Positions 1 to 64,000 of a stretch of 64,000 nucleotides of DNA are shown here, in pieces; the first letter of the stretch is position 1, and every line of letters begins with the position of its first letter. Under the pieces are notes generated by a model. It ran no database searches. It was not told the DNA's origin and was given only the letters and a program-made list of their open reading frames with translations. Source of the DNA: Nitrospinales bacterium (GTDB taxonomy: Bacteria > Nitrospinota > Nitrospinia > Nitrospinales > VA-1); contig OZ253496.1 in assembly GCA_965262115.1 (NCBI GenBank), positions 2,368,001-2,432,000 on the forward strand. Reading direction: 5' to 3'. A program made the translations under genes and the position numbers.

Positions 1-1
1 C

Positions 2-1756
2 TTCAGGCTTCGGGAGGCCAATTTTGGCGGGTTCCCCAAAGGCATTGTTTATAACATTCAGGCATTGGGTTCATGGCTTTACGATAAAGATCCTTTCACC
101 CATCTCAGATTTGAGAAAGTCATGCGGAAAATCAAAAAACATATGCATGAAGGATATTTCGAGGATTTGATTCACCGTTACCTGATTGAAAATAACCATC
201 GCAGTATTCTGGTGGCCACGCCCAAACAGGGCCTTGGCAAGAAATGGGAAGCCAAGGAAAGAAAAATTTTGAAAACGGTTAAAGAGGAACTTGCCTCCGA
301 TCAGATCGATAACATGATCGCAGAAACCCAAAAACTTCAGGAATTGCAATTGACTCCAGATTCTCCAGAAGCGCTTGCCACGCTGCCTTCGCTGGAGATT
401 GAGGATGTTCCCAAAGAAATTGAAAAATATCCCCTAGAAATAAAAAATCAAGGTGACTCACAGATACTGTTTCATGACCTGTTCACCAATGACATTGCTT
501 ACACCCAAATAGGATTCAATACGCACTCGGTACCGGCCGAAATGATTTCCTATATCCCGTTACTGGGAACTCTGGTGCTGGGGATGGGGACTCGCAGGCA
601 TAGCTACTCGGAGATTTCCAAGTTGATCGGCATGCATACCGGCGGAATCCGCACTTCCCATTTTTCTTCGGCAACGGTTCAGGACCGTCAGCAGGTTCTC
701 TCCTATATTTTTTTCAATGGCAAGGCGTTGATTGAAAAAGTGGGCAACCTGTTCGATCTTTTTGATGAACTGTTCGGTGAGTATAGTTTTGATGACACTA
801 AACGACTGGTTGAAATCATTCGCAGTGCCAAGTCTGATATGGAAGATTCGATTGTCCCGCATGGCAATCATTATGTGTTGGCGAGACTTCAGTCCTACCA
901 GTCTCGGCTCGGAAAGTTTGATGAGCTGACCGATGGGATCACCTATTACAAGTTTTTGGAGCAATTGCTGGAGCGTGTGGAGAAAAACCCGGCGGAGGTT
1001 GCTGGGCAGTTCCGACAGGTCGCCGAACGGGTCTTTACCCGCAAGAACGCTCTGTTTAATATCACCTCCGGGGAAAAGGATTACCAGATTATAGAAAAGA
1101 GAATCGTCGGGACGGTCGGCGTCCTTTCGGATAAGGAATGGAGTAGGGAGGAATGGGACCTGAAAGCGGCACCCCTGAACGAGGGTTTTTTGACTGCCAG
1201 TACCGTTCAGCATGTAGGCAAAGGGGCCAACCTGTATGATTTAGGATTCAAATATTCCGGCCAGTTTGAGGTGCTCAAAGGCCTTCTTGGAACAGGATTC
1301 TTATGGGACAAGGTTCGCGTGCATGGTGGCGCCTACGGCAGTGGCAACTCGTTCGATTTTTTTACCGGTGATTACAGCCTGGTTTCCTACCGCGACCCCA
1401 ACCTTTCCGAAACGTTGGCCGTCTATGATGAGATCGCGGACTTCCTGAATCATCTGGAACTGCCCTCTGAAGAACTGACCAAAATCATCATCGGCTGTGT
1501 TGGGAAAATGGACCCTCCTTTAACCGCCGACCGCAAAGGTTCGGCTTCCATGATCGATCATCTCACAGGCCGCACCCACGAATTGAAACAGAAAATTCGT
1601 GAAGAGTTGTTGTCCACCCAGCTGGAGGATTTGAAGGATTATGCCCCGCTGTTTGAAAAAATCCGCGACGGCGGCAATGTCTGTGCCCTGGGTAATGAGG
1701 ATAATCTCAAAAAATCCAAATCTGTCTTCGGCCAACTGGTTAAAGTCTTCCACTAG
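2..1756 (+). CDS. Presequence protease-like M16C metallopeptidase (5'-truncated by window)
   Basis: Frame open from base 2 (FRLREANFGGFPKG); motifs HTGGI, LWDKVRVHGGAYG, SYRDPN. Confidence 0.9.
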   Translation, partial: FRLREANFGGFPKGIVYNIQALGSWLYDKDPFTHLRFEKVMRKIKKHMHEGYFEDLIHRYLIENNHRSILVATPKQGLGKKWEAKERKILKTVKEELASDQIDNMIAETQKLQELQLTPDSPEALATLPSLEIEDVPKEIEKYPLEIKNQGDSQILFHDLFTNDIAYTQIGFNTHSVPAEMISYIPLLGTLVLGMGTRRHSYSEISKLIGMHTGGIRTSHFSSATVQDRQQVLSYIFFNGKALIEKVGNLFDLFDELFGEYSFDDTKRLVEIIRSAKSDMEDSIVPHGNHYVLARLQSYQSRLGKFDELTDGITYYKFLEQLLERVEKNPAEVAGQFRQVAERVFTRKNALFNITSGEKDYQIIEKRIVGTVGVLSDKEWSREEWDLKAAPLNEGFLTASTVQHVGKGANLYDLGFKYSGQFEVLKGLLGTGFLWDKVRVHGGAYGSGNSFDFFTGDYSLVSYRDPNLSETLAVYDEIADFLNHLELPSEELTKIIIGCVGKMDPPLTADRKGSASMIDHLTGRTHELKQKIREELLSTQLEDLKDYAPLFEKIRDGGNVCALGNEDNLKKSKSVFGQLVKVFH

Positions 1757-1803
1757 CCGGGCCACACCGGGTGATAGCTGGCTCCACGCCTTCGGCGGTC
1801 GCG

Positions 1804-1843
1804 TGTTATGCCCCCTCATTAGCTTTCATGCCCCGAAGGGATA
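1804..1843 (-). repeat. ~40-nt TACCCC unit copy
   Basis: Reverse complement TATCCCTTCGGGGCATGAAAGCTAATGAGGGGGCATAACA matches the other copies. Confidence 0.85.
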
Positions 1844-1947
1844 GTAAGCTTCACCGCCACATTGCCATCGGTCACTGGCCGAGCTTAAGTTTCGAGTGTT
1901 TCCTGTCGATAAATAGTACAGAAGAATTCCCTGTTGACAGGTGAGAC

Positions 1948-2112
1948 ATGAAGCTCAAGCGCAAAGAAATTCTGGACCTTTTAAGGTCATTTGGGGTGAG
2001 CCAGGTTTCCGGGTTGAAGAATGGTTGCCGCGATTACGAGACGTATTTTAAAAAGCGCCAGAGGCGGGAAGATCAGGCGTTCCATGCGTTCATAGAGACT
2101 TGGCGAACTTAG
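1948..2112 (+). CDS. Possible 54-aa small protein (MKLKRKEILDLLRSFG...)
   Basis: ATG preceded by AGGTGA, open to TAG; no recognised homology. Confidence 0.3.
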   Translation: MKLKRKEILDLLRSFGVSQVSGLKNGCRDYETYFKKRQRREDQAFHAFIETWRT

Positions 2113-2204
2113 CGTAGAACCTCCGCAGGCCAGCGTAACGCTGGACTCAAAATGCAATGACCCAGGTTTGCTCAGTAGGGCACATTGTTGCAGGCTAGAT
2201 AAAG

Positions 2205-2801
2205 CTATTGCCCATTGCCCCCGGTCGCTGGCCGGTTGCTTATTAGGCCCCACGCCGAGTGGAAGGCTTTTTCCATTTCAGGCAGTTGGGCCAGTTCTGG
2301 GACCACTTCCAGATACCGGATGACCCCGTCACGGTCGAGCACAATGATGGCCCGTGCCAGCAGGCGGTTTTCCTCAATCAAAAGCCCGGTTGATCGACCA
2401 AACTCAGCATCCCGATAATCCGACAGAAACAGAATATTGTGAATATTGGCCTCTTTCGCGAAGCGTTTTTGTGCGAAAGGCAGATCCCTGCTGATCGTTA
2501 CCAGATTGGCGGTTTGATCCAGCCCCTTGTTCTCTTCGCTGAGTATGTGAGTCTGTTTTTCGCAGGTGGGAGTATCCAACGAGGGAACGACACTCAGTAT
2601 TGTCACCTTGCCTTTAAACGATTGCAGATCAATCATTTTCAAACCAAGGTCAGGGAGGCTGACAGTCGGGAGTGTTTGACCCACCCGCGCTTTTTCTCCC
2701 ATCAACGTCAGTGGTTTTCCTCTTAACGTTACCTCCTGCCCCCAACTCGATCCCGCAAAAATCAGGACCAGAATTAGACTTCCATATATTTTATGAAGCA
2801 T
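2205..2801 (-). CDS. tpx: Thiol peroxidase (Tpx family) with N-terminal signal peptide
   Basis: VVPSLDTPTC, ISRDLPFAQKRF, LLARA motifs; hydrophobic N-terminus. Confidence 0.85.
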   Translation of the reverse strand: MLHKIYGSLILVLIFAGSSWGQEVTLRGKPLTLMGEKARVGQTLPTVSLPDLGLKMIDLQSFKGKVTILSVVPSLDTPTCEKQTHILSEENKGLDQTANLVTISRDLPFAQKRFAKEANIHNILFLSDYRDAEFGRSTGLLIEENRLLARAIIVLDRDGVIRYLEVVPELAQLPEMEKAFHSAWGLISNRPATGGNGQ

Positions 2802-2910
2802 AATAAACTCTCCTTTTTATTAGACTTTTCTGCCACATCTTAACATTTTAGTGAGATGGCTTGCTTTTATTGAGCAAATGATGTGGCTCTGTTAAGATCA
2901 AAGTTAAATT

Positions 2911-3496
2911 ATGAATGGCACCATTACAGAACTAAAAAGAAATATCAAAGCCTGCACTCTTTGTGAAGCGGACCTTCCTTTTCCTGCAAACCCCATCTTC
3001 TCATTTTCCGCGACATCAAAAATACTCATCGTGGGGCAGGCACCGGGAATCAAAGTGCATGAATCCGGCACTCCATGGAACGATGCCAGCGGTGACAGGT
3101 TGCGCGAATGGATGCAGGTCTCGAAAGAACAATTCTATAACACGAAGTATTTTTCAATTGTGTCGATGGGGTTCTGCTACCCCGGAAAAGGTAAATCAGG
3201 GGATTTGCCTCCCCGTCCTGAATGCGCTGAAAAATGGATGTCACCTATCCTTGAGAAATTGCCCAAGCGGCAACTGACTCTTCTAATCGGCCAATACGCG
3301 CAAGGCTGGTTTTTGAAGTCCCGCAAAAAACCGACCCTGACAGAAACGGTAAAAAAACTGGAAACTTTACCTGCCCGAGTATTTTGTTTTGCCTCACCCT
3401 TCACCACGCAATAATATCTGGCTCAAGAAAAACCCGTGGTTCGAAAAAAAGCTGGTGCCACAGTTGGAAAAAAGAATCACCGAGTACCTGTCGTGA
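2911..3496 (+). CDS. Uracil-DNA glycosylase family protein, frameshifted at A7 run 3351-3357
   Basis: GQAPG, WNDASG, GFCYPG; conserved LPHPSPRNNIWLKKNPWFE tail continues in another frame to TGA 3496. Confidence 0.8.
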
Positions 3497-3499
3497 CAA

Positions 3500-5872
3500 T
3501 CAAAACTCGACGACAGTGACCCCATCGCCGCCTTCGTGGCGCGAACCAGGGGTGAACTGTTTGCAGAGCCCGGCCTTTTCCAGATAATTGCGTACCAGAG
3601 TCTTAATCGTTCCCATACCATGACCGTGAATGATGCGCACTCTCTGCGCTTTCTGCACAATGGCCCGGCTGATGAAAGCTTCCATAACCGCTTCGGCTTC
3701 TTCTGAGTTCATGCCCCTTAAATCACAGGAGGACACCGAACCGCCCTCTGACTCGGTATGGACAGTCAATGAAAATTTTTTTTCGGATTTTTTGCCCTTT
3801 TGTCGCGAGTTACCACGAAGGGCGCTGGCTTCAACAATAGTTGTGATATTGCCCATTTGCACCCGCAGTTTTTTCTTTCCTTCAGGGGGTTCCAGAAGGG
3901 TGCCGAGGGTGCCCAGGTTCAAAATTAAAACCGGGTCTCCGGTTTTCAGGTTTCCGGCTGGTAGGGACCATTCGTCGATATCGTCCACTTTCGGAGACAG
4001 AGGCACCTGACTCATGGATTGCATTTGCTTTTCCACCTTGCGGATTTTGGGAAGGTCTTTTTCGCCTTTGATCTCTTGAATCATTTTCTGGATTTCAGCT
4101 TTTCCGGCACGCACTTCCGCCTGTAATTTTTTGGTTTTGTTTTTTTGAAAATCCTTTTCTTCATCCCGCAGTCGATGAGTCAGGATTTTCTGTTCCCTCG
4201 CCAGGAATTCAACTTCATCCTTCCGCTGTTTTATTTCTTCCCGATCCCGGCTTAGTTCCAGTCTCTGGCGGGTCAAATCTGCGAGCAGGTCTTCGGCACG
4301 GTTCTCTTTGGCCTGATACAAACTGCGAGCCTGATCGATGATGTTTTTTTGAAGGCCCAGTCGCTCGGCGGTGTCAAGGGCGGCGCTTTGCCCCGGCGCT
4401 CCAAAGATCAATCGGTAGGTGGGACTCAACGTGTCGAGATCAAACTCCGTGCAGGCATTGAGGAAACCTTCGTGAGTTTGCGCCAGAATCTTTAAAGTAA
4501 AATAGTGGGTGGAGACCAATGTTATGACATTTTTGCTTTTAAGATCAAAAAGAATGGCTTCTGCCAGAGCCGCTCCTTCTTGTGGGTCGGTGGCAATTCC
4601 CAACTCGTCCAGAAGTACCAGGGAACCCGAGTCAACATGATTCAGAATATGAACAATTTTTTTCAAGTGTCCGGAAAAAGTAGATAGCTTTAATTGAATA
4701 TTCTGGTCATCACCGATGTCGGAATAAACCTTCGGGAAAAACGGGATACTGGAACTCCCTTTAACGGGAAGATACAGCCCCATCCTGGCCATGAGAGCCA
4801 GCAGACCCAGAGTTTTTAGCGTTACGGTTTTACCTCCAGTATTGGGGCCGGAAATGATCACCACTCGAACCGAGTCGTCCCACTCAATGGTATTGGGAAT
4901 CACCGTTTCACCATCCAGAACCAGTTCCGGATTCCGGGCTTCCTTAAGCTCCATGATCGAGTCACGGTTCATGGGGCAGTTCACCGCCGACATGGTTTTA
5001 GCCAGACGGGCTTTGGCGTGAATGAGATCCAGAGATACCAGTGTCTCAAGATTTCTTTCCAGTGGTTCCTGGAACTGCCGGGTTTGAAGGGCCAGAGCTT
5101 GCAGGATTTTAATTTTTTCCTGCATGACTTGAAGCCGGGCTATTTTCAATTGATTGTTCAGCGGCACGATGGAAGTGGGCTCTATAAACAGAGTCTGTCC
5201 TGTTCCTGAACTATCATGCACAATGCCGTCCACTCGGGACTTGAACTCCGCCCGCACCGGGATGACCATACGCTCCTCACGTTCGGTGATGTACGAATCC
5301 TGCAGCGCTTCGCGGATGCTATCCGAATTGAGGAGACGTTGCAGGCGTTCTTCCAGTTTGCTTTTTGTGGTGTCAGCATTACGTAGAGCCTGGCGCAGTT
5401 CCGGTGTGGCATTTTCCCGGATGTTCCCCTCATCATCGATACAACGGACCAGATCATTGAAAAACTCTTTGAGGGGATTAAGTCTTTCCAGCCAGGACAG
5501 CAAGCGGGGATAAATGGGTTTTTTATCTCGACATAGATTTCGACACAATCGCAAAAGTTTGATGACCGACAGGCATTGCTCCGGCTCGATCATTTTTTGT
5601 TCTTCAACAGCCTGGAAAACAGGGCGAAGGTCCTCAAACCGATCCATAGGAAAGGAGTCCAAAGAATCCAGCAAGACCACCATCTCGGCGGTTTCTTCGA
5701 GCAGGGTTTGTGCTGAATCAAAATCCTCTTCGGGTTTTAAATCCTGGCAGTGATCCTGCGTGATGGGGGAGCAGGCATGGTTTGCCAATGCCGAAGCCAC
5801 TCTGCCCCAGCCCAAAAGCTGCATGGATTTTTCAATCAGATGAACTGAGTCGGATGATGGTGTGTCGCTCAT
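3500..5872 (-). CDS. mutS2: Endonuclease MutS2
   Basis: Walker A SGPNTGGKT, LSTFSGH, LLDELG, C-terminal Smr domain (DLRG...IIHGHGMG). Confidence 0.93.
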   Translation of the reverse strand: MSDTPSSDSVHLIEKSMQLLGWGRVASALANHACSPITQDHCQDLKPEEDFDSAQTLLEETAEMVVLLDSLDSFPMDRFEDLRPVFQAVEEQKMIEPEQCLSVIKLLRLCRNLCRDKKPIYPRLLSWLERLNPLKEFFNDLVRCIDDEGNIRENATPELRQALRNADTTKSKLEERLQRLLNSDSIREALQDSYITEREERMVIPVRAEFKSRVDGIVHDSSGTGQTLFIEPTSIVPLNNQLKIARLQVMQEKIKILQALALQTRQFQEPLERNLETLVSLDLIHAKARLAKTMSAVNCPMNRDSIMELKEARNPELVLDGETVIPNTIEWDDSVRVVIISGPNTGGKTVTLKTLGLLALMARMGLYLPVKGSSSIPFFPKVYSDIGDDQNIQLKLSTFSGHLKKIVHILNHVDSGSLVLLDELGIATDPQEGAALAEAILFDLKSKNVITLVSTHYFTLKILAQTHEGFLNACTEFDLDTLSPTYRLIFGAPGQSAALDTAERLGLQKNIIDQARSLYQAKENRAEDLLADLTRQRLELSRDREEIKQRKDEVEFLAREQKILTHRLRDEEKDFQKNKTKKLQAEVRAGKAEIQKMIQEIKGEKDLPKIRKVEKQMQSMSQVPLSPKVDDIDEWSLPAGNLKTGDPVLILNLGTLGTLLEPPEGKKKLRVQMGNITTIVEASALRGNSRQKGKKSEKKFSLTVHTESEGGSVSSCDLRGMNSEEAEAVMEAFISRAIVQKAQRVRIIHGHGMGTIKTLVRNYLEKAGLCKQFTPGSRHEGGDGVTVVEF

Positions 5873-5880
5873 AACATGGA

Positions 5881-7200
5881 TTACACTAAGGTGGACTCGA
5901 TAAGAATGCTCACTCGGGCGTCATAAAGGCGGTTGGGGTCGCGAAAATGTTTATATCCATACAAAAGAACCGCGAGATCTTTTTCGACTTTCTTTTTATA
6001 GCTGGTCTTTTTTTCTCCAGGGATAAGCGTACTGCCATGAATCTGGAGTTTTTGTGTGGTGATGGTGACGGGTTTATCGAAGTCAATGGTTTCGCTATTG
6101 AAATACAAATCATATTTAATGATGTGCTGGCCCATCACTTCAAACTGGTTTTGTCCTTTACGGGTGGCAAACAGGGTGGCGATTTTGCCATCACGTTTAA
6201 TCGGGTTTGGGCTTTCTGGTCCGGGCAGTTCCAGCAAGGCAAGGTCCTGTCCTTGAATCAGCCGGGCCCAGTGGATCGCACCGAGGTGGTTGCCTTCCCG
6301 GGTCATGCGCACAACATCAGGGTTCAACCTGCGTTTCTGTTTTCCAATCCATTCCACCATTGCAGGCACTTCCGATTCGGGCAGGAAATGGCCGCCGTGT
6401 GCCGTGCCTTTTTCTCCATGCTCCAGGTAGCGGACGGGGTATTTCATATCGGAGAGAATTTTATGAATTCGTCGGCTGAGCTGGATAGGGAAAATAGGAT
6501 CGTGCGCGCCTTGAATCATATAAATCGGCGTGTTGCGTAGATTCACCAGAAAATGCATGTACCGGGGCGTGATGCTTCCGGCAATGGGAATCAGTCCGGC
6601 AAATCGGTCCGGATAAAACATGCCGATCATGTAAGCGCCGATAGCGCCATTGGACAACCCGGCAAGAAAAACCCTATCTGAATCTATATTGTATTTTTCA
6701 CGAACCTGATCGATGAGTCTGAGTACCATTTCCTCGGCGGGCCGGGCCCACCAGGCCCCCATCGGGTAAGTGGGACACAATACCGCAACCTTTTTATTCA
6801 GACGTTCAACCCAGGCCGGAATGGTGTTGGCACCGCTACCGCCCAGCCCATGCAAGATGACTACGAGTGGAATCTTTTCATCCGATCCCGATGGCTCGGG
6901 AAGAAACAAGGCATAAGGATAGTCTTTTCCATTATGGGTGATCTGTAAATTTTTTTGAAGTCCAACCGGGCCCGGGTTTTTCCTTGCCCGTGCGCGTAGG
7001 ATGGATTTGATGGTTTCGTGTTGTACCTGGCCCGACTGCAAGCGTTTCAGCACCTGGATTTCCACATCGGGGTCCTGGGTGGAAATAAACAAATCCACTT
7101 CCGACTTGATGTCCAGTGTTTCCCGTACCTTGCCGGACTCCTGCACCGCAGAGCACGCCACGACAAACAGCAGGATCAAACTCATTTTCAGGGTATTCAT
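5881..7200 (-). CDS. Lipoprotein alpha/beta-hydrolase (esterase-like)
   Basis: Lipobox VVAC, LHGLGG oxyanion motif, GLSNG nucleophile elbow, later D and H. Confidence 0.75.
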   Translation of the reverse strand: MNTLKMSLILLFVVACSAVQESGKVRETLDIKSEVDLFISTQDPDVEIQVLKRLQSGQVQHETIKSILRARARKNPGPVGLQKNLQITHNGKDYPYALFLPEPSGSDEKIPLVVILHGLGGSGANTIPAWVERLNKKVAVLCPTYPMGAWWARPAEEMVLRLIDQVREKYNIDSDRVFLAGLSNGAIGAYMIGMFYPDRFAGLIPIAGSITPRYMHFLVNLRNTPIYMIQGAHDPIFPIQLSRRIHKILSDMKYPVRYLEHGEKGTAHGGHFLPESEVPAMVEWIGKQKRRLNPDVVRMTREGNHLGAIHWARLIQGQDLALLELPGPESPNPIKRDGKIATLFATRKGQNQFEVMGQHIIKYDLYFNSETIDFDKPVTITTQKLQIHGSTLIPGEKKTSYKKKVEKDLAVLLYGYKHFRDPNRLYDARVSILIESTLV

Positions 7201-7441
7201 GCTTTACACAGTATCGAACTTTAAAATCTTTGTAAAGGCTTTAGGGTTGGCCTAAATGATTAATTTTATTGGAATTTTCTGTCCTCATGCGGTAAGATTT
7301 ATCTCTGTTTAGCCACGTTGTTCAATTTTTTAGGAGCCCTTCAAAAATTTCCTGCGGCCGTGAGCGTACCCTTTGAAAAAGGAACGCGAATTGCCAGTCG
7401 AAAAATATTAAATTAACAAACAGATATTTTAAATCTTCTTA

Positions 7442-8236
7442 ATGGCCTGCCTGATGAATTCATTAAAAGCACTGGTTCAAACTCTGGTTAAAACTCTCAA
7501 TCTGGGAACTCTCTCGCTTGGAAAATGTCGAATGGATGCAGGGGAACCTGCCGCACTGACCCGGATGTTCACGTTAAAGAAAAATGGGATGGATTATGTG
7601 GGGCAGGTCCGGGTGCGTCCCGGGTACCCGGCCGTTCGCATCGAAGTCTTCAATGAAAATTATTTTGAGGAGTTCGACCAGCCTGAATCGGCTGTGCTCG
7701 ACAATCTGGCCGGGAAAGTTCTGGGTCGGTTGTTAAAGGATAAAGAATTGCCGGAAGCGGTGAAAACTTCTATCCGTGAATATATTGAAGAGCAGGAATC
7801 GAGTGGCGAGAAAGAAGAAGTTATTGAATCCGGAAACGAACGCGATCTGGATAAAATTTTTGAGCGTTTGAATCAGGAGTATTTCAGTGACCGGATTCAA
7901 GCCAAGGTCATGTGGGGGCGCGATGTGAAATCGCGGAACAAAAGTGGTTTTCGCTATGGCTCCTATGATGAGGGAAAAAAACTCATCCGGGTTCATCCAC
8001 GGTTGAAGCAGGACTTTGTGCCTCTGTGCGTGTTGGAACTCACTGTCTACCATGAAATGTGCCACCAGTTTGCCCCGTCTTATAAAAGGAATGGAACCTG
8101 GCAGAGCCATCACCCTGAATTTAAAAAGAAAGAGCGGGAGTACAAGGACTTCAAAGACGCCCGCAACTGGGAGAAGCACAACTGGCATCGTTTACTCCTT
8201 CCCGCCGAAGAAAACGCCGAATTGGTGACAGCCTAA
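7442..8236 (+). CDS. SprT-like zinc metalloprotease domain protein
   Basis: FERLNQEYF, HEMCH, HHPEF motifs. Confidence 0.7.
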   Translation: MACLMNSLKALVQTLVKTLNLGTLSLGKCRMDAGEPAALTRMFTLKKNGMDYVGQVRVRPGYPAVRIEVFNENYFEEFDQPESAVLDNLAGKVLGRLLKDKELPEAVKTSIREYIEEQESSGEKEEVIESGNERDLDKIFERLNQEYFSDRIQAKVMWGRDVKSRNKSGFRYGSYDEGKKLIRVHPRLKQDFVPLCVLELTVYHEMCHQFAPSYKRNGTWQSHHPEFKKKEREYKDFKDARNWEKHNWHRLLLPAEENAELVTA

Positions 8237-8330
8237 CCCTCTGGGCTATGAAGCTATTGCTAGTTGTCTTCAGCGTCACGCTGATCCCCATTGCAATTAC
8301 CACTGATTTGGCCTAAATTGGTTCCACGCC

Positions 8331-8669
8331 ATGAAAATGATCAAATGCTACATTCAGTATGAAAAACTGGAAGCGCTCCGGGAAAAGCTTTTTGAACTGG
8401 GAGTACCTGGAATTTCTGTGGTCGATGCCAAAGGCATTGGCAAACCGATGAGCCATTTAAAATCAGACCCCGAATTGAAGGTTCCTCAATTCCATCCCTG
8501 CGTGGAAATTTCGGTGGTTCTTGAAGCCGAAGCGGTGGATGAAGTGGTGGACATGATTGTGAAGACGGTGCATACCGGTGGCTTGAGCGATGGGAAGGTT
8601 TTTGTCCTGCCGGTTGAAGAGGCCGTCCGGGTCCGCACCGGGGAACGGGGCAAGCAGGCCCTCTACTAG
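8331..8669 (+). CDS. P-II family protein with atypical T-loop
   Basis: 112 aa; TGGLSDGKVFVLPV..VRVRTGERG C-terminal PII signature. Confidence 0.85.
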   Translation: MKMIKCYIQYEKLEALREKLFELGVPGISVVDAKGIGKPMSHLKSDPELKVPQFHPCVEISVVLEAEAVDEVVDMIVKTVHTGGLSDGKVFVLPVEEAVRVRTGERGKQALY

Positions 8670-8685
8670 TTAAGGCAAGCTTCCG

Positions 8686-9366
8686 TTGATTGCTGAAAAT
8701 CTCACCGAGGTTTTGGAAAGGATTTCCCAGGCCACCCAAAAGTCGGGAAGAGAACCGGGCAGTGCCCGTCTGGTTACAGTTTCCAAACAAGTAGATATTG
8801 CCCAAATAGGTGAAGCCGGTACTGCCGGGGCCGTGATATTCGGCGAGAATAAAATCCAGGAAGCGGTTCCCAAGATAGAGCAAATGGGATCGCAAGATAT
8901 TATCTGGCATTTTATCGGCCACTTGCAAAAGAACAAGGTCAAGTTTCTCGATGAGCGCTTTGACTTGATCCACTCGGTGGACAGCCTCGAACTGGCGGAG
9001 AAAATCGCTAAACAGTGCCAGTCAGAAAACCGGGTACAGAGGGTTTTGTTGCAGGTCAATGTTTCCGGCGAAACCGCAAAGTTTGGCATGGAACCGGGCG
9101 AACTGGAAAAGCAGATGGATGATTTTTCCCGGTTGCAAGGGATCATGGTTGAGGGCCTGATGACTATCCCGCCTTTCCACCCCGACCCGGAAAATTCCCG
9201 TAAGCATTTTTCCCGGTTGCGGGAGCTTCGTGAGCAATGCGAAAAACAGAACGGAGTTTCCCTTCACGAACTTTCCATGGGCATGAGCGACGATTTTGAG
9301 GTCGCGGTGGAAGAGGGGGCGACCCTGGTTCGCGTCGGAACAGCTATTTTTGGCCCCCGCCACTAG
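8686..9366 (+). CDS. yggS: PLP homeostasis protein (YggS family)
   Basis: VSK, FGENKIQE, WHFIGHLQKNK, LSMGMSDDF, VRVGTAIFG. Confidence 0.93.
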   Translation: MIAENLTEVLERISQATQKSGREPGSARLVTVSKQVDIAQIGEAGTAGAVIFGENKIQEAVPKIEQMGSQDIIWHFIGHLQKNKVKFLDERFDLIHSVDSLELAEKIAKQCQSENRVQRVLLQVNVSGETAKFGMEPGELEKQMDDFSRLQGIMVEGLMTIPPFHPDPENSRKHFSRLRELREQCEKQNGVSLHELSMGMSDDFEVAVEEGATLVRVGTAIFGPRH

Positions 9367-9396
9367 GCGTTGGGCCAGTGAGCCGCCAACATAGTT

Positions 9397-9429
9397 CCCT
9401 CTTTGTCAAAGAGGGCTAGGGTGATTTAC
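9397..9429 (+). repeat. CCCTCTTT-N-AAAGAGGG palindromic repeat, uninterrupted copy
   Basis: Same element at ~32698 and ~33185 carries a 40-nt insert; related hairpins at 21061-21094 and 47514-47547. Confidence 0.7.
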
Positions 9430-9467
9430 CAAGGGGTCTACTTTTAATTAAAACTTCCTCTGAGAAG

Positions 9468-9547
9468 TACCCCTCCAGGGCATGTGGGATGCCTTCTTCA
9501 TTTGTCTTCATGCCCGGAGCGGGTAAAGACAAAGGTGAAATATCGCA
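9468..9547. repeat. Two nested 40-nt units (inner copy 9485-9525 inverted)
   Basis: TACCCCTCCAGGGCATG[rc TACCCGCTCCGGGCATGAAGACAAATGAAGAAGGCATCCCA]AAGACAAAGGTGAAATATCGCA. Confidence 0.8.
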
Positions 9548-9605
9548 GGAGAGAATGGGGTAAATAAATGTTTCCAGATTTAAAATCAACGGGGAGAACA
9601 ACCTT

Positions 9606-10475
9606 GTGCTGAAAAATAAAAAATTGGGATTCATCGGTGGCGGCAATATGGCTGAAGCCATGATTAAAGGGCTGCTTTCCGCTTCCTTTATCGAATCGAA
9701 AAACATTTTTGTCTCGGAACCGTCTGAGCAGAAACGCAATGCCTTGCACACGGAGTACAAAATCAAAGTCACTGCCGACAACCGTGAACTGGCGAAGAAA
9801 TCTGACATCCTCGTTCTCGCGGTCAAGACGCAGATATTGAAAGAGGTTCTCCGCGATATTAGTTCTCTGGTAGATCATGACAAGTTGGTAATATCCATTG
9901 CTGCGGGTGTTCCCATTTCCATTATAAATAGTGCCCTGCGTGGCAAGAGCAATAAAAAGTTCAGCGTGGTGCGCACCATGCCCAATACCCCGGCACTGGT
10001 TCAGGAAGGAGTGACAGCGATCGCTTCCGGCGAACATGTTACTAAAGCGGATGTGAAAATCGCCCACCGTATTTTTGAAGCGGTGGGTCGCACTGTCGAT
10101 GTCGAAGAAGACCACCTCGACGCCGTGACGGGTTTAAGCGGTAGCGGCCCGGCTTATATCTTCATGCTGATCGAAGCGCTTTCTGACTCGGGAGTCAAGA
10201 TGGGTCTTTCGCGCGAAGTGGCCAATACCCTGACTATCCAGACGGTGCTGGGTTCCGCCAAACTGGCGCGGGAGAGTGGCAAGCATCCTGGCGAACTTAA
10301 AGACATGGTTACTTCACCGGCCGGCACCACCATCGCCGGCCTGCACGCTCTGGAAGAGGGGGGTCTGCGCACCACCATGATGAACGCGGTGGAAGACGCC
10401 ACCCTGCGGTCGCGCGAATTGGGCAAAATCGCTATTAATAAAAATCAGTCAGCAGCAGAAGATAAAGAGCAATAA
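9606..10475 (+). CDS. proC: Pyrroline-5-carboxylate reductase
   Basis: GFIGGGNMA, RTMPNTP, GLSGSGPAY, VTSPAGTT. Confidence 0.95.
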   Translation: MLKNKKLGFIGGGNMAEAMIKGLLSASFIESKNIFVSEPSEQKRNALHTEYKIKVTADNRELAKKSDILVLAVKTQILKEVLRDISSLVDHDKLVISIAAGVPISIINSALRGKSNKKFSVVRTMPNTPALVQEGVTAIASGEHVTKADVKIAHRIFEAVGRTVDVEEDHLDAVTGLSGSGPAYIFMLIEALSDSGVKMGLSREVANTLTIQTVLGSAKLARESGKHPGELKDMVTSPAGTTIAGLHALEEGGLRTTMMNAVEDATLRSRELGKIAINKNQSAAEDKEQ

Positions 10476-10503
10476 TTTTACTTTCCACTTACAGGGAAAA
10501 CGT

Positions 10504-10898
10504 ATGAGTAAAAATACATCGTCGTATTGGAATGTTTTGAGCCCAGAAAACTCTGGTAAGTGGAAGCCAATTGAAGGTGCGGAGGGAATGCTGGAGCAAT
10601 TAACTTTGGCTATGGATGGTGTGACCGGTGACTATACGCGTTTAACTCGATTTAAAGCCGGGCGGATACAAAAAAATTTGGTGCCAAGTCGCATGATTAC
10701 CCTGAAGAGATCTATATAGTTTCTGGTCGTATTTATGATGAAGCTTTCGATATTTGGCTGGAAGCGGGTCATTTTGCAAGTCGTCCGCCAGGTGAAGTAC
10801 ATGGGCCATTTATTTGCGAAGAAGATTGTTTGGTTTTAGAAGTCTCGCATCCAAGCCAGTCGGTCAATGCCCACCCACCAGGCTCCTTGGGAGCATAA
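10504..10898 (+). CDS. Cupin (ChrR-like) protein, frameshifted near 10660
   Basis: YTRLTRFKAG then SHDYPEEIYIVSG...ASRPPGEVHGPF in a second frame; one extra G restores a single ORF. Confidence 0.7.
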
Positions 10899-10900
10899 AT

Positions 10901-10936
10901 CGTCATTGCGAGGAGGCAATGCTGACGAAGCAATCC
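10901..10936 (+). repeat. CGTC-type REP-like palindrome
   Basis: CGTCATTGCGAGG...GACGAAGCAATCC; inverted partner at 11159-11192, related copy near 20914-20949. Confidence 0.7.
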
Positions 10937-10944
10937 AGAATGGA

Positions 10945-11076
10945 ATGAAGCGACCCGCAATTTATATTATGACGAACAAACGGAATGGAACTCTTTATAC
11001 AGGCGTGACCAGCAACTTGGTTAAGCGCGTTTATGAGCATAAGAATGGGGTTGTGCCGGGTTTTCAAAAAAATATG
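10945..11076 (+). pseudogene. Truncated GIY-YIG nuclease (YhbQ/UPF0213-like)
   Basis: MKRPAIYIMTNKRNGTLYTGVTSNLVKRVYEHKNG; similarity lost after GF(S)KKY. Confidence 0.8.
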
Positions 11077-11113
11077 TCTGAATATTATTGCGAGGAGACG
11101 AAGGAGTCCAGAA

Positions 11114-11153
11114 TACCCTTGCAGGGCATGAAGGCTAATGAAGGAATATCACA
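11114..11153 (+). repeat. ~40-nt TACCCC unit copy
   Basis: TACCCTTGCAGGGCATGAAGGCTAATGAAGGAATATCACA. Confidence 0.85.
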
Positions 11154-11223
11154 AACCTGGATCGCCGCGCCGCTTCGCGGCTCGCGATGACGTAGAGGGG
11201 GTATTTTGGGCGATCGCGGTGCG

Positions 11224-11263
11224 TGTTATATTCCCGCCTCAGCCTTCACGCCCTGGAGTGGTA
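11224..11263 (-). repeat. ~40-nt TACCCC unit copy
   Basis: rc TACCACTCCAGGGCGTGAAGGCTGAGGCGGGAATATAACA, in the loop of a GCGGTG/CACCGC hairpin. Confidence 0.8.
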
Positions 11264-11296
11264 TCACCGCCGCATTGCCACCGGCGGCCACGCGGG

Positions 11297-11530
11297 CTAT
11301 TTGCAGCGGAATTTTTTGTATTCGCCGTAACCGACGATGGCGAAACCGAGGAACAGAATCCAGGTGGGATGCAGCACATGTTCCGGTTTATTGAAGAAGA
11401 GAATCAGCATCAGCGCCACGCCTGCCATGCAGACGGTCAAGCCGAGGAAGACAGCGTTCAATCCTTTTTCAAACCCATCCGGGTCTTTAAGTTGTTTCCT
11501 TACTTCCGGCCGCAGTTCATATTTAAACAT
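11297..11530 (-). CDS. Small membrane protein, two TM helices
   Basis: 77-aa ORF with two hydrophobic segments. Confidence 0.55.
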   Translation of the reverse strand: MFKYELRPEVRKQLKDPDGFEKGLNAVFLGLTVCMAGVALMLILFFNKPEHVLHPTWILFLGFAIVGYGEYKKFRCK

Positions 11531-11600
11531 GGTCTTTGTTTTTCAATAAGGCTGAAATGAACGACCCCGTTGCAAGCGGACGGAGTATCCTAATAAAACG

Positions 11601-12443
11601 TTATTTAAAAAGACGTGGCAAGCCACGGGGAATAAAACCCACTGGTGGGTTCAGGCTTCCCATCCGATACCCTTCTGGATCCAGCACTACACTGCTGAAT
11701 CCCAAAGCCTTTAATTTTTCCTGAACAGATTTCTGCATGGATTCATCATTCTGGTAGAGCGGCATTTCATCTTTGCCCAGTTCAATGTGGGCCTGGGTTT
11801 CAATGTGTCGGACACGCACCTGCTTGAACCCTAAAGAGAGCAGGAGGTCTTCGGCCTGTTCGACCCGGAAAAGTTTTTCAACTGTGACTGGCTGGCCGTA
11901 GGGAATTCGGGACGACAAGCAGGCCATTGCCGGTTTGTTCCAGATGGAAAGCTCCATCATGCGGGACAAATCCCGAACATCCTGCTTGTTGAATCCCGCT
12001 TCCACCAAGGGACTGCGCACGCCCTGCTCACGAGAGGAATCGAGTCCGGGCCGGTAATCACCGAGATCATCAGTGTTGATGCCATTTAAAATATGAGCGA
12101 TGTTTTCCTGCTCGGCGACTTTTTTCAGACTGGAATAAAGTTCCGTTTTGCAGTGGTAGCAACGGTTGGCCGGGTTGGCCCGGTATTCCGGATTGGACAT
12201 TTCCTCTGTTTTGATGACCCGATGCCTTGCCCCGATTTCCTCGGCCAACTGGCGGGAGGCCTGCAATTCCCGGTTTGGCACGCTGGCCGATTGCGCGGTC
12301 ACGGCCAATGCTTTTTCGCCTAGAACCCCATGGGCAAGGGCAAGAACCAGTGTGCTGTCCACCCCGCCGGAAAAGGCGACCAGTGCGCTATCCATTTCCC
12401 GGATTAGAAATTTTATTTTTTCTGTTTTTTGTTTCAGTGTCAT
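11601..12443 (-). CDS. larE: ATP-dependent sacrificial sulfur transferase LarE family
   Basis: PP-loop AFSGGVDS, RCYHCK, DDLGDYRPG, ACLSSRIPYG, GYRMGSLN. Confidence 0.9.
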   Translation of the reverse strand: MTLKQKTEKIKFLIREMDSALVAFSGGVDSTLVLALAHGVLGEKALAVTAQSASVPNRELQASRQLAEEIGARHRVIKTEEMSNPEYRANPANRCYHCKTELYSSLKKVAEQENIAHILNGINTDDLGDYRPGLDSSREQGVRSPLVEAGFNKQDVRDLSRMMELSIWNKPAMACLSSRIPYGQPVTVEKLFRVEQAEDLLLSLGFKQVRVRHIETQAHIELGKDEMPLYQNDESMQKSVQEKLKALGFSSVVLDPEGYRMGSLNPPVGFIPRGLPRLFK

Positions 12444-12493
12444 GAGGAGATTTTAATATTGATTTTAGCTAAGAATAACACAAAGAATAGGGC

Positions 12494-12590
12494 AAAAAAA
12501 TCCGGGAACAGAGAGTGTGGTCTGTTCCCGGACATCCGAGGAGGAGGTGTTCTTTGAGGGGTAACGAGCGCTACTCTCTTTACCCCTCAT
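12494..12590 (-). ncRNA. Candidate ~95-nt small RNA with anti-SD linker and intrinsic terminator
   Basis: 5' hairpin 12556-12588, CACCUCCUCCUC linker, 12-bp stem 12501-12532 plus U7, upstream TACACT. Confidence 0.4.
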
Positions 12591-12811
12591 ATTAAACAGT
12601 GTAACGGAAGATTCCGGGAGAACCCCAGCTTTTCCAAGTTAAGTTTTACCTTAAATTGAGTTTCTGGTTCAGGTGGGGGTACCCAGGAAATCGGATCCTT
12701 GAAGTCTAGTAAAAACAAAGAGATTGGGTTCGAGATTTCATCCCTGCTACGCAAACCCTACAGGGTTTGGCTCACCTTAAGATTAGGGCTCAAATTCTCC
12801 CAGAGTGGGTT

Positions 12812-14587
12812 TCAGGATAAATCGGCTTTGAGCCTCAATTCCCGCAGTTGTTTCGGGTCCACTTCCGAGGGGGCCTCGGTCATCAGGCAGGTGGCTTTCT
12901 GGGTTTTGGGAAAGGCGATCACGTCCCGGATTGATGCGGCACCTGAAAGTAACATAACGATTCGGTCCAGTCCCATGGCGATGCCGCAATGCGGCGGAGC
13001 TCCATACTGCAACGCGTCCAGCAGGAATCCGAATTTAGCCTCAGCTTCTTCTTGACCGATGCCGAGGAGTTTGAACATTTTCTCCTGCACTTCTTTTTGA
13101 TGGATACGGATACTGCCGCCACCAATTTCGTTGCCATTCAGCACCAGATCATAAGCCCGCGCTTGAATGGAACCGGGATCACTCTCGAATTTCCCCAAAT
13201 CTTCTTCACGCGGAGCGGTGAAGGGGTGATGCATGGCGGTATATCTTTTTTCCGTATCATCATATTCCACCAGGGGAAACTCGGTGACCCATGTGAAGGC
13301 ATTTTCCGATTCATCGATCAGGTTCAACTGCTTGCCTAAAGCCAGCCGTAGGTGCGCAAGGGCATCGGCCACAATTTTGGGAGAGTCGGCGATGAAAACA
13401 ACTGTGTCGCCGGGTTTGCTGTCCAAGGCTTTCAGCATTTTGTCGAGCATTTCCTGCTCAAAGAATTTGATGATGGGCGACTGCAATTCGTTTTCCTGAA
13501 CCTTTATCCAGGCCATGCCTTTAGCGCCATAAGTTTTGGCAATTTCTGTTAAATCATCCAGCGCTTTGCGGGACAAAGACTCGGCGCTGTTTTTAACATT
13601 GAGGGCGCGAACCTGTCCGCCCGATTCCAGCACCTGGGCAAACACTTTAAACGAGGTGCCCCGGACAATTTCTCCCAGGTCCACGATTTCCATGCCGAAT
13701 CGCGTATCTGGTTTATCGGTTCCGAACCGGTCGATGGCATCCTGATATTTCAGAATGGGGAAGGGTGTTTCGATTTTTATGCCGAGGACTTCCTGATAAA
13801 TTGCCGCCATCATTTCTTCAGTTATCTGAAACAATAATTTTTCATTGCCGAATGACATTTCGATATCGATCTGGGTGAATTCCGGTTGCCGGTCCTGACG
13901 CAAATCTTCATCGCGAAAGCATTTAACGATCTGGTAGTACCGGTCCATGCCCGAGACCATGAGAATCTGTTTGAACAATTGCGGCGACTGGGGCAGGGCA
14001 TAAAACTTTTGCGGATTGAATCGGCTGGGTACCAGATAATCCCGAGCTCCTTCCGGGGTGCTCTTGGTCAGCATGGGGGTTTCCACCTCCATGAATCCAT
14101 GCCGGTGCAGTTCGTTTCTCGCCACCCGGGTGGTGTCATAGCGAATTTTCAGGTTGCGTTGCAGTTCCGGCCCGCGCAGATCAAGAAATCGGTATTTCAG
14201 GCGCAGAACTTCTGAGGTGTCCTGTGGTTCCCAGGGTGAGATGGGCGGAGTTTCCGATGGATTGAGAATGCTCAACTCATCGACATAAACCTCAATAATG
14301 CCGGTTTTCAGTTTTGGGTTCACCATATCATCCGGTCGGGCGCGAACCTTGCCAACAACGCCGATGACAAAATTGCCACGAATGGATTGCGCGTGCTCGT
14401 GCGCCAGTTGGTCGATTTGTGGATTCAGGACCACCTGGGTCATGCCGTATTTGTCCCACAGGTCGACGAAAATGAGTCCCCCGTGATCGCGCCGGGTATG
14501 CACCCATCCGCACAGAGCCACTGTTTCGCCGATATGCTCATCCGACAATGTCCCGCAATCATGCGTTCTTTGCAGTTCGTTGCTCAT
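12812..14587 (-). CDS. aspS: Aspartyl-tRNA synthetase (probably non-discriminating)
   Basis: RTHDCG, WVHTRRDHGG, STPEGARDYLVP, LPQSPQLFKQ, GGSIRIH; His in RRDHGG is typical of ND enzymes. Confidence 0.95.
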   Translation of the reverse strand: MSNELQRTHDCGTLSDEHIGETVALCGWVHTRRDHGGLIFVDLWDKYGMTQVVLNPQIDQLAHEHAQSIRGNFVIGVVGKVRARPDDMVNPKLKTGIIEVYVDELSILNPSETPPISPWEPQDTSEVLRLKYRFLDLRGPELQRNLKIRYDTTRVARNELHRHGFMEVETPMLTKSTPEGARDYLVPSRFNPQKFYALPQSPQLFKQILMVSGMDRYYQIVKCFRDEDLRQDRQPEFTQIDIEMSFGNEKLLFQITEEMMAAIYQEVLGIKIETPFPILKYQDAIDRFGTDKPDTRFGMEIVDLGEIVRGTSFKVFAQVLESGGQVRALNVKNSAESLSRKALDDLTEIAKTYGAKGMAWIKVQENELQSPIIKFFEQEMLDKMLKALDSKPGDTVVFIADSPKIVADALAHLRLALGKQLNLIDESENAFTWVTEFPLVEYDDTEKRYTAMHHPFTAPREEDLGKFESDPGSIQARAYDLVLNGNEIGGGSIRIHQKEVQEKMFKLLGIGQEEAEAKFGFLLDALQYGAPPHCGIAMGLDRIVMLLSGAASIRDVIAFPKTQKATCLMTEAPSEVDPKQLRELRLKADLS

Positions 14588-14659
14588 TTGATTATTTGTA
14601 AGGGGTGATAAGGGGCCAAAGTTCAACAAGGTACTGAAAAGAAGGCAGACTTGCAAGCG

Positions 14660-15973
14660 TTAATCTGGCGGGGAAGAAGGTTGCTGTTCTTCCGAGGTTT
14701 CCTCGTTCTCCTGACTGATGAGAGATTCTTCCTGCTCTGCCTGTGCGGCCGCCTTTTGTTCAGCTTCGATTTTGGCCAGTTCCTGTTCCTGGCGTTTTTT
14801 GTAAAGCTGATATTCGACCACCATCTGCGGCTTGATTTTGATCGCCAGGGGAATATTGACGGTGCTGCACGAGCGCATGCAGACTCCGCACCCGGTGCAG
14901 ATATTTTTGTCGATAACCGGCTTGTCGTTGACCTGAAAAATCGCTCCGGGAACCGGGCAATCGATCACGCATTGCTGGCAGAACGTATCGCCATAGGCCT
15001 GGCATTTTTTCTTGTCCAAAATGGCGTAGCCCATATTCACATCCGTCAGCTCCTGGACCGGGAGCAAGGCTTTATCCGGGCAGGCTGAGATGCAGGGCAG
15101 GTCGGTGCACATCACACACGGATTGCGCATGGGGTCGATATAAGGTGTGTTGAAAACGAGGAACCCCATTTTCTTGGGCGCGCGCAAGATGGCATCCTTG
15201 GGACAGGCGTGGATGCATTCGTCGCAACGGGAACAGGCTTGCAAAAACTGTTTTTCAGAAATCGCGCCCGGCGGTCGCAACAGAGGAACCCGCTTGGTGA
15301 TCTTGTCCACCGCTTTGTTGACACTGTCAATTTTGCTTTGAACTTTTTCTACGGTGGGCTTGGCGAAAAAGTGGACGCCCTGACGCAATATATTGCGGCG
15401 GTCGTATTCCTTATCCTCAACCTCTTCGAGTTGGAAGATATTATGGCCCACCTCAGCTTCGGTGGATGCTTCTACAGGTTCGACCTCTGGTTCCGAGTCG
15501 GGCTCAAGCTCTCCTCGAAGCAAACGCTTCTCTTCGGGACTTTCTTTAAACCGGGATATCAGGCGCTTAAAGAACCCTTTTTTCGGGGCAGGTTCGGCCT
15601 CATCTATTTCTTCGGCACCTTCCACTTGTTCGACATTTTCGACTCCCTCGGCCTCTTCAACGAGTTCGGGTTCAGCAGGAGTCTCATCCTCTATGGGTGT
15701 TGGGGATTTCGTTTTGGCTTCCTCTTCCACTGCAGTGCCGAAATCCAGGAAGTTGCCGAACGAAAATATGTCCCGACGCGACATTTCCCGGGGTTCTTCT
15801 TTGACCGGTTGAGGGGTGATGGTGTCTTTATCCAGACTCATGGGGTTCGGTTCAATCTGGGCGCTGGAGTGGTTTCCGCGCTGGTCCTCGTCGATAAGAT
15901 CTTCAACGCCCCGTTCGGTGTTTTTCTTTTTCCCTTTAAAGGTTTCTTTTGCGAGATGATGTCTAAACTTCAT
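14660..15973 (-). CDS. NapG/MauM-like polyferredoxin with long acidic N-terminus (start uncertain, alternative 15841)
   Basis: LRPPGA, CSRCDECIHACP, CVMC..PCISACP, CQQCVIDCP, CTGCGVC. Confidence 0.75.
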   Translation of the reverse strand: MKFRHHLAKETFKGKKKNTERGVEDLIDEDQRGNHSSAQIEPNPMSLDKDTITPQPVKEEPREMSRRDIFSFGNFLDFGTAVEEEAKTKSPTPIEDETPAEPELVEEAEGVENVEQVEGAEEIDEAEPAPKKGFFKRLISRFKESPEEKRLLRGELEPDSEPEVEPVEASTEAEVGHNIFQLEEVEDKEYDRRNILRQGVHFFAKPTVEKVQSKIDSVNKAVDKITKRVPLLRPPGAISEKQFLQACSRCDECIHACPKDAILRAPKKMGFLVFNTPYIDPMRNPCVMCTDLPCISACPDKALLPVQELTDVNMGYAILDKKKCQAYGDTFCQQCVIDCPVPGAIFQVNDKPVIDKNICTGCGVCMRSCSTVNIPLAIKIKPQMVVEYQLYKKRQEQELAKIEAEQKAAAQAEQEESLISQENEETSEEQQPSSPPD

Positions 15974-16104
15974 GGTTGTTTCCGGCGAGCCGCCGGGGGC
16001 AATTTGCAATGATTCGTTGAGCCGAGAATACGGTTGCTAGCAGTGATTAAGTTATTGCCAGTTGTACCCCTTCTACCCCTTCTACCCCTTTGTATGTTGT
16101 TCAT

Positions 16105-16315
16105 AAGGGGAATTTGTAGTAGTTGTACCTGTGAGCCCTGTGGGAAGCCGGTTTTGTGTTTTCCACAAGGCTCACAGGGTTTGATTCAGGGCACAATAGA
16201 TCGTTTACCCCTTGGGCTTTTAAGCCCGTCCCGAAGCGCAGATCGTTGTGTCCTATTTTGATTAACCCGAACAGTTGCCTGGGCCACTGAGCCCGCATCG
16301 GCAAGGCTGGGAGAC
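16105..16315 (+). ncRNA. Predicted bridge RNA of the IS110 element (ends approximate)
   Basis: 5' stem-loop 16128-16178; target-binding loop 16188-16254; donor-binding loop 16266-16311; guides match the target and donor. Confidence 0.85.
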
Positions 16316-16321
16316 CAAATT

Positions 16322-17272
16322 ATGAATCAGAAACCCCATTTTATTGGCATCGATATTTCTAAACTCCATCTGGATGTTGCTGACAGCATGACTCAAGAAA
16401 CCTGGCAAACCGCTAACAATGAAGAAGGGATTGCTGGTTTGGTCGAGAGTTTATCCGCCTTAAATCCTCCATTGATCGTTTTGGAAGCCACAGGCGGCTT
16501 AGAGATCCCGTTGGCTTCGGCCCTGGTTGCGGGTCGACTGCCAGTAGCCGTGGTCAACCCACGGCAAGTTCGTGATTTTGCCAAAGCCACCGGGAAACTG
16601 GCAAAAACCGATGTCATTGATTCTCTTGTGCTGGCCCATTTTGCCAAGGCCATACGTCCTGAGGTCAGGAAAATCAAAGACGAAGAATCTCTTGAACTCT
16701 CAGCTCTAGTGACACGCCGTCGCCAGTTGATCGAGATGCTGACCAAAGAAAAAACCCGTCTAAAACAAGCTCCAAAATGGATATGTAAAGACATTAAGGA
16801 GCATATCGAATCTCTTAAAAAACGCTTGCGAAAAATCGATGGCGACCTTTCCAGAACCATCAAAAACAGTTCTGCCTGGCGTGAGCACGACCAGATCATA
16901 CAAAGTGTTCCCGGTGCCGGTCCCGTTCTGGCTGTCAACCTCTTGGCCGGGGTTCCGGAACTTGGAGTTCTTAATCAGAAGCAAATCGCCGCCCTCATCG
17001 GTCTCGCTCCCCTCAATCGGGACAGCGGAAAGTTCCGGGGCCGCCGGTGTATCTGGGGCGGCCGCGCCAATGTGCGTGCCGCTTTATACATGGCCGCCGT
17101 CACTGCCATGCAGCATAATCCCGTGATTCGTACCTTTTACACACGCCTCATCGAAAAGGGCAAACCCTTTAAAGTTGCCATTACCGCATGCATGAGAAAG
17201 TTATTAACGATCATCAATACCATGATCAAAACAAAAACACTCTGGAATGAAAATCTCATTGCCAGCACTTGA
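16322..17272 (+). CDS. IS110-family recombinase/transposase, 316 aa
   Basis: DEDD RuvC-like residues (GID, LEATG, KTDVID); Tnp domain with RDSG serine and GGRANVRAALYMAA. Confidence 0.95.
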   Translation: MNQKPHFIGIDISKLHLDVADSMTQETWQTANNEEGIAGLVESLSALNPPLIVLEATGGLEIPLASALVAGRLPVAVVNPRQVRDFAKATGKLAKTDVIDSLVLAHFAKAIRPEVRKIKDEESLELSALVTRRRQLIEMLTKEKTRLKQAPKWICKDIKEHIESLKKRLRKIDGDLSRTIKNSSAWREHDQIIQSVPGAGPVLAVNLLAGVPELGVLNQKQIAALIGLAPLNRDSGKFRGRRCIWGGRANVRAALYMAAVTAMQHNPVIRTFYTRLIEKGKPFKVAITACMRKLLTIINTMIKTKTLWNENLIAST

Positions 17273-17274
17273 CA
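17269..17274 (+). promoter_or_regulatory. -35 box (TTGACA) of the predicted circle-junction promoter
   Basis: In the circular form TTGACA lies 18 bp from left-end TATGTT (16093-16098), pointing into the bridge RNA. Confidence 0.65.
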
Positions 17275-17289
17275 TTTAACACAGTTGCT

Positions 17290-17355
17290 TCGGGGCATGA
17301 AAGCCAATGAAGAGGGCATAACAGGGGCATGAAACTTTTGGAAGAGGATATCACA
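17290..17355 (+). repeat. Right halves of two nested 40-nt units (left halves TACCCCTTC at 16074 and TACCCCT at 16083)
   Basis: TCGGGGCATGAAAGCCAATGAAGAGGGCATAACA then GGGGCATGAAACTTTTGGAAGAGGATATCACA. Confidence 0.85.
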
Positions 17356-17417
17356 GCCCCTTGCCTTCGGCAGTCGCGTTAGCGTTACTGCCGCGCTGCC
17401 ACTGGCGGCCTCGCCGA

Positions 17418-17912
17418 TTAGAGCCAACCGTTTTCTGTGGCGATATTGTTATAGTCGTGCCAGTTTTGCGCGTCTGCGTTTTCGAGCATATATTCATCCA
17501 TAGCCAGTACTAATGGATGGCCCTTGTTGACAAAGGATTGCACCGTCGGAAACCGCAAAACAAAAGTGGTGACTGCGGCTTTACCCAAAGTCATGATATT
17601 CGGATCTTTTGCTATAGCCTTGAGGACTTCTTCAGCATTTTCGGGAGTGATCGACTGGAACAATTCCGCTGTTTTTTCTTCCAGTTCAGGATGATCATCG
17701 CAAGCGACGGCGGCGAGCATCTGCAACTCAAGAATCTTTTGATAGTCGGCTTCGTCGTATTCCCCTTCCATACGACCTTCTTCCCAGGCCGATCCCTCCA
17801 AATTACGTTCCCCCGGGCTGTCTCTACGTTCAGACGTTTCTGAAAATGCCAGATTTGCTTCATCCAGCAGGATTTTGGCTTTAACTTCCGCGCTGGTTTC
17901 TGTGTTGGACAT
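17418..17912 (-). CDS. Hypothetical acidic protein
   Basis: 164-aa ORF with GGAG upstream; no motif recognised. Confidence 0.6.
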   Translation of the reverse strand: MSNTETSAEVKAKILLDEANLAFSETSERRDSPGERNLEGSAWEEGRMEGEYDEADYQKILELQMLAAVACDDHPELEEKTAELFQSITPENAEEVLKAIAKDPNIMTLGKAAVTTFVLRFPTVQSFVNKGHPLVLAMDEYMLENADAQNWHDYNNIATENGWL

Positions 17913-18115
17913 GACTTGTTTCGTGCTCCATTTTAACTATGGGTTGATACCGGGGGTCACTGCCGAGTCTGGCTCCCCTGGGTATTTTAGGAAACTTTCC
18001 CGATTTTCGCCCGATTTTGATTAAAGGTATAGATGGCAATATGTTAGCATTAACCCGATAGATTCCAAAAAATTAAAAGCGATTCACCGAAAGAACTGCG
18101 TTTAAAGGAACCTGT

Positions 18116-19939
18116 ATGAAAAAGGTCATGTTGATATTTCCGCCGGAATGGGTGCCTACCGCCCCTTATTTGGCCCTGCCGAGCCTCGCCGCGGTTCTGC
18201 GTAAAAACGGCATAGAGACCGTGCTCAAGGACATCAATGTGGAGATGTTTGACCACTTCTTCACGTCCGGATTCCTGTTGTTTGTCAAAAGCAAAATACA
18301 AGCCCGGTTGAAAACGCTGATACAAAAAGAGTACGGAGAAGCGTTGAGTCCGGAAGACGCCGAGCTGAAACAAATGCTCAGCGACTACCAGCATATCGAC
18401 CTCGACCACCATATCAACAAAGTGGCTCGCGCCAAGAGGATCATGCGTGGGCCGGAATTTTATGAGATCGAGAAAGCCGAATGGGCGCTCAACGCTTTCA
18501 GGGAAGTGATGGAATATATTTCTGTCTGCTACTTTCCTGCCAGCATCAATTTTTATCCGGTCGAGAGCAACCTCAACGTGTACCGGCCCTGGGTTTCTGA
18601 AGACCTTTTGAAAGTGCCGCACGACAAGACTGTCAATGTTTATGCCGACATCTGCCGACAGTTGGTGTTGCGGTCGATTAAAAAAGAACAACCCGATGTC
18701 GTTGGCATTTCCATCGGCACCCCGGTGCAACTGATGGCAGGCATAACCTTTGCCACTTTGATCAAGGAGGCTTATCCCGACATCCATGTGACCGTGGGGG
18801 GCAACATCATCACCCGGCTCAAGGGTGAATTTGCGAAAAAGCCGCATTTCTTCGGCAAGGTATTCGACTCGATGATCACCTATGAGGGCGAGCACGCTTT
18901 GGTCTGGCTGGTGGAAGCGCTATCAGGCAAACGAAAAATGTCCGAAGTTTCCAACCTCATCTACAAAGATGAGGAAGGCAATATGCATGTTAACGACACC
19001 TATCAAGAACAGGTCACCGAACTGCCACCGCCAGATTTTGACGGCATGCCCTGGGAAAAATATTTTTCGCCGGAAAAACTCGTGCCCTATTTGGGCACGC
19101 GTGGCTGTTATTGGGGGAAGTGTACGTTCTGCGATCACGGTGCCGGTTATATCGACCAGTTCCGCGCCAAGCACGCCGACCAGATCGTCGATGAACTGGA
19201 ATACCTGAAAAATAAACTCAACACCAAACATTTCATGTTCACCGATGAGTCGTTTCCGCCAGCCCTGTTCATCAAACTGCCGCCGATGATGGTCGAACGT
19301 GAGCTCTATATTTACTGGACCACGCTGATCCGGTTTGAATCGCAACTGCTGGAGCCGAAGTTGTGGGACATGGCGCACAAGTCAGGTTGCCGGTCATTGT
19401 ATTACGGGCTGGAGTCGGCCAACGAACGCATCATCAAATTGGTTAAGAAAGATACCGATATAGAAGCGGCAAAAATCAACCTGACACAGGCCAAGCGGGT
19501 GGGTATCTGGAGCCACGTGATGTGTTTTTACGGATTCCCCTCAGAAACCGAAGCGGAGGCTGAAGACACGCGGCAGTTCCTGCTGCAGAATCAGGATATG
19601 ATTCCATCGGTCGAGATGTATTTTTTCGTGCTCTATAAAAACGCGCCGGTGATGTTCCAGAAGGATGAGTACAAGATTACAGTGAAGGATAACCCCGAGC
19701 ACGACCTGGCTTTGGATTATTATTACACTCCGGAGTCGGGCCAGACCACCGAAGAGGCGATGACGCGTTACGAAAACTTTTATCGTGACGATTTTGATCC
19801 ATGGGCAATGCGCATCAATGCCCGTGAACATGTGTTCCTCTACATCACGCATTTCGGCACCAGCGATTTGCCCCACCTTTACGTGAAAAACGATCCCGAA
19901 TCCCACGAACGCAGCATGGCTCCTGAACTGATGCTGTAG
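18116..19939 (+). CDS. B12-binding domain radical SAM protein
   Basis: N-terminal PYLALPSLAAVL, VTVGG; RGCYWGKCTFC (CxxxCxxC); GLES. Confidence 0.9.
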   Translation: MKKVMLIFPPEWVPTAPYLALPSLAAVLRKNGIETVLKDINVEMFDHFFTSGFLLFVKSKIQARLKTLIQKEYGEALSPEDAELKQMLSDYQHIDLDHHINKVARAKRIMRGPEFYEIEKAEWALNAFREVMEYISVCYFPASINFYPVESNLNVYRPWVSEDLLKVPHDKTVNVYADICRQLVLRSIKKEQPDVVGISIGTPVQLMAGITFATLIKEAYPDIHVTVGGNIITRLKGEFAKKPHFFGKVFDSMITYEGEHALVWLVEALSGKRKMSEVSNLIYKDEEGNMHVNDTYQEQVTELPPPDFDGMPWEKYFSPEKLVPYLGTRGCYWGKCTFCDHGAGYIDQFRAKHADQIVDELEYLKNKLNTKHFMFTDESFPPALFIKLPPMMVERELYIYWTTLIRFESQLLEPKLWDMAHKSGCRSLYYGLESANERIIKLVKKDTDIEAAKINLTQAKRVGIWSHVMCFYGFPSETEAEAEDTRQFLLQNQDMIPSVEMYFFVLYKNAPVMFQKDEYKITVKDNPEHDLALDYYYTPESGQTTEEAMTRYENFYRDDFDPWAMRINAREHVFLYITHFGTSDLPHLYVKNDPESHERSMAPELML

Positions 19940-20072
19940 GTCGGGTCCGCCCGACAGTGAATAGGCCTTTACTCCCCAAGTCCAGTCTTGCAGCCACCCG
20001 AATTAGATTGATTTAATGATATGTTATGATAATATAGTATATTATAATGAATAAATTGGTCGGGGGTATTTC

Positions 20073-20321
20073 ATGGCGAAGGCATCAGCAAGAATTTCAT
20101 TTGTAACTGCGAAAGGGAAGCGCAAAAAGCTAGACCAGATAGCGGGAGCTTTTGGGACCAACCTTAGTTCTGTTATCAATGATGCGCTGGACCAATATAT
20201 AGATTTGCACCAATGGCAGTTGGCTCATATTGAAAAGGGAGTTAAGGCAGCTAAAAAAGGCGACTTTGCGTCCGATAAAGAAGCGGACACGTTTTTCAAC
20301 AAATATGGGCGAACTTCATGA
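20073..20321 (+). CDS. CopG/RHH-type antitoxin
   Basis: 82 aa, LDQIA...SSVINDALDQYI...WQLAHIEKG..GDFASD; overlaps the toxin start (ATGA). Confidence 0.8.
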   Translation: MAKASARISFVTAKGKRKKLDQIAGAFGTNLSSVINDALDQYIDLHQWQLAHIEKGVKAAKKGDFASDKEADTFFNKYGRTS

Positions 20322-20599
20322 GGGTTAGTTGGACCCGGCAGGCGTTGGATGACCTGCGCCATCTGCATGAGTACATCTCCGAAGAGAGTCCTCAGGCCGC
20401 AGGCGAGATGGTTTCACGCATCCATCAAGCGGCTACTGTCAATCTGAAAGAGCACCCCAGAATGGGTAAAAAAGGACGCGTTCCCGGCACCCGCGAACTT
20501 GTGCTTGCCGGTACGCCTTATCTGCTGGTATATGTTTTGGCAGAGCCTGAAATCCACATTGTCACTGTCCTCCATGCTTCCCGCCGCTGGCCTGATTAA
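20318..20599 (+). CDS. RelE/ParE family toxin
   Basis: WTRQALDDL..YI, PRMGKKGRVPGTREL, PYLLVY, VLHASR. Confidence 0.88.
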   Translation: MRVSWTRQALDDLRHLHEYISEESPQAAGEMVSRIHQAATVNLKEHPRMGKKGRVPGTRELVLAGTPYLLVYVLAEPEIHIVTVLHASRRWPD

Positions 20600-20611
20600 T
20601 TCCTGCTTACA

Positions 20612-20702
20612 CATTTCGGCACCATCGATCTGCCGCACCTCTTATGTAAAAAACGATCCTGAATCCCACGAACGCAGCATGGCCCCCGAACTGATGCTCT
20701 AG
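20612..20702 (+). repeat. Diverged direct copy of the radical SAM gene 3' end (19850-19939)
   Basis: ~90-bp alignment with 10 substitutions and one 1-nt insertion. Confidence 0.92.
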
Positions 20703-20820
20703 CGGCTAGGCGCCGCAGCCAGTGAGCCCCTGAAGTCATGTCATGCTGAGGCCCTCGAAGCATCCTCCTTTGTCATCCTGAGCCTTCCGTGATATCCCCC
20801 AACCTATAACATCATGAGCG

Positions 20821-20859
20821 TGTGATATTTCTTCCATCGGTTCGTGCCCCGAAGGGGTA
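20821..20859 (-). repeat. ~40-nt TACCCC unit copy (exact IS110 target)
   Basis: rc TACCCCTTCGGGGCACGAACCGATGGAAGAAATATCACA. Confidence 0.85.
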
Positions 20860-20864
20860 CTCAC

Positions 20865-20895
20865 GCAGGTGTCCTAACCGCTAGACGAAGGGGCC
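20865..20895 (-). pseudogene. 5' fragment of a tRNA-Glu-like gene
   Basis: rc GGCCCCTTCGTCTAGCGGTTAGGACACCTGC = acceptor 5' strand, D arm and anticodon-stem 5' strand; no 3' half. Confidence 0.6.
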
Positions 20896-21198
20896 GGAAT
20901 AACCAACAGGAGTGGATCGCCGCGCCGTTTTTACCGGCTCGCTATGACGAACACCTCGACCCTTCGACGTGCTCAGGGTGACAAGCTAACCCACTCAATC
21001 CCATCGAACAAGACGTATTCCTATTGTTCGAGTTATCAAGGGGAGGTTTAAAAGTCCACACCCCTCCCAGCCTCCCCTCATGATAGGGGAGGAGTTTTTT
21101 TTATCTGTGTGAATCTGTGGTTAAAAAAGGTTTTCACTGGCCCCACGCTTTGGCAGTCGCGTTAGCGTTTCTGCCCACGTTGGCCCTACGCCTAGTAG

Positions 21199-23160
21199 CT
21201 AGTTGTCGCGGCGGAAGCCGCGCATTTGTGGCAGGGTGCCATCGAAGTCGCTTGTTGCTTGATCTGAGGCGGGTTGGATTTCTTTCTTCTCTTCCGGAGC
21301 TTTTTTCTCCAACAGAAAAACGCAGAGGTCGGGGTGGACCTGATTTTCAGGGCACATTTTCAGGTGCTGCCGGAAAAACGGCATGTTGTGGATCGGGTCG
21401 TTATAAAGCGTATCCAACCAGTAATGCTCGAACAGTCCGCCTAACGGGCGCGGTCCGACCAGGTAGAGGAACCCGCCGGGCAGGAGCGCTCCGGTCAAGG
21501 CTTTCAACATGTTTTCGCAGGCTTCGCGGTCGGGATGATACATGAACGGAATCCATTTAAAGATCAGCCCGTATTGGGTGCTGTAGGCGTGGGCGATATG
21601 CTCTGCTTCCGGCAGGAACGAAACTTTTTCTAGATTGTCCAGCTGGTCGCGTGACGCAGCGTAGTTCCACAACAATTGCGCGTTTTTCTGTGCAAATTCC
21701 GCATCGCTGAACAGCACGGTGTATTCGCGCTCTTTGGTGCAGTCGATGCAACCAGCCAGCACGGTGTCGAAAGTGTGGATGAGCACCTTGTCAATTTTTT
21801 CCAGCCGATGCGGCATAGCCGGTGTCATTTCCATATAGTAAAAAATCTGATCGAGCACCATGGGTTGCAGCGCGGATTCTTCAATGTCGGCGGCGCCTTC
21901 TGGATAAAATGGAACCGTGTATTGCACCTTGACCGGATCGACCACCGGCGGTTCGCCGTTGAAGAACCATTTCCAGGTGAAGGGATACTTGGCTGGCGAT
22001 TTGGTCGAATAGGTCTGTGGGCGCAGGTTCCATTTTGGCTCAAAAGCAATCTCTCTTCCGCGTTCGCCTTCGAGCAGGGTGAACGATTGCGTGCCGACTC
22101 TGACTTCCCGCTCGATGGGGGGTTTTTTCACGCCTCCACAATTGGTGAAAGGGAAAGTGATGGGATCGTCGTAAGCCGTAACTTTGTAAAGGTAGCCGTC
22201 CTGCGCGGTGATGACCACCTTCTGGATGTCGCTGAAATAGCGTACTGGCGCGTGTTTTTGCGCTGTCCAGGTGATCTCGTGCGAAGTCATAGGTTCCATA
22301 AATATTTTTTTGATGTCTTTGCCTTCCGGTCCCTGCGGTTCAAAAAACGCCGAGAAAATGTTGAACGCCTCTTTCGAGGGGTAAGTGTGAAGGCCGCGAT
22401 ACTTCAAGGGCGGGAGTTGTTTTTCCCGCGACTGGTCGTTATAGATGCCCCAGATGAACTCGAACACAGCCCCGCCGGTTCCCGCCAAAGTGGACTGGAA
22501 CAGCTCAACGACAGGAATCAGGTCGATTTGGGCCCAGTTGACCTGAAACATGAAACTGATGAACAGGGATTTGTCGAACGTGCCATCGTGCAGGGCGTAG
22601 AGTCCGTCTTTAGTGAGCTGGATATTGTATTTTCCGTCTCCCTGATGAACCATGTGTTCATCATCATAAAAATATTTCACTTCGGAGAATGGCACCCGCC
22701 AGGCTTCGGCGGCTTTTTCGCGCAGGTTATCGAGCGACATTTTTTCCCAACCTTCGTGAGTGCTGATATCGATTTGTGTCTGGAAGGTTTTGGCGCGGGG
22801 TTTGATGCCGACCCATTGCCGGTTGTCGAGTTGCATCCTGGCCAGTGCCAGTTGCTGGGCTCCTGTTTTATCGTCCTGGGTCCACAGGGCTTCGTGCAGA
22901 GGATTTCCTTCCGGATCGGTGCAGAGAAAACGCCTGCCTTCTTCGTTGTAGAAGACGATATGCCCGGTCGGGGTGACGATGATACGGGTATTGGCGATGT
23001 TGGCAGACCCGTTTTCGAACAGCAGGGTGCTTCCATCCTGTTCCTGGGATTCCAGATTGGGGACTTTCTTTTCCAAATCTGTGGCAAATTCAAGATTACC
23101 GGCGAAGATCAATGAACCTTCCCGGGTCAATGCATGGATCAGGTTGTCTGTTTTTATCAC
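21199..23160 (-). CDS. Large hypothetical protein, weak methyltransferase-like C-terminus
   Basis: ~650-aa ORF; GTG start after GGAGGA; ALLPGGFLYL motif. Confidence 0.7.
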   Translation of the reverse strand: MIKTDNLIHALTREGSLIFAGNLEFATDLEKKVPNLESQEQDGSTLLFENGSANIANTRIIVTPTGHIVFYNEEGRRFLCTDPEGNPLHEALWTQDDKTGAQQLALARMQLDNRQWVGIKPRAKTFQTQIDISTHEGWEKMSLDNLREKAAEAWRVPFSEVKYFYDDEHMVHQGDGKYNIQLTKDGLYALHDGTFDKSLFISFMFQVNWAQIDLIPVVELFQSTLAGTGGAVFEFIWGIYNDQSREKQLPPLKYRGLHTYPSKEAFNIFSAFFEPQGPEGKDIKKIFMEPMTSHEITWTAQKHAPVRYFSDIQKVVITAQDGYLYKVTAYDDPITFPFTNCGGVKKPPIEREVRVGTQSFTLLEGERGREIAFEPKWNLRPQTYSTKSPAKYPFTWKWFFNGEPPVVDPVKVQYTVPFYPEGAADIEESALQPMVLDQIFYYMEMTPAMPHRLEKIDKVLIHTFDTVLAGCIDCTKEREYTVLFSDAEFAQKNAQLLWNYAASRDQLDNLEKVSFLPEAEHIAHAYSTQYGLIFKWIPFMYHPDREACENMLKALTGALLPGGFLYLVGPRPLGGLFEHYWLDTLYNDPIHNMPFFRQHLKMCPENQVHPDLCVFLLEKKAPEEKKEIQPASDQATSDFDGTLPQMRGFRRDN

Positions 23161-23258
23161 GTGAGTTCCTCCCACTCCGCGTGGGGCGAATTAGCAATCC
23201 ACTCCGCGTGGAGCGAATTAGCAATAGCATTCTCTGGCTAGCAACAAGTTGTCGCGGT

Positions 23259-23297
23259 TGTTATATTCTTCCTAAACTTTCATGCCCCGTAGGGGTA
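23259..23297 (-). repeat. ~40-nt TACCCC unit copy
   Basis: rc TACCCCTACGGGGCATGAAAGTTTAGGAAGAATATAACA. Confidence 0.85.
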
Positions 23298-23446
23298 TTT
23301 ATGAGTTCTCACCCAATTCTCTCCGGGCATGGCCAGCGCCAAAAGAGGGCAGTTTATAATAATGCTGGCACTCCCGCAAGGTAAAGTTGCTACGGGGCCT
23401 CAATTATCCGGAAATCCAGCGCCCACTCGGCGTACCCCTTAAGGGC

Positions 23447-23615
23447 GAGACCTTTGCATAAGTCAAAAAATCGAAGAATCGAGATGCTTCGAGATACCCC
23501 TACGGGGCAAGAAGGCAAAGGTCGAATATTCACTAGCTCAGCATGACAATACTGGGCCATTTTGTCATTCTGAGGAGCTATTGCAACGAAGAATCTTGGG
23601 TTATGCAAAGCTCTC
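23447..23615. mobile_element. MITE copy 1 (15-bp TIR, 9-bp TSD), inserted in a 40-nt unit (23433-23650) and containing another (23495-23533)
   Basis: GAGACCTTTGCATAA...TTATGCAAAGCTCTC; flanks CTTAAGGGC/CTTCAGGGC. Confidence 0.8.
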
Positions 23616-23741
23616 CTTCAGGGCATGAAGGTTGATGAGGGGTCATAACATTGCTACCCGCGGACAATGTTAATAAGGCCGAGAACCTATTGAGGGCAAG
23701 ATAAAGATATTGCCAGTTGCCAGTGGAGGTTTTCCACTTTG

Positions 23742-23770
23742 TTGACAGGAAGCCGGATGCCCTCTATAAT
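23742..23770 (+). promoter_or_regulatory. Consensus sigma70 promoter upstream of the TPR gene
   Basis: TTGACA-17 bp-TATAAT exact. Confidence 0.75.
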
Positions 23771-23905
23771 TCATAACCTAAATCCGTGAAATATAAGCTG
23801 TTTCCAACCGTTGCCGATTTGGCCTGATCGGGATGATTGAGGCCTTTATACTGGGGAAACGTTTTCGTATTTTTATTACAAACGCATTTTTGTGAAGGTG
23901 GGGAT

Positions 23906-26506
23906 ATGGAAGAGGGTAGAAAGTTTGAGAAGCTGGGTTATGAGAATTTGCAGAAAAACAACATTGAGGAGGCGGAATCCAACTTCCTTGAAGCGTTGAA
24001 GCATATGGAAAAAGAAGGGGACGACACAGGCCAGGCTTATGTGCTGGGGAATCTGGGCAATATTTGTTTTCAAAGCAAAAAGTTTGATAAGGCAGAGGAT
24101 TTTTATTCCCGCTCCTTGACCTATATGGAAAAACTCAAGGATGCCAAAGGGATCGAAAGCTCCCTCGGCAACCTCGGTAGCGTTTATTTTTATCAGGGAA
24201 GTCTGGAAAAGGCTGAAGAAAGTTACCTGAGAGCCTTGCAGATCATGGTTGAGGCCAATGATCCACTTGGGCAGGGCATCTACAACGAATATCTGGGCAA
24301 CACCAGCCTGAAAAAAGAAGACGTGGAACAGGCCATTGGTTATTACCAGAAAGCCAAAGAGTTCATGGAGTTGGCAAAGCAGGATGAACGAAAAATCCAG
24401 CAACTGGAAGGCAGAATCGACTCTCTCCACAAACACCCCATATATTTAGAGAAGAACGAATCCGCTCTGCTGGCCGACGTGGAGTCGCTCGCATCAACCG
24501 GACAAAAGACTCAGGTCATCGCCAAACTGCAGGATCTGGAAGAACTCTATTTCCAATGGAAACGGATGGACAAAGTGGCAGAGACCATACAAAAAACCAT
24601 CACTGTGCTGGAAGACAAGGGGGACAAGACCTCGGCGGGAATCTGTTATGCAAACCTGGCCGGGATATACCTGCAAATGGCCAGTGAAGGGCAAACGGGA
24701 AAAGTCGATGAGGCCGAAGCCAATTTTAAAAAATCTCTGGAGGTGATCGGGGATTCTGACAAGCGCAGAAACTCGTATCTGTTGGGGAGCCTGGGAAATA
24801 TTTATCTCAACAAAAACCAGCTCAATCTGGCTTGGGAAAATTATGAGAAATCCCTCAAGGCCATGCAGGAGCTGGGTGACGGATTAGGGGAAGCTAGAGG
24901 CTATGCCAACCTGGGTAATGTCAAAAGTTTGCAGAAAAACTGGGACGGCGCTCAGGAGCAGTATTTCAAAGCCCTGGAACTGATGGAGAAACAGGAGAAC
25001 CGACCTGGAATAGCCCAGCAATGTGAATCGCTGGGAGATATTTTTATGAAGAAAGAAGAGTTTGACAAGGCGGAAGATCACCTGATGCGGGCCAGCGATT
25101 TGTATGAAGCTATGAAAGAGCAGGGATCGGTTCAGGAGGTGCAGAACAAATTGATGCTCATCTTCTCCCAACCTAAATATCTGAACAATAGAAAACAGCA
25201 GATCCGCGAAGCTCTGAAGAAGCCGGAAGTCGAGAAGGACAGCAAGCTCAAGCTGGCCTTGTTGACCGACTTGGGCAATGTTTTGTTCATGGCTAATGAC
25301 TGGGATGAAGCGGGTGATGTGGGCAAGGAAACCATTTCTATTCATGAAAAGTCCGGGGACAAAGGTGCATTGAGCGCGGCCCTGGGGAACCTGGGCAGCA
25401 CCATGATGGAAAAGCGGGATTATGCCGGAGCAGAAGAAAACTATGCTCGCGCCATCGTGCTCAAGGAGGAATTGAAAGACCAAAAAGGTCTTCAGGATTT
25501 ACATGACAGTTACCTGAACGTCCTGATCATGGCGGGAAAAATGGCTGATGCCGAAAAGCTGGTCAAAAAATCCCTGAAGGTTCACCAGGACAACAAAAAC
25601 ATGCCTGGAGTTATGTTTGAATATCGCAACTTGGGAAATATCAGTTTGCAGAAAACCGACTGGTTCAATGCCGAGAAAAATTATTTGAAGGCCTTGGAAA
25701 TCAATACCCAGTCCGGTAACAAGGCGGAGATGGCAGAAGATAACAGAAATATTTATAACCTTTATCTGCAAAAAGACGACTGGACCCAAGCGGAAAAATT
25801 TGCCCTGAAAGCCTTGGCGATTTCGGAGGAAATCAAGGACCATCGCAATGTTTGTTTCGATTGCCGCATTCTCTCAAATATCTATGTCGAAAAAAAGGAG
25901 CGTTCCAAGCAGGAGGTCTATTATAAAAAGGCTCTGGAAAATTCGCAGATTCTTAATGATCCGAAGGAGATTCTCATCGACCTCAGGCATTTGGGCAAGT
26001 TCAATATGGAACGAGGTTACAGGGAAAAGGCCGGGGAAAACTTCAAAAAAGCTTTTGACCTCTCCAGCCAGTTGAATGACAAAAAAGAAATTGCCGAAGA
26101 TTATCGTAATATTGGCAATCTCACCTTCAGCAATGGCGAACGCAAAGAAGCCGAAAAGTCCTATCTGAAGGCTTTGGAACTTACCCGCGAGATTGGGGAT
26201 TTTAAAGGGGCCGGTCAGGACTTTACCTACCTGGGTAACTTGAAGTTTAAAGATTGTTTGTTTGAGGAAGCGGAAAGCTATTTCGCCCAGGCCGACAGTT
26301 GTTTTGAGAAGACCAGCAATTGGACCAGCCTGACTCAGTTTTACCTGACGGTGGCCCGAATGGAGATTCTGGTTTCCCGCTACGATCAGGCGGACGAATA
26401 CATCAGTAAAGCCAGAAAGATTGCCAAAGACCTGGGTGATCCCGAGCAGATCATGAAAGCGATTCAGGAGATCGAAAAACTAAAAGACTCGGTCGATAAG
26501 AAATAG
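23906..26506 (+). CDS. Large tetratricopeptide-repeat protein
   Basis: Many NLGN.Y...A...Y.KAL repeats over ~866 aa. Confidence 0.88.
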   Translation: MEEGRKFEKLGYENLQKNNIEEAESNFLEALKHMEKEGDDTGQAYVLGNLGNICFQSKKFDKAEDFYSRSLTYMEKLKDAKGIESSLGNLGSVYFYQGSLEKAEESYLRALQIMVEANDPLGQGIYNEYLGNTSLKKEDVEQAIGYYQKAKEFMELAKQDERKIQQLEGRIDSLHKHPIYLEKNESALLADVESLASTGQKTQVIAKLQDLEELYFQWKRMDKVAETIQKTITVLEDKGDKTSAGICYANLAGIYLQMASEGQTGKVDEAEANFKKSLEVIGDSDKRRNSYLLGSLGNIYLNKNQLNLAWENYEKSLKAMQELGDGLGEARGYANLGNVKSLQKNWDGAQEQYFKALELMEKQENRPGIAQQCESLGDIFMKKEEFDKAEDHLMRASDLYEAMKEQGSVQEVQNKLMLIFSQPKYLNNRKQQIREALKKPEVEKDSKLKLALLTDLGNVLFMANDWDEAGDVGKETISIHEKSGDKGALSAALGNLGSTMMEKRDYAGAEENYARAIVLKEELKDQKGLQDLHDSYLNVLIMAGKMADAEKLVKKSLKVHQDNKNMPGVMFEYRNLGNISLQKTDWFNAEKNYLKALEINTQSGNKAEMAEDNRNIYNLYLQKDDWTQAEKFALKALAISEEIKDHRNVCFDCRILSNIYVEKKERSKQEVYYKKALENSQILNDPKEILIDLRHLGKFNMERGYREKAGENFKKAFDLSSQLNDKKEIAEDYRNIGNLTFSNGERKEAEKSYLKALELTREIGDFKGAGQDFTYLGNLKFKDCLFEEAESYFAQADSCFEKTSNWTSLTQFYLTVARMEILVSRYDQADEYISKARKIAKDLGDPEQIMKAIQEIEKLKDSVDKK

Positions 26507-26736
26507 TTCCAGTCGTAAAACGAGTGAGTTTTGTAGGAGAATTCCTACACGGGGTTCTAGAATGTAAAATGCAAGCTTTTTCGGCTTTAAAGATATAAAA
26601 AATAAAGGCCATTTGTCTTGACACAGGCCTTTAAAAGGAGATAAATTACCATATCGCAGGCTTTAAATTCAAGGGGCTGACTTTGTCTTGGCGAGCCCTG
26701 TTTCTCATATTTTTAACCCTATATTTGTGTGAATGA

Positions 26737-27939
26737 ATGAAGGTCAGTTATAGTGCTCAATTAATGGAAGAGTCTGTTTTTCGGCATCTTAATCATTTGG
26801 AAAGGTCAGGTTATCGTTCCGATTATGATGAGTTTCATTCCCTCGCCGATCCTATTTATGAACTTCCGGAAGATGACCGGGAGACCGCCTTTGAAAAGGT
26901 CAACCGCCTGTTTTTTCTTGAGAGGTTAAAGCTGGGAGATCACGTGTTGCGTGCTCTGGAAGCGGTAGGTCTCATTCCTAAACGCCAGCGTACGGTTAGA
27001 AAGTCGGCTCTGGTTCAAAAACCCGAGTCAGAAGAGCCGGAAGCTTTGGAAGCTGCGCCGGAAGAAGAATTGGAACAACAGGAGGAAGCCAGCGCTGAAG
27101 GGGAAGATATTGAGGCGGAAGAAGGGATGACTGCAATTGCTGAAACGGAAGGAGATGAGCCCGAAGATGATGAGCCCGAACAAAATGACGAAATCGCCTA
27201 TGATCTGGCGCGTGAATTTGAGGAGCGCATCAAGGAAGTGGTGGTGAAACGAGGCATCAATAAAGTGGATGAAGGCTCCAATGTTATCAACCGGGTTTCC
27301 GGGAATCCCATCATTGAGATGAGGGTTCTGGCGAGCCGGTTCAGCAACCCTGAAGAAGCTCAGGAACTCGATGCCTTCCTGATCCATGAGTTTATGCACG
27401 CCAAAGATATGGTCGACCCCGAGTTCGATTACGAAGACGCTTTTATCCCCGGTAACCCATCCGTGAAAAACCTCATCACGGCGAGGTTCAAGCTTTTGTG
27501 GAATATGTATGTGGATTCCCGGCTGGCACGCATGGGTGTTGTTTCCGTTCTGCCTAAGGAATCGCGTTACCGCGAATTCGATAACTTTTACCGTAAGATC
27601 CCGGACAAGCAGAGAAGGGGAATTTTTGAAGGGCTTTGGGTGACGGAGAAGCTGACCCACGAAGAGTTACTCTCCATGGCCACCGACCTCGATACCCTGA
27701 TGAGTAAATATGTTGATCCGGGAGAGATGACGGATGAAGAAAAAGATTACATCCATCTGCAAGGATCGCCTTGTCCGCTCTGTAAATTCCCGACCTATAA
27801 CTGGGTCGACGATCCGGAAAGTATTTGTGATGAGATGGTGATCGAAGCCATTCAGATCGACTTCCCGGACTGGGAAAGCAGAGACGGGGGTTGTGATCGT
27901 TGCATTGAGGTTTATGAATTAAGGGCTGGTGTAGGTTAA
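26737..27939 (+). CDS. Hypothetical protein with HExxH motif, acidic insert and C-terminal CxxC/CxxC
   Basis: HEFMH; CPLCKFPT...CDRC. Confidence 0.7.
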   Translation: MKVSYSAQLMEESVFRHLNHLERSGYRSDYDEFHSLADPIYELPEDDRETAFEKVNRLFFLERLKLGDHVLRALEAVGLIPKRQRTVRKSALVQKPESEEPEALEAAPEEELEQQEEASAEGEDIEAEEGMTAIAETEGDEPEDDEPEQNDEIAYDLAREFEERIKEVVVKRGINKVDEGSNVINRVSGNPIIEMRVLASRFSNPEEAQELDAFLIHEFMHAKDMVDPEFDYEDAFIPGNPSVKNLITARFKLLWNMYVDSRLARMGVVSVLPKESRYREFDNFYRKIPDKQRRGIFEGLWVTEKLTHEELLSMATDLDTLMSKYVDPGEMTDEEKDYIHLQGSPCPLCKFPTYNWVDDPESICDEMVIEAIQIDFPDWESRDGGCDRCIEVYELRAGVG

Positions 27940-28139
27940 CCAGCCTTTTTTTGTGTTTATAAGTAGTTCACACATATTACGGTTGAAGAGTCTTTCTATG
28001 TACGGCCCGAAAAACATCCGGGTGCAATCGTAAGGAGCAATACGACGCTATGCTGGCAGTAGCGTGAATCAATTCGGTTTCGTGGTGGGGCATTCGAGTC
28101 TCGCCAGGAATCCGGTTAATACGCAACAAGGAGATTAAA

Positions 28140-28964
28140 ATGGGCAATGTAACTCATGCAAAATCAAGAGATCCAATGCTCTCGGTACTTGGGCAAACGG
28201 GGTCTCTGGATGAATTGAAAGAGGAAAGAATATCCCTGCAATTAGCCAGAGGGCGTGTTTACGATATCCTTTCCAGCGCTTTCAGTTATCCCTGGAACCG
28301 AAAGTTTTTCCGGCCCAAGTCTTTGCTTGAGCCCCTGGATATTGCGCTTGTAGACGAAGAAGACTGGGAATATGTTAAATCCATTATTGATGGGTTCAAC
28401 AAGTATTTACCCAAAATGACAGTCAAGCAGGTGCAACAGGAATATGTCAGGGTTTTTGGACATGCAGTTTCTATGGAGTGCCCCCCTTATGAAATGCAGT
28501 ATGGTACCGAGGGCGGTATTCAGTCCCAGACCGATGTTTTGATTCAGCTGGGCGGCTTTTATGAAACCTTTGGGTTTGAACAGCCGCGAAATAGAACCCG
28601 GGAAAGGGTGGACCATATTTCCCTTGAGTTGGCGTTCATGTTTTTTATGTGTTTTAGAACCGCCTTTGGAATTCAAAACGGACATGATGAAAGAAATATC
28701 AGCGTCCTGACCAGTAGCATGAAAAAATTCACTCGCAATCATATCGGTCGATGGGGTCCTCTGTTTTGTATTTTCACATCCCGAAAAGCCGAGCGTGGAC
28801 TCTATAAGGATATTGTTGATATTCTGGCGATTTTCCTGAAAAACGAGAACCTCCTACTGGATATCAAACCCGTCAGGGTTGAAGAGCCGGAATACCGGTC
28901 CTTGTCTTATAGTATGGAAAATGATTTGATCGCTAATGCACCGGCTGAGTGTGAACCGCGATAA
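28140..28964 (+). CDS. TorD/DmsD-family molybdoenzyme chaperone
   Basis: EYVRVF, PPYE, FYETFGF, ERVDHISLELAFM, HIGRW. Confidence 0.8.
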   Translation: MGNVTHAKSRDPMLSVLGQTGSLDELKEERISLQLARGRVYDILSSAFSYPWNRKFFRPKSLLEPLDIALVDEEDWEYVKSIIDGFNKYLPKMTVKQVQQEYVRVFGHAVSMECPPYEMQYGTEGGIQSQTDVLIQLGGFYETFGFEQPRNRTRERVDHISLELAFMFFMCFRTAFGIQNGHDERNISVLTSSMKKFTRNHIGRWGPLFCIFTSRKAERGLYKDIVDILAIFLKNENLLLDIKPVRVEEPEYRSLSYSMENDLIANAPAECEPR

Positions 28965-29008
28965 GCAGGGTATAAGCTCGATAAATTAATAATCTTAAGC
29001 TCTTAAAG

Positions 29009-29049
29009 CCGGAGGTGAGTCGCCCATACTCATTCTCAGGTTTTTTTTT
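29009..29049 (+). terminator. Intrinsic terminator
   Basis: GAGGTGAGT/ACTCATTCTC stem followed by T9. Confidence 0.55.
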
Positions 29050-29246
29050 GCTCCCACGGCTAGTGTGCGGAGGCTCTCCGTAATTTGAGGTTATTTTAAA
29101 ATCCCCCCCGATCAAATCAGCATCTAAACCCTTATTAGATGGGGTACACCGTGGGCAGACCCCCACTCATTCTGCCCAGCTCAAGTCGGGATTGCCATTT
29201 TCAAAGCACTTGCGGTGAACCCGGATTATCTGAGGACAGAGATAAA

Positions 29247-30944
29247 ATGTTTATCTACGATACCATGAGTCAGGGATTAGAACTTCTTGCCAGGCGCGAG
29301 TTGCAGGATGCAGAAAACTTATTTTTGAGTGTGATTAATGACCCCTACGTACAGCCGCAAGAAACCAAACAAGCGAAGCAATATTTAAACGATATCCGTG
29401 ATTGCAAAAAGGGTGATAAAACCCTCGACTTTGACATTTACAAGAGCCTGGTTAAAAAAGCTGTCACCTCACTGGTTTACGTGGATGAACTGATTGCGGA
29501 CATTTACTTTTCTCCTGCCCATTCTTATAGCGAAATTGATCAGGAACTTTTTTCTAGAATCCCCACAATTGTCAACCGCCTCAAGCAAATCAAAATCAGA
29601 GATATTTCCGCTCGTGACAAATTGTTCGCAGGATTTGAAAAAAGTGCGGCCCGCCTGATTCGGAAACGGTTGCAAGAGGAAAAGGACAATACGAAGGGTA
29701 ATGCCTTCGAAAATTACCGTTGTAAAACCATCTTCAGAAAGTTTGTCGAACAGATAAATCCCTTCCTGTTAGAACGGCATCTGGAGCTTTTGGATTACAT
29801 TTTAGCGACCGGCGAGATCCAGCTTTTGGAAGATCCCAAGCTCACAGTGTTAACGCCAAAATATTCGTGGATCATTGAATCCACTTTGAAAAGCCAGTGG
29901 TTTTTGTTGAGAAGTTATTTTTTCAAGGCTAAGGCGGAAATCGAGTCCCAGTTCAGGAAAAAGGAAGGGACTCGCAAATACTGGGAAGAGGTGAAGTATA
30001 AGAAAATAAAAATTTTTGAGGAATGCAATTTCAGCGAGGCAAATATACAGAAATTTCTTTTTATAGATAAGTTGAATTATAAAACTCTGGAAGAAATTCA
30101 TGGTTTTGCAAATACCATGGATCTGGATTTGATGCCACGTGATGTCAGCCTTGCTTTGAGAGGTGTTGAGAAGGCCAAAGACCATATCCGCGAGCGCTTA
30201 GGTTTCTTGATGGGGAACCGCAAAGTTTTTCAGGACGGACTTTTGGAATTGGGCTTTTCCAAAAAAAACGCTTATGTCATAGCTCGGCAGGCAAAGCGTT
30301 CCAACAACCACCAGATCAGAGAAGCTTTTAAACTCGCCTTGAAGGTGACCCGGGACGATATTGCCTGGTATCGTATTTCCCCCGATTCGGAAAAATTAAA
30401 AAATGAAATCGAGAACCAGTGCGTTAAGCATTTGAGCACGGTACGAATCCATTTGTTTGAAAGAGGACGACTGAATAAAATCCTGCTCCAGGAAGGGAAG
30501 AAGTTGATCCGCGCCTACCTTGAAAAGGTTTATGGGGACAAGGTTTCAGAACTGCATTGTTATTTTCGTCTGGAAACTATTCATCAATACTATAAGTTGA
30601 AGTTTTTTCAGTATCACGAAGAAGCTGTTCCCAGTGTTTCTGAATTGATCAAGATAAGCAGAAAGGAATTTCAGCCTACCCTGGTAAAAGGCTATGAGAT
30701 TTTTGTGAAAAAGAAACGCTTGCAAATCTCTTCTGCATTATATAAGGGGATTGCTTCCAAACCTTCAGTGACACTTTGGGAGGATGCGTATACCACGCCG
30801 GAAGAAAGAATTCTTTTGCGGTTTTGGTTTTTGATGGATCACGGGGCTGCTGTAAACCAGAAACTTGTCGACAGTGGTGTATTAAAGCCTGGATTTGATC
30901 TTTGGGGCTTTTTGAAGAATCAAGGAGAAGATTGCAAAAGTTGA
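29247..30944 (+). CDS. Hypothetical helical protein
   Basis: Long ORF, ATG after GAGGA; no motif recognised. Confidence 0.7.
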   Translation: MFIYDTMSQGLELLARRELQDAENLFLSVINDPYVQPQETKQAKQYLNDIRDCKKGDKTLDFDIYKSLVKKAVTSLVYVDELIADIYFSPAHSYSEIDQELFSRIPTIVNRLKQIKIRDISARDKLFAGFEKSAARLIRKRLQEEKDNTKGNAFENYRCKTIFRKFVEQINPFLLERHLELLDYILATGEIQLLEDPKLTVLTPKYSWIIESTLKSQWFLLRSYFFKAKAEIESQFRKKEGTRKYWEEVKYKKIKIFEECNFSEANIQKFLFIDKLNYKTLEEIHGFANTMDLDLMPRDVSLALRGVEKAKDHIRERLGFLMGNRKVFQDGLLELGFSKKNAYVIARQAKRSNNHQIREAFKLALKVTRDDIAWYRISPDSEKLKNEIENQCVKHLSTVRIHLFERGRLNKILLQEGKKLIRAYLEKVYGDKVSELHCYFRLETIHQYYKLKFFQYHEEAVPSVSELIKISRKEFQPTLVKGYEIFVKKKRLQISSALYKGIASKPSVTLWEDAYTTPEERILLRFWFLMDHGAAVNQKLVDSGVLKPGFDLWGFLKNQGEDCKS

Positions 30945-32626
30945 TTCATGCGGTTTTGCATGTCTTTGAGAGGCATGAGATCACCTTTTTTTGAGGCCAC
31001 TGCGATACCTTTTTTATACGTTTCAATGGCCTCTGTCTTGTTTGAGAGTTTTTCCCAGGTCTTTCCCAGTAGCAGATAGGCGGCGGAGTAATTCTGATGG
31101 GCCTCAATGACGGTTTTTAAGGGCTTGAGTCCTTCCTGGTAGCGGTCGGTTTCCAAATATATGGATCCGAGGCCAAAGTTTGCCACCTGATCTTTCGGGT
31201 CAATCTCCAGCACCTGTTTGAACATTTCAACCCGTTCTTCCATTTCCTTCTTTTTTTGTTCTTGTTCTTTTTTCTTTAACTTTTTAGCCATATTTTTTTC
31301 AATCGCCCGTTCAAACTCTATGGCGGTGGCTTCGGCTTTTTCAAGTTCTGCATCTTCGATTCGACCTTGCTTCATGTAGTAGACCGAAAGGTTGGTGTGA
31401 GCCATGATTTCCTGAGGATTGATTTCCGTCAGCCTTTTCATCAGGGCGATGGCTTCATCCAGTTTGTCTTGTTTGGCAAGGAAAACTCCCAACGCTTCAT
31501 AGGCTTCCGCGTTTTTGGAATCCAGCTCAATGGATTCCCGAAGCAGAGCGATGGGACCATCCAGATCATCCTGCTCCTTGTAAATTTGCAGAGCCTGATG
31601 CAGGAGTTTATTGGAGTGGTCCTTTCGAGTCTGGGACTGGTAAAAAGGCAACAAGCAGGTTTTAACCTTGAAGGGCTTGTTATCAATAGTTGCTTCCAGT
31701 TCAATGTCTGGACTTCTATGTTCTTTGTGGAGATAGGAAAGGGCAACGATTTTATCAAGAGTGACAGAGCGTACCGAACTCTTGATCGTGCCAATTTCCT
31801 TCTCCCCAAGCCGGAGTGTGCCGTTAAAAGGTGGAAGGTCTAATCCCTCAATGGTCAGGCCCATTAAGGCAAAGTTGGGCGCTCCATAAGTTTTGATTCG
31901 GGCGATCACTTCCTGTCCGATATAGCACCCCTTGTTATAACTGACGGAGGTGTGTTCCAGTCCGGTTTCAGGCAGGATATTTTTTTTATCCATATCCTTG
32001 TCGTAAATTGGAATCCCTGCCTCAATCCGAAGAACTTCGCGGACGATTTCGCACACTTTTATTGGGGGTGGGTCGTTTCGCAAAATAAGCTCGATCAATT
32101 TTTCTTTCAATTCATTTGGCAAGCAAAGAATTTGTCCTTCTTCACCCGTCAGGCTTTTCATGATGAGGTCCACCCGATGCCCACGGAGAGTCAGTTGAGT
32201 GGTGTCATTAGGTTTGTCGGGCAGGTTTTGGCCTGAGAAAATCTTTTCCAGAATGAGAGAGCTTTTGGGGCCTTGCAGTGCCAGCAGTTGGCAGTTTAAA
32301 ACTGTGAACTCAACCTCCTCGCGAAAGTGGAAACTTTCCAAATGGCTCAGCAATATCTCTTTGAGTGAAGCCTCCACCAGGATATAGGCCTCATGTTCGG
32401 CTATTCGATGAATAGAGAAGTTTGCAATCAGCCGGGCCTGTCGATCGGTGACGGCACTGTTCTGGCCTTGTCCTGGCTGGATTTGCAATACGTCATTAGT
32501 GGTCTGGGTCTGCAGAAAAGAGAAGGTCTCTTTACCCTTGGCCGAGATAACGGCCCAGTTTTCAAGCAGGAAATAACCACAATGGTTGCGGACTTGATCG
32601 ACTTCAGTCTGAAATGTGTGTTTCAT
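30920..32626 (-). CDS. YgfZ/GcvT-like folate-binding protein fused to TPRs
   Basis: FLQTQTTND, LRIEAGIP, KGCYIGQEVIAR signature; C-terminal TPRs. Confidence 0.85.
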   Translation of the reverse strand: MKHTFQTEVDQVRNHCGYFLLENWAVISAKGKETFSFLQTQTTNDVLQIQPGQGQNSAVTDRQARLIANFSIHRIAEHEAYILVEASLKEILLSHLESFHFREEVEFTVLNCQLLALQGPKSSLILEKIFSGQNLPDKPNDTTQLTLRGHRVDLIMKSLTGEEGQILCLPNELKEKLIELILRNDPPPIKVCEIVREVLRIEAGIPIYDKDMDKKNILPETGLEHTSVSYNKGCYIGQEVIARIKTYGAPNFALMGLTIEGLDLPPFNGTLRLGEKEIGTIKSSVRSVTLDKIVALSYLHKEHRSPDIELEATIDNKPFKVKTCLLPFYQSQTRKDHSNKLLHQALQIYKEQDDLDGPIALLRESIELDSKNAEAYEALGVFLAKQDKLDEAIALMKRLTEINPQEIMAHTNLSVYYMKQGRIEDAELEKAEATAIEFERAIEKNMAKKLKKKEQEQKKKEMEERVEMFKQVLEIDPKDQVANFGLGSIYLETDRYQEGLKPLKTVIEAHQNYSAAYLLLGKTWEKLSNKTEAIETYKKGIAVASKKGDLMPLKDMQNRMNQLLQSSP

Positions 32627-32713
32627 GGGCTAAAATAAACGCACCACTAGCCGTGGAGGCAGATAACAAAAAGTTGTTAGAAGGAAGTTTATTGTGCTCC
32701 CTCTTTCTCAAAG

Positions 32714-32752
32714 CACCCGTGCCGGGCACGAGGGCTAAGGTTAAATATCACG
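32714..32752 (+). repeat. Diverged 39-nt unit inside the CCCTCTTT palindrome
   Basis: CTCAAAG[CACCCGTGCCGGGCACGAGGGCTAAGGTTAAATATCACG]AGGGG. Confidence 0.7.
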
Positions 32753-32815
32753 AGGGGCTGGGGTGATTTACATCCAGTAATAACCCGTTGCTCTGAACGG
32801 GGAACATTTGTTTTG

Positions 32816-33157
32816 TCAGGTGATGGAGAAGGACTCCCCGCATCCGCAGGTTGAGGTTGCGTTTGGATTTACAAAAACAAATCCTTTTCCCTGCAAGCCG
32901 TCCTGAAAATCCAATTGCATGCCTTTCAAGTAAATCATGCTTTTGGCATCCATGTAGACGTTAAAGCCTTCATGCGGGATCACCGTGTCACCATTCTCCT
33001 GCGGCGTGAACTGGAGGTCGTAAGACAGGCCGGAACATCCGCCTCCTTTAACTCCCAGGCGTAGTCCGATATCGGGATTGCTTTCTGCATTGACAAGCTT
33101 TATGACCTCTTCGCTGGCTTTAGGGGTAATTTTTACAAAATCGATGTCGACTGCCAT
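32816..33157 (-). CDS. iscA: A-type Fe-S carrier (IscA/ErpA family)
   Basis: GGGCSGLSY, NPNATSTCGCGESF. Confidence 0.9.
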   Translation of the reverse strand: MAVDIDFVKITPKASEEVIKLVNAESNPDIGLRLGVKGGGCSGLSYDLQFTPQENGDTVIPHEGFNVYMDAKSMIYLKGMQLDFQDGLQGKGFVFVNPNATSTCGCGESFSIT

Positions 33158-33199
33158 GAACGCCTCCAGTGGTTATGTTTTGCTCCCTCTTTCTCAAAG

Positions 33200-33239
33200 T
33201 ACCCCTTCGGGGCATGAAAGTTAATGAGGGGATATCACA
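33200..33239 (+). repeat. 40-nt unit inside the CCCTCTTT palindrome (exact IS110 target)
   Basis: CTCAAAG[TACCCCTTCGGGGCATGAAAGTTAATGAGGGGATATCACA]AGGG. Confidence 0.9.
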
Positions 33240-33317
33240 AGGGCCGGGGTGATTTACATTCAGAAGAAATTATAACTCTTCCTATTAGATAGCATATGGG
33301 TGCTTAAAGATTCATTA

Positions 33318-33347
33318 ATTATACCCAATTTTAGCGTTTTCCGTCAA
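33318..33347 (-). promoter_or_regulatory. sigma70-like promoter upstream of iscA
   Basis: TTGACG-18 bp-TATAAT on the minus strand. Confidence 0.55.
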
Positions 33348-33762
33348 ATTAAGCGCACTCGGCGTGCGGCCAACGGGTAATAGCCTTCATGGGCGGACAA
33401 AGTGTTGTCTTGGCTTATATTTCGTTGGCAAACACATCAGGTATTTTGATGATTTTTTGATATGGGTGACATTGGGACTTTTATCATTATTAATGCTGTA
33501 TGTTTCGATAATTTGGATTGCAAAAGGATTTACAAAGGAGCAATAATCTGGCTGATTTTGAGGGACTACTAGAACTAAGCCTTACGATACATTGGTGGAA
33601 TATATTTTATTTCTTCTGAATGTAAATCATCAATACTTGAGTTCAAGTTGTAAGTGCAACTTTTAGTAAAGTTTTCTTTTTGAAGAATAGCTCAAATTCA
33701 CCAAATCGTTTCAAAAGCCCACCCATTTCCAGTATGTGTTAGTCGATGGGTATGGGCAATCT

Positions 33763-34173
33763 TTATAGAACCTCCTTCAAGGCGGTTTGAAAAAACTTTG
33801 AACGGTTTAACCCCATGCTTTTTGCTCTCTGGTCCGCGACCTTCAGGAGGTTTTTGGGGATAGTGATATCAACGTGGACGGACTTGTCGGATTCCATCGA
33901 CATCTTCACAGCAAAAACATCGGGTTCAATCAGGGCGACCGATTCACCGGGCTCGGTTTTTTTCATGATCTTTTTGACCGGGCTTGGTCTGGGAATTTTC
34001 TCTCCATCCGTCAGCATTCCATATAAGTGGAGAGACAGGCACTCCTTAGCCATTTTAATGGCGTCTTCATAGTTATCCCCCATACTTACGGCTCCTGGCA
34101 GGTCCGGGAAGGATACTCCATACCCTTTTTTAGCGGGTTCCAGAATGGCGGGAAAGGCTCCGGGATTTTTCAT
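33763..34173 (-). CDS. hicB: HicB antitoxin
   Basis: YGVSFPDLPGAVSMGD..EDA, IPRPS, C-terminal RHH-like NRSKF. Confidence 0.88.
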   Translation of the reverse strand: MKNPGAFPAILEPAKKGYGVSFPDLPGAVSMGDNYEDAIKMAKECLSLHLYGMLTDGEKIPRPSPVKKIMKKTEPGESVALIEPDVFAVKMSMESDKSVHVDITIPKNLLKVADQRAKSMGLNRSKFFQTALKEVL

Positions 34174-34174
34174 G

Positions 34175-34375
34175 CTAAAACTCCTTTATTCCTGATTGCT
34201 TCATAATAGATTTAATCATTTTTTTGGAGAACGAGTCTTTTGGGTGCGGTACGGTGACTTTTCCGGGTTTGACAGAATGTTTGAACTGAAGATGGCTCCC
34301 TGCGGAAGTCACTTTATACCAACCGTCTTTTTTAAGGGCTCTGATGATTTGCTTTGAACTCAGGCTCCAGTTCAT
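34175..34375 (-). CDS. hicA: HicA toxin
   Basis: LKKDGW, GSHLQFKH, GKVTVPHP. Confidence 0.9.
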   Translation of the reverse strand: MNWSLSSKQIIRALKKDGWYKVTSAGSHLQFKHSVKPGKVTVPHPKDSFSKKMIKSIMKQSGIKEF

Positions 34376-34382
34376 ACAGACT

Positions 34383-34410
34383 AATATACATTGATAAGGC
34401 GGCGAGTCAA
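34383..34410 (-). promoter_or_regulatory. hicAB promoter, probably leaderless
   Basis: TTGACT-16 bp-TATATT, 7 nt before the ATG; no SD. Confidence 0.55.
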
Positions 34411-34641
34411 TAGGAGCTGACCGGAGAGTATGGCGATATGCTACTCTGGAAAATATGCGGTGCGATTATAAACAGTGTCTTTCGAGTAACCGCTTACTTT
34501 ACAGTGGGATATTTCTTACCTGATCTACTGCCCTTATAGTATTATAGAGTGAAAAAAGCTTGAAAGCATAAATCTTTTTGGCCAAAATAGAATCAAATAC
34601 TGCATAGGTCATTTCAACCCCTGATGGAGATAGATATAAGG

Positions 34642-34872
34642 ATGATCAGTATTCCGGATTTGATTGGTTTGGTTAAAACAGCGGTTCCTGACGCAGAAGT
34701 GAATGCTTTGGATAAAACGGGGATGAAAGATCATTTTATCATTCATGTCACCTCAAATGCTTTTGAAGGAGTGGCAATTATGGATCGGCACCGTATGGTT
34801 ATGGAAGCTTTGGATCCGGCTATGAAGGATGGACGGATTCACGCGGCGGAAGTCAAGACCGCAACACCTTGA
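34642..34872 (+). CDS. BolA family protein
   Basis: DHF.I.V.S.AFEG...DRHRMV..AL...IHA. Confidence 0.85.
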   Translation: MISIPDLIGLVKTAVPDAEVNALDKTGMKDHFIIHVTSNAFEGVAIMDRHRMVMEALDPAMKDGRIHAAEVKTATP

Positions 34873-34944
34873 ACTGACCACAGTGCTCCCCTTGAGTTTT
34901 TATAAATTTTTGTAAGTGTTGATATTTTTTTAAAGGAGTGTGTA

Positions 34945-35265
34945 ATGTCTGGTATTGAAGATCAAATTAAAGAAGAAATTGCGGCTAATAAAATCCTGAT
35001 TTACGGGAAGGGTACTAAAGCAGCACCGCAATGCGGATTCACAGTAGAGACCATCCAGTTTTTCAATAAATATGGGTACCCCTTTGAAGTCATCAATTGT
35101 CTCGAAGATATGACAAAGCGTGAAGCCTTGAACAAGATGACCAACTGGCCGACACTTCCCAAAGTTTTTATTGATGGCAAGTTTTACGGCGATACGGATA
35201 TTCTCGATGAGATGGAAGCCAAGGGTGAGGTGGAGCCTCTGATTAAAGCCGCATTTGGTGAGTGA
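34945..35265 (+). CDS. grxD: Monothiol glutaredoxin
   Basis: KGT..APQCGFT, WPTLP, next to bolA. Confidence 0.85.
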   Translation: MSGIEDQIKEEIAANKILIYGKGTKAAPQCGFTVETIQFFNKYGYPFEVINCLEDMTKREALNKMTNWPTLPKVFIDGKFYGDTDILDEMEAKGEVEPLIKAAFGE

Positions 35266-35414
35266 TATCCCATTTAGGGGTGATGGGCTTGCGGGAATTA
35301 TATCCCTCAAGCCCTGTTCTTTTTTGGGAGGCCTTTTTTTGCAAAGGTCTCGCATTTTTTGGTCCTGTTGTATGACAGGACCCTTTGCTAATAATCAATA
35401 AAGAGGTGTTTTCT

Positions 35415-35936
35415 ATGCCTGATGAGTTAGAGGTTGGGGACCGCGCGCCTAATTTTGAATTGCCCGCTTGCTATGGTTATAAAGCAGGCGCGTCAAGTCC
35501 ATCTGCTGAAGAAAAGGTGGTGGTCGGCCTGAAGGATTTTCAGGATAAAAAATGGGTGGTGCTGGCTTTTTACAGGCTGGATAGCAGTCCTGAAGATACC
35601 CGCCTGATGGTAGGGTTCAATGAATGGAACCGAAAATTCAAAACCCGTGAAGTAGAAGTTGTGGGCTGCAGTTGGAATGGTGTTAACGCTCATCAGCAGT
35701 TTATCGAAGTGTTCCAGTTCGGGTTCACCTTATTGGCGGATGAACACAAAAAAACTACGGAACTTTATGGGGTGATCAAAGAAGAAGAAGATCTGGGCCA
35801 GATGGTCAAATACATTGAACGTACTACTTTCGTGATCGATAAAACAGGAATGATCCGGGCGATTTGGCGAAACATTGAAGACCTCCGCGAACACCCAGCC
35901 GCAGTCTGGGATTTCATCCAAAAAGAAAAGCGCTAG
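35415..35936 (+). CDS. Bcp/peroxiredoxin-fold protein lacking the peroxidatic Cys
   Basis: VGDRAPNFELP, VVLAFY, LLAD, RTTFVIDK; SSPEDT in place of TPGCT. Confidence 0.75.
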   Translation: MPDELEVGDRAPNFELPACYGYKAGASSPSAEEKVVVGLKDFQDKKWVVLAFYRLDSSPEDTRLMVGFNEWNRKFKTREVEVVGCSWNGVNAHQQFIEVFQFGFTLLADEHKKTTELYGVIKEEEDLGQMVKYIERTTFVIDKTGMIRAIWRNIEDLREHPAAVWDFIQKEKR

Positions 35937-36017
35937 CGACCGGCCAAGCGGCCGGAGGCAATCGGGCAAAGGCTTATTGAACCGCCAAAACTCTTTGCTC
36001 GCCAGCAAAAGTCAGTG

Positions 36018-36743
36018 CTAGTTGGCCCCGCGCCTAGCGGTAGTTATGATGGTTTCCCGAATGGATTCCAAAACAGCCTCATTTTCTTTTTTATCGGCGC
36101 TTGGTTCGACGGGAGGGGAAATAATGACCCGGATGGGACCCGGGGTGATGCTGGCACTGCCTTTTTTGATGATATCCCCACTCCCGATAATGGTGATCGG
36201 TACCATAGGGCTTTTGGACCGGCTAGCTATCAGATTGCTGCCCTTCTTAAACGGACCTATTTCTCCATCCTCAGAGCGTGTGCCTTCCGGGAAAATAATT
36301 AATGAACATCCTTCCCTGATTTTTTCCAGTGTCTTGTTAAAAGCTTCATAAGCCTTCTTGCGATCACCCCTGTCTACCTGGATGTAACCCGATGCTGACA
36401 TCGACCAACCCATAAGAGGAATTTTGAACAGGCTAGATTTGGCGACCCATCTTATTTGTACGGGAAGATATCCAGACAACGCGAAAATATCAAAATAGCC
36501 CTGGTGGTTGGAAACGAAAATTTGCGGTCGATCGGTGAGAATATTTTCCTGTCCGCTTATTTCAACCTTAACTCCGTTCAGTTTGCAAAGAAGCCGACAC
36601 CAGAGTCGGGATATCGTGTGGGAGAGGTTGCCGCTTTTGTCAAAAATTCCTGCGACAATCGCCAGAATCCCAAGAATTATGGATAGAAAAGAAATGAGCA
36701 TCCAAAACCTTGCTGTATGATAAATTAAAACGAGTTTGCTCAA
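36018..36743 (-). CDS. plsC: 1-acyl-sn-glycerol-3-phosphate acyltransferase
   Basis: NHQGYFD, IFPEGTRS, FKKG. Confidence 0.88.
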   Translation of the reverse strand: MSKLVLIYHTARFWMLISFLSIILGILAIVAGIFDKSGNLSHTISRLWCRLLCKLNGVKVEISGQENILTDRPQIFVSNHQGYFDIFALSGYLPVQIRWVAKSSLFKIPLMGWSMSASGYIQVDRGDRKKAYEAFNKTLEKIREGCSLIIFPEGTRSEDGEIGPFKKGSNLIASRSKSPMVPITIIGSGDIIKKGSASITPGPIRVIISPPVEPSADKKENEAVLESIRETIITTARRGAN

Positions 36744-36775
36744 CTTGGATTCCGTCTGAAATCGGCTTGAAAAAA

Positions 36776-37579
36776 ATGGCAGGAAATCGGAAAAGGTTCG
36801 GTATTTGCTTTCAAATCGGGCTGATTTTAATATTGCTGGTTGTGAGTATTCAGAATTCCGCTGCCTGGGGACCTCAGGGCCATCGGGTTATTGGTTTTAT
36901 TGCCGAGAGCCATTTACAACCGGAGGCTAAAGAATTAATCCTCGAAAAGTTTAACATAAACAGCTTGGCAGATGTTGCGACCTGGGCGGACAGGACCCGG
37001 AAAAAGCGAAAAGAAGAAAACCCCTGGCATTACACCAATATTGAAGAAGGGCAGGGGACTTATAAAGCTGAAAGGGATTGCCCAAGCGGAGCCTGTGTTA
37101 CCGAGAAAATTCATGAATTCTCAGGTGTTTTAGGAAACCGTTCAGCTTCTTTACCGCAAAGAAAAGCCGCGCTGAAATATCTGGTACATTTTGTTGGAGA
37201 TGTGCATCAACCCCTTCACCTGGGTAACAAAAAAGATCGGGGCGGGGGCACTCTCCGCTTTCCTTATAAAGGAAAAGTGGCCAGCCTGCATTATTTATGG
37301 GATGGAGGGCTGATAGAGTGGCCTGGATCTCTGTTACAATACGCGTCCCACTTGAATAATAGGGTGTCTGAGGACGAAGTTTTGATGTGGAACCAGTCAT
37401 CGGTTTCTGATTGGGCCAACGAATCCAGAAGCCTGGCTTTGAAAGTCGCCTACAATATTGAAGAGGAAGGCCTGACCAAACCTTATATTGAAAAAGGCCG
37501 GGAGGTTATTAACCTCCGGCTAACGCAGGCAGGTGTTCGGCTTGCGCACTTGTTGAATACAATATTAACGATTTTGTAA
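36776..37579 (+). CDS. S1/P1 nuclease, exported
   Basis: Signal peptide then WGPQGH, WAD, WHY, HFVGDVHQPLH, LHYLWD, AGVRLA. Confidence 0.9.
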   Translation: MAGNRKRFGICFQIGLILILLVVSIQNSAAWGPQGHRVIGFIAESHLQPEAKELILEKFNINSLADVATWADRTRKKRKEENPWHYTNIEEGQGTYKAERDCPSGACVTEKIHEFSGVLGNRSASLPQRKAALKYLVHFVGDVHQPLHLGNKKDRGGGTLRFPYKGKVASLHYLWDGGLIEWPGSLLQYASHLNNRVSEDEVLMWNQSSVSDWANESRSLALKVAYNIEEEGLTKPYIEKGREVINLRLTQAGVRLAHLLNTILTIL

Positions 37580-37598
37580 TGGGGGGGGGGGGGGGACC

Positions 37599-38318
37599 TT
37601 GGCAGAAAACAATCCGATTTATTTCAAGCAGCTATTATCGGGGATTGATTTGGGGACCCAGGATCCCTCGGCACGTTCGATGGCCAACTTTTTATACTTG
37701 ATTGGAGACCAGGAAACTCGCGAATGCGTTGTGGTCGACCCCGCATGGGATATCGATGGAATTCTTAAGGTAGTTGAAGAGGATGGCATGAAGCTGACCG
37801 GTGCCCTAGTGACCCATTACCATCCCGACCATGTGGGAGGAGAAATTTTTGGCATTGAAATTACCGGACTGGCGGAGTTGATGGAAAAACATCCCGTACC
37901 GGTTTATGTGAACAAGCATGAGGCGGAAGGGCTGAAGAAGGTTACGGGAATATCGATGTCCGACATGACACAGGTGGATGGGGAGGATAAGCTTAAAGTG
38001 GGTTCAGTGGAGATCAGTTTTTTGCACACCCCGGGGCATACGCCCGGATCCCAGTGTTTCCGGGTCGCCGATAGTCTTGTTGCTGGCGACACGCTTTTTT
38101 TGCAGGGCTGTGGTCGGGTGGATCTGCCCGGAGGAAACAGTGAAGAATTATTCCACACCCTCACCCGTCGTTTGTCTAAAATTGAAGATCATATCATGTT
38201 GTATCCGGGACATAACTATGGAGGCAGTCCTTCTGGCGAGATGGGGGATGTGCGCCAGTCCAACTCCTACCTTCAAATTCAACGCCTGGAAGATTGGTTG
38301 GCGGTCATGGGCAGGTAA
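37599..38318 (+). CDS. MBL-fold hydrolase (glyoxalase II-like)
   Basis: THYHPDH, HTPGHTPGS, GDTLF..GCGR, YPGHNY. Confidence 0.88.
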   Translation: MAENNPIYFKQLLSGIDLGTQDPSARSMANFLYLIGDQETRECVVVDPAWDIDGILKVVEEDGMKLTGALVTHYHPDHVGGEIFGIEITGLAELMEKHPVPVYVNKHEAEGLKKVTGISMSDMTQVDGEDKLKVGSVEISFLHTPGHTPGSQCFRVADSLVAGDTLFLQGCGRVDLPGGNSEELFHTLTRRLSKIEDHIMLYPGHNYGGSPSGEMGDVRQSNSYLQIQRLEDWLAVMGR

Positions 38319-38425
38319 TACAAAAAGCTCGGGAGCCTGTTTTTTGCCTGTTGCCGGTTCCTATGGGAGCCGGGAAACTGGTTTTTCAGGCCTGTTGTGA
38401 AATGGTATTTTTTACTCTACTAAAG

Positions 38426-38633
38426 GAGACCTTCGCATAAGTCGAAAAACCTGAAAAGCGAGATGCTTCGAGATACCCCTACGGGGCATGAAGTTTAATG
38501 AAGAGGATATCACATACCCCTACGGGGCAAGAATTCAAAGGTCAAATATCACTAGCTCAGCATGACAATACTGGGCCATTTTGTCATTCTGAGGAACAAG
38601 GTGACGAAGAATCTCGGGTTATGCAAGGCTCTC
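38426..38633. mobile_element. MITE copy 2, containing two tandem 40-nt units (38474-38514, 38515-38552)
   Basis: GAGACCTTCGCATAA...TTATGCAAGGCTCTC; flanks CTACTAAAG/CCACTAAAG; collinear with copy 1. Confidence 0.8.
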
Positions 38634-38708
38634 CCACTAAAGGGGTTGCAACTTCCCTGTAAATAAATTAAATTTAGCCTGCTTAACCTTTATGACCAAG
38701 GAGGTCAG

Positions 38709-39380
38709 ATGAGATCCATCCTGTCAATGTTTTCGAAGTCGCCGTTTAAGCCTTTGGCAAGCCATATGGATAAAGTTCGTGCTTGTGTGGAGCAAATCAA
38801 GCCCTTGTTTGAGGCACTGGAAAACAAGGACTACGATTCGGTGCAAAAAGTTTCTGAATTGATCGTGAAGCTGGAGCATGAGGCGGACATGATCAAGGAC
38901 GATATTCGCACTCATATGCGGCAAAGCATGTTCCTGCCGGTTGATAAAAAAGATTTCATGCATATTCTTTCGGCGCAGGATGATATTGCCGATGCCATAG
39001 AAGATTTGGCCGTTTTACTGCGAATCAAAAACCTGGATACCCCGGTTGAAATCAAGCTCCTTTTAAAGGATTTGGTGAGCCATATTGTCAATACTGCACA
39101 TATGGGTTGTGATCTGATTTCCGAGTTGGAAGCTTTGCTGGAGGCTTCTTTCGGTGGTGCTGAAGCGGAAAAAGTGGAAAAGGCTACCCAGGAACTCGGC
39201 ACTGCCGAATGGGAAGCCGACCGCAAGCAGTTTCTACTGGCGAAAAAGTTGTTTGCATTGGGCAATGATTTAGGTCCGGCAGACTTGTTGTTATGGAATG
39301 AAGTGATCAAAAAGCTTGGTGCTGTTGCAGACAAGACGGAACAAATCGGTAAAACTCTTAGGATATTCCTTTCTCAATAA
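38709..39380 (+). CDS. DUF47/TIGR00153 phosphate transport regulator
   Basis: SPFKPL..HM, LEHEADMIK, QDDIAD; upstream of pit. Confidence 0.85.
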   Translation: MRSILSMFSKSPFKPLASHMDKVRACVEQIKPLFEALENKDYDSVQKVSELIVKLEHEADMIKDDIRTHMRQSMFLPVDKKDFMHILSAQDDIADAIEDLAVLLRIKNLDTPVEIKLLLKDLVSHIVNTAHMGCDLISELEALLEASFGGAEAEKVEKATQELGTAEWEADRKQFLLAKKLFALGNDLGPADLLLWNEVIKKLGAVADKTEQIGKTLRIFLSQ

Positions 39381-39426
39381 TTTAATTTCCCTTTAACTTG
39401 TTTTCAATCTCGGCAAGGAGCCTGGT

Positions 39427-40677
39427 TTGGATTTAGACACCTTCCTGCTTTCATTCGCGGTGATCGCCTGTATCTATATGGCCTGTAATATTGGGGCCAA
39501 CGATGTTGCCAACGCGATGGGTACCAGCGTAGGCTCCAAAGCGTTGACCTTTAAACAGGCGATCATGATTGCTGCCGTCGCTGAATTTATCGGAGCTTTT
39601 TTTGTTGGAGGCCATGTTTCCGATACCATTCGCAAGGGGATGCTCGATCCAACCATGTTTGAGGCGGTTCCTTATCATTTAGTTTATGGAATGATTTCTG
39701 CTTTGCTTGCGGCGGCGCTCTGGTTGCATATTGCCAGTTATCTTGGGTGGCCGGTTTCTACAACCCATTCCATTGTGGGAGGCGTTGTGGGATTTGGCGT
39801 CATCGCCGGAGGTATGGATGTCATAAACTGGGGGAAAGTCGGCCAGGTGGTTTTGAGCTGGGTGGTGTCACCGCTTATGGGTGGGTTGGTTGCTTTTATG
39901 GTGTTTAAGTTTATCAATAGAACCGTTTTCAGCAAGCGAACTCCACTGGTCTATGCCAAAGACCTGCTTCCTTATATGGTGTTTTTTGTATTTGTGATCC
40001 TTTCCAACGCCATGTTTTATAAGGGACTGAAAAATCTTCACCTGGATCTTTCCTTTGGTCAGGCTCTGATTATTTCTCTTATCGTGGGGACCCTGGCTTT
40101 TACCGTTACAAAATTTTTGGCGCAAAAAATTCCTTACAACGCTTCCTGGGATCTGCAGAAACAATTCCATGAAACAGAAAAAGTATTTAAATACCTGCAG
40201 ATTTTAACCGCGTTTTATGTGGCTTTTGCTCATGGCTCCAACGATGTAGCTAATGCCGTCGGACCCTTGGCGGCTGTGGTGGCGATTCTCAAAGATGGAC
40301 AGGTGCATATGAAGGTTGTCATGCCGACCTGGATATTGGCGATGGGCGGAGGATTCATCGTTTTTGGGTTATTGATTTGGGGTGCCAAGGTTATGGCCAC
40401 CATTGGAGAAAAAATTACGGAGCTCACTCCCTCGAGGGGATTTGCCGCGACGTTTGGCGCTGCAACAGTGGTATTGATCTGTTCCAAAATGGGACTGCCT
40501 ATTTCAACCACGCATACCTTGGTGGGATCAGTGATTGGAGTGGGGCTGGCCAGGGGCTTGCCAACTCTGAACTTGGATATTATTAAAATGATCGCGATTT
40601 CCTGGATCTCGACCATTCCGTTTACGTCCATAATCTCGATGCTGTGTTACAAAATATTCTTGGTCTTTTTGCCCTAG
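39427..40677 (+). CDS. Inorganic phosphate transporter (PiT family)
   Basis: GANDVANAMGT, PVSTTH, HGSNDVAN, PISTTH. Confidence 0.92.
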   Translation: MDLDTFLLSFAVIACIYMACNIGANDVANAMGTSVGSKALTFKQAIMIAAVAEFIGAFFVGGHVSDTIRKGMLDPTMFEAVPYHLVYGMISALLAAALWLHIASYLGWPVSTTHSIVGGVVGFGVIAGGMDVINWGKVGQVVLSWVVSPLMGGLVAFMVFKFINRTVFSKRTPLVYAKDLLPYMVFFVFVILSNAMFYKGLKNLHLDLSFGQALIISLIVGTLAFTVTKFLAQKIPYNASWDLQKQFHETEKVFKYLQILTAFYVAFAHGSNDVANAVGPLAAVVAILKDGQVHMKVVMPTWILAMGGGFIVFGLLIWGAKVMATIGEKITELTPSRGFAATFGAATVVLICSKMGLPISTTHTLVGSVIGVGLARGLPTLNLDIIKMIAISWISTIPFTSIISMLCYKIFLVFLP

Positions 40678-40708
40678 CGCGATTTAGTTACCCAAAGGAG
40701 ATAAAAAC

Positions 40709-40745
40709 AAAACCCCCCTGGCCTCTCGGCCAGGGGGGTTTTTTT
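40709..40745. terminator. Bidirectional intrinsic terminator
   Basis: AAAACCCCCCTGGCC-TCTC-GGCCAGGGGGGTTTT between convergent genes. Confidence 0.8.
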
Positions 40746-40767
40746 ATAGGATATGAATAATCCCGAG

Positions 40768-40992
40768 TCAGTTGTAATTTTGTTTTTGCAGGTATTCTGG
40801 CAGAGCCCACTCCAGCTTATCTAAATCTGTATTATAGTGAGCTAAAGCCCCGCAGAAGGAGCAATACTCGATCCCAACTTCGTAGTCCAGGGTGACAGCG
40901 TTGGCCCTGTGCTCACAAAACTTCTTTTTTACTGCCGGGTATCCGCCGTCATTATCTTCAAACCATCCTTTAGAAATTGTTAAGTCTTCCAT
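40768..40992 (-). CDS. Small hypothetical protein, possibly zinc-binding
   Basis: 74 aa, CEH...CSFCG; AGGAG RBS. Confidence 0.55.
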   Translation of the reverse strand: MEDLTISKGWFEDNDGGYPAVKKKFCEHRANAVTLDYEVGIEYCSFCGALAHYNTDLDKLEWALPEYLQKQNYN

Positions 40993-41219
40993 TACATCTC
41001 CTTGTTCATGCTAGTTCAAAGATCACTGTCACTCTTAACTTTGATAGTGTCCCCTATGTTAAGACACAATTCAAGCTTTAATTAATCTCTTGTAAAATTT
41101 TATGGACTCGTTTATTGATGCTTTTTGGTTGATAGGGGATGGTGGAGTATGGTTTTTGCGGGGAGTGTTCGAAGGGCCGGTTTGTTAAACGGTTTGAAGG
41201 GAAATCTGGCTGACTTCTT

Positions 41220-41648
41220 CTAATTGAGCCTCTGCTCGCTCAATAATTTGTTCAAGATACAAGTCTTCGGATAACTGAACCGCCTCCCAGGCACTTTTTG
41301 TAAGAATATATTTTTCCGGTTCGCTATCAGAACCAAAAATAATCTTATGGCTGATGGTATCTGCCAGATGAATGGTGGCGGCTTCAAGGGGAAAATTTTG
41401 AGCCGATGAAGGAAAGTGATGATGGGCAACGGCTTCCTGTAAATTTTCAGGGAGATGCCAGGCTCTGAGGAGAGCCCCGCCGACACCACCATGATCAAAA
41501 CCAAAGTATTTGGCTTTATGCCAACGGTCGCCGCTTTTTCAGCAAAGTCATATACAATCTTGAGTTGATCGGGAACTTTTAAGCACATCACCAAACGGCC
41601 GATATCGTGTAGGAGTCCTGCTACAAATAATCTTTCCCCATAGAACAA
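41220..41648 (-). pseudogene. HDOD-domain protein fragment
   Basis: LFVAGLLHDIGRLV motif, no N-terminal half, frame degenerates downstream. Confidence 0.6.
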
Positions 41649-41817
41649 ATAAAGGAGGTATTTATAAATATCCCAGCCCGGATAAATGTGTTTTTATTTG
41701 TTCTCCCCGATTCTGATTCTAGCCTAAAAGGTAAATCTGTTCCCCTTGTCAATTGTGCCAATCATGTAAATTTTTAAAAGTGTTAGGGATATTGAAGCAG
41801 GGAAGTGCGGAAAATCA

Positions 41818-42171
41818 TTGATACTTTGTCAATTATCCCTGTTCATGCAAGTCTTTGGGTTTGGGATATTTGCACTCATTTATTGCAAAAATTTACTTAT
41901 TGTCCCCATCTTTGAGGACCATAAAGCTTCTCCCCTGTTTAAGGGGGTATTCTTTTCTCTGATGATTTTTGCGGTGGAGAATCGAGTGACTTATAATCAT
42001 GTCATGTTCTTCACGGATCAAAATAAAGTATTGAGAATTTTTCTTTATCTCCTTTTATTTTTGATCAGTTTTCTGGTTTTTGATTCTATAACGGTGGTGG
42101 CAACGGTTATTTTTGCGGTGGGAGCTCTGGACTATTTTTTGTTCAAAGCCTATCAGAAAGAGAGTCGTTGA
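41818..42171 (+). CDS. Hypothetical membrane protein
   Basis: Several hydrophobic segments; abuts the next gene. Confidence 0.45.
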   Translation: MILCQLSLFMQVFGFGIFALIYCKNLLIVPIFEDHKASPLFKGVFFSLMIFAVENRVTYNHVMFFTDQNKVLRIFLYLLLFLISFLVFDSITVVATVIFAVGALDYFLFKAYQKESR

Positions 42172-42188
42172 TTCATGGAGATTTTTTG

Positions 42189-42986
42189 ATGAAAGTTTTG
42201 GGTCAGCTCCGCAAAATGAGCGTGGAAGCTCAGAATCCGATTGCTTATTTTTTAAGCCTGGATAAAAAGCCCCATCCCTTGAATCCACATATTGGCAAGA
42301 CTGTGGATTTAAAATGGTCGGGCACCATAACCTGCATCGAATGCGGTCGGAAGACCCGTAAATCTTATGACCAGGGCTATTGTTTTGTCTGTTCCCGGGA
42401 CCTTCCTGAAAATGCCATGTGTTCGGTTCGACCGGAACTTTGCCAACATGAAAAAGGCAACGAGGCCGATCGTGAGTTTTGGCGCACCTATTGCAATATC
42501 GATCACTTTGTTTATCTTTCATTGACCAGCGGGGTGAAGGTCGGCATCACACGGCACTATAATATTCCAGACCGCTGGATCGATCAGGGAGCGGTAAAAG
42601 GATTGATCATCGCCAAGGTTCCTGAAAGGGTTCTGTGCGGCCAGATTGAAGTGGCCCTGGCCAAACATTTTGCCGACAAAACCAATTGGCGCAAAATGTT
42701 GAAAGGGGAGGTGGGAGAGGTTGACCTGCTGGCATTCCGTGACGAGGCGCACCAGCTTTTTCCGCAAGCATTAAAAGGGTATGCTGTGACGGATGTGCAG
42801 GTTGAAGAGTTGATTTATCCGGTTGAATCGGTTCCTGAAAAAATCTCCAGCCATAATCTCGATAAAATCCCTGAATTCACGGATCGATTGACAGGCATCA
42901 AAGGCCAGTACCTGATTTTTGAACACAGGGTGATCAACATGCGAAAATATGCGGGTTACCATGTGGAGTTCGATTTTCACCACTAG
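42189..42986 (+). CDS. DUF2797 family protein
   Basis: CIECGRKTRKSYDQGYC, HFVYL, KVGITR, RWIDQGA, DKTNWRKML, LTGIKGQYL. Confidence 0.85.
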   Translation: MKVLGQLRKMSVEAQNPIAYFLSLDKKPHPLNPHIGKTVDLKWSGTITCIECGRKTRKSYDQGYCFVCSRDLPENAMCSVRPELCQHEKGNEADREFWRTYCNIDHFVYLSLTSGVKVGITRHYNIPDRWIDQGAVKGLIIAKVPERVLCGQIEVALAKHFADKTNWRKMLKGEVGEVDLLAFRDEAHQLFPQALKGYAVTDVQVEELIYPVESVPEKISSHNLDKIPEFTDRLTGIKGQYLIFEHRVINMRKYAGYHVEFDFHH

Positions 42987-43079
42987 CCGTGGAGGCGACT
43001 GGGCAAGGGCTCTTTGAGCCGAGAAGACTCTTTGCTCGCCAGAGAAAGCGATTGCATGCTGGGCCCCACGCAAGTGAAA

Positions 43080-43108
43080 AAAAGCCGCGCTAAAAAAGCG
43101 CGGCTTTT
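43080..43108. terminator. Bidirectional terminator
   Basis: AAAAGCCGCGC/GCGCGGCTTTT stem. Confidence 0.7.
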
Positions 43109-43132
43109 CATTAAATTTATAAGTGTGATAAG

Positions 43133-44047
43133 TCAGGCTATCTGAGTGACAACTTTTCCGATAAATGCAGGGGCTTCCTTTTCTCCCTGATCCGGATTGG
43201 GGATCAACTGAGCCACTTTAATGTCTTTGGCGAGGCCGAGTTTTTCCAGTACACAAAGAGCCCACCAGGTCATGTCAATTTCCCAGGGCCGTAAACCATG
43301 CCGGGCAGATTTAGGAAATGCGTGGTGATTATTGTGCCAGCCTTCCCCCCAAGCCAAAAGCCCGACCCACCAGCAATTGGTGGAAAGATCGTCTTTGAGC
43401 GGAAAGGTCACATAGCCAAAATAATGTGCTGCGCTGTTCACCAGCCAGGTGGAATGGTAGGTCACCACTAACCGGACGAAGACTCCCCAAATGACCCAAG
43501 GCAACCCGCCGATGGCGAGCAACATAAAACCGAAGGCAAATTGAACTAAAATAAAATATTTGTCGAGAAATTTATAAAACTTGTCTTCACAAAAATCCTT
43601 TGTGTAGTCTTGAAGCACCTGTTCGTCATCAAACTTGGAATGGGTATGAAACATCCAGTTAAGATGTGCCCACCAGAAACCTTTTTTGACGCTGTGCGGG
43701 TCTTCCGGCGTGTCTGAACCGGCGTGGTGCATGCGGTGTTGCCCGACCCATTTGATGGGGCCGTTCTGGCAGGCCAGTGTCCCAAACAAAACGAGAATGT
43801 TTGCCACCCACTTGGGCGCGGTAAACCCCCGATGCGTGAGATAGCGATGGTAACCCAGGCAGATGCCCAGTGAAGCGGTGACCCAGTATAGAAAAAACAT
43901 CACTGCTACCGCGCTCCAGGAAAACGCAAACGGAAAAAAAGCGAGCAACGCCATGCCATGCACAACGGCGAGCACGGTCGTGGAGATCGGGTTAAATTTG
44001 AGTTGGTGTTTCTCAGCAGAATCACTGGTCATGGAAAGGCTCCCCAT
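43133..44047 (-). CDS. Delta-9 acyl-lipid/acyl-CoA desaturase
   Basis: His boxes HRYLTH, HRMHH, HNNHH. Confidence 0.9.
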   Translation of the reverse strand: MGSLSMTSDSAEKHQLKFNPISTTVLAVVHGMALLAFFPFAFSWSAVAVMFFLYWVTASLGICLGYHRYLTHRGFTAPKWVANILVLFGTLACQNGPIKWVGQHRMHHAGSDTPEDPHSVKKGFWWAHLNWMFHTHSKFDDEQVLQDYTKDFCEDKFYKFLDKYFILVQFAFGFMLLAIGGLPWVIWGVFVRLVVTYHSTWLVNSAAHYFGYVTFPLKDDLSTNCWWVGLLAWGEGWHNNHHAFPKSARHGLRPWEIDMTWWALCVLEKLGLAKDIKVAQLIPNPDQGEKEAPAFIGKVVTQIA

Positions 44048-44419
44048 TTAAAGGCTCTTACACAGCTTCATGATATCTTGACCCGGCAAAACTCTTTGTA
44101 AAAGTTATGTAATATCCTGCTAGCGCAGGGCCAATGAGCAATCGCTTTATCTGGCGGGCAAGCAGTATCGGCAGCTTAATTAAGTCTTTGCCAGTTACCA
44201 CCGGGCGTTGCTCGGTCGGCGTGGCCAGCTGATCTTATCTCTATTGGGCCCCGAGTACCATTGTCAGCGGTAAAAAGATATTGCTCGTTCCCTGCGAAGG
44301 CACTCCGTCCCTGCGAAGGCACTCCGTATAATAAGCTTTCAATTTAGGTCTGGAGCTTGGTAAAGTGGCAGAAATTAGAGGGTTGTGGGAAATGCAGGGT
44401 TATCGGAACTGGAAGGTGA

Positions 44420-45382
44420 GTGGCAATGGGTAAATTACGGGCTTTGTTCCATCCCATTATGGTCTTTATCGGGGTTCAGATTGCCTGGATCGTGCTCATG
44501 GCGGTCTGGATCAACTGGTACCTGGAAAATAACCTGGCGATCAAGGAGTTTGCCCAGGAAATCCGCCCGGATTTGTTCACTGCCGAAATTCAGTGGCTGA
44601 TTTTGTTTGAAGGCTGTTTCCTGATGCTCCTGATTCTCGCGGGGGTCTATGTGATCTTTGTTTACTGGAACAAGCAGAACCGTTTGAACCAGATGCAAAG
44701 CAATTTTGTCGCCAGTGTTTCGCATGAGCTGAAATCTCCCCTCGCTTCCATTCAACTCTACCTTGAGACTCTGAAGTACCAGGATGTCTCGAAGGAGGAA
44801 GAAAAAGATTTTGTCGAAACCATGTTGTCGGACACTCAACGCCTTTCCGGCTTGATCGATAACATCTTGCAATCGAGTAAGGCCGATCCCAAGAGCATGG
44901 CCTTGCAGTTCCAGCCTGTGAACCTGGGTGAGTTCCTTGAGGAAGTGGTTCAGGGTCACAAACGCCAGTTGGAGGAAAAAAATTGTCTGGTCGATTTAAA
45001 ACTGGAAGCTTCTCCCACGCTGAACCTGGACCAAAAGGCCCTGCGTATGGTTTTCAATAACCTTATCAGCAATGCTATCCGGTACTCTCCTGTGGGTTGT
45101 CCGCTGAATATCCATCTCCACAGAACCGGCAAATACTGGGAAGTGGATTTTGCGGATCAGGGATTCGGGTTTGACAAAAAAGACATGAAAAAGATTTTCA
45201 GAAAATTTTATCGGGTGCAGAATACAGACACGCAGAATATTGAAGGGGCCGGGTTGGGCCTGTTCATTTCCAGTGAAATTGTTAAAAACCATAAAGGCCG
45301 GTTAAAAGTTTCCAGTCCGGGCAGGGGAAAAGGTTCAATATTTTCCGTCTTGCTTCCGGCCAGCCGGGAAGTTGAGGCTTGA
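44420..45382 (+). CDS. Sensor histidine kinase
   Basis: Two TM helices, SHELKSPL, NLISNAIRY, GAGLGL. Confidence 0.9.
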   Translation: MAMGKLRALFHPIMVFIGVQIAWIVLMAVWINWYLENNLAIKEFAQEIRPDLFTAEIQWLILFEGCFLMLLILAGVYVIFVYWNKQNRLNQMQSNFVASVSHELKSPLASIQLYLETLKYQDVSKEEEKDFVETMLSDTQRLSGLIDNILQSSKADPKSMALQFQPVNLGEFLEEVVQGHKRQLEEKNCLVDLKLEASPTLNLDQKALRMVFNNLISNAIRYSPVGCPLNIHLHRTGKYWEVDFADQGFGFDKKDMKKIFRKFYRVQNTDTQNIEGAGLGLFISSEIVKNHKGRLKVSSPGRGKGSIFSVLLPASREVEA

Positions 45383-45520
45383 ACCGGCTAGCCGCCGGGG
45401 GCGATTAGCGATAGCTTTAGTTGGCTGGCAAAGAGTTGTCGCGGCTAATGAATTGTTACCATTAAAGAAAAACCGAATAAATAGAGACTTCCTTTGAAGT
45501 GGTTATGAAGATTTGGATGA

Positions 45521-46237
45521 GTGATGGATAATAGCGGAAAAAAAATTCTAGTTGTCGAAGATGAAGCTCATCTTGCCAAGGTACTGCAGTTCAATCTGGA
45601 GCGAGAGGGTTATCGGGTCACTCTCGTCGATAGCGGTCAGTCAGCGGTGGAGGTTCTGGGGAAAGAGGATTTTGATCTGATGATCCTCGATATTATGCTC
45701 CCGAAGTTGAGCGGACTGGAAGTGGCCAGGCGGATTCGTAGTACTGACATGCGCTTCCCGATTTTGATGCTGTCTGCCAAGTCCGCCGACGAAGACCGGG
45801 AACTGGGGCTCGCCGCCGGAGCCGATGATTATCTGGCTAAACCGTTCCACCTGCCGGAACTCCTGCTCAGGGTCAAAGGAATCCTGCGCCGCTGGGAATG
45901 GTACAAGGAACCGGTGCACGATCAGGAGATTTTTCAGTTTGGCGACAGTTGGATCAACTTTGCCAGCGGCAAAGCCAAAGGGTGTTCCGGGGAATTCTAC
46001 CTGACAGCGAAAGAAGCGTTGCTAATGAAACTGCTGGTGTCGCAAAAAGGAAATATCGTGACCCGTGAGGAATTGCTGGAAAAAGTCTGGGGTTATGACC
46101 CGCAGACCGAAACCCGCACGGTGGATAATTTTGTGGCTCGCCTGCGCAAATATTTTGAGAAGAAACCCCAGTCCCCCAAACACATCATCACCCACCGCGA
46201 AAAAGGCTACGAGTTTAAGTCTGACCCAAAGAAATAA
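45521..46237 (+). CDS. OmpR-family response regulator
   Basis: VVEDE, LDIMLP, GADDYLAKPF, TRTVDNFVARLR. Confidence 0.92.
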   Translation: MMDNSGKKILVVEDEAHLAKVLQFNLEREGYRVTLVDSGQSAVEVLGKEDFDLMILDIMLPKLSGLEVARRIRSTDMRFPILMLSAKSADEDRELGLAAGADDYLAKPFHLPELLLRVKGILRRWEWYKEPVHDQEIFQFGDSWINFASGKAKGCSGEFYLTAKEALLMKLLVSQKGNIVTREELLEKVWGYDPQTETRTVDNFVARLRKYFEKKPQSPKHIITHREKGYEFKSDPKK

Positions 46238-46243
46238 AAAGTT

Positions 46244-46942
46244 TTAGATTAGCTTTTCTTTTAAGCTCTGTTCAAACCGTCCTAAGTTTTGTTTGATCCC
46301 CTCACTGGAAACACCATGAATATAAGGGCAGGTGCCGAGAATCGGTGCATCTGAAAATTTTTCAATCAGAGAACCCTGCTCGGCTTCAATGGCATCCAAC
46401 GCACCTTCTTCCGCCGGGTTGAGGATCACACCTTTGACTTTCAGTCCATGCTGTCGGGCGGCGTTGATGGTCAAAAGGGTATGATTCAAAGTGCCTGTCT
46501 GAATGCGGCTGACAATGATGAGGGGAAGGTTCATTTGCAAAGCCAGATCGGCCACATGATAACGCTGGGTGATCGGGACCATGAGGCCGCCGATGCCCTC
46601 CACCAGCATCGTGGAGTGTTTGGACTGAAGTGCGTGAAACTTCTCCAGTATTTTTTCAGGGTCGATCTCTTTTCCTTCGATTCTGGCGGCTTGATAGGGA
46701 GAGGCCGGGATTTTTAACCGGTAGGGGCAGATATCTTCCAGTGCGTCCGGGGTTCCTGAAACTTCCATCAGAAACCTGGCATCGGAATTGGCGGAAGAAC
46801 TGCATTCAGGGTCCACGCCGGTCTCAATCGGCTTCATCACCCCGACATCTTCACCCTGGTTTTTGAACAGGGTGGCCAGACAGGCGGTGACCACAGTCTT
46901 GCCCATACCAGTATCGGTTCCTGTAATAAAATAGCCTTTCAT
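46244..46942 (-). CDS. bioD: Dethiobiotin synthase
   Basis: ITGTDTGMGKT, KPIETG, VEGIGG, GTLNHTLL. Confidence 0.92.
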   Translation of the reverse strand: MKGYFITGTDTGMGKTVVTACLATLFKNQGEDVGVMKPIETGVDPECSSSANSDARFLMEVSGTPDALEDICPYRLKIPASPYQAARIEGKEIDPEKILEKFHALQSKHSTMLVEGIGGLMVPITQRYHVADLALQMNLPLIIVSRIQTGTLNHTLLTINAARQHGLKVKGVILNPAEEGALDAIEAEQGSLIEKFSDAPILGTCPYIHGVSSEGIKQNLGRFEQSLKEKLI

Positions 46943-47140
46943 GTTTGTCCCGGAGTTTATTCTCAACCTGCAAATCTGATATAATTAATAGCGGCTTCCC
47001 GGTGAGGAGGCAAGTTATTAATGAAAGGGCCTTGGGGAATTGTCTGTGGCCATGAGCACGCTCTTAAATCGAGGCGTGCGAATTGCCAGGATGGATTGAT
47101 CGAATTACGTAGGTGCCTTGAACTTATTTCGAGTTAGGTG

Positions 47141-47429
47141 ATGGGATCAAAAAAGCTTGAAGTTATTTGACCCTTGTGAAGCCAAACTTCAGGTGGACAA
47201 AAAAACTGGTGAAGTGATCTGGGAAGAAAGAAAGCCCAAGCCGGTGGTTTCTCTCACCGATATGGTGAAGGGTCTGGAAAACCAGAAAAAAGAACAGCAG
47301 AACATGTTTAAGAAAAACAGTGAGAACCAGAAGGAACGGGGTCGGGTTCTCGATGAAATTTTTAAAGAATCGCAAAAGCATGTCGATAAATCCGGCGAAA
47401 GACCTCTGCGCGATTTCGATCTGGATTAG
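47141..47429 (+). pseudogene. Small zinc-ribbon-like protein with disrupted N-terminus
   Basis: ATG frame MGSKKLEVI stops at TGA where CxxC is expected; CEAKLQVDKKTGEV...RDFDLD continues in another frame. Confidence 0.4.
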
Positions 47430-47617
47430 TTCAGCATGACAACGAAAACCCATCATCGCGACCCTCTGGAAGGAGCGTGGCGATCCAGGTTTCTTGGGCC
47501 ATAAAAAATCCAACCCTCCCTTAATCCCTCCCTATGAAGGGAGGGAAGATATAAATTTTTCAGAGGCCCGTGAGCAAAGCGAGCGTTGGCCTCCCATTGC
47601 CCCCGGCGGCTCGCCGG

Positions 47618-48382
47618 TTAGAGGGCGATCCGCATTCCATCCAGAGCCAGTTCTACTCCCTCAGGAAGGTCCCGGGATACTTTTTCGTGGTCGTAGTGAT
47701 GGTTGATGTGGGTCAGGATGGTTCTTTCCGGTTTAAGGTCTTTGACGGCTTCCAGAGCCTGGCTGAGGTTGAAATGGGTCGGGTGCGGTTTGAATCCGAG
47801 AGCATTCAGGATCAGAATCTTCAATCCTTTTAACTTTTCCCGCGTGCTGTCTGGGATGCCGCTACAGTCAGTGATGTAGGCGCAGTCCTTAAAGCGGAAC
47901 CCATTGATGATCAGCTTGCCGTGCTGAATGTCGAGAGGAGTGACGGGGATGCCGCCGAAGCTATAGGTTTTATCTTCCAACAGTGTAGGGATCAATTGCG
48001 GAATGCCGCCCCCGATTTGCTCGGTCTCTCCAAAAATATAGCTGAAATTTTTATTCAGGTGGTGCAATGTTTGTGTGTTGCCATAAACGGGAAATGCGGT
48101 TTTGTTGAAGAAGTTGAAGCTGCGGAGTTCATCGATTCCGTGAACATGGTCGGCGTGGTGATGGGTGTAAATAACAGTATTTATTTCCCGGATTCCGTAG
48201 AGCAGGCACTGTTGCCTGAGATCGGTAGTGGTATCGACTAGAATGGTATGGCCGTTTTGCCGCACCAGAATCGACGAGCGCAAGCGCTTGTTCCTCGGGT
48301 CCTTTGACAGGCAGACCTCGCAGTCGCAACACAGGGAAGGAACCCCCGTCGAGGTCCCGGTTCCTAAAAAAAGTATTTCCAT
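47618..48382 (-). CDS. MBL-fold phosphodiesterase (PhnP/YcfH-adjacent type)
   Basis: LGTGTSTGVP..CDC.VC, THHHADHVHGID, HPTH, THINH. Confidence 0.88.
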   Translation of the reverse strand: MEILFLGTGTSTGVPSLCCDCEVCLSKDPRNKRLRSSILVRQNGHTILVDTTTDLRQQCLLYGIREINTVIYTHHHADHVHGIDELRSFNFFNKTAFPVYGNTQTLHHLNKNFSYIFGETEQIGGGIPQLIPTLLEDKTYSFGGIPVTPLDIQHGKLIINGFRFKDCAYITDCSGIPDSTREKLKGLKILILNALGFKPHPTHFNLSQALEAVKDLKPERTILTHINHHYDHEKVSRDLPEGVELALDGMRIAL

Positions 48383-48679
48383 AAAAATATTCCAGCCAGC
48401 GTGACGCTGGACTCATTAGCAATGTCTTTACTGTGTGAACAAGCGTTATCTTGGCCCAAAGAGTCGCTGCTAGTTGCCGCCACGGCTAGTGGGTGGAGTG
48501 AGGCACCTAAAGTATTGTAAGCAGGGTGTTCCGGTGTGTCAAGGCAGAGAGGGGGATGAGGGGGATTAAAACCACCCTACAGGCTCGATAAAAGTTGTTG
48601 ATGGCAATTGAATGACCTGTGGAGATTATGATAGAGTAACCCGTCCATTAAACACTGATTCTATTTAGAGGAGCTATAT

Positions 48680-49267
48680 ATGTCAGCATTAGTTGCTAAA
48701 CCTGCCCCGGCTTTCACTGCTCAGGCTGTGATGCCTGATGGCAGTTTTAAGGAAATCAAACTTTCCGACTATAAGGGGAAATATGTCATTCTGTTTTTCT
48801 ATCCGTTGGACTTCACCTTTGTTTGCCCGACCGAGATCATCGCTTTCAGCACCAGTATGGATGAGTTCAAGAAACGCAATACCGAAGTGCTGGGGGTTTC
48901 CATCGACAGCCATTTCTCGCATTTGGCCTGGAGAAATACCGATCGTAAAAAGGGCGGACTCGGTGATATCGCTTATCCACTCGTTGCCGATGTGAACAAG
49001 AAAATCACCTACGATTACGGGGTCATGCATGAGGCGGGGATCGCTTTCCGTGGACTGTTCCTGATCGACAAGGAAGGTGTAGTTCAGCATCAGCTCATCA
49101 ACAATCTGCCTTTGGGAAGAAATATAGACGAAGCTTTGAGGATGGTCGATGCTTTGCAGTTCCACGAGAACAATGGCGAAGTGTGCCCGGCGAACTGGAA
49201 AGAAGGCGATGATGGTATGAAGCCGGATCCTAAAGGATCGCAAGATTATTTCGGCAAACATAACTAA
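48680..49267 (+). CDS. ahpC: 2-Cys peroxiredoxin (AhpC/Tsa)
   Basis: [21 protein letters not shown]. Confidence 0.93.
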
Positions 49268-49427
49268 ACACTAGCCGCCGGGCAACGCCTGGAGGAAATT
49301 GAGTAATGGCTTGTGAAGCTGAGACAGCTTTTTTCTCTAAATAAAGTGCCGTAAAATTTAGGGGCGTTTCCAATAGGAAACGCCCTTTTTTCCGAAATAT
49401 GCTTAAAACTGATTGGACTCGCCCTTT

Positions 49428-50177
49428 ATGATCGTGCTTTGTAATGATGATGGATTTAACGCCGATGGCTTGAGAACTCTGTACCGGGAACTCAGCCAGG
49501 AGGATGATGTGATCATTGTTGCTCCAGAAACGGAGCAAAGCGCCATGGGCCACGCCATCACCCTGACCCAGCCGCTCAAGGTGCGGAAGGTGGAGGAGGA
49601 AGGTCGGCTCATCGGTTACGCTGTCAATGGAACCCCGGCGGACTGCGTCAAGCTGGCCATCGTCGTGTTGCTGGATGAACCGCCCCGGATAGTGGTTTCG
49701 GGGATCAATCTTGGCGGGAATCTTGGCATTTGTACGCTTTATTCTGGAACCGTTTCCGCCGCGACCGAAGCGATGATTATGGGGGTTCCCAGTATCGCAG
49801 TTTCTTTGGATACCTATGAGAAGCCGGATTTTAATCCCGCCGCAAAGTTCACCCGCAAGTTGATCAAAAAAGTCTTGGAAAAAGGATTGCCCGAGGGCGT
49901 TGTCCTGAACGTCAATATTCCTCCTGTCCCTGAATATGAAATTGCCGGGGTGGCCATCACCCGTCAAGGCAAGTCACGGGTGGTTGAGTCGTTTGATCAA
50001 CGGGTGGACCCGAGAAACAATACCTATTATTGGATGGCGGGTGAGATGCGGTTCGATGAAGTCGAAGAAGGGGCCGACTGCGTGATGGTGGGCAAAAACT
50101 ATATTTCGGTGACGCCGATCCATTTCGACCTCACCCATCACCCATCCATCGATGTGATCAAAGACTGGGATCTTTGA
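49428..50177 (+). CDS. surE: 5'/3'-nucleotidase SurE
   Basis: NDDG, GTPADCV, SGINLGGN, YSGTVSAA. Confidence 0.93.
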   Translation: MIVLCNDDGFNADGLRTLYRELSQEDDVIIVAPETEQSAMGHAITLTQPLKVRKVEEEGRLIGYAVNGTPADCVKLAIVVLLDEPPRIVVSGINLGGNLGICTLYSGTVSAATEAMIMGVPSIAVSLDTYEKPDFNPAAKFTRKLIKKVLEKGLPEGVVLNVNIPPVPEYEIAGVAITRQGKSRVVESFDQRVDPRNNTYYWMAGEMRFDEVEEGADCVMVGKNYISVTPIHFDLTHHPSIDVIKDWDL

Positions 50178-50192
50178 TATTAGAGAAATAAA

Positions 50193-50227
50193 AAAAACGG
50201 GATGGGCATAAAGCCCGTCCCGTTTTT
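50193..50227. terminator. Bidirectional terminator between surE and pnp
   Basis: AAAACGGGATGGGC/GCCCGTCCCGTTTT. Confidence 0.75.
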
Positions 50228-50243
50228 ATTTTAAGCGATTGAA

Positions 50244-52337
50244 TCAGGTTGTAGGAACTGCTTCGCGCAGGGCTTCCTTACGGCTGAGTTTGACCTTGCC
50301 TTGTTGGTCCACATCAATGACCTTGACTCTGATTTCGTCACCTTCCTGAATCTCGTCACTGACATTTTTGATGCGGCGGTCACACACTTGCGAGATATGT
50401 ACCAGGCCATCGGTGCCGGGGAAGATTTCCACGAAGGCTCCGAAGTCGACGATCTTTTTGACCTTGCCGAGATAGATTTTCCCGACCTCGACTTCCTGGA
50501 CCAGGTTTTCCACATACTCGATGGCCTTCCTGGCAGCTGCCTCATCGGCGGAGGCTATTGAAACCACCCCGTCATCGTTGATGTCTATGGTGACACCGGT
50601 TTTATCAATGATATCGCGTATGACTTTGCCGCCCGGTCCAATAACGTCGCGAATTTTATCTTTCGGAACCATAATCTGGACGATTCTCGGAGCGTATTTG
50701 GACAGTTCATCTCTTGGGCTTTGCAGAGCTTTATCCATTTCACCGAGGATATGCATTCTCCCGGTTTTTGCTTGCTCGAGGGCTTTGCCCATGAGCTCAC
50801 GGTCCAGGCCTGCAATTTTGATGTCCATTTGCAGGGCGGTGATGCCGTTGCGGGTTCCCGCCACTTTAAAGTCCATGTCACCGAGATGATCTTCGGAGCC
50901 GAGAATGTCGGAAAGAATCGCCACCCGGTCGCCATCCTTAATCAGTCCCATAGCGATGCCTGCAACAGGAGCTTTGATGGGAACACCTGCATCCATCATT
51001 GAGAGCGAACCGCCGCACACTGAAGCCATGGAGGAGGAACCGTTGGACTCAAGAATTTCGGAAACTATCCGGATGGTGTAAGGGAATTTTTCCCTACTCG
51101 GCAGGATGGGGATGAGAGCTCGTTCGGCGAGCATGCCGTGGCCTATCTCGCGCCGTCCTGGGCCGCCAATAAACTTGACCTCACCGGTACAGAATGCCGG
51201 GAAATTGTAGTGCAGGAGAAAAGACTTGGTGCCCTTAAATTCCAAACTGTCCATCCGTTGTTCATCCACCGAAGTCCCCATGGTGGCGGTGACAAGAGCC
51301 TGGGTTTCGCCACGGGTGAAAACAGCGGAACCGTGCACGCGCGGCAAGTAACCGACCATGATGCTGATAGGGCGGACATCGACCAGGCCTCTACCATCTA
51401 CCCGATACTGTTTGTCGAGAACAAGGTTGCGCACAACGTCTTTTTCCAGGTCATGGAAAATATCTTTAACCTCACCTTTTCTCTCTTCCTGCTCTTCAGG
51501 GCTTAATGCTTCGGTGAGTTCGTCTTTGATTTTCTTGATGGCATCGCTGCGCTCATGTTTTCCAGCGATTTGCATCGCATCATTCAGACTGGACGCAGCC
51601 TGTGTGTGAATTTTGCTTTTCAGTGCTTCATCCACTTTTGGCGCTTCTACCACAAGTTTTTCCTTGCCGAGCAGTTCGCGGAGCTTGATCTGAATTTCGA
51701 TCACTTTTTTAATTCTTTCGTGACCGAACTCAAGAACCGTCATCATATCTTCTTCGCTCACTTCTTTGGCGCCGGCTTCAACCATTACGATTCCGTCGGA
51801 TGTTCCCGCCATTATCAGGTTCAGGTCACTGTTCGCCGTGTCGTCGTAAGTGGGATTGAAAATCAGCTTGCCCTCCACCCGGGAAATGCGAGCCCCGGCA
51901 ACGGGGGTCTCAAACGGAATGTCAGAGATCATCAACGCGGCGGAAGCACCGGTGATGGCATTGACATCCGGGGGATTGACCTGGTCATGCGAGACAACCA
52001 GTCCGACAACCTGAGTTTCGTTTTTGAATGCTTTTGGGAACAACGGCCTGATAGGCCTGTCGATCAACCGGCAGATCAGGGTTTCGATTTCTCCGGGGCG
52101 GGCTTCCCGCTTAAAAAAACTGCCAGGAATTTTTCCGGCAGCATAGGTTTTTTCCCGATAGTCTACAGTCAGGGGAAAGAAATCGATTCCTTCCCGAGGC
52201 TCTTTAGCCATGGTGGCGGTCACCAGCACCATGGTGTCACCTTGCCGGACAACGACTGCGCCACCGGCTTGCCGGGCTAGATCGCCGGCTTCCAATGAAA
52301 TTACTTTTCCATCTATGTCTACTTCAACTTTTTCCAT
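50244..52337 (-). CDS. pnp: Polyribonucleotide nucleotidyltransferase
   Basis: FFPLTVDYRE, RREIGHG, SNGSSSMAS, GDMDFKVAG, KH and S1 domains. Confidence 0.97.
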   Translation of the reverse strand: MEKVEVDIDGKVISLEAGDLARQAGGAVVVRQGDTMVLVTATMAKEPREGIDFFPLTVDYREKTYAAGKIPGSFFKREARPGEIETLICRLIDRPIRPLFPKAFKNETQVVGLVVSHDQVNPPDVNAITGASAALMISDIPFETPVAGARISRVEGKLIFNPTYDDTANSDLNLIMAGTSDGIVMVEAGAKEVSEEDMMTVLEFGHERIKKVIEIQIKLRELLGKEKLVVEAPKVDEALKSKIHTQAASSLNDAMQIAGKHERSDAIKKIKDELTEALSPEEQEERKGEVKDIFHDLEKDVVRNLVLDKQYRVDGRGLVDVRPISIMVGYLPRVHGSAVFTRGETQALVTATMGTSVDEQRMDSLEFKGTKSFLLHYNFPAFCTGEVKFIGGPGRREIGHGMLAERALIPILPSREKFPYTIRIVSEILESNGSSSMASVCGGSLSMMDAGVPIKAPVAGIAMGLIKDGDRVAILSDILGSEDHLGDMDFKVAGTRNGITALQMDIKIAGLDRELMGKALEQAKTGRMHILGEMDKALQSPRDELSKYAPRIVQIMVPKDKIRDVIGPGGKVIRDIIDKTGVTIDINDDGVVSIASADEAAARKAIEYVENLVQEVEVGKIYLGKVKKIVDFGAFVEIFPGTDGLVHISQVCDRRIKNVSDEIQEGDEIRVKVIDVDQQGKVKLSRKEALREAVPTT

Positions 52338-52391
52338 TAATATATCTCCAGTATCTTTTTGTCCTGAGAATTCAGGATAGGTTGGGCGCGA

Positions 52392-52661
52392 TTATCTGCG
52401 TATGCCGAGCTTTGAAATGATGCTCTGGTAACGACCAATATCTTCTTTTTTGAGGTGATCCAATAATTTTCGTCTCTGGCTCACCAGCTTGAGTAATCCG
52501 CGCCGTGAATGGTTGTCTTTGGAATGCGTCTTGAAATGTTCCGTCAAATAGGTAACGCGTTTTGTCAGCAGTGCGATCTGCACTTCTGAAGACCCCGTGT
52601 CTTTTTCATGAAGCTTGTAATCAGTAATAACCGTGGTTTTTTGTTCTGCACTCATTGTCAT
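52392..52661 (-). CDS. rpsO: 30S ribosomal protein S15
   Basis: [26 protein letters not shown]. Confidence 0.97.
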
Positions 52662-52792
52662 GATTTTTTCTCCAACTCGTTAAATGCGGGAAACCGATTG
52701 GAAAATGTTTTCGTAGAGACACACCATAATTTTATGCGGTGTCCCTGCGAAAACATTCCAACCTTCCTCCGTCAAATTCCAAATGTTTAGTA

Positions 52793-53734
52793 CTAAATTA
52801 AAACACGTTTTAATTTAAACGCGATATCTTCTGGTGCCAGCCGACTAAACCGGTCCTGATCGACAAGGGGCTCAACGATGGCGAGTACCTTGTCACTGCC
52901 ATTGCAAACCCGCAACATCATCCCTGGTTTGAATTCCCCCGGATAAGCTTTCAGGGAAAATTTAGGCAGGGCATTGCCGTTGGAAATAGGCTCTATGAAA
53001 TCGTCATTGACACGGACCTCAGGAAGAAATTCCAAAGCTTTTTCCACAGGAAAAAGCACTCCGGCCAGGGTTCCGTTGTTGTTTGCGGTTTCCAATGCTT
53101 CGGGAGTGATTGAACAGTTCTGGGCAAACACTCCCACCCGTTTCCGAATCAAGCCGGACATATGCGCACCGCAACCCAAACTTTGCCCAATATCATGGCA
53201 CAGGGTGCGGATGTAAGTTCCCGCAGAACAATGCACTTCAAATTCTACCCGATTTCCATCCATATTAACAAAATCAATGGAATAAAAATGGACTGAGACG
53301 GGCTTCCTTTCGATAGTAATACCATTTCTGGCTAATTTGTAAAGAGGAATTCCCTTGCTTTTCTTTGCCGAGTACATGGGAGGTACCTGTTTTTGCTCCC
53401 CTCGAAAGCTCATGAGCAGGTTCCGGACCTGGGCCTCGGTGACCTTGGAGGGGTCTCCCCCAAAAATAGTCTTGCCGGTAGAGTCCTGAGTGTCCGTGGC
53501 CACTCCCAGGGTCATAGTGCATTGATAATGCTTTGATAAAGGGCTCAGAAACTGAATAATCCGGGTCGATTGGTTCAGGCAGATGGGCAAAATACCCTCC
53601 GCCATGGGGTCCAGGGTGCCTATATGTCCCGCTTTTTTGACGTCCAGAATCCTCTTTACTGCATGGACCATGGAAAACGAAGTAGGGCCAGACGGTTTAT
53701 AGAGGTTGACCACCTGATTCAGAGTGCAGTCCAT
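52793..53734 (-). CDS. truB: tRNA pseudouridine(55) synthase
   Basis: KAGHIGTLDP, QVPPMYSA, CSAGTYIRTL. Confidence 0.95.
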   Translation of the reverse strand: MDCTLNQVVNLYKPSGPTSFSMVHAVKRILDVKKAGHIGTLDPMAEGILPICLNQSTRIIQFLSPLSKHYQCTMTLGVATDTQDSTGKTIFGGDPSKVTEAQVRNLLMSFRGEQKQVPPMYSAKKSKGIPLYKLARNGITIERKPVSVHFYSIDFVNMDGNRVEFEVHCSAGTYIRTLCHDIGQSLGCGAHMSGLIRKRVGVFAQNCSITPEALETANNNGTLAGVLFPVEKALEFLPEVRVNDDFIEPISNGNALPKFSLKAYPGEFKPGMMLRVCNGSDKVLAIVEPLVDQDRFSRLAPEDIAFKLKRVLI

Positions 53735-54059
53735 TGAGTATCCTTGATATCTTTTCAACATGATCGGCATTGTCATCCCGCCGAAATTCCAGTTCAGGAA
53801 GATACCTTAAATAAAGGTTCTTGCCCAACGCATTACGGATGAAGCCTTTTGCATTTATCAGTCCATCCAGGGCATCCATTTTTTCTTGTTCAGAGCCCAT
53901 CACACTGACAAATATTTTAGCGTGTTTGAGATTGTCAGAAACTTCCACCTTGGTGAGGGTGGTAAAGCCTATCCGAGGATCTTTCAATTCATTCTGGACC
54001 AGCTTTGATATTTCTTCAAGTAGTAGTTCCTGAATTCTCTGAGAACGCTTGAATCGCAT
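53697..54059 (-). CDS. rbfA: Ribosome-binding factor A
   Basis: LKDPRI, GFIR, LRYLPELEF; between infB and truB. Confidence 0.93.
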   Translation of the reverse strand: MRFKRSQRIQELLLEEISKLVQNELKDPRIGFTTLTKVEVSDNLKHAKIFVSVMGSEQEKMDALDGLINAKGFIRNALGKNLYLRYLPELEFRRDDNADHVEKISRILNGLHSESGGQPL

Positions 54060-54075
54060 GAAAACACCTGCTGTT

Positions 54076-54381
54076 TTAAAAGTTTCCGGGGCCAAGATGC
54101 ATGGTTTCTGTTTTACAATCGGTGATCTCGGCCAGATTAATTCGGTCTACGGCGTCGACGACCTTGGTCAACAACCACCCATCCATGTATGGGCGGTCAG
54201 ACCCCACAGCGGCGATTCCAATGTGGAGACTTTGCCAATTGTCCTGATCCCCAACTTCCGCGACCGACACATTAAAGTTATTCTTGAGCCGGTCTTTAAT
54301 GGATCTGACGACCTGGCGCTTACCCTTTAAAGATCGGTTTCCGTGCAAATAAAACTTTATGGAGCAACAACCGATAACCAT
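54076..54381 (-). CDS. DUF503 (YlxP-like) protein
   Basis: SLKGKRQVV, FNVSVAEV; typical infB-rbfA position. Confidence 0.85.
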   Translation of the reverse strand: MVIGCCSIKFYLHGNRSLKGKRQVVRSIKDRLKNNFNVSVAEVGDQDNWQSLHIGIAAVGSDRPYMDGWLLTKVVDAVDRINLAEITDCKTETMHLGPGNF

Positions 54382-54404
54382 TTTTTTTTGCGGAAAACCG
54401 CATA

Positions 54405-56723
54405 TCAGTTTGTGATCTCTTCCAGCACAAACGGCTCGACCACATCGCCCTGTTTCACATCTTGGAACTTTTCGATAGAAAGACCGCAATCATAACCTGC
54501 GGCGACTTCTTTTACATCGTCCTTAAACCTTCTGATGGATGCGATCTTGCCCTGGTAGATCACCACATTGTCTCGAATCAGGCGGGCTTCCATATTGCGC
54601 TCTACTTTTCCTGACAGCACATGGCATCCGGCAATGGTGCCGACTTTGGGAATGGTGAACACCTCGCGGATTTCGGCCTTGCCGATAATTCGTTCCTTGT
54701 ATTTTGGTGCTAGCATTCCCTCCAAGGCCAGTTTCATATCATTGATGGCATCGTAAATAATGCTGTAGAGGCGAATATCTACCTGATCCCGGGTGGCCAG
54801 TTTCGTGGCCTGGTCTGTGGGACGTACGTTGAATCCGATAATGATAGCGTTGGACGCGCTGGCCAGCAGAACATCCGACTCGGTGATGCCACCGACGGCA
54901 TCATGAATGCATTTGATGCGGACCTCTTTGTCGCCGAGATTGCCGAAGGCCTCCTGGACCGCATGAATCGAGCCCTGGACGTCTGCCTTGATGATCAGAT
55001 TAAGTTCTTTAATCTGGCCTTCAACAATCTGCTGGTGCAGGTCGTCCATGGTGATGCGTGTGGATTTAGCCAGTTGGATTTCCCGCTGTTCCTGTAGTCT
55101 CAGGTTGCTGAGTTGCCGGGCCTTTTTTTCGTCCCGAACCACCATGAAGTGGTCGCCGGGCTGCGGAACATCCGGTAAACCCACGACTTCTACAGGAGTG
55201 GAAGGAATGGCTTTTTTAATTTTTTTACCCTTGTCGTCGATCAGCGCCCGGACCTTGCCGAAATAGCAACCAACGATGAAAGGTTCTCCAACTTTCAAGG
55301 TGCCGCTTTCAACAACCAGGGTGGCGATGGGTCCGCGTCCTTTATCCAGTTTGGACTCGATCACCACACCTCTACCGCGGAGTGTCGGATTGGCTTTCAG
55401 TTCCATGACTTCCGCTTGCAGGAGCAGATTTTCAAGCAGGTGGTCAATTCCAGTTCCGTTTAAGGCCGAGACTTCGACATAGATGGTTTGTCCACCCCAG
55501 TCCTCAGGCAGAAGGCCCAGGTCGGCCAATTGCTTTTTGACCTCTTCGGGTTTAGCGTCCGGTTTGTCAATTTTGTTGATGGCCACAAGAATCGGAACTC
55601 CCGCCGCCTCGGCATGGTGAATCGCTTCTTTGGTTTGCGGTTTGATTCCGTCATCAGCGGCCACAACCAGAACGACAATGTCTGTCACCTGTGCACCCCG
55701 GGCTCTCATGGCTGTGAAGGCTTCGTGTCCCGGTGTGTCGAGGAAAGTGATAGTCGATCCCTTGATGTGGGCCTGATAGGCGCCAATATGCTGGGTGATT
55801 CCACCTGCTTCCAGTTTGGTCACTTCGGTTTTACGGATGGCATCAAGAAGGGAGGTCTTACCGTGATCGACATGTCCCATGATGGTTACAATCGGAGCTC
55901 GGGTGACATGGTCTTTGCTGTTGTCCTCTTCTTCTTCCGAGAAATCCAGCTCAGATTTTTCAATATGGAGCTCAACCTCGAACCCGAGTTTATCGGCCAC
56001 CTTGCTGGCAAGATCAAAGTTCAGAGTCTGGTTGATATTGGCCAGGACTCCGAAAATCATTAATTCCTTGATGATTTCATTCGGGGTGCATTTCATTTTT
56101 TCTGCCAGTTCGCGTACCGGTATGTTCTCGCCAATTTGAACGACCTCGAAACCTTCTTCTGGAACAACAGGTTCTGGAGGGGGTTTGGGAGCAACAGGTG
56201 GTGCGGTCACTTCAGCGGGTTTTTCTTTCGCTGCCGGGGCTGGTTTTTCTTTTGCTACTGGGGCTGGTTTTTTCTCGACGGGTTTTGGTTTGTCTTCTTT
56301 TTTGACAATTTTAAGGCCGAGTTTTTTCCCTACTTTACTTTCCCGTGTTTCCTTGGTTTTTTCCGCAGTTTTAGCCTTTGCTGTGGTTTTGGCCTTGGTT
56401 TTAGCCTTTAGGGTCTTTTCGTCCTTGTTGCCTGATTTCTTCGCGGCCTTTTTTGCGGCGGTAGATTTAGCCTGGGTTTTTGCGGTTGTAACTTTTACCT
56501 TGGAGGGGACCTTAATTTTAATTTTTGCCTTGGCTTTTTTCACCACCTTTTTGGTGGTGGCGGGTTCAGGCGCAAAGAGATCACGGATGTATTGCGTGGC
56601 TTCTTCATCAATGGAACTCATATGATTTTTTACAGCTACGCTATGTTTTTGCAGGGCCTCAATGATCTGATCATTCTGGATATTGAGTTCCAAGGCCAGC
56701 TTGTTGATGCGAATCTTAGCCAA
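54405..56723 (-). CDS. infB: Translation initiation factor IF-2
   Basis: [30 protein letters not shown] start after AGGAGG. Confidence 0.96.
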
Positions 56724-56834
56724 ATTTCCTCCTGTTAGACAACACTGCAATTTTCTTAAGACCCGGAGTCGACAAACGGTTCACAGGTTTGGGTAAAATT
56801 TTTCCGTCTTGAAAGAATGAGACGGATTTGAGCT

Positions 56835-58432
56835 TTAAACATTTTCAAGATTCTCCAGACGTCGCTTGACCTGTGCCAGAATGGACTTGCCCATCTCCTC
56901 ATCAATACTTTCCATGGCCATTAACTCCTCCAGTGGAGTGATAGAAAGCTCGGCGATTGTTTCAAATCCGTTATTGCCCAGAGTTTGTAGAACCTCAGGA
57001 GTCAGTCCTGTTAATTCCTGTATGATGACTTCTTCCTCCTCCTCCTCTGCTACGGAGATTTCTTCTTCCTGAACTGGTGTCTCAGGTTCGGGATTTTCTG
57101 TAGCTGCTGGTTCTTCAGCCTCAGGGGCTTTCTTTTTGGCTGCTTTCTGCTCCAGTTTTAACTGCTTCATATATTCTTCAGATAACCGGAACAGGGCTTC
57201 GGCTTTCTTGGGGCCAATGCCTGGCAACCGGGTCAAGCCTTTCACTCCCCGCTTCAGCACCTCTTCGTAGGTAACAAGGTCACCATTGAAGAGGATGGTC
57301 ATCACCTTTTCACCCAAACCTTTGGCGTTTTTCACGTCATCGAGAAAGTCCACCGTGGAGATCTTGGAGGGAGCCAAAAATGGGTGCTGCACACCCAGGT
57401 CCATCGCTTCGGAAGGGCCTTTAATATCCACTTTCCAGCGGACCAGTTTGGCGGCCAGCCGCACGTTCTGGCCTTTTTTTCCTATAGCCAGCGACATCTG
57501 GTCTTCGGCTACGATGATCGTCATTTGTTTTTCATCGGGGTTCATGATGATTCTTGAAACCTTGGCCGGACTCAACGCGTTTTTGATATAGGTTTCCGGG
57601 TCTTCAGAGAATTCAACGATATCTATTTTTTCGCCACGCAGTTCCTGCACGATAGATTGAACTCTCATTCCACGCATTCCGACACAAGCGCCCACTGCGT
57701 CGATTTCCCGGTCGTTGGTTCGCACTGAAATTTTGGTGCGACCGTTGGGCTCGCGAACCACTCCCATGATTTCAACCATTCCCTCGCTGATTTCCGGAAC
57801 TTCCATCTCGAACAAACTCTTGATCAATCCAATATGGGTGCGGGAAAGAATGACCAAAGCGTTCTTAGGCGTTTTCCGGACATCCAGGACATATGCTCGT
57901 ATCCGTTCTCCACGATTGAACTTTCACGGAAAACCTGTTCCCGTCTAGGCAGAATGCCTTCGGCTTTTCCCAGATCAACGATAAGGTCGCCATGTTCCAT
58001 TCTTTGAACCATGCCGTTGATCAACTCACCCTTTTTCTCGATGTATTCAGCGTAGATCAGATCAATTTCCGCTTCGCGTACTTTTTGTACGATCACCTGC
58101 TTGGCGAGTTGAGCGGCAATGCGTCCGTAATTTTCCAGAACCTGCTGAACCAGAACCTGTTCGCCGACATGGACATCGTCAGCAAGCGCCGAAGCGTCCT
58201 TCAGGCTGATTTGCTCCTCTGGCAGATCAACTTCTTCAACCACTGTTTTTTCCAGGTAAACTTCGACTTCCCCAGTGGATTCGTTGAATTCAGTCTGCAA
58301 CTCCTTGATCGACGGGTACCTTTTTCGTGCGGCAACTTCGACCGCAGCCTTCAATGCATCAATCAGGATTTCTTTATCGATACCCTTATCGCGACTGAGT
58401 TGCTCCAGAATACTGAGTATTTCCATGCTCAT
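56835..58432 (-). CDS. nusA: Transcription factor NusA, split by a 1-nt frameshift near 57920
   Basis: GRIAAQLAKQV, then LSRTH, FEMEVPEI, GACVG, AIGKKGQNVRLA; one extra T joins the two ORFs. Confidence 0.92.
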
Positions 58433-58441
58433 GTGCTTGAC

Positions 58442-58903
58442 CTAAATTTCAATGACTAAACTTGCTTTGCCAACCTGGCGCAACGGAATTTCAAAAAGCT
58501 TTCCGTCTACTTCCATAAATACGGTTTGATCCTTAAAATCTGAAAGGATGCCGGTAAATTTTCTTCTGTTGTCAATCGGGGAAAGGCTGTGCAGGCGGAT
58601 TTGCCTTCCCTTGAATTTTAAAAAATCTTTTTCCCGTTTCAGAACCCGATCCAGTCCCGGGGATGAGACTTCCAGGCTATAGGGGGTGGTGATGGTTTCC
58701 TCGACTGCAATGAGATCGCCGGTCAGGTGGCTGATTTTCTGGCAGTCCCCAACCGTGATTCCCCCTTCCTTGTCGATAAATATCCTTAGAACCCAGCTCT
58801 TGCCCTCTTTTTTATATTCAACATCTACCAGTTCCAATCCCTCTGTTATAAGGACCGGTTCGATTAAATCCGTAATCGCTTGCGAAACGGGGACTTTTGC
58901 CAT
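58442..58903 (-). CDS. rimP: Ribosome maturation factor RimP
   Basis: LRIFIDK, YSLEVSSPGLDR. Confidence 0.95.
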   Translation of the reverse strand: MAKVPVSQAITDLIEPVLITEGLELVDVEYKKEGKSWVLRIFIDKEGGITVGDCQKISHLTGDLIAVEETITTPYSLEVSSPGLDRVLKREKDFLKFKGRQIRLHSLSPIDNRRKFTGILSDFKDQTVFMEVDGKLFEIPLRQVGKASLVIEI

Positions 58904-59108
58904 TTAAACCTCTGCCGCCGAGTGGATCCTGTGACTTTTGCCTTCTATATGAAACAGGTGAACCCAGGCCGCTAAAATGGCCTAAAAAAAAATAAAAAAA
59001 GCGGGCTCAAAGCCCACGATGCAGGACCCTAGATGTCATGGGGATTGTACAAGAACTTAATGTCTGATTTCAAGGGAAAACTGGGGAACTCGGGGGCCGA
59101 CCGGTTTT

Positions 59109-60818
59109 TTATAAGTCTTTTAAAATATTAGGGATATCCTCAATGACTTGGGGGTAGGGGCGAAGATCAGACTCATTGGTTTTGCGGATTTTGATCTCAA
59201 CTTGTCCGGCAGAAAGGTTTTTGGGCCCCACAATGATTTGCAGGGGAATTCCCATCAGGTCAGCATCCTTCAATTTGACCCCCAGCCGATCTGATCGGTC
59301 ATCGAGCAGGGTTTCCAGTCCGGTTTCCTGGAGCCGGTTATAAATAGTATCGCAGGCAGTTTTTAATTCATCATTGGAATAGTTAACCGGGATGATAATG
59401 ACTTGAAAAGGAGCCAGGTTCCGAGGCCAGACAATTCCTCTGTCATCATGATTTTGTTCAATGGCGGCGGCGGCGGTGCGCCCGACTCCGATTCCATAAC
59501 AGCCCATGACCATTGCATTTTCCTTGCCTTGCTGGTCCAGATAAACCGCTTTCATTGCCGAGGAATATTTGGTGCCAAGAATGAAAATATGTCCGACTTC
59601 GATTCCGCGTTTGACCTGGTATTTTCCGTCCTCGCAATGCGGGCAGGGGTCGTTGGCCTTGACGGTTCTGAGATCGCCAAATTGTTCGATTGTCAAGTCC
59701 CGCTTGACTTGAACGCCGGTAAAGTGAGCGGAGGGTTTGTTGGCGCCGGTGACAAAATCATGCAGGGCGGAAATTTCGTAGTCCGCATAAACCGGAAGAT
59801 CGAGTTCCACGGGGCCGACATATCCGCAATGCAGTTCGGGATGTTTGGCGATGGCTTCCTCTCCTGCTGGTTGCAACCATTCGCAACCGATCAGGTTTTT
59901 CATTTTAACGGGACTGATTTCATGGTCACCGCGAACCAGTCCTGCTACCAGTCCGTTCTCATTTTCAAGAAGAATGGTTTTTACGATTTGCCGGGCAGGC
60001 AGGTTGAGAAACGCCGCTACGTCCTCCACTGATTTTTTTCCGGGCGTCTCCACTTCTTTTAGTTCCTGTGGTTCGGCAGGAGGTGTGGAGGGGGAAGGTG
60101 GTTTCGATTTCGCAAGCTCCAGGTTCGAGGCCTGACCGCACGACTCGCAAAAACCTATTTCATCTTCTCCCGAATCGGCGAGCACCGCGAACTCATGCGA
60201 AAAGCTGCCCCCGATGGTTCCTGAGTCGGCCTGAACCTGCTTGAAGTCCAAGCCGCACCTATTGAAAATATTGGTGTAGGCCTGCGCCATCTGGTTGTAA
60301 GTATGCTGGGTGTCCTTTTCGTCAGCGTGAAAACTGTAGGCGTCTTTCATCATGAATTCCCGTCCACGCATGATGCCAAACCGAGGGCGGACTTCGTCGC
60401 GAAACTTGGTCTGAATCTGATACAGCAAAATGGGTAGCTGGCGATAGGACCTGACTTCCTTTCTCACGATATCGGTGATGACCTCCTCATGAGTGGGGCC
60501 GTAGCAGAATTCCCGGTTATGCCGGTCCTTCATCCGCAATAATTCTTTGCCATAAAAATCCCAGCGCTTGCTTTCTGCCCACAATTCGGCAGGTTGAATG
60601 CTTGGAAGAAAAACTTCCTGTCCGTCGATTTTATTCATCTCTTCGCGGATGATTTGTTCCACCTTCCTTAAGACCCGAAGTCCCAATGGCAGGATGGAGT
60701 AAATTCCCGAGGCAAGCTGTCGGATCATCCCTGCGCGTACCATGAGCTTGTGGCTGATGACTTCTGCATCAGCAGGAGATTCTTTTAGTGTTGGAATGAA
60801 AAGCTTTGAAAAATGCAT
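59109..60818 (-). CDS. proS: Prolyl-tRNA synthetase with editing domain
   Basis: GPTHEE, FRDEVRPRFG, GIEVGHIF, MGCYGIGV. Confidence 0.97.
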   Translation of the reverse strand: MHFSKLFIPTLKESPADAEVISHKLMVRAGMIRQLASGIYSILPLGLRVLRKVEQIIREEMNKIDGQEVFLPSIQPAELWAESKRWDFYGKELLRMKDRHNREFCYGPTHEEVITDIVRKEVRSYRQLPILLYQIQTKFRDEVRPRFGIMRGREFMMKDAYSFHADEKDTQHTYNQMAQAYTNIFNRCGLDFKQVQADSGTIGGSFSHEFAVLADSGEDEIGFCESCGQASNLELAKSKPPSPSTPPAEPQELKEVETPGKKSVEDVAAFLNLPARQIVKTILLENENGLVAGLVRGDHEISPVKMKNLIGCEWLQPAGEEAIAKHPELHCGYVGPVELDLPVYADYEISALHDFVTGANKPSAHFTGVQVKRDLTIEQFGDLRTVKANDPCPHCEDGKYQVKRGIEVGHIFILGTKYSSAMKAVYLDQQGKENAMVMGCYGIGVGRTAAAAIEQNHDDRGIVWPRNLAPFQVIIIPVNYSNDELKTACDTIYNRLQETGLETLLDDRSDRLGVKLKDADLMGIPLQIIVGPKNLSAGQVEIKIRKTNESDLRPYPQVIEDIPNILKDL

Positions 60819-60863
60819 ACGCAGTATCCCGATGGTTAATGCAGATAAAGAGGAAGGATGATT

Positions 60864-62597
60864 TTATGCTCTAAAGGATTTTTGAGCAAGGGCAATATGA
60901 TCCGCATTATGGATTTCCAGCCAGCCTTTGTGGATCTCCATATAGTGGACGGCGAAACCCCGATCAATCATTTCCTGAATGAGGTCGGTGAAATTCAGTT
61001 TGGAGATATCCTCTGATTCCTGAAAGCGGCCGGTAAAATTTTTGAGCACATCGTTATAGGTTTCGAGAAACTGCTCGGCGCCGGTTTTGCTGAATCGGGC
61101 AAGACCTATGAACTCGTGGGTCGCGGTTTCCGGGTTTATTTTGTTGCCAATCTTTGCCACTGTATTTTCGCTGGTGAAACGGATTTCCCGACGCGTTGGC
61201 TTGTAGTGGTTCTTGGTGATAATGAAGTCGAGAATGTTTCCCTCTTCCGGCTGGTGATACTGGGTTGAATTGTCGGCGACGAGAACAATATCTTCCTTGC
61301 ACTCTGTCAGCTTGCTGAGAATCTGGTCCTCCATGAGGATGTCGGAATACAGCATGATGAATCCATTGGCCATTTTTTCCTTCGCAACCACCAGTGAGTT
61401 GAGCATGGACCCTTTCTGGTAGTCGGGGTTCTCTAGAATATTGATGCCCTCTGCATACAGGTTGTCCTTGCCATACCCTGCGATGAGTGTAATATCTGCA
61501 AGATTGGCGTTGCTCAGGGCTTGAATCTGATGGTCGAGAAGGGTCTTGCCGCAAATTTCGAGCATGGCCTTGGGCTTACCGTTCAAAACTTCCTTGAAAA
61601 CATGATCCTCCCCGGCGGCAGGAATGATCACCGGAATATTAGTGGTCTGTTCATCCTGCTGGTCTTTTTCCTTAACATCCAGAAACCCGACGGTTTTAAA
61701 AATTTCCCGGACGGGTGTGCATAAAGGATTGGCCTCCAGAGATCTCTGGTTGCGAAGTAGAGTCTTTGCAGTTTCCGTCATCGCCTGGTAGGCGCTGCGC
61801 AAAAGGTGATTGGCATAAATAACGATGCTGAATCCAGCGGCGCTCAGTTTGTCCTCGGTGATTCGGTTATAAGTGGTGGGCACGCACACCAGCGGTTTGT
61901 TCAATTTTAGATTTTTTAAAATAACCTGGTACTTTTTGGCAAACTCCAGGATTTCATCCGGGCTTTTGGACTTGGAGTGGATCATGATTCCATCGACCCC
62001 GGCTTCCAGGTATTTTGTGGCCCTGTTGAGTGCGTCTTCCATGGGTTTTCCGGATATGAGGCTTTCAATCCGGGCGATAATCATAAACTCACTGCTTTTC
62101 TGAACACTTTTTCCCCGCCGGATTTTCTGGGCGAAGACTTCCGGTTCTTGCAGGTTTTGCTGGACTCCAGCCTCCAGGCTATTGCGCTTGGGAAAAACCT
62201 TATCTTCTATAATCACCGCAGACACACCTGCCCGCTCAAGTTTGGAGACGGTGTATTCGAAGGTGTTCGCGTCCCCTCCCGTATCGCCGTCAACGATCAT
62301 GGGTTTATCGGTCACAGCGAGAATTTCGTTGATGGTGTGTAGTCTGGAGTCAAAGGTGACGACCTCGATATCGGGGTGGCCTTTCGAGGCCGAGTCGGTG
62401 AGACTGCTTTCCCAGATGGCATCGAATTGGCGGACAACGGTTTGTCCATCCGAATCTCCAGTCACTTCAACCGAATTGGCGATGATGCCGCTCAACCCAT
62501 TATGAGCTTCAAGCACCCGCACTGTTTTTCCTTCTTCCAGCAGGGCCTTGAGTTTTCCCCGGCGATGTTCGGGAAGAATAGTGTTAAGAAGGGTCAT
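60864..62597 (-). CDS. pepM: Phosphoenolpyruvate mutase fused to an NTP-transferase domain
   Basis: EAHNGLS, DGDTGG, EDKVFPKRNS (EDK-x5-NS), IARIES; then IIPAAG...KPKAML, YSDI, WLEI. Confidence 0.85.
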   Translation of the reverse strand: MTLLNTILPEHRRGKLKALLEEGKTVRVLEAHNGLSGIIANSVEVTGDSDGQTVVRQFDAIWESSLTDSASKGHPDIEVVTFDSRLHTINEILAVTDKPMIVDGDTGGDANTFEYTVSKLERAGVSAVIIEDKVFPKRNSLEAGVQQNLQEPEVFAQKIRRGKSVQKSSEFMIIARIESLISGKPMEDALNRATKYLEAGVDGIMIHSKSKSPDEILEFAKKYQVILKNLKLNKPLVCVPTTYNRITEDKLSAAGFSIVIYANHLLRSAYQAMTETAKTLLRNQRSLEANPLCTPVREIFKTVGFLDVKEKDQQDEQTTNIPVIIPAAGEDHVFKEVLNGKPKAMLEICGKTLLDHQIQALSNANLADITLIAGYGKDNLYAEGINILENPDYQKGSMLNSLVVAKEKMANGFIMLYSDILMEDQILSKLTECKEDIVLVADNSTQYHQPEEGNILDFIITKNHYKPTRREIRFTSENTVAKIGNKINPETATHEFIGLARFSKTGAEQFLETYNDVLKNFTGRFQESEDISKLNFTDLIQEMIDRGFAVHYMEIHKGWLEIHNADHIALAQKSFRA

Positions 62598-62878
62598 GAC
62601 TGGGCTCCAGCGATTTTATCGGCCTCAATTTTTTCTCGTATCCAGTCAGCCACATAGATATTGTCGAGATCAAATTTTTTCAGCGTGTTTAAAATAACGA
62701 TCACGTGTTCTTCGTCCGGAAGATTTTTGTCCAGAATAATGAGGTCCTCGCCTTTGAGTTTGCAGTAGCCGCCTTGTATGGCAAACTCCTGATCGTTGAG
62801 GTTGGAGATTTCAATTTTTATGGATAATTTTTCTGCGGCTTCCTTGAGGTCCTCAATCCGGCTCTCAATGTTTTGCAT
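62594..62878 (-). CDS. Hypothetical protein
   Basis: 94 aa, GGYCKLKG; stop overlaps the pepM start. Confidence 0.65.
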   Translation of the reverse strand: MQNIESRIEDLKEAAEKLSIKIEISNLNDQEFAIQGGYCKLKGEDLIILDKNLPDEEHVIVILNTLKKFDLDNIYVADWIREKIEADKIAGAQS

Positions 62879-62892
62879 AGTAGAAGATGTTT

Positions 62893-64000
62893 TCAGGTAA
62901 TGATTCGCATAATATCATTATAAAACGCGAACACCATGAGGCTGAGCAACATGAATATCCCAACTTGCTGTGCCCGTTCCCGGTTCCTTTCACTGACAGG
63001 TTTGCCCTTGAGAATCTCTATCAGGAAAAAGAAAATATGGCCGCCATCCAGAACCGGAATCGGCAACAGGTTGAGCAGCCCCAGGTTGATGCTCAAAAGC
63101 GCGGTCAACCGAACCAGCTCATTAAGGCCTTGTTCGGTATATTCCCCGTAAATTTGAAAAATCAGGATGGGGCCGCCGATGGAGTCTGCGGGGATGGAGC
63201 CTACAATCATTTTTTTGATGCTGACAGCGATCAGATAAATCAGCCGCCTTGTTTCATCAATGGCTCTTTTAAGAGCTCCGAAAACGCCGTATTTTTCCGT
63301 TGCCATTTCTCCGGCCATGCCGATGCCGAGCAGACCCACTTCTGCACTTTTGCCTTCAAGGTCTTTGACAACCTTAGGCTCGGGTGTCAGTGTGGTTACG
63401 ATTTCTGTTCCGTTTCTGAGGACTCTGAAGGTCAGTTCTTGGCCGGGCTTGTCGACGGCCGCTGTCTTCAGGTCTCCCCAGCCAAAAATAATAGTATTGT
63501 CCACCGAAACCAGAATGTCGCCTTCTTGAATTCCAGCCCGGTCAGCCGGGGAGCCTTCTTTAACATAAAAAACATTTCGTACCAGTGGTGTGATTCCGAT
63601 CAGCCCAACGTTTTCTTTGTCACCAAAAAGATCGCTGATTTCCTCGGAGATGGGGGTGATGGGGACATGGGCGATGCTTCCGGAGCTTCTTTCCACCTGG
63701 AAATCCAAGGAGCGGCCTGGAGACTTATGCACGATTTTTTGCAGTTGTTCCCAATAAAGTATTTTTTCATCGCCAATGGCTAAAATGCGGTCGCCGGTTT
63801 GAAGCCCCGCAACCAGTGCCGGAGACTCATCCTTAACCGTGCCAACAACAGGAGCCAATGCAGGAACCCCTACCAGATAGACGCAATAATAAATGGCAAT
63901 GGCAAAAAGGATATTGAAGAGCGGACCCGCGAAGGCAATGGCCAGCCGGTCCAGAACCGGAGCTGCCGCAAAGGACCCCTGTTCGTCTGTGGTTTCTTCT
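62893..64000 (-). CDS. rseP: RIP metalloprotease RseP (5'-truncated by window)
   Basis: AGPLFN, two PDZ domains, NLLPIPVLDGGH. Confidence 0.93.
   Translation of the reverse strand, partial: EETTDEQGSFAAAPVLDRLAIAFAGPLFNILFAIAIYYCVYLVGVPALAPVVGTVKDESPALVAGLQTGDRILAIGDEKILYWEQLQKIVHKSPGRSLDFQVERSSGSIAHVPITPISEEISDLFGDKENVGLIGITPLVRNVFYVKEGSPADRAGIQEGDILVSVDNTIIFGWGDLKTAAVDKPGQELTFRVLRNGTEIVTTLTPEPKVVKDLEGKSAEVGLLGIGMAGEMATEKYGVFGALKRAIDETRRLIYLIAVSIKKMIVGSIPADSIGGPILIFQIYGEYTEQGLNELVRLTALLSINLGLLNLLPIPVLDGGHIFFFLIEILKGKPVSERNRERAQQVGIFMLLSLMVFAFYNDIMRIIT

Follow-up and report, generated by a model that had tools for sequence, protein, structure and literature searches.

An IS110-group element with an IS621-type bridge-RNA layout in the loop of a dispersed 41-bp hairpin repeat of a Nitrospinales genome

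The bridge-RNA mechanism of IS110-group elements was described for IS621 by Durrant 2024 (PMC11208160) and Hiraizumi 2024 (PMC11208158). According to the former, the architecture, the targeting of repeats and the concordance between guides and targets extend across thousands of orthologues. The latter reports that the donor-loop handshake pairs with target position 7 in IS621 orthologues. Perry 2025 (10.1101/2025.05.14.653916) presents 72 orthologues, of which 18 gave a PCR junction and one exceeded background in human cells in a reporter assay. A precedent for a hairpin in the target is ISPpu10 (10.64898/2026.03.19.712850). A literature search combining Nitrospina and IS110 returned no related paper. 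The element described here is a new example of this known system.

The window, a stretch of 64,000 nucleotides from a Nitrospinales bacterium, carries at positions 16088-17289 an IS110-group element with an intact recombinase of 316 amino acids and a two-loop bridge-RNA layout of the IS621 type. The features are listed in Table 1. An N-terminal RuvC-like DEDD domain (PF01548, E 1.6e-24) and a C-terminal Tnp domain (PF02371, E 1.9e-20) were both found above the Pfam cut-off, and the residues D11, E55, D97, D100 and S235 are unchanged in 20 of 20 aligned homologues. S235 lines up with the 'sg' motif of IS621 in the PDB alignment. All three lines agree with the first-pass annotation, which had noted from the letters that the ORF keeps the DEDD and Tnp-serine residues. 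The PDB matches consist solely of ISCro4 (E 9e-33) and IS621 (E 5.8e-30), the latter at about 30% protein identity as counted by eye from the alignment. The nearest named relatives are from Nitrospina sp. (73%) and Nitrospinaceae (65%). The non-coding left end is long (232 bp) and the right end is short (15 bp past the stop codon), which is the layout of the IS110 group and not that of IS1111. Elsewhere in the window, a small overlapping gene pair (20073-20599) is present that resembles a type II antitoxin-toxin module of the RelE/ParE-like kind.

Table 1 Features of the element and its target repeat (window coordinates)
Feature	Position	Strand	Details or basis
Two additional hairpin-repeat heads of 9 bp (TACCCCTTC)	16065..16082	+	sequence
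Outer nested repeat head	16074-16082	+	16065-16073 without a matching tail seen
Left target TCTACCC and left CT core (16088-16089)	16081..16089	+	junction comparison
Additional T within the T run 16089-16091, in the window copy only	16090..16090	+	1/26 left junctions; contigs of X1 and X2
Right donor TGTAT (16091-16095); -10 box TATGTT (16093-16098) predicted for the promoter at the circle junction	16091..16098	+	
5' hairpin of the left end (accessory)	16127..16179	+	fold; missing from short left ends of distant homologues
Predicted target-binding loop	16188..16254	+	stem 16188-16202/16241-16254, inner stem 16214-16217/16224-16227
Target-loop guides	left 16204-16212; right CCCGAAG 16230-16236; handshake CG 16237-16238	+	homologue covariation
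Predicted donor-binding loop	16265..16312	+	stem 16265-16268/16309-16312, inner stem 16281-16284/16291-16294
Donor-loop guides	left 16271-16278; discontiguous right 16297-16305; handshake GC 16306-16307	+	homologue covariation
IS110 recombinase ORF	16322..17272	+	316 aa; D11, E55, D97, D100, S235
Short right end: -35 TTGACA 17269-17274 (overlaps stop codon), left donor ACAGTTG 17281-17287, right CT core 17288-17289	17269..17289	+	
Right target TCGGG (17290-17294) and tail of the interrupted 41-bp repeat (head 16083-16089)	17290..17323	+	
Tail of the outer 41-bp repeat (head 16074-16082)	17324..17355	+	sequence

A BLAST search of the genome gave 29 matches to the element. Full copies at ≥98.5% identity number 21, of which 15 have an intact ORF (99.2-100% identical) and 6 share a common 10-bp deletion. 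The other matches comprise a 5'-truncated copy that also has this deletion, two variants of 87-88% identity with broken ORFs, and 5 fragments; the ORF is broken in 9 of the 24 near-full copies. A CT core is present at 25 of 26 left and all 26 right junctions, empty sites exist, and no other target duplication was seen. Right junctions read CT-TCGGG in 23 cases, CT-GCGGG in the two variants and CT-CGGGG in one fragment. On the left, 22 junctions read TACCC-CT-TGTATG, two have an extra C, one is located inside the left end of the element itself, and an extra T marks the window copy; four left junctions deviate from TACCC-CT. Excision of 16090-17289 gives back TACCC-CT-TCGGGG, as had been read from the window before, with every string recovered where it was placed, and the same sequence is found empty 28 times in the genome.

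The repeats and the element are recent at this locus, since in runs X7, X8 and X11, from three other studies, 87 letters stand in place of 15982-17417 and the whole insert is absent. The intergenic DNA at 15982-16064 and 17356-17417 is likewise absent from the related strains, so the locus holds a larger stack of small inserts than two repeats and one IS. A circle junction (right end joined to left end) was not listed in the contigs of 8 runs, and contigs drop rare forms. In run X20, whose RNA nature is a guess, contigs cover part of the ORF only. Three loci have unusual structures. The 5'-truncated copy (G000:C1:2034326-2035420) starts at the left target guide itself, and a repeat head is joined to the guide DNA via an 11-bp match with the left junction. 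A simple microhomology deletion is the plainest reading of this copy, and self-targeting is possible. At G000:C1:2144618-2145980, a tandem duplication covers the first 165 bp of the left end and is joined at CT to a full copy; this is the sole left junction outside the repeat. At G000:C1:2519311-2519437, two left-end fragments stand head to head with a fold-back at the 5' hairpin, which looks like a template switch, and a right-end fragment (2518287-2518402) adjoins them.

The left end folds at -85.8 kcal/mol (z -3.24), and 1 of 200 shuffles was equally good. Across 34 aligned homologue left ends, the four stems of the target and donor loops are paired in 94.3% of cells, and two-sided changes occur at 17 of 26 stem pairs. 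None of 500 shuffles came as high, and slid controls gave 34-45%. The three-domain fold that had been drawn for the left end, together with the covariation proposed as its check, is thus borne out, with 199 of 200 shuffles beaten and the loop stems covarying. The 5' hairpin recurs with altered sequence in the 9 folded close relatives and copies, and the left ends of many distant homologues are too short to contain it. When the RNA is folded on its own, pairing between the two donor guides (16273-16278 can pair with 16300-16305) closes part of the donor loop. The Rfam search of the window returned only a sub-threshold match to sX15, a Xanthomonadaceae sRNA, at 16175-16331 on the minus strand (35.4 bits against a cut-off of 55), which spans the entire bridge-RNA region. 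An origin of the sX15 family from an IS110 end is conceivable. In this genome, no orphan bridge RNA with different guides was found, all 25 model matches being located at known copies (150 of 377 candidates scored).

TACCCCT and CCCGAAG had been recognised earlier as target guides at their correct positions, and the left one is to be extended to 9 nt (TTTACCCCT, 16204-16212). On the donor side the register had to be corrected. TGTATG directly follows the core CT at 25 of the genome's 26 left junctions, and the window copy alone reads CT-TTGTATG. The family donor is ACAGTTG-CT-TGTAT. The first-pass annotation had derived ACAGTTG-CT-TTGTATG from circularisation of the window copy; because this copy is atypical, that register is wrong by one base. 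The reading of the element as an IS110 bridge recombinase whose guides can be read off is well supported. The corrected register gives AT-(CG)-GCAAG (16297-16305) as the right donor guide. It pairs with CTTGT-AT of the family donor through one G-T wobble and is out of register for the window copy's own circle. This replaces the earlier pairing of GCAAGG (16301-16306) with CTTTGT through two G-T wobbles; G16306 is a handshake position and not part of the guide. An A at 16301 in relatives removes the single wobble. Homologues commonly carry GCAAG in this guide and not the perfectly matching ACAAG. The discontiguous, nine-to-seven pairing of the right donor guide is the same as described by Durrant 2024 (PMC11208160).

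The extra T is not just an assembly slip, since it occurs in read-derived contigs of two samples (X1 and X2). An assembly error is rejected as far as these contigs show, both samples belonging to one study that is possibly the source. When the ends of a normal copy are joined, the predicted promoter geometry is TTGACA-17-TATGTT, and the spacer of the window copy is 18. A TA...T hexamer is present at the -10 offset in 34 of 34 homologue junction pairs, a count partly fixed by the CTTGTAT anchor used, and the -35 element lies within one mismatch in 27 of 34. Judged by these sequences, the extra T likely weakens excision of the window copy itself through a shifted donor and the spacer of 18. The copy could still contribute despite its off-register junction by supplying protein and RNA in trans, since read-through RNA suffices for excision from linear copies and trans action is compatible with this according to Hiraizumi 2026 (PMC13626964).

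To compare guides with targets, a set of 82 loci (80 homologues and two own copies) was used, of which 79 were parsed, giving 49 distinct guide pairs with misparsed rows kept. The left guide matches the left target at 4.48 of 7 positions (permuted 2.45; 46 pairs with data) and the right guide matches the right target at 4.42 of 5 positions (permuted 1.47; 33 pairs). None of 20000 permutations, which ignore relatedness, reached the observed left or right agreement. Positions 1 and 2 of the left guide agree poorly (7 and 20 of 46). In 40 of 44 cases (permuted 0.69), the first handshake base of the donor loop forms a Watson-Crick pair with target position 7; no clear pattern was seen in the homologues for the second. 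The left donor guide equals the left donor in 31 of 34; this donor-side agreement is partly by construction, as the junctions were located with donor-like anchor motifs. A further candidate rule, that the base after the left target guide tracks the first right-target base, applies to the variant pair and was rejected in the homologues (10 of 33, chance level). Three related Nitrospinota elements with other guides (L001, L086, L094) lie in a different hairpin repeat, CCCC-CT-CACCCCC...GGGGG, and the right guide of L086 agrees with its target at 5 of 5 positions.

The element inserts into the loop of a 41-bp hairpin repeat that is dispersed over the genome. A pattern search found 249 empty repeat heads in the genome compared with 4-8 in shuffled genomes, and 28 heads are nested. 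The window copy interrupts an inner repeat (16083-16089 and 17290-17323) that is itself nested in an outer one (16074-16082 and 17324-17355); one sample carries one further 9-bp head unit. The 118 empty heads with a CT core continue on the right side with TCGGG (31), GCGGG (30), ACGGG (21), CCGGG (19) or other sequences (17). The main-type element, with guide CCCGAAG, has CT-TCGGG at 23 of 24 right junctions, compared with 31 of the 249 empty heads or 31 of the 118 with a CT core. Counting distinct right flanks alone, 14 of 15 are in TCGGG (P about 1e-5 against a background of 0.375). The first-pass annotation had named copies at sites unrelated to the guides as evidence against its reading; these junctions place the other genomic copies in the guide-matched site.

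The two variants of 87-88% identity, with broken ORFs (172 aa) and a guide that differs by one base (CCCGCAG), are both found in CT-GCGGG, the matching allele. The chance of 2 of 2 in GCGGG is by itself about 0.065, and the pair is probably one event because the right flanks are identical. Strict guide matching is weakened by a broken copy in genome G013, whose guide CCTGGAG sits in CT-TCGGG and pairs only via two wobbles. Copies in the genus-mates G016 and G031 have the guide CCCGGAG, and their right flank is absent.

The repeat pattern is present in 16 of 18 genus-mates and in 0 of 12 other genomes of the order. That the IS110 element moves the repeat is not supported: the recombinase occurs in 2 of 22 (E 1e-40) and the RNA model in 3 of 22. 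The near-complete genome G007 has 88 repeat matches and no match to the element, multi-copy elements being often unassembled. No match to a Y1/RAYT transposase was found in the genome (93.9% complete).

Taken together, the ends, the CT core, the intact ORF, the identity of guides and targets, the many copies, the choice of allele and the guide-target covariation observed here make it very probable that this IS110-group insertion sequence is moved by a bridge recombinase of the IS621 type, which inserts it at the loop CT of one allele of the 41-bp hairpin repeat. The left end spells out the insertion site and the element's own ends, so the element likely moves by the published bridge-RNA mechanism. 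From its sequence, it is probably active. With circle, promoter, RNA and chemistry taken over from IS621, the joined ends would form a circle carrying the TTGACA-17-TATGTT promoter, from which an RNA of about 210 nt would be transcribed. In its target loop, TTTACCC-CT would pair with the bottom strand and CCCGAAG with the top-strand CT-TCGGG. In the donor loop, ACAGTTGC and AT..GCAAG would pair with ACAGTTG-CT-TGTAT. After strand exchange, the handshake pairing of C16237 and G16306 would be with the opposite substrate, and a composite site of DEDD and S235 would cut and rejoin at the core. Excision may proceed by cut-out or copy-out; Sun 2025 argues for copy-out and direct-transfer routes.

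A less likely alternative is that the element has spread partly without circles, by direct transfer of a top-strand junction or by riding inside an IS3-type element. The left half of such an element ends in the 41-bp repeat at 17 places and is followed by the IS110 element at 10 of these. One IS3 flank is common to 10 of 26 left junctions, so the copies are not independent insertions. Circle-free spread would account for flanks that are shuffled and copies that are chimeric. Halves of the IS3 have changed places between copies, and all 7 copies with the 10-bp deletion touch an IS3 half compared with 4 of 15 intact ones (P 0.004). Direct transfer has been published for CazIS110-1 and IS621 (10.1101/2025.10.25.684509). 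However, homologous recombination or gene conversion between near-identical 1.2-kb copies gives the same pattern. On the sequences, the swapping of IS3 halves among loci could reflect piggy-backing, gene conversion, homologous recombination or direct transfer. The IS3-type element occurs in 17 copies (G000:C1:1810365-1811279 and 16 other places), with the 41-bp repeat at the orfA/orfB junction. Three copies read TCGTG in place of TCGGG, and the IS110 element is in none of those 3. The outer flanks seldom match, and target duplications were seen by eye in 1 of 12 copies with both flanks.

Rather unlikely is an RNA-guided enzyme whose choice of target needs both guide pairing and the repeat hairpin, with the CT core in the loop, in the manner of ISPpu10, for which a structural gate has been published (10.64898/2026.03.19.712850). 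All 28 empty perfect 12-mers lie inside the repeat, and the copies with the imperfect left targets AGACCCC and GTACCCC still retain the CCCC-TTC-GGGG hairpin. Sequence by itself nevertheless accounts for the pattern, and the stem-loop of ISPpu10 lies 5' of the core whereas here it spans the core. As perfect sites exist in the repeat only, the genome does not separate guide pairing alone from guide pairing plus hairpin.

More speculative, and in our judgement doubtful, is the wider picture of a bridge recombinase that preys on a 41-bp mobile hairpin and cuts its loop, with single-base changes in the right target guide (GAA here, GCA in the two variants, GGA in the genus-mates G016 and G031) adapting lineages to different loop alleles, and copies inside an IS3-borne repeat travelling with the IS3 and reshuffling the chromosome. 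An element that has become inactive, or one whose protein encodes the site choice, with guide matches that are relics or chance, would fit the broken ORFs but is highly improbable given the 15 near-identical intact copies, the empty locus in related strains and guides that covary with targets across many lineages.

With IS621 of E. coli (PMC11208160, PMC11208158; PDB 8WT6), the element described here shares the DEDD and Tnp-serine residues, a long left and short right end, the CT core and a palindromic-repeat target. Further common features, all predicted here, are the two-loop RNA, the discontiguous right donor guide, handshake pairing and a putative promoter at the joined ends. It differs from IS621 in most of its protein sequence, in its guides and in its longer left end. 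The right target guide here naturally fits all 5 right-target bases, whereas that of IS621 is described as four-base and as longer in some orthologues (Durrant 2024, PMC11208160). The donor-loop scaffold is the same as in the orthologues of that study, and in its supplements an identical 14-nt donor occurs at least 188 times in file 4, and file 5 has 424 occurrences. The target-loop stem and the target of the element were not found in the searched parts of these supplements (files 3 and 4 in part; file 2 outside).

ISCro4/IS622 (10.1101/2025.05.14.653916; PDB 9T56), the best PDB match, belongs to the same family and likewise has a 14-nt target and donor and a CT core. It is reported there as active in human cells, and the element here is distant in sequence and known from sequence alone. 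As in ISPpu10 (10.64898/2026.03.19.712850) and ISPpu9 (PMC12288879) of P. putida, an IS110 element is found in a multi-copy palindromic repeat. Unlike in the descriptions of these two, the target repeat here nests in itself and in an IS3-type element, and the CT core is within the loop of the hairpin.

The suggestion that the element is a candidate new orthologue for programmable recombination holds in so far as it is a reasonable entry for an orthologue screen; its scaffold class and 14-nt donor are already contained in the Durrant 2024 supplements, the mechanism is likewise published, and most screened orthologues are weak in human cells. The genome offers a ready-made specificity experiment: near-cognate sites number about 250, and the main element uses a single allele among them. 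The element adds to the described systems a very probable natural bridge recombinase that shares about 30% identity with IS621, has multiplied to 15 intact copies in a recent burst and naturally has a full-length right target guide.
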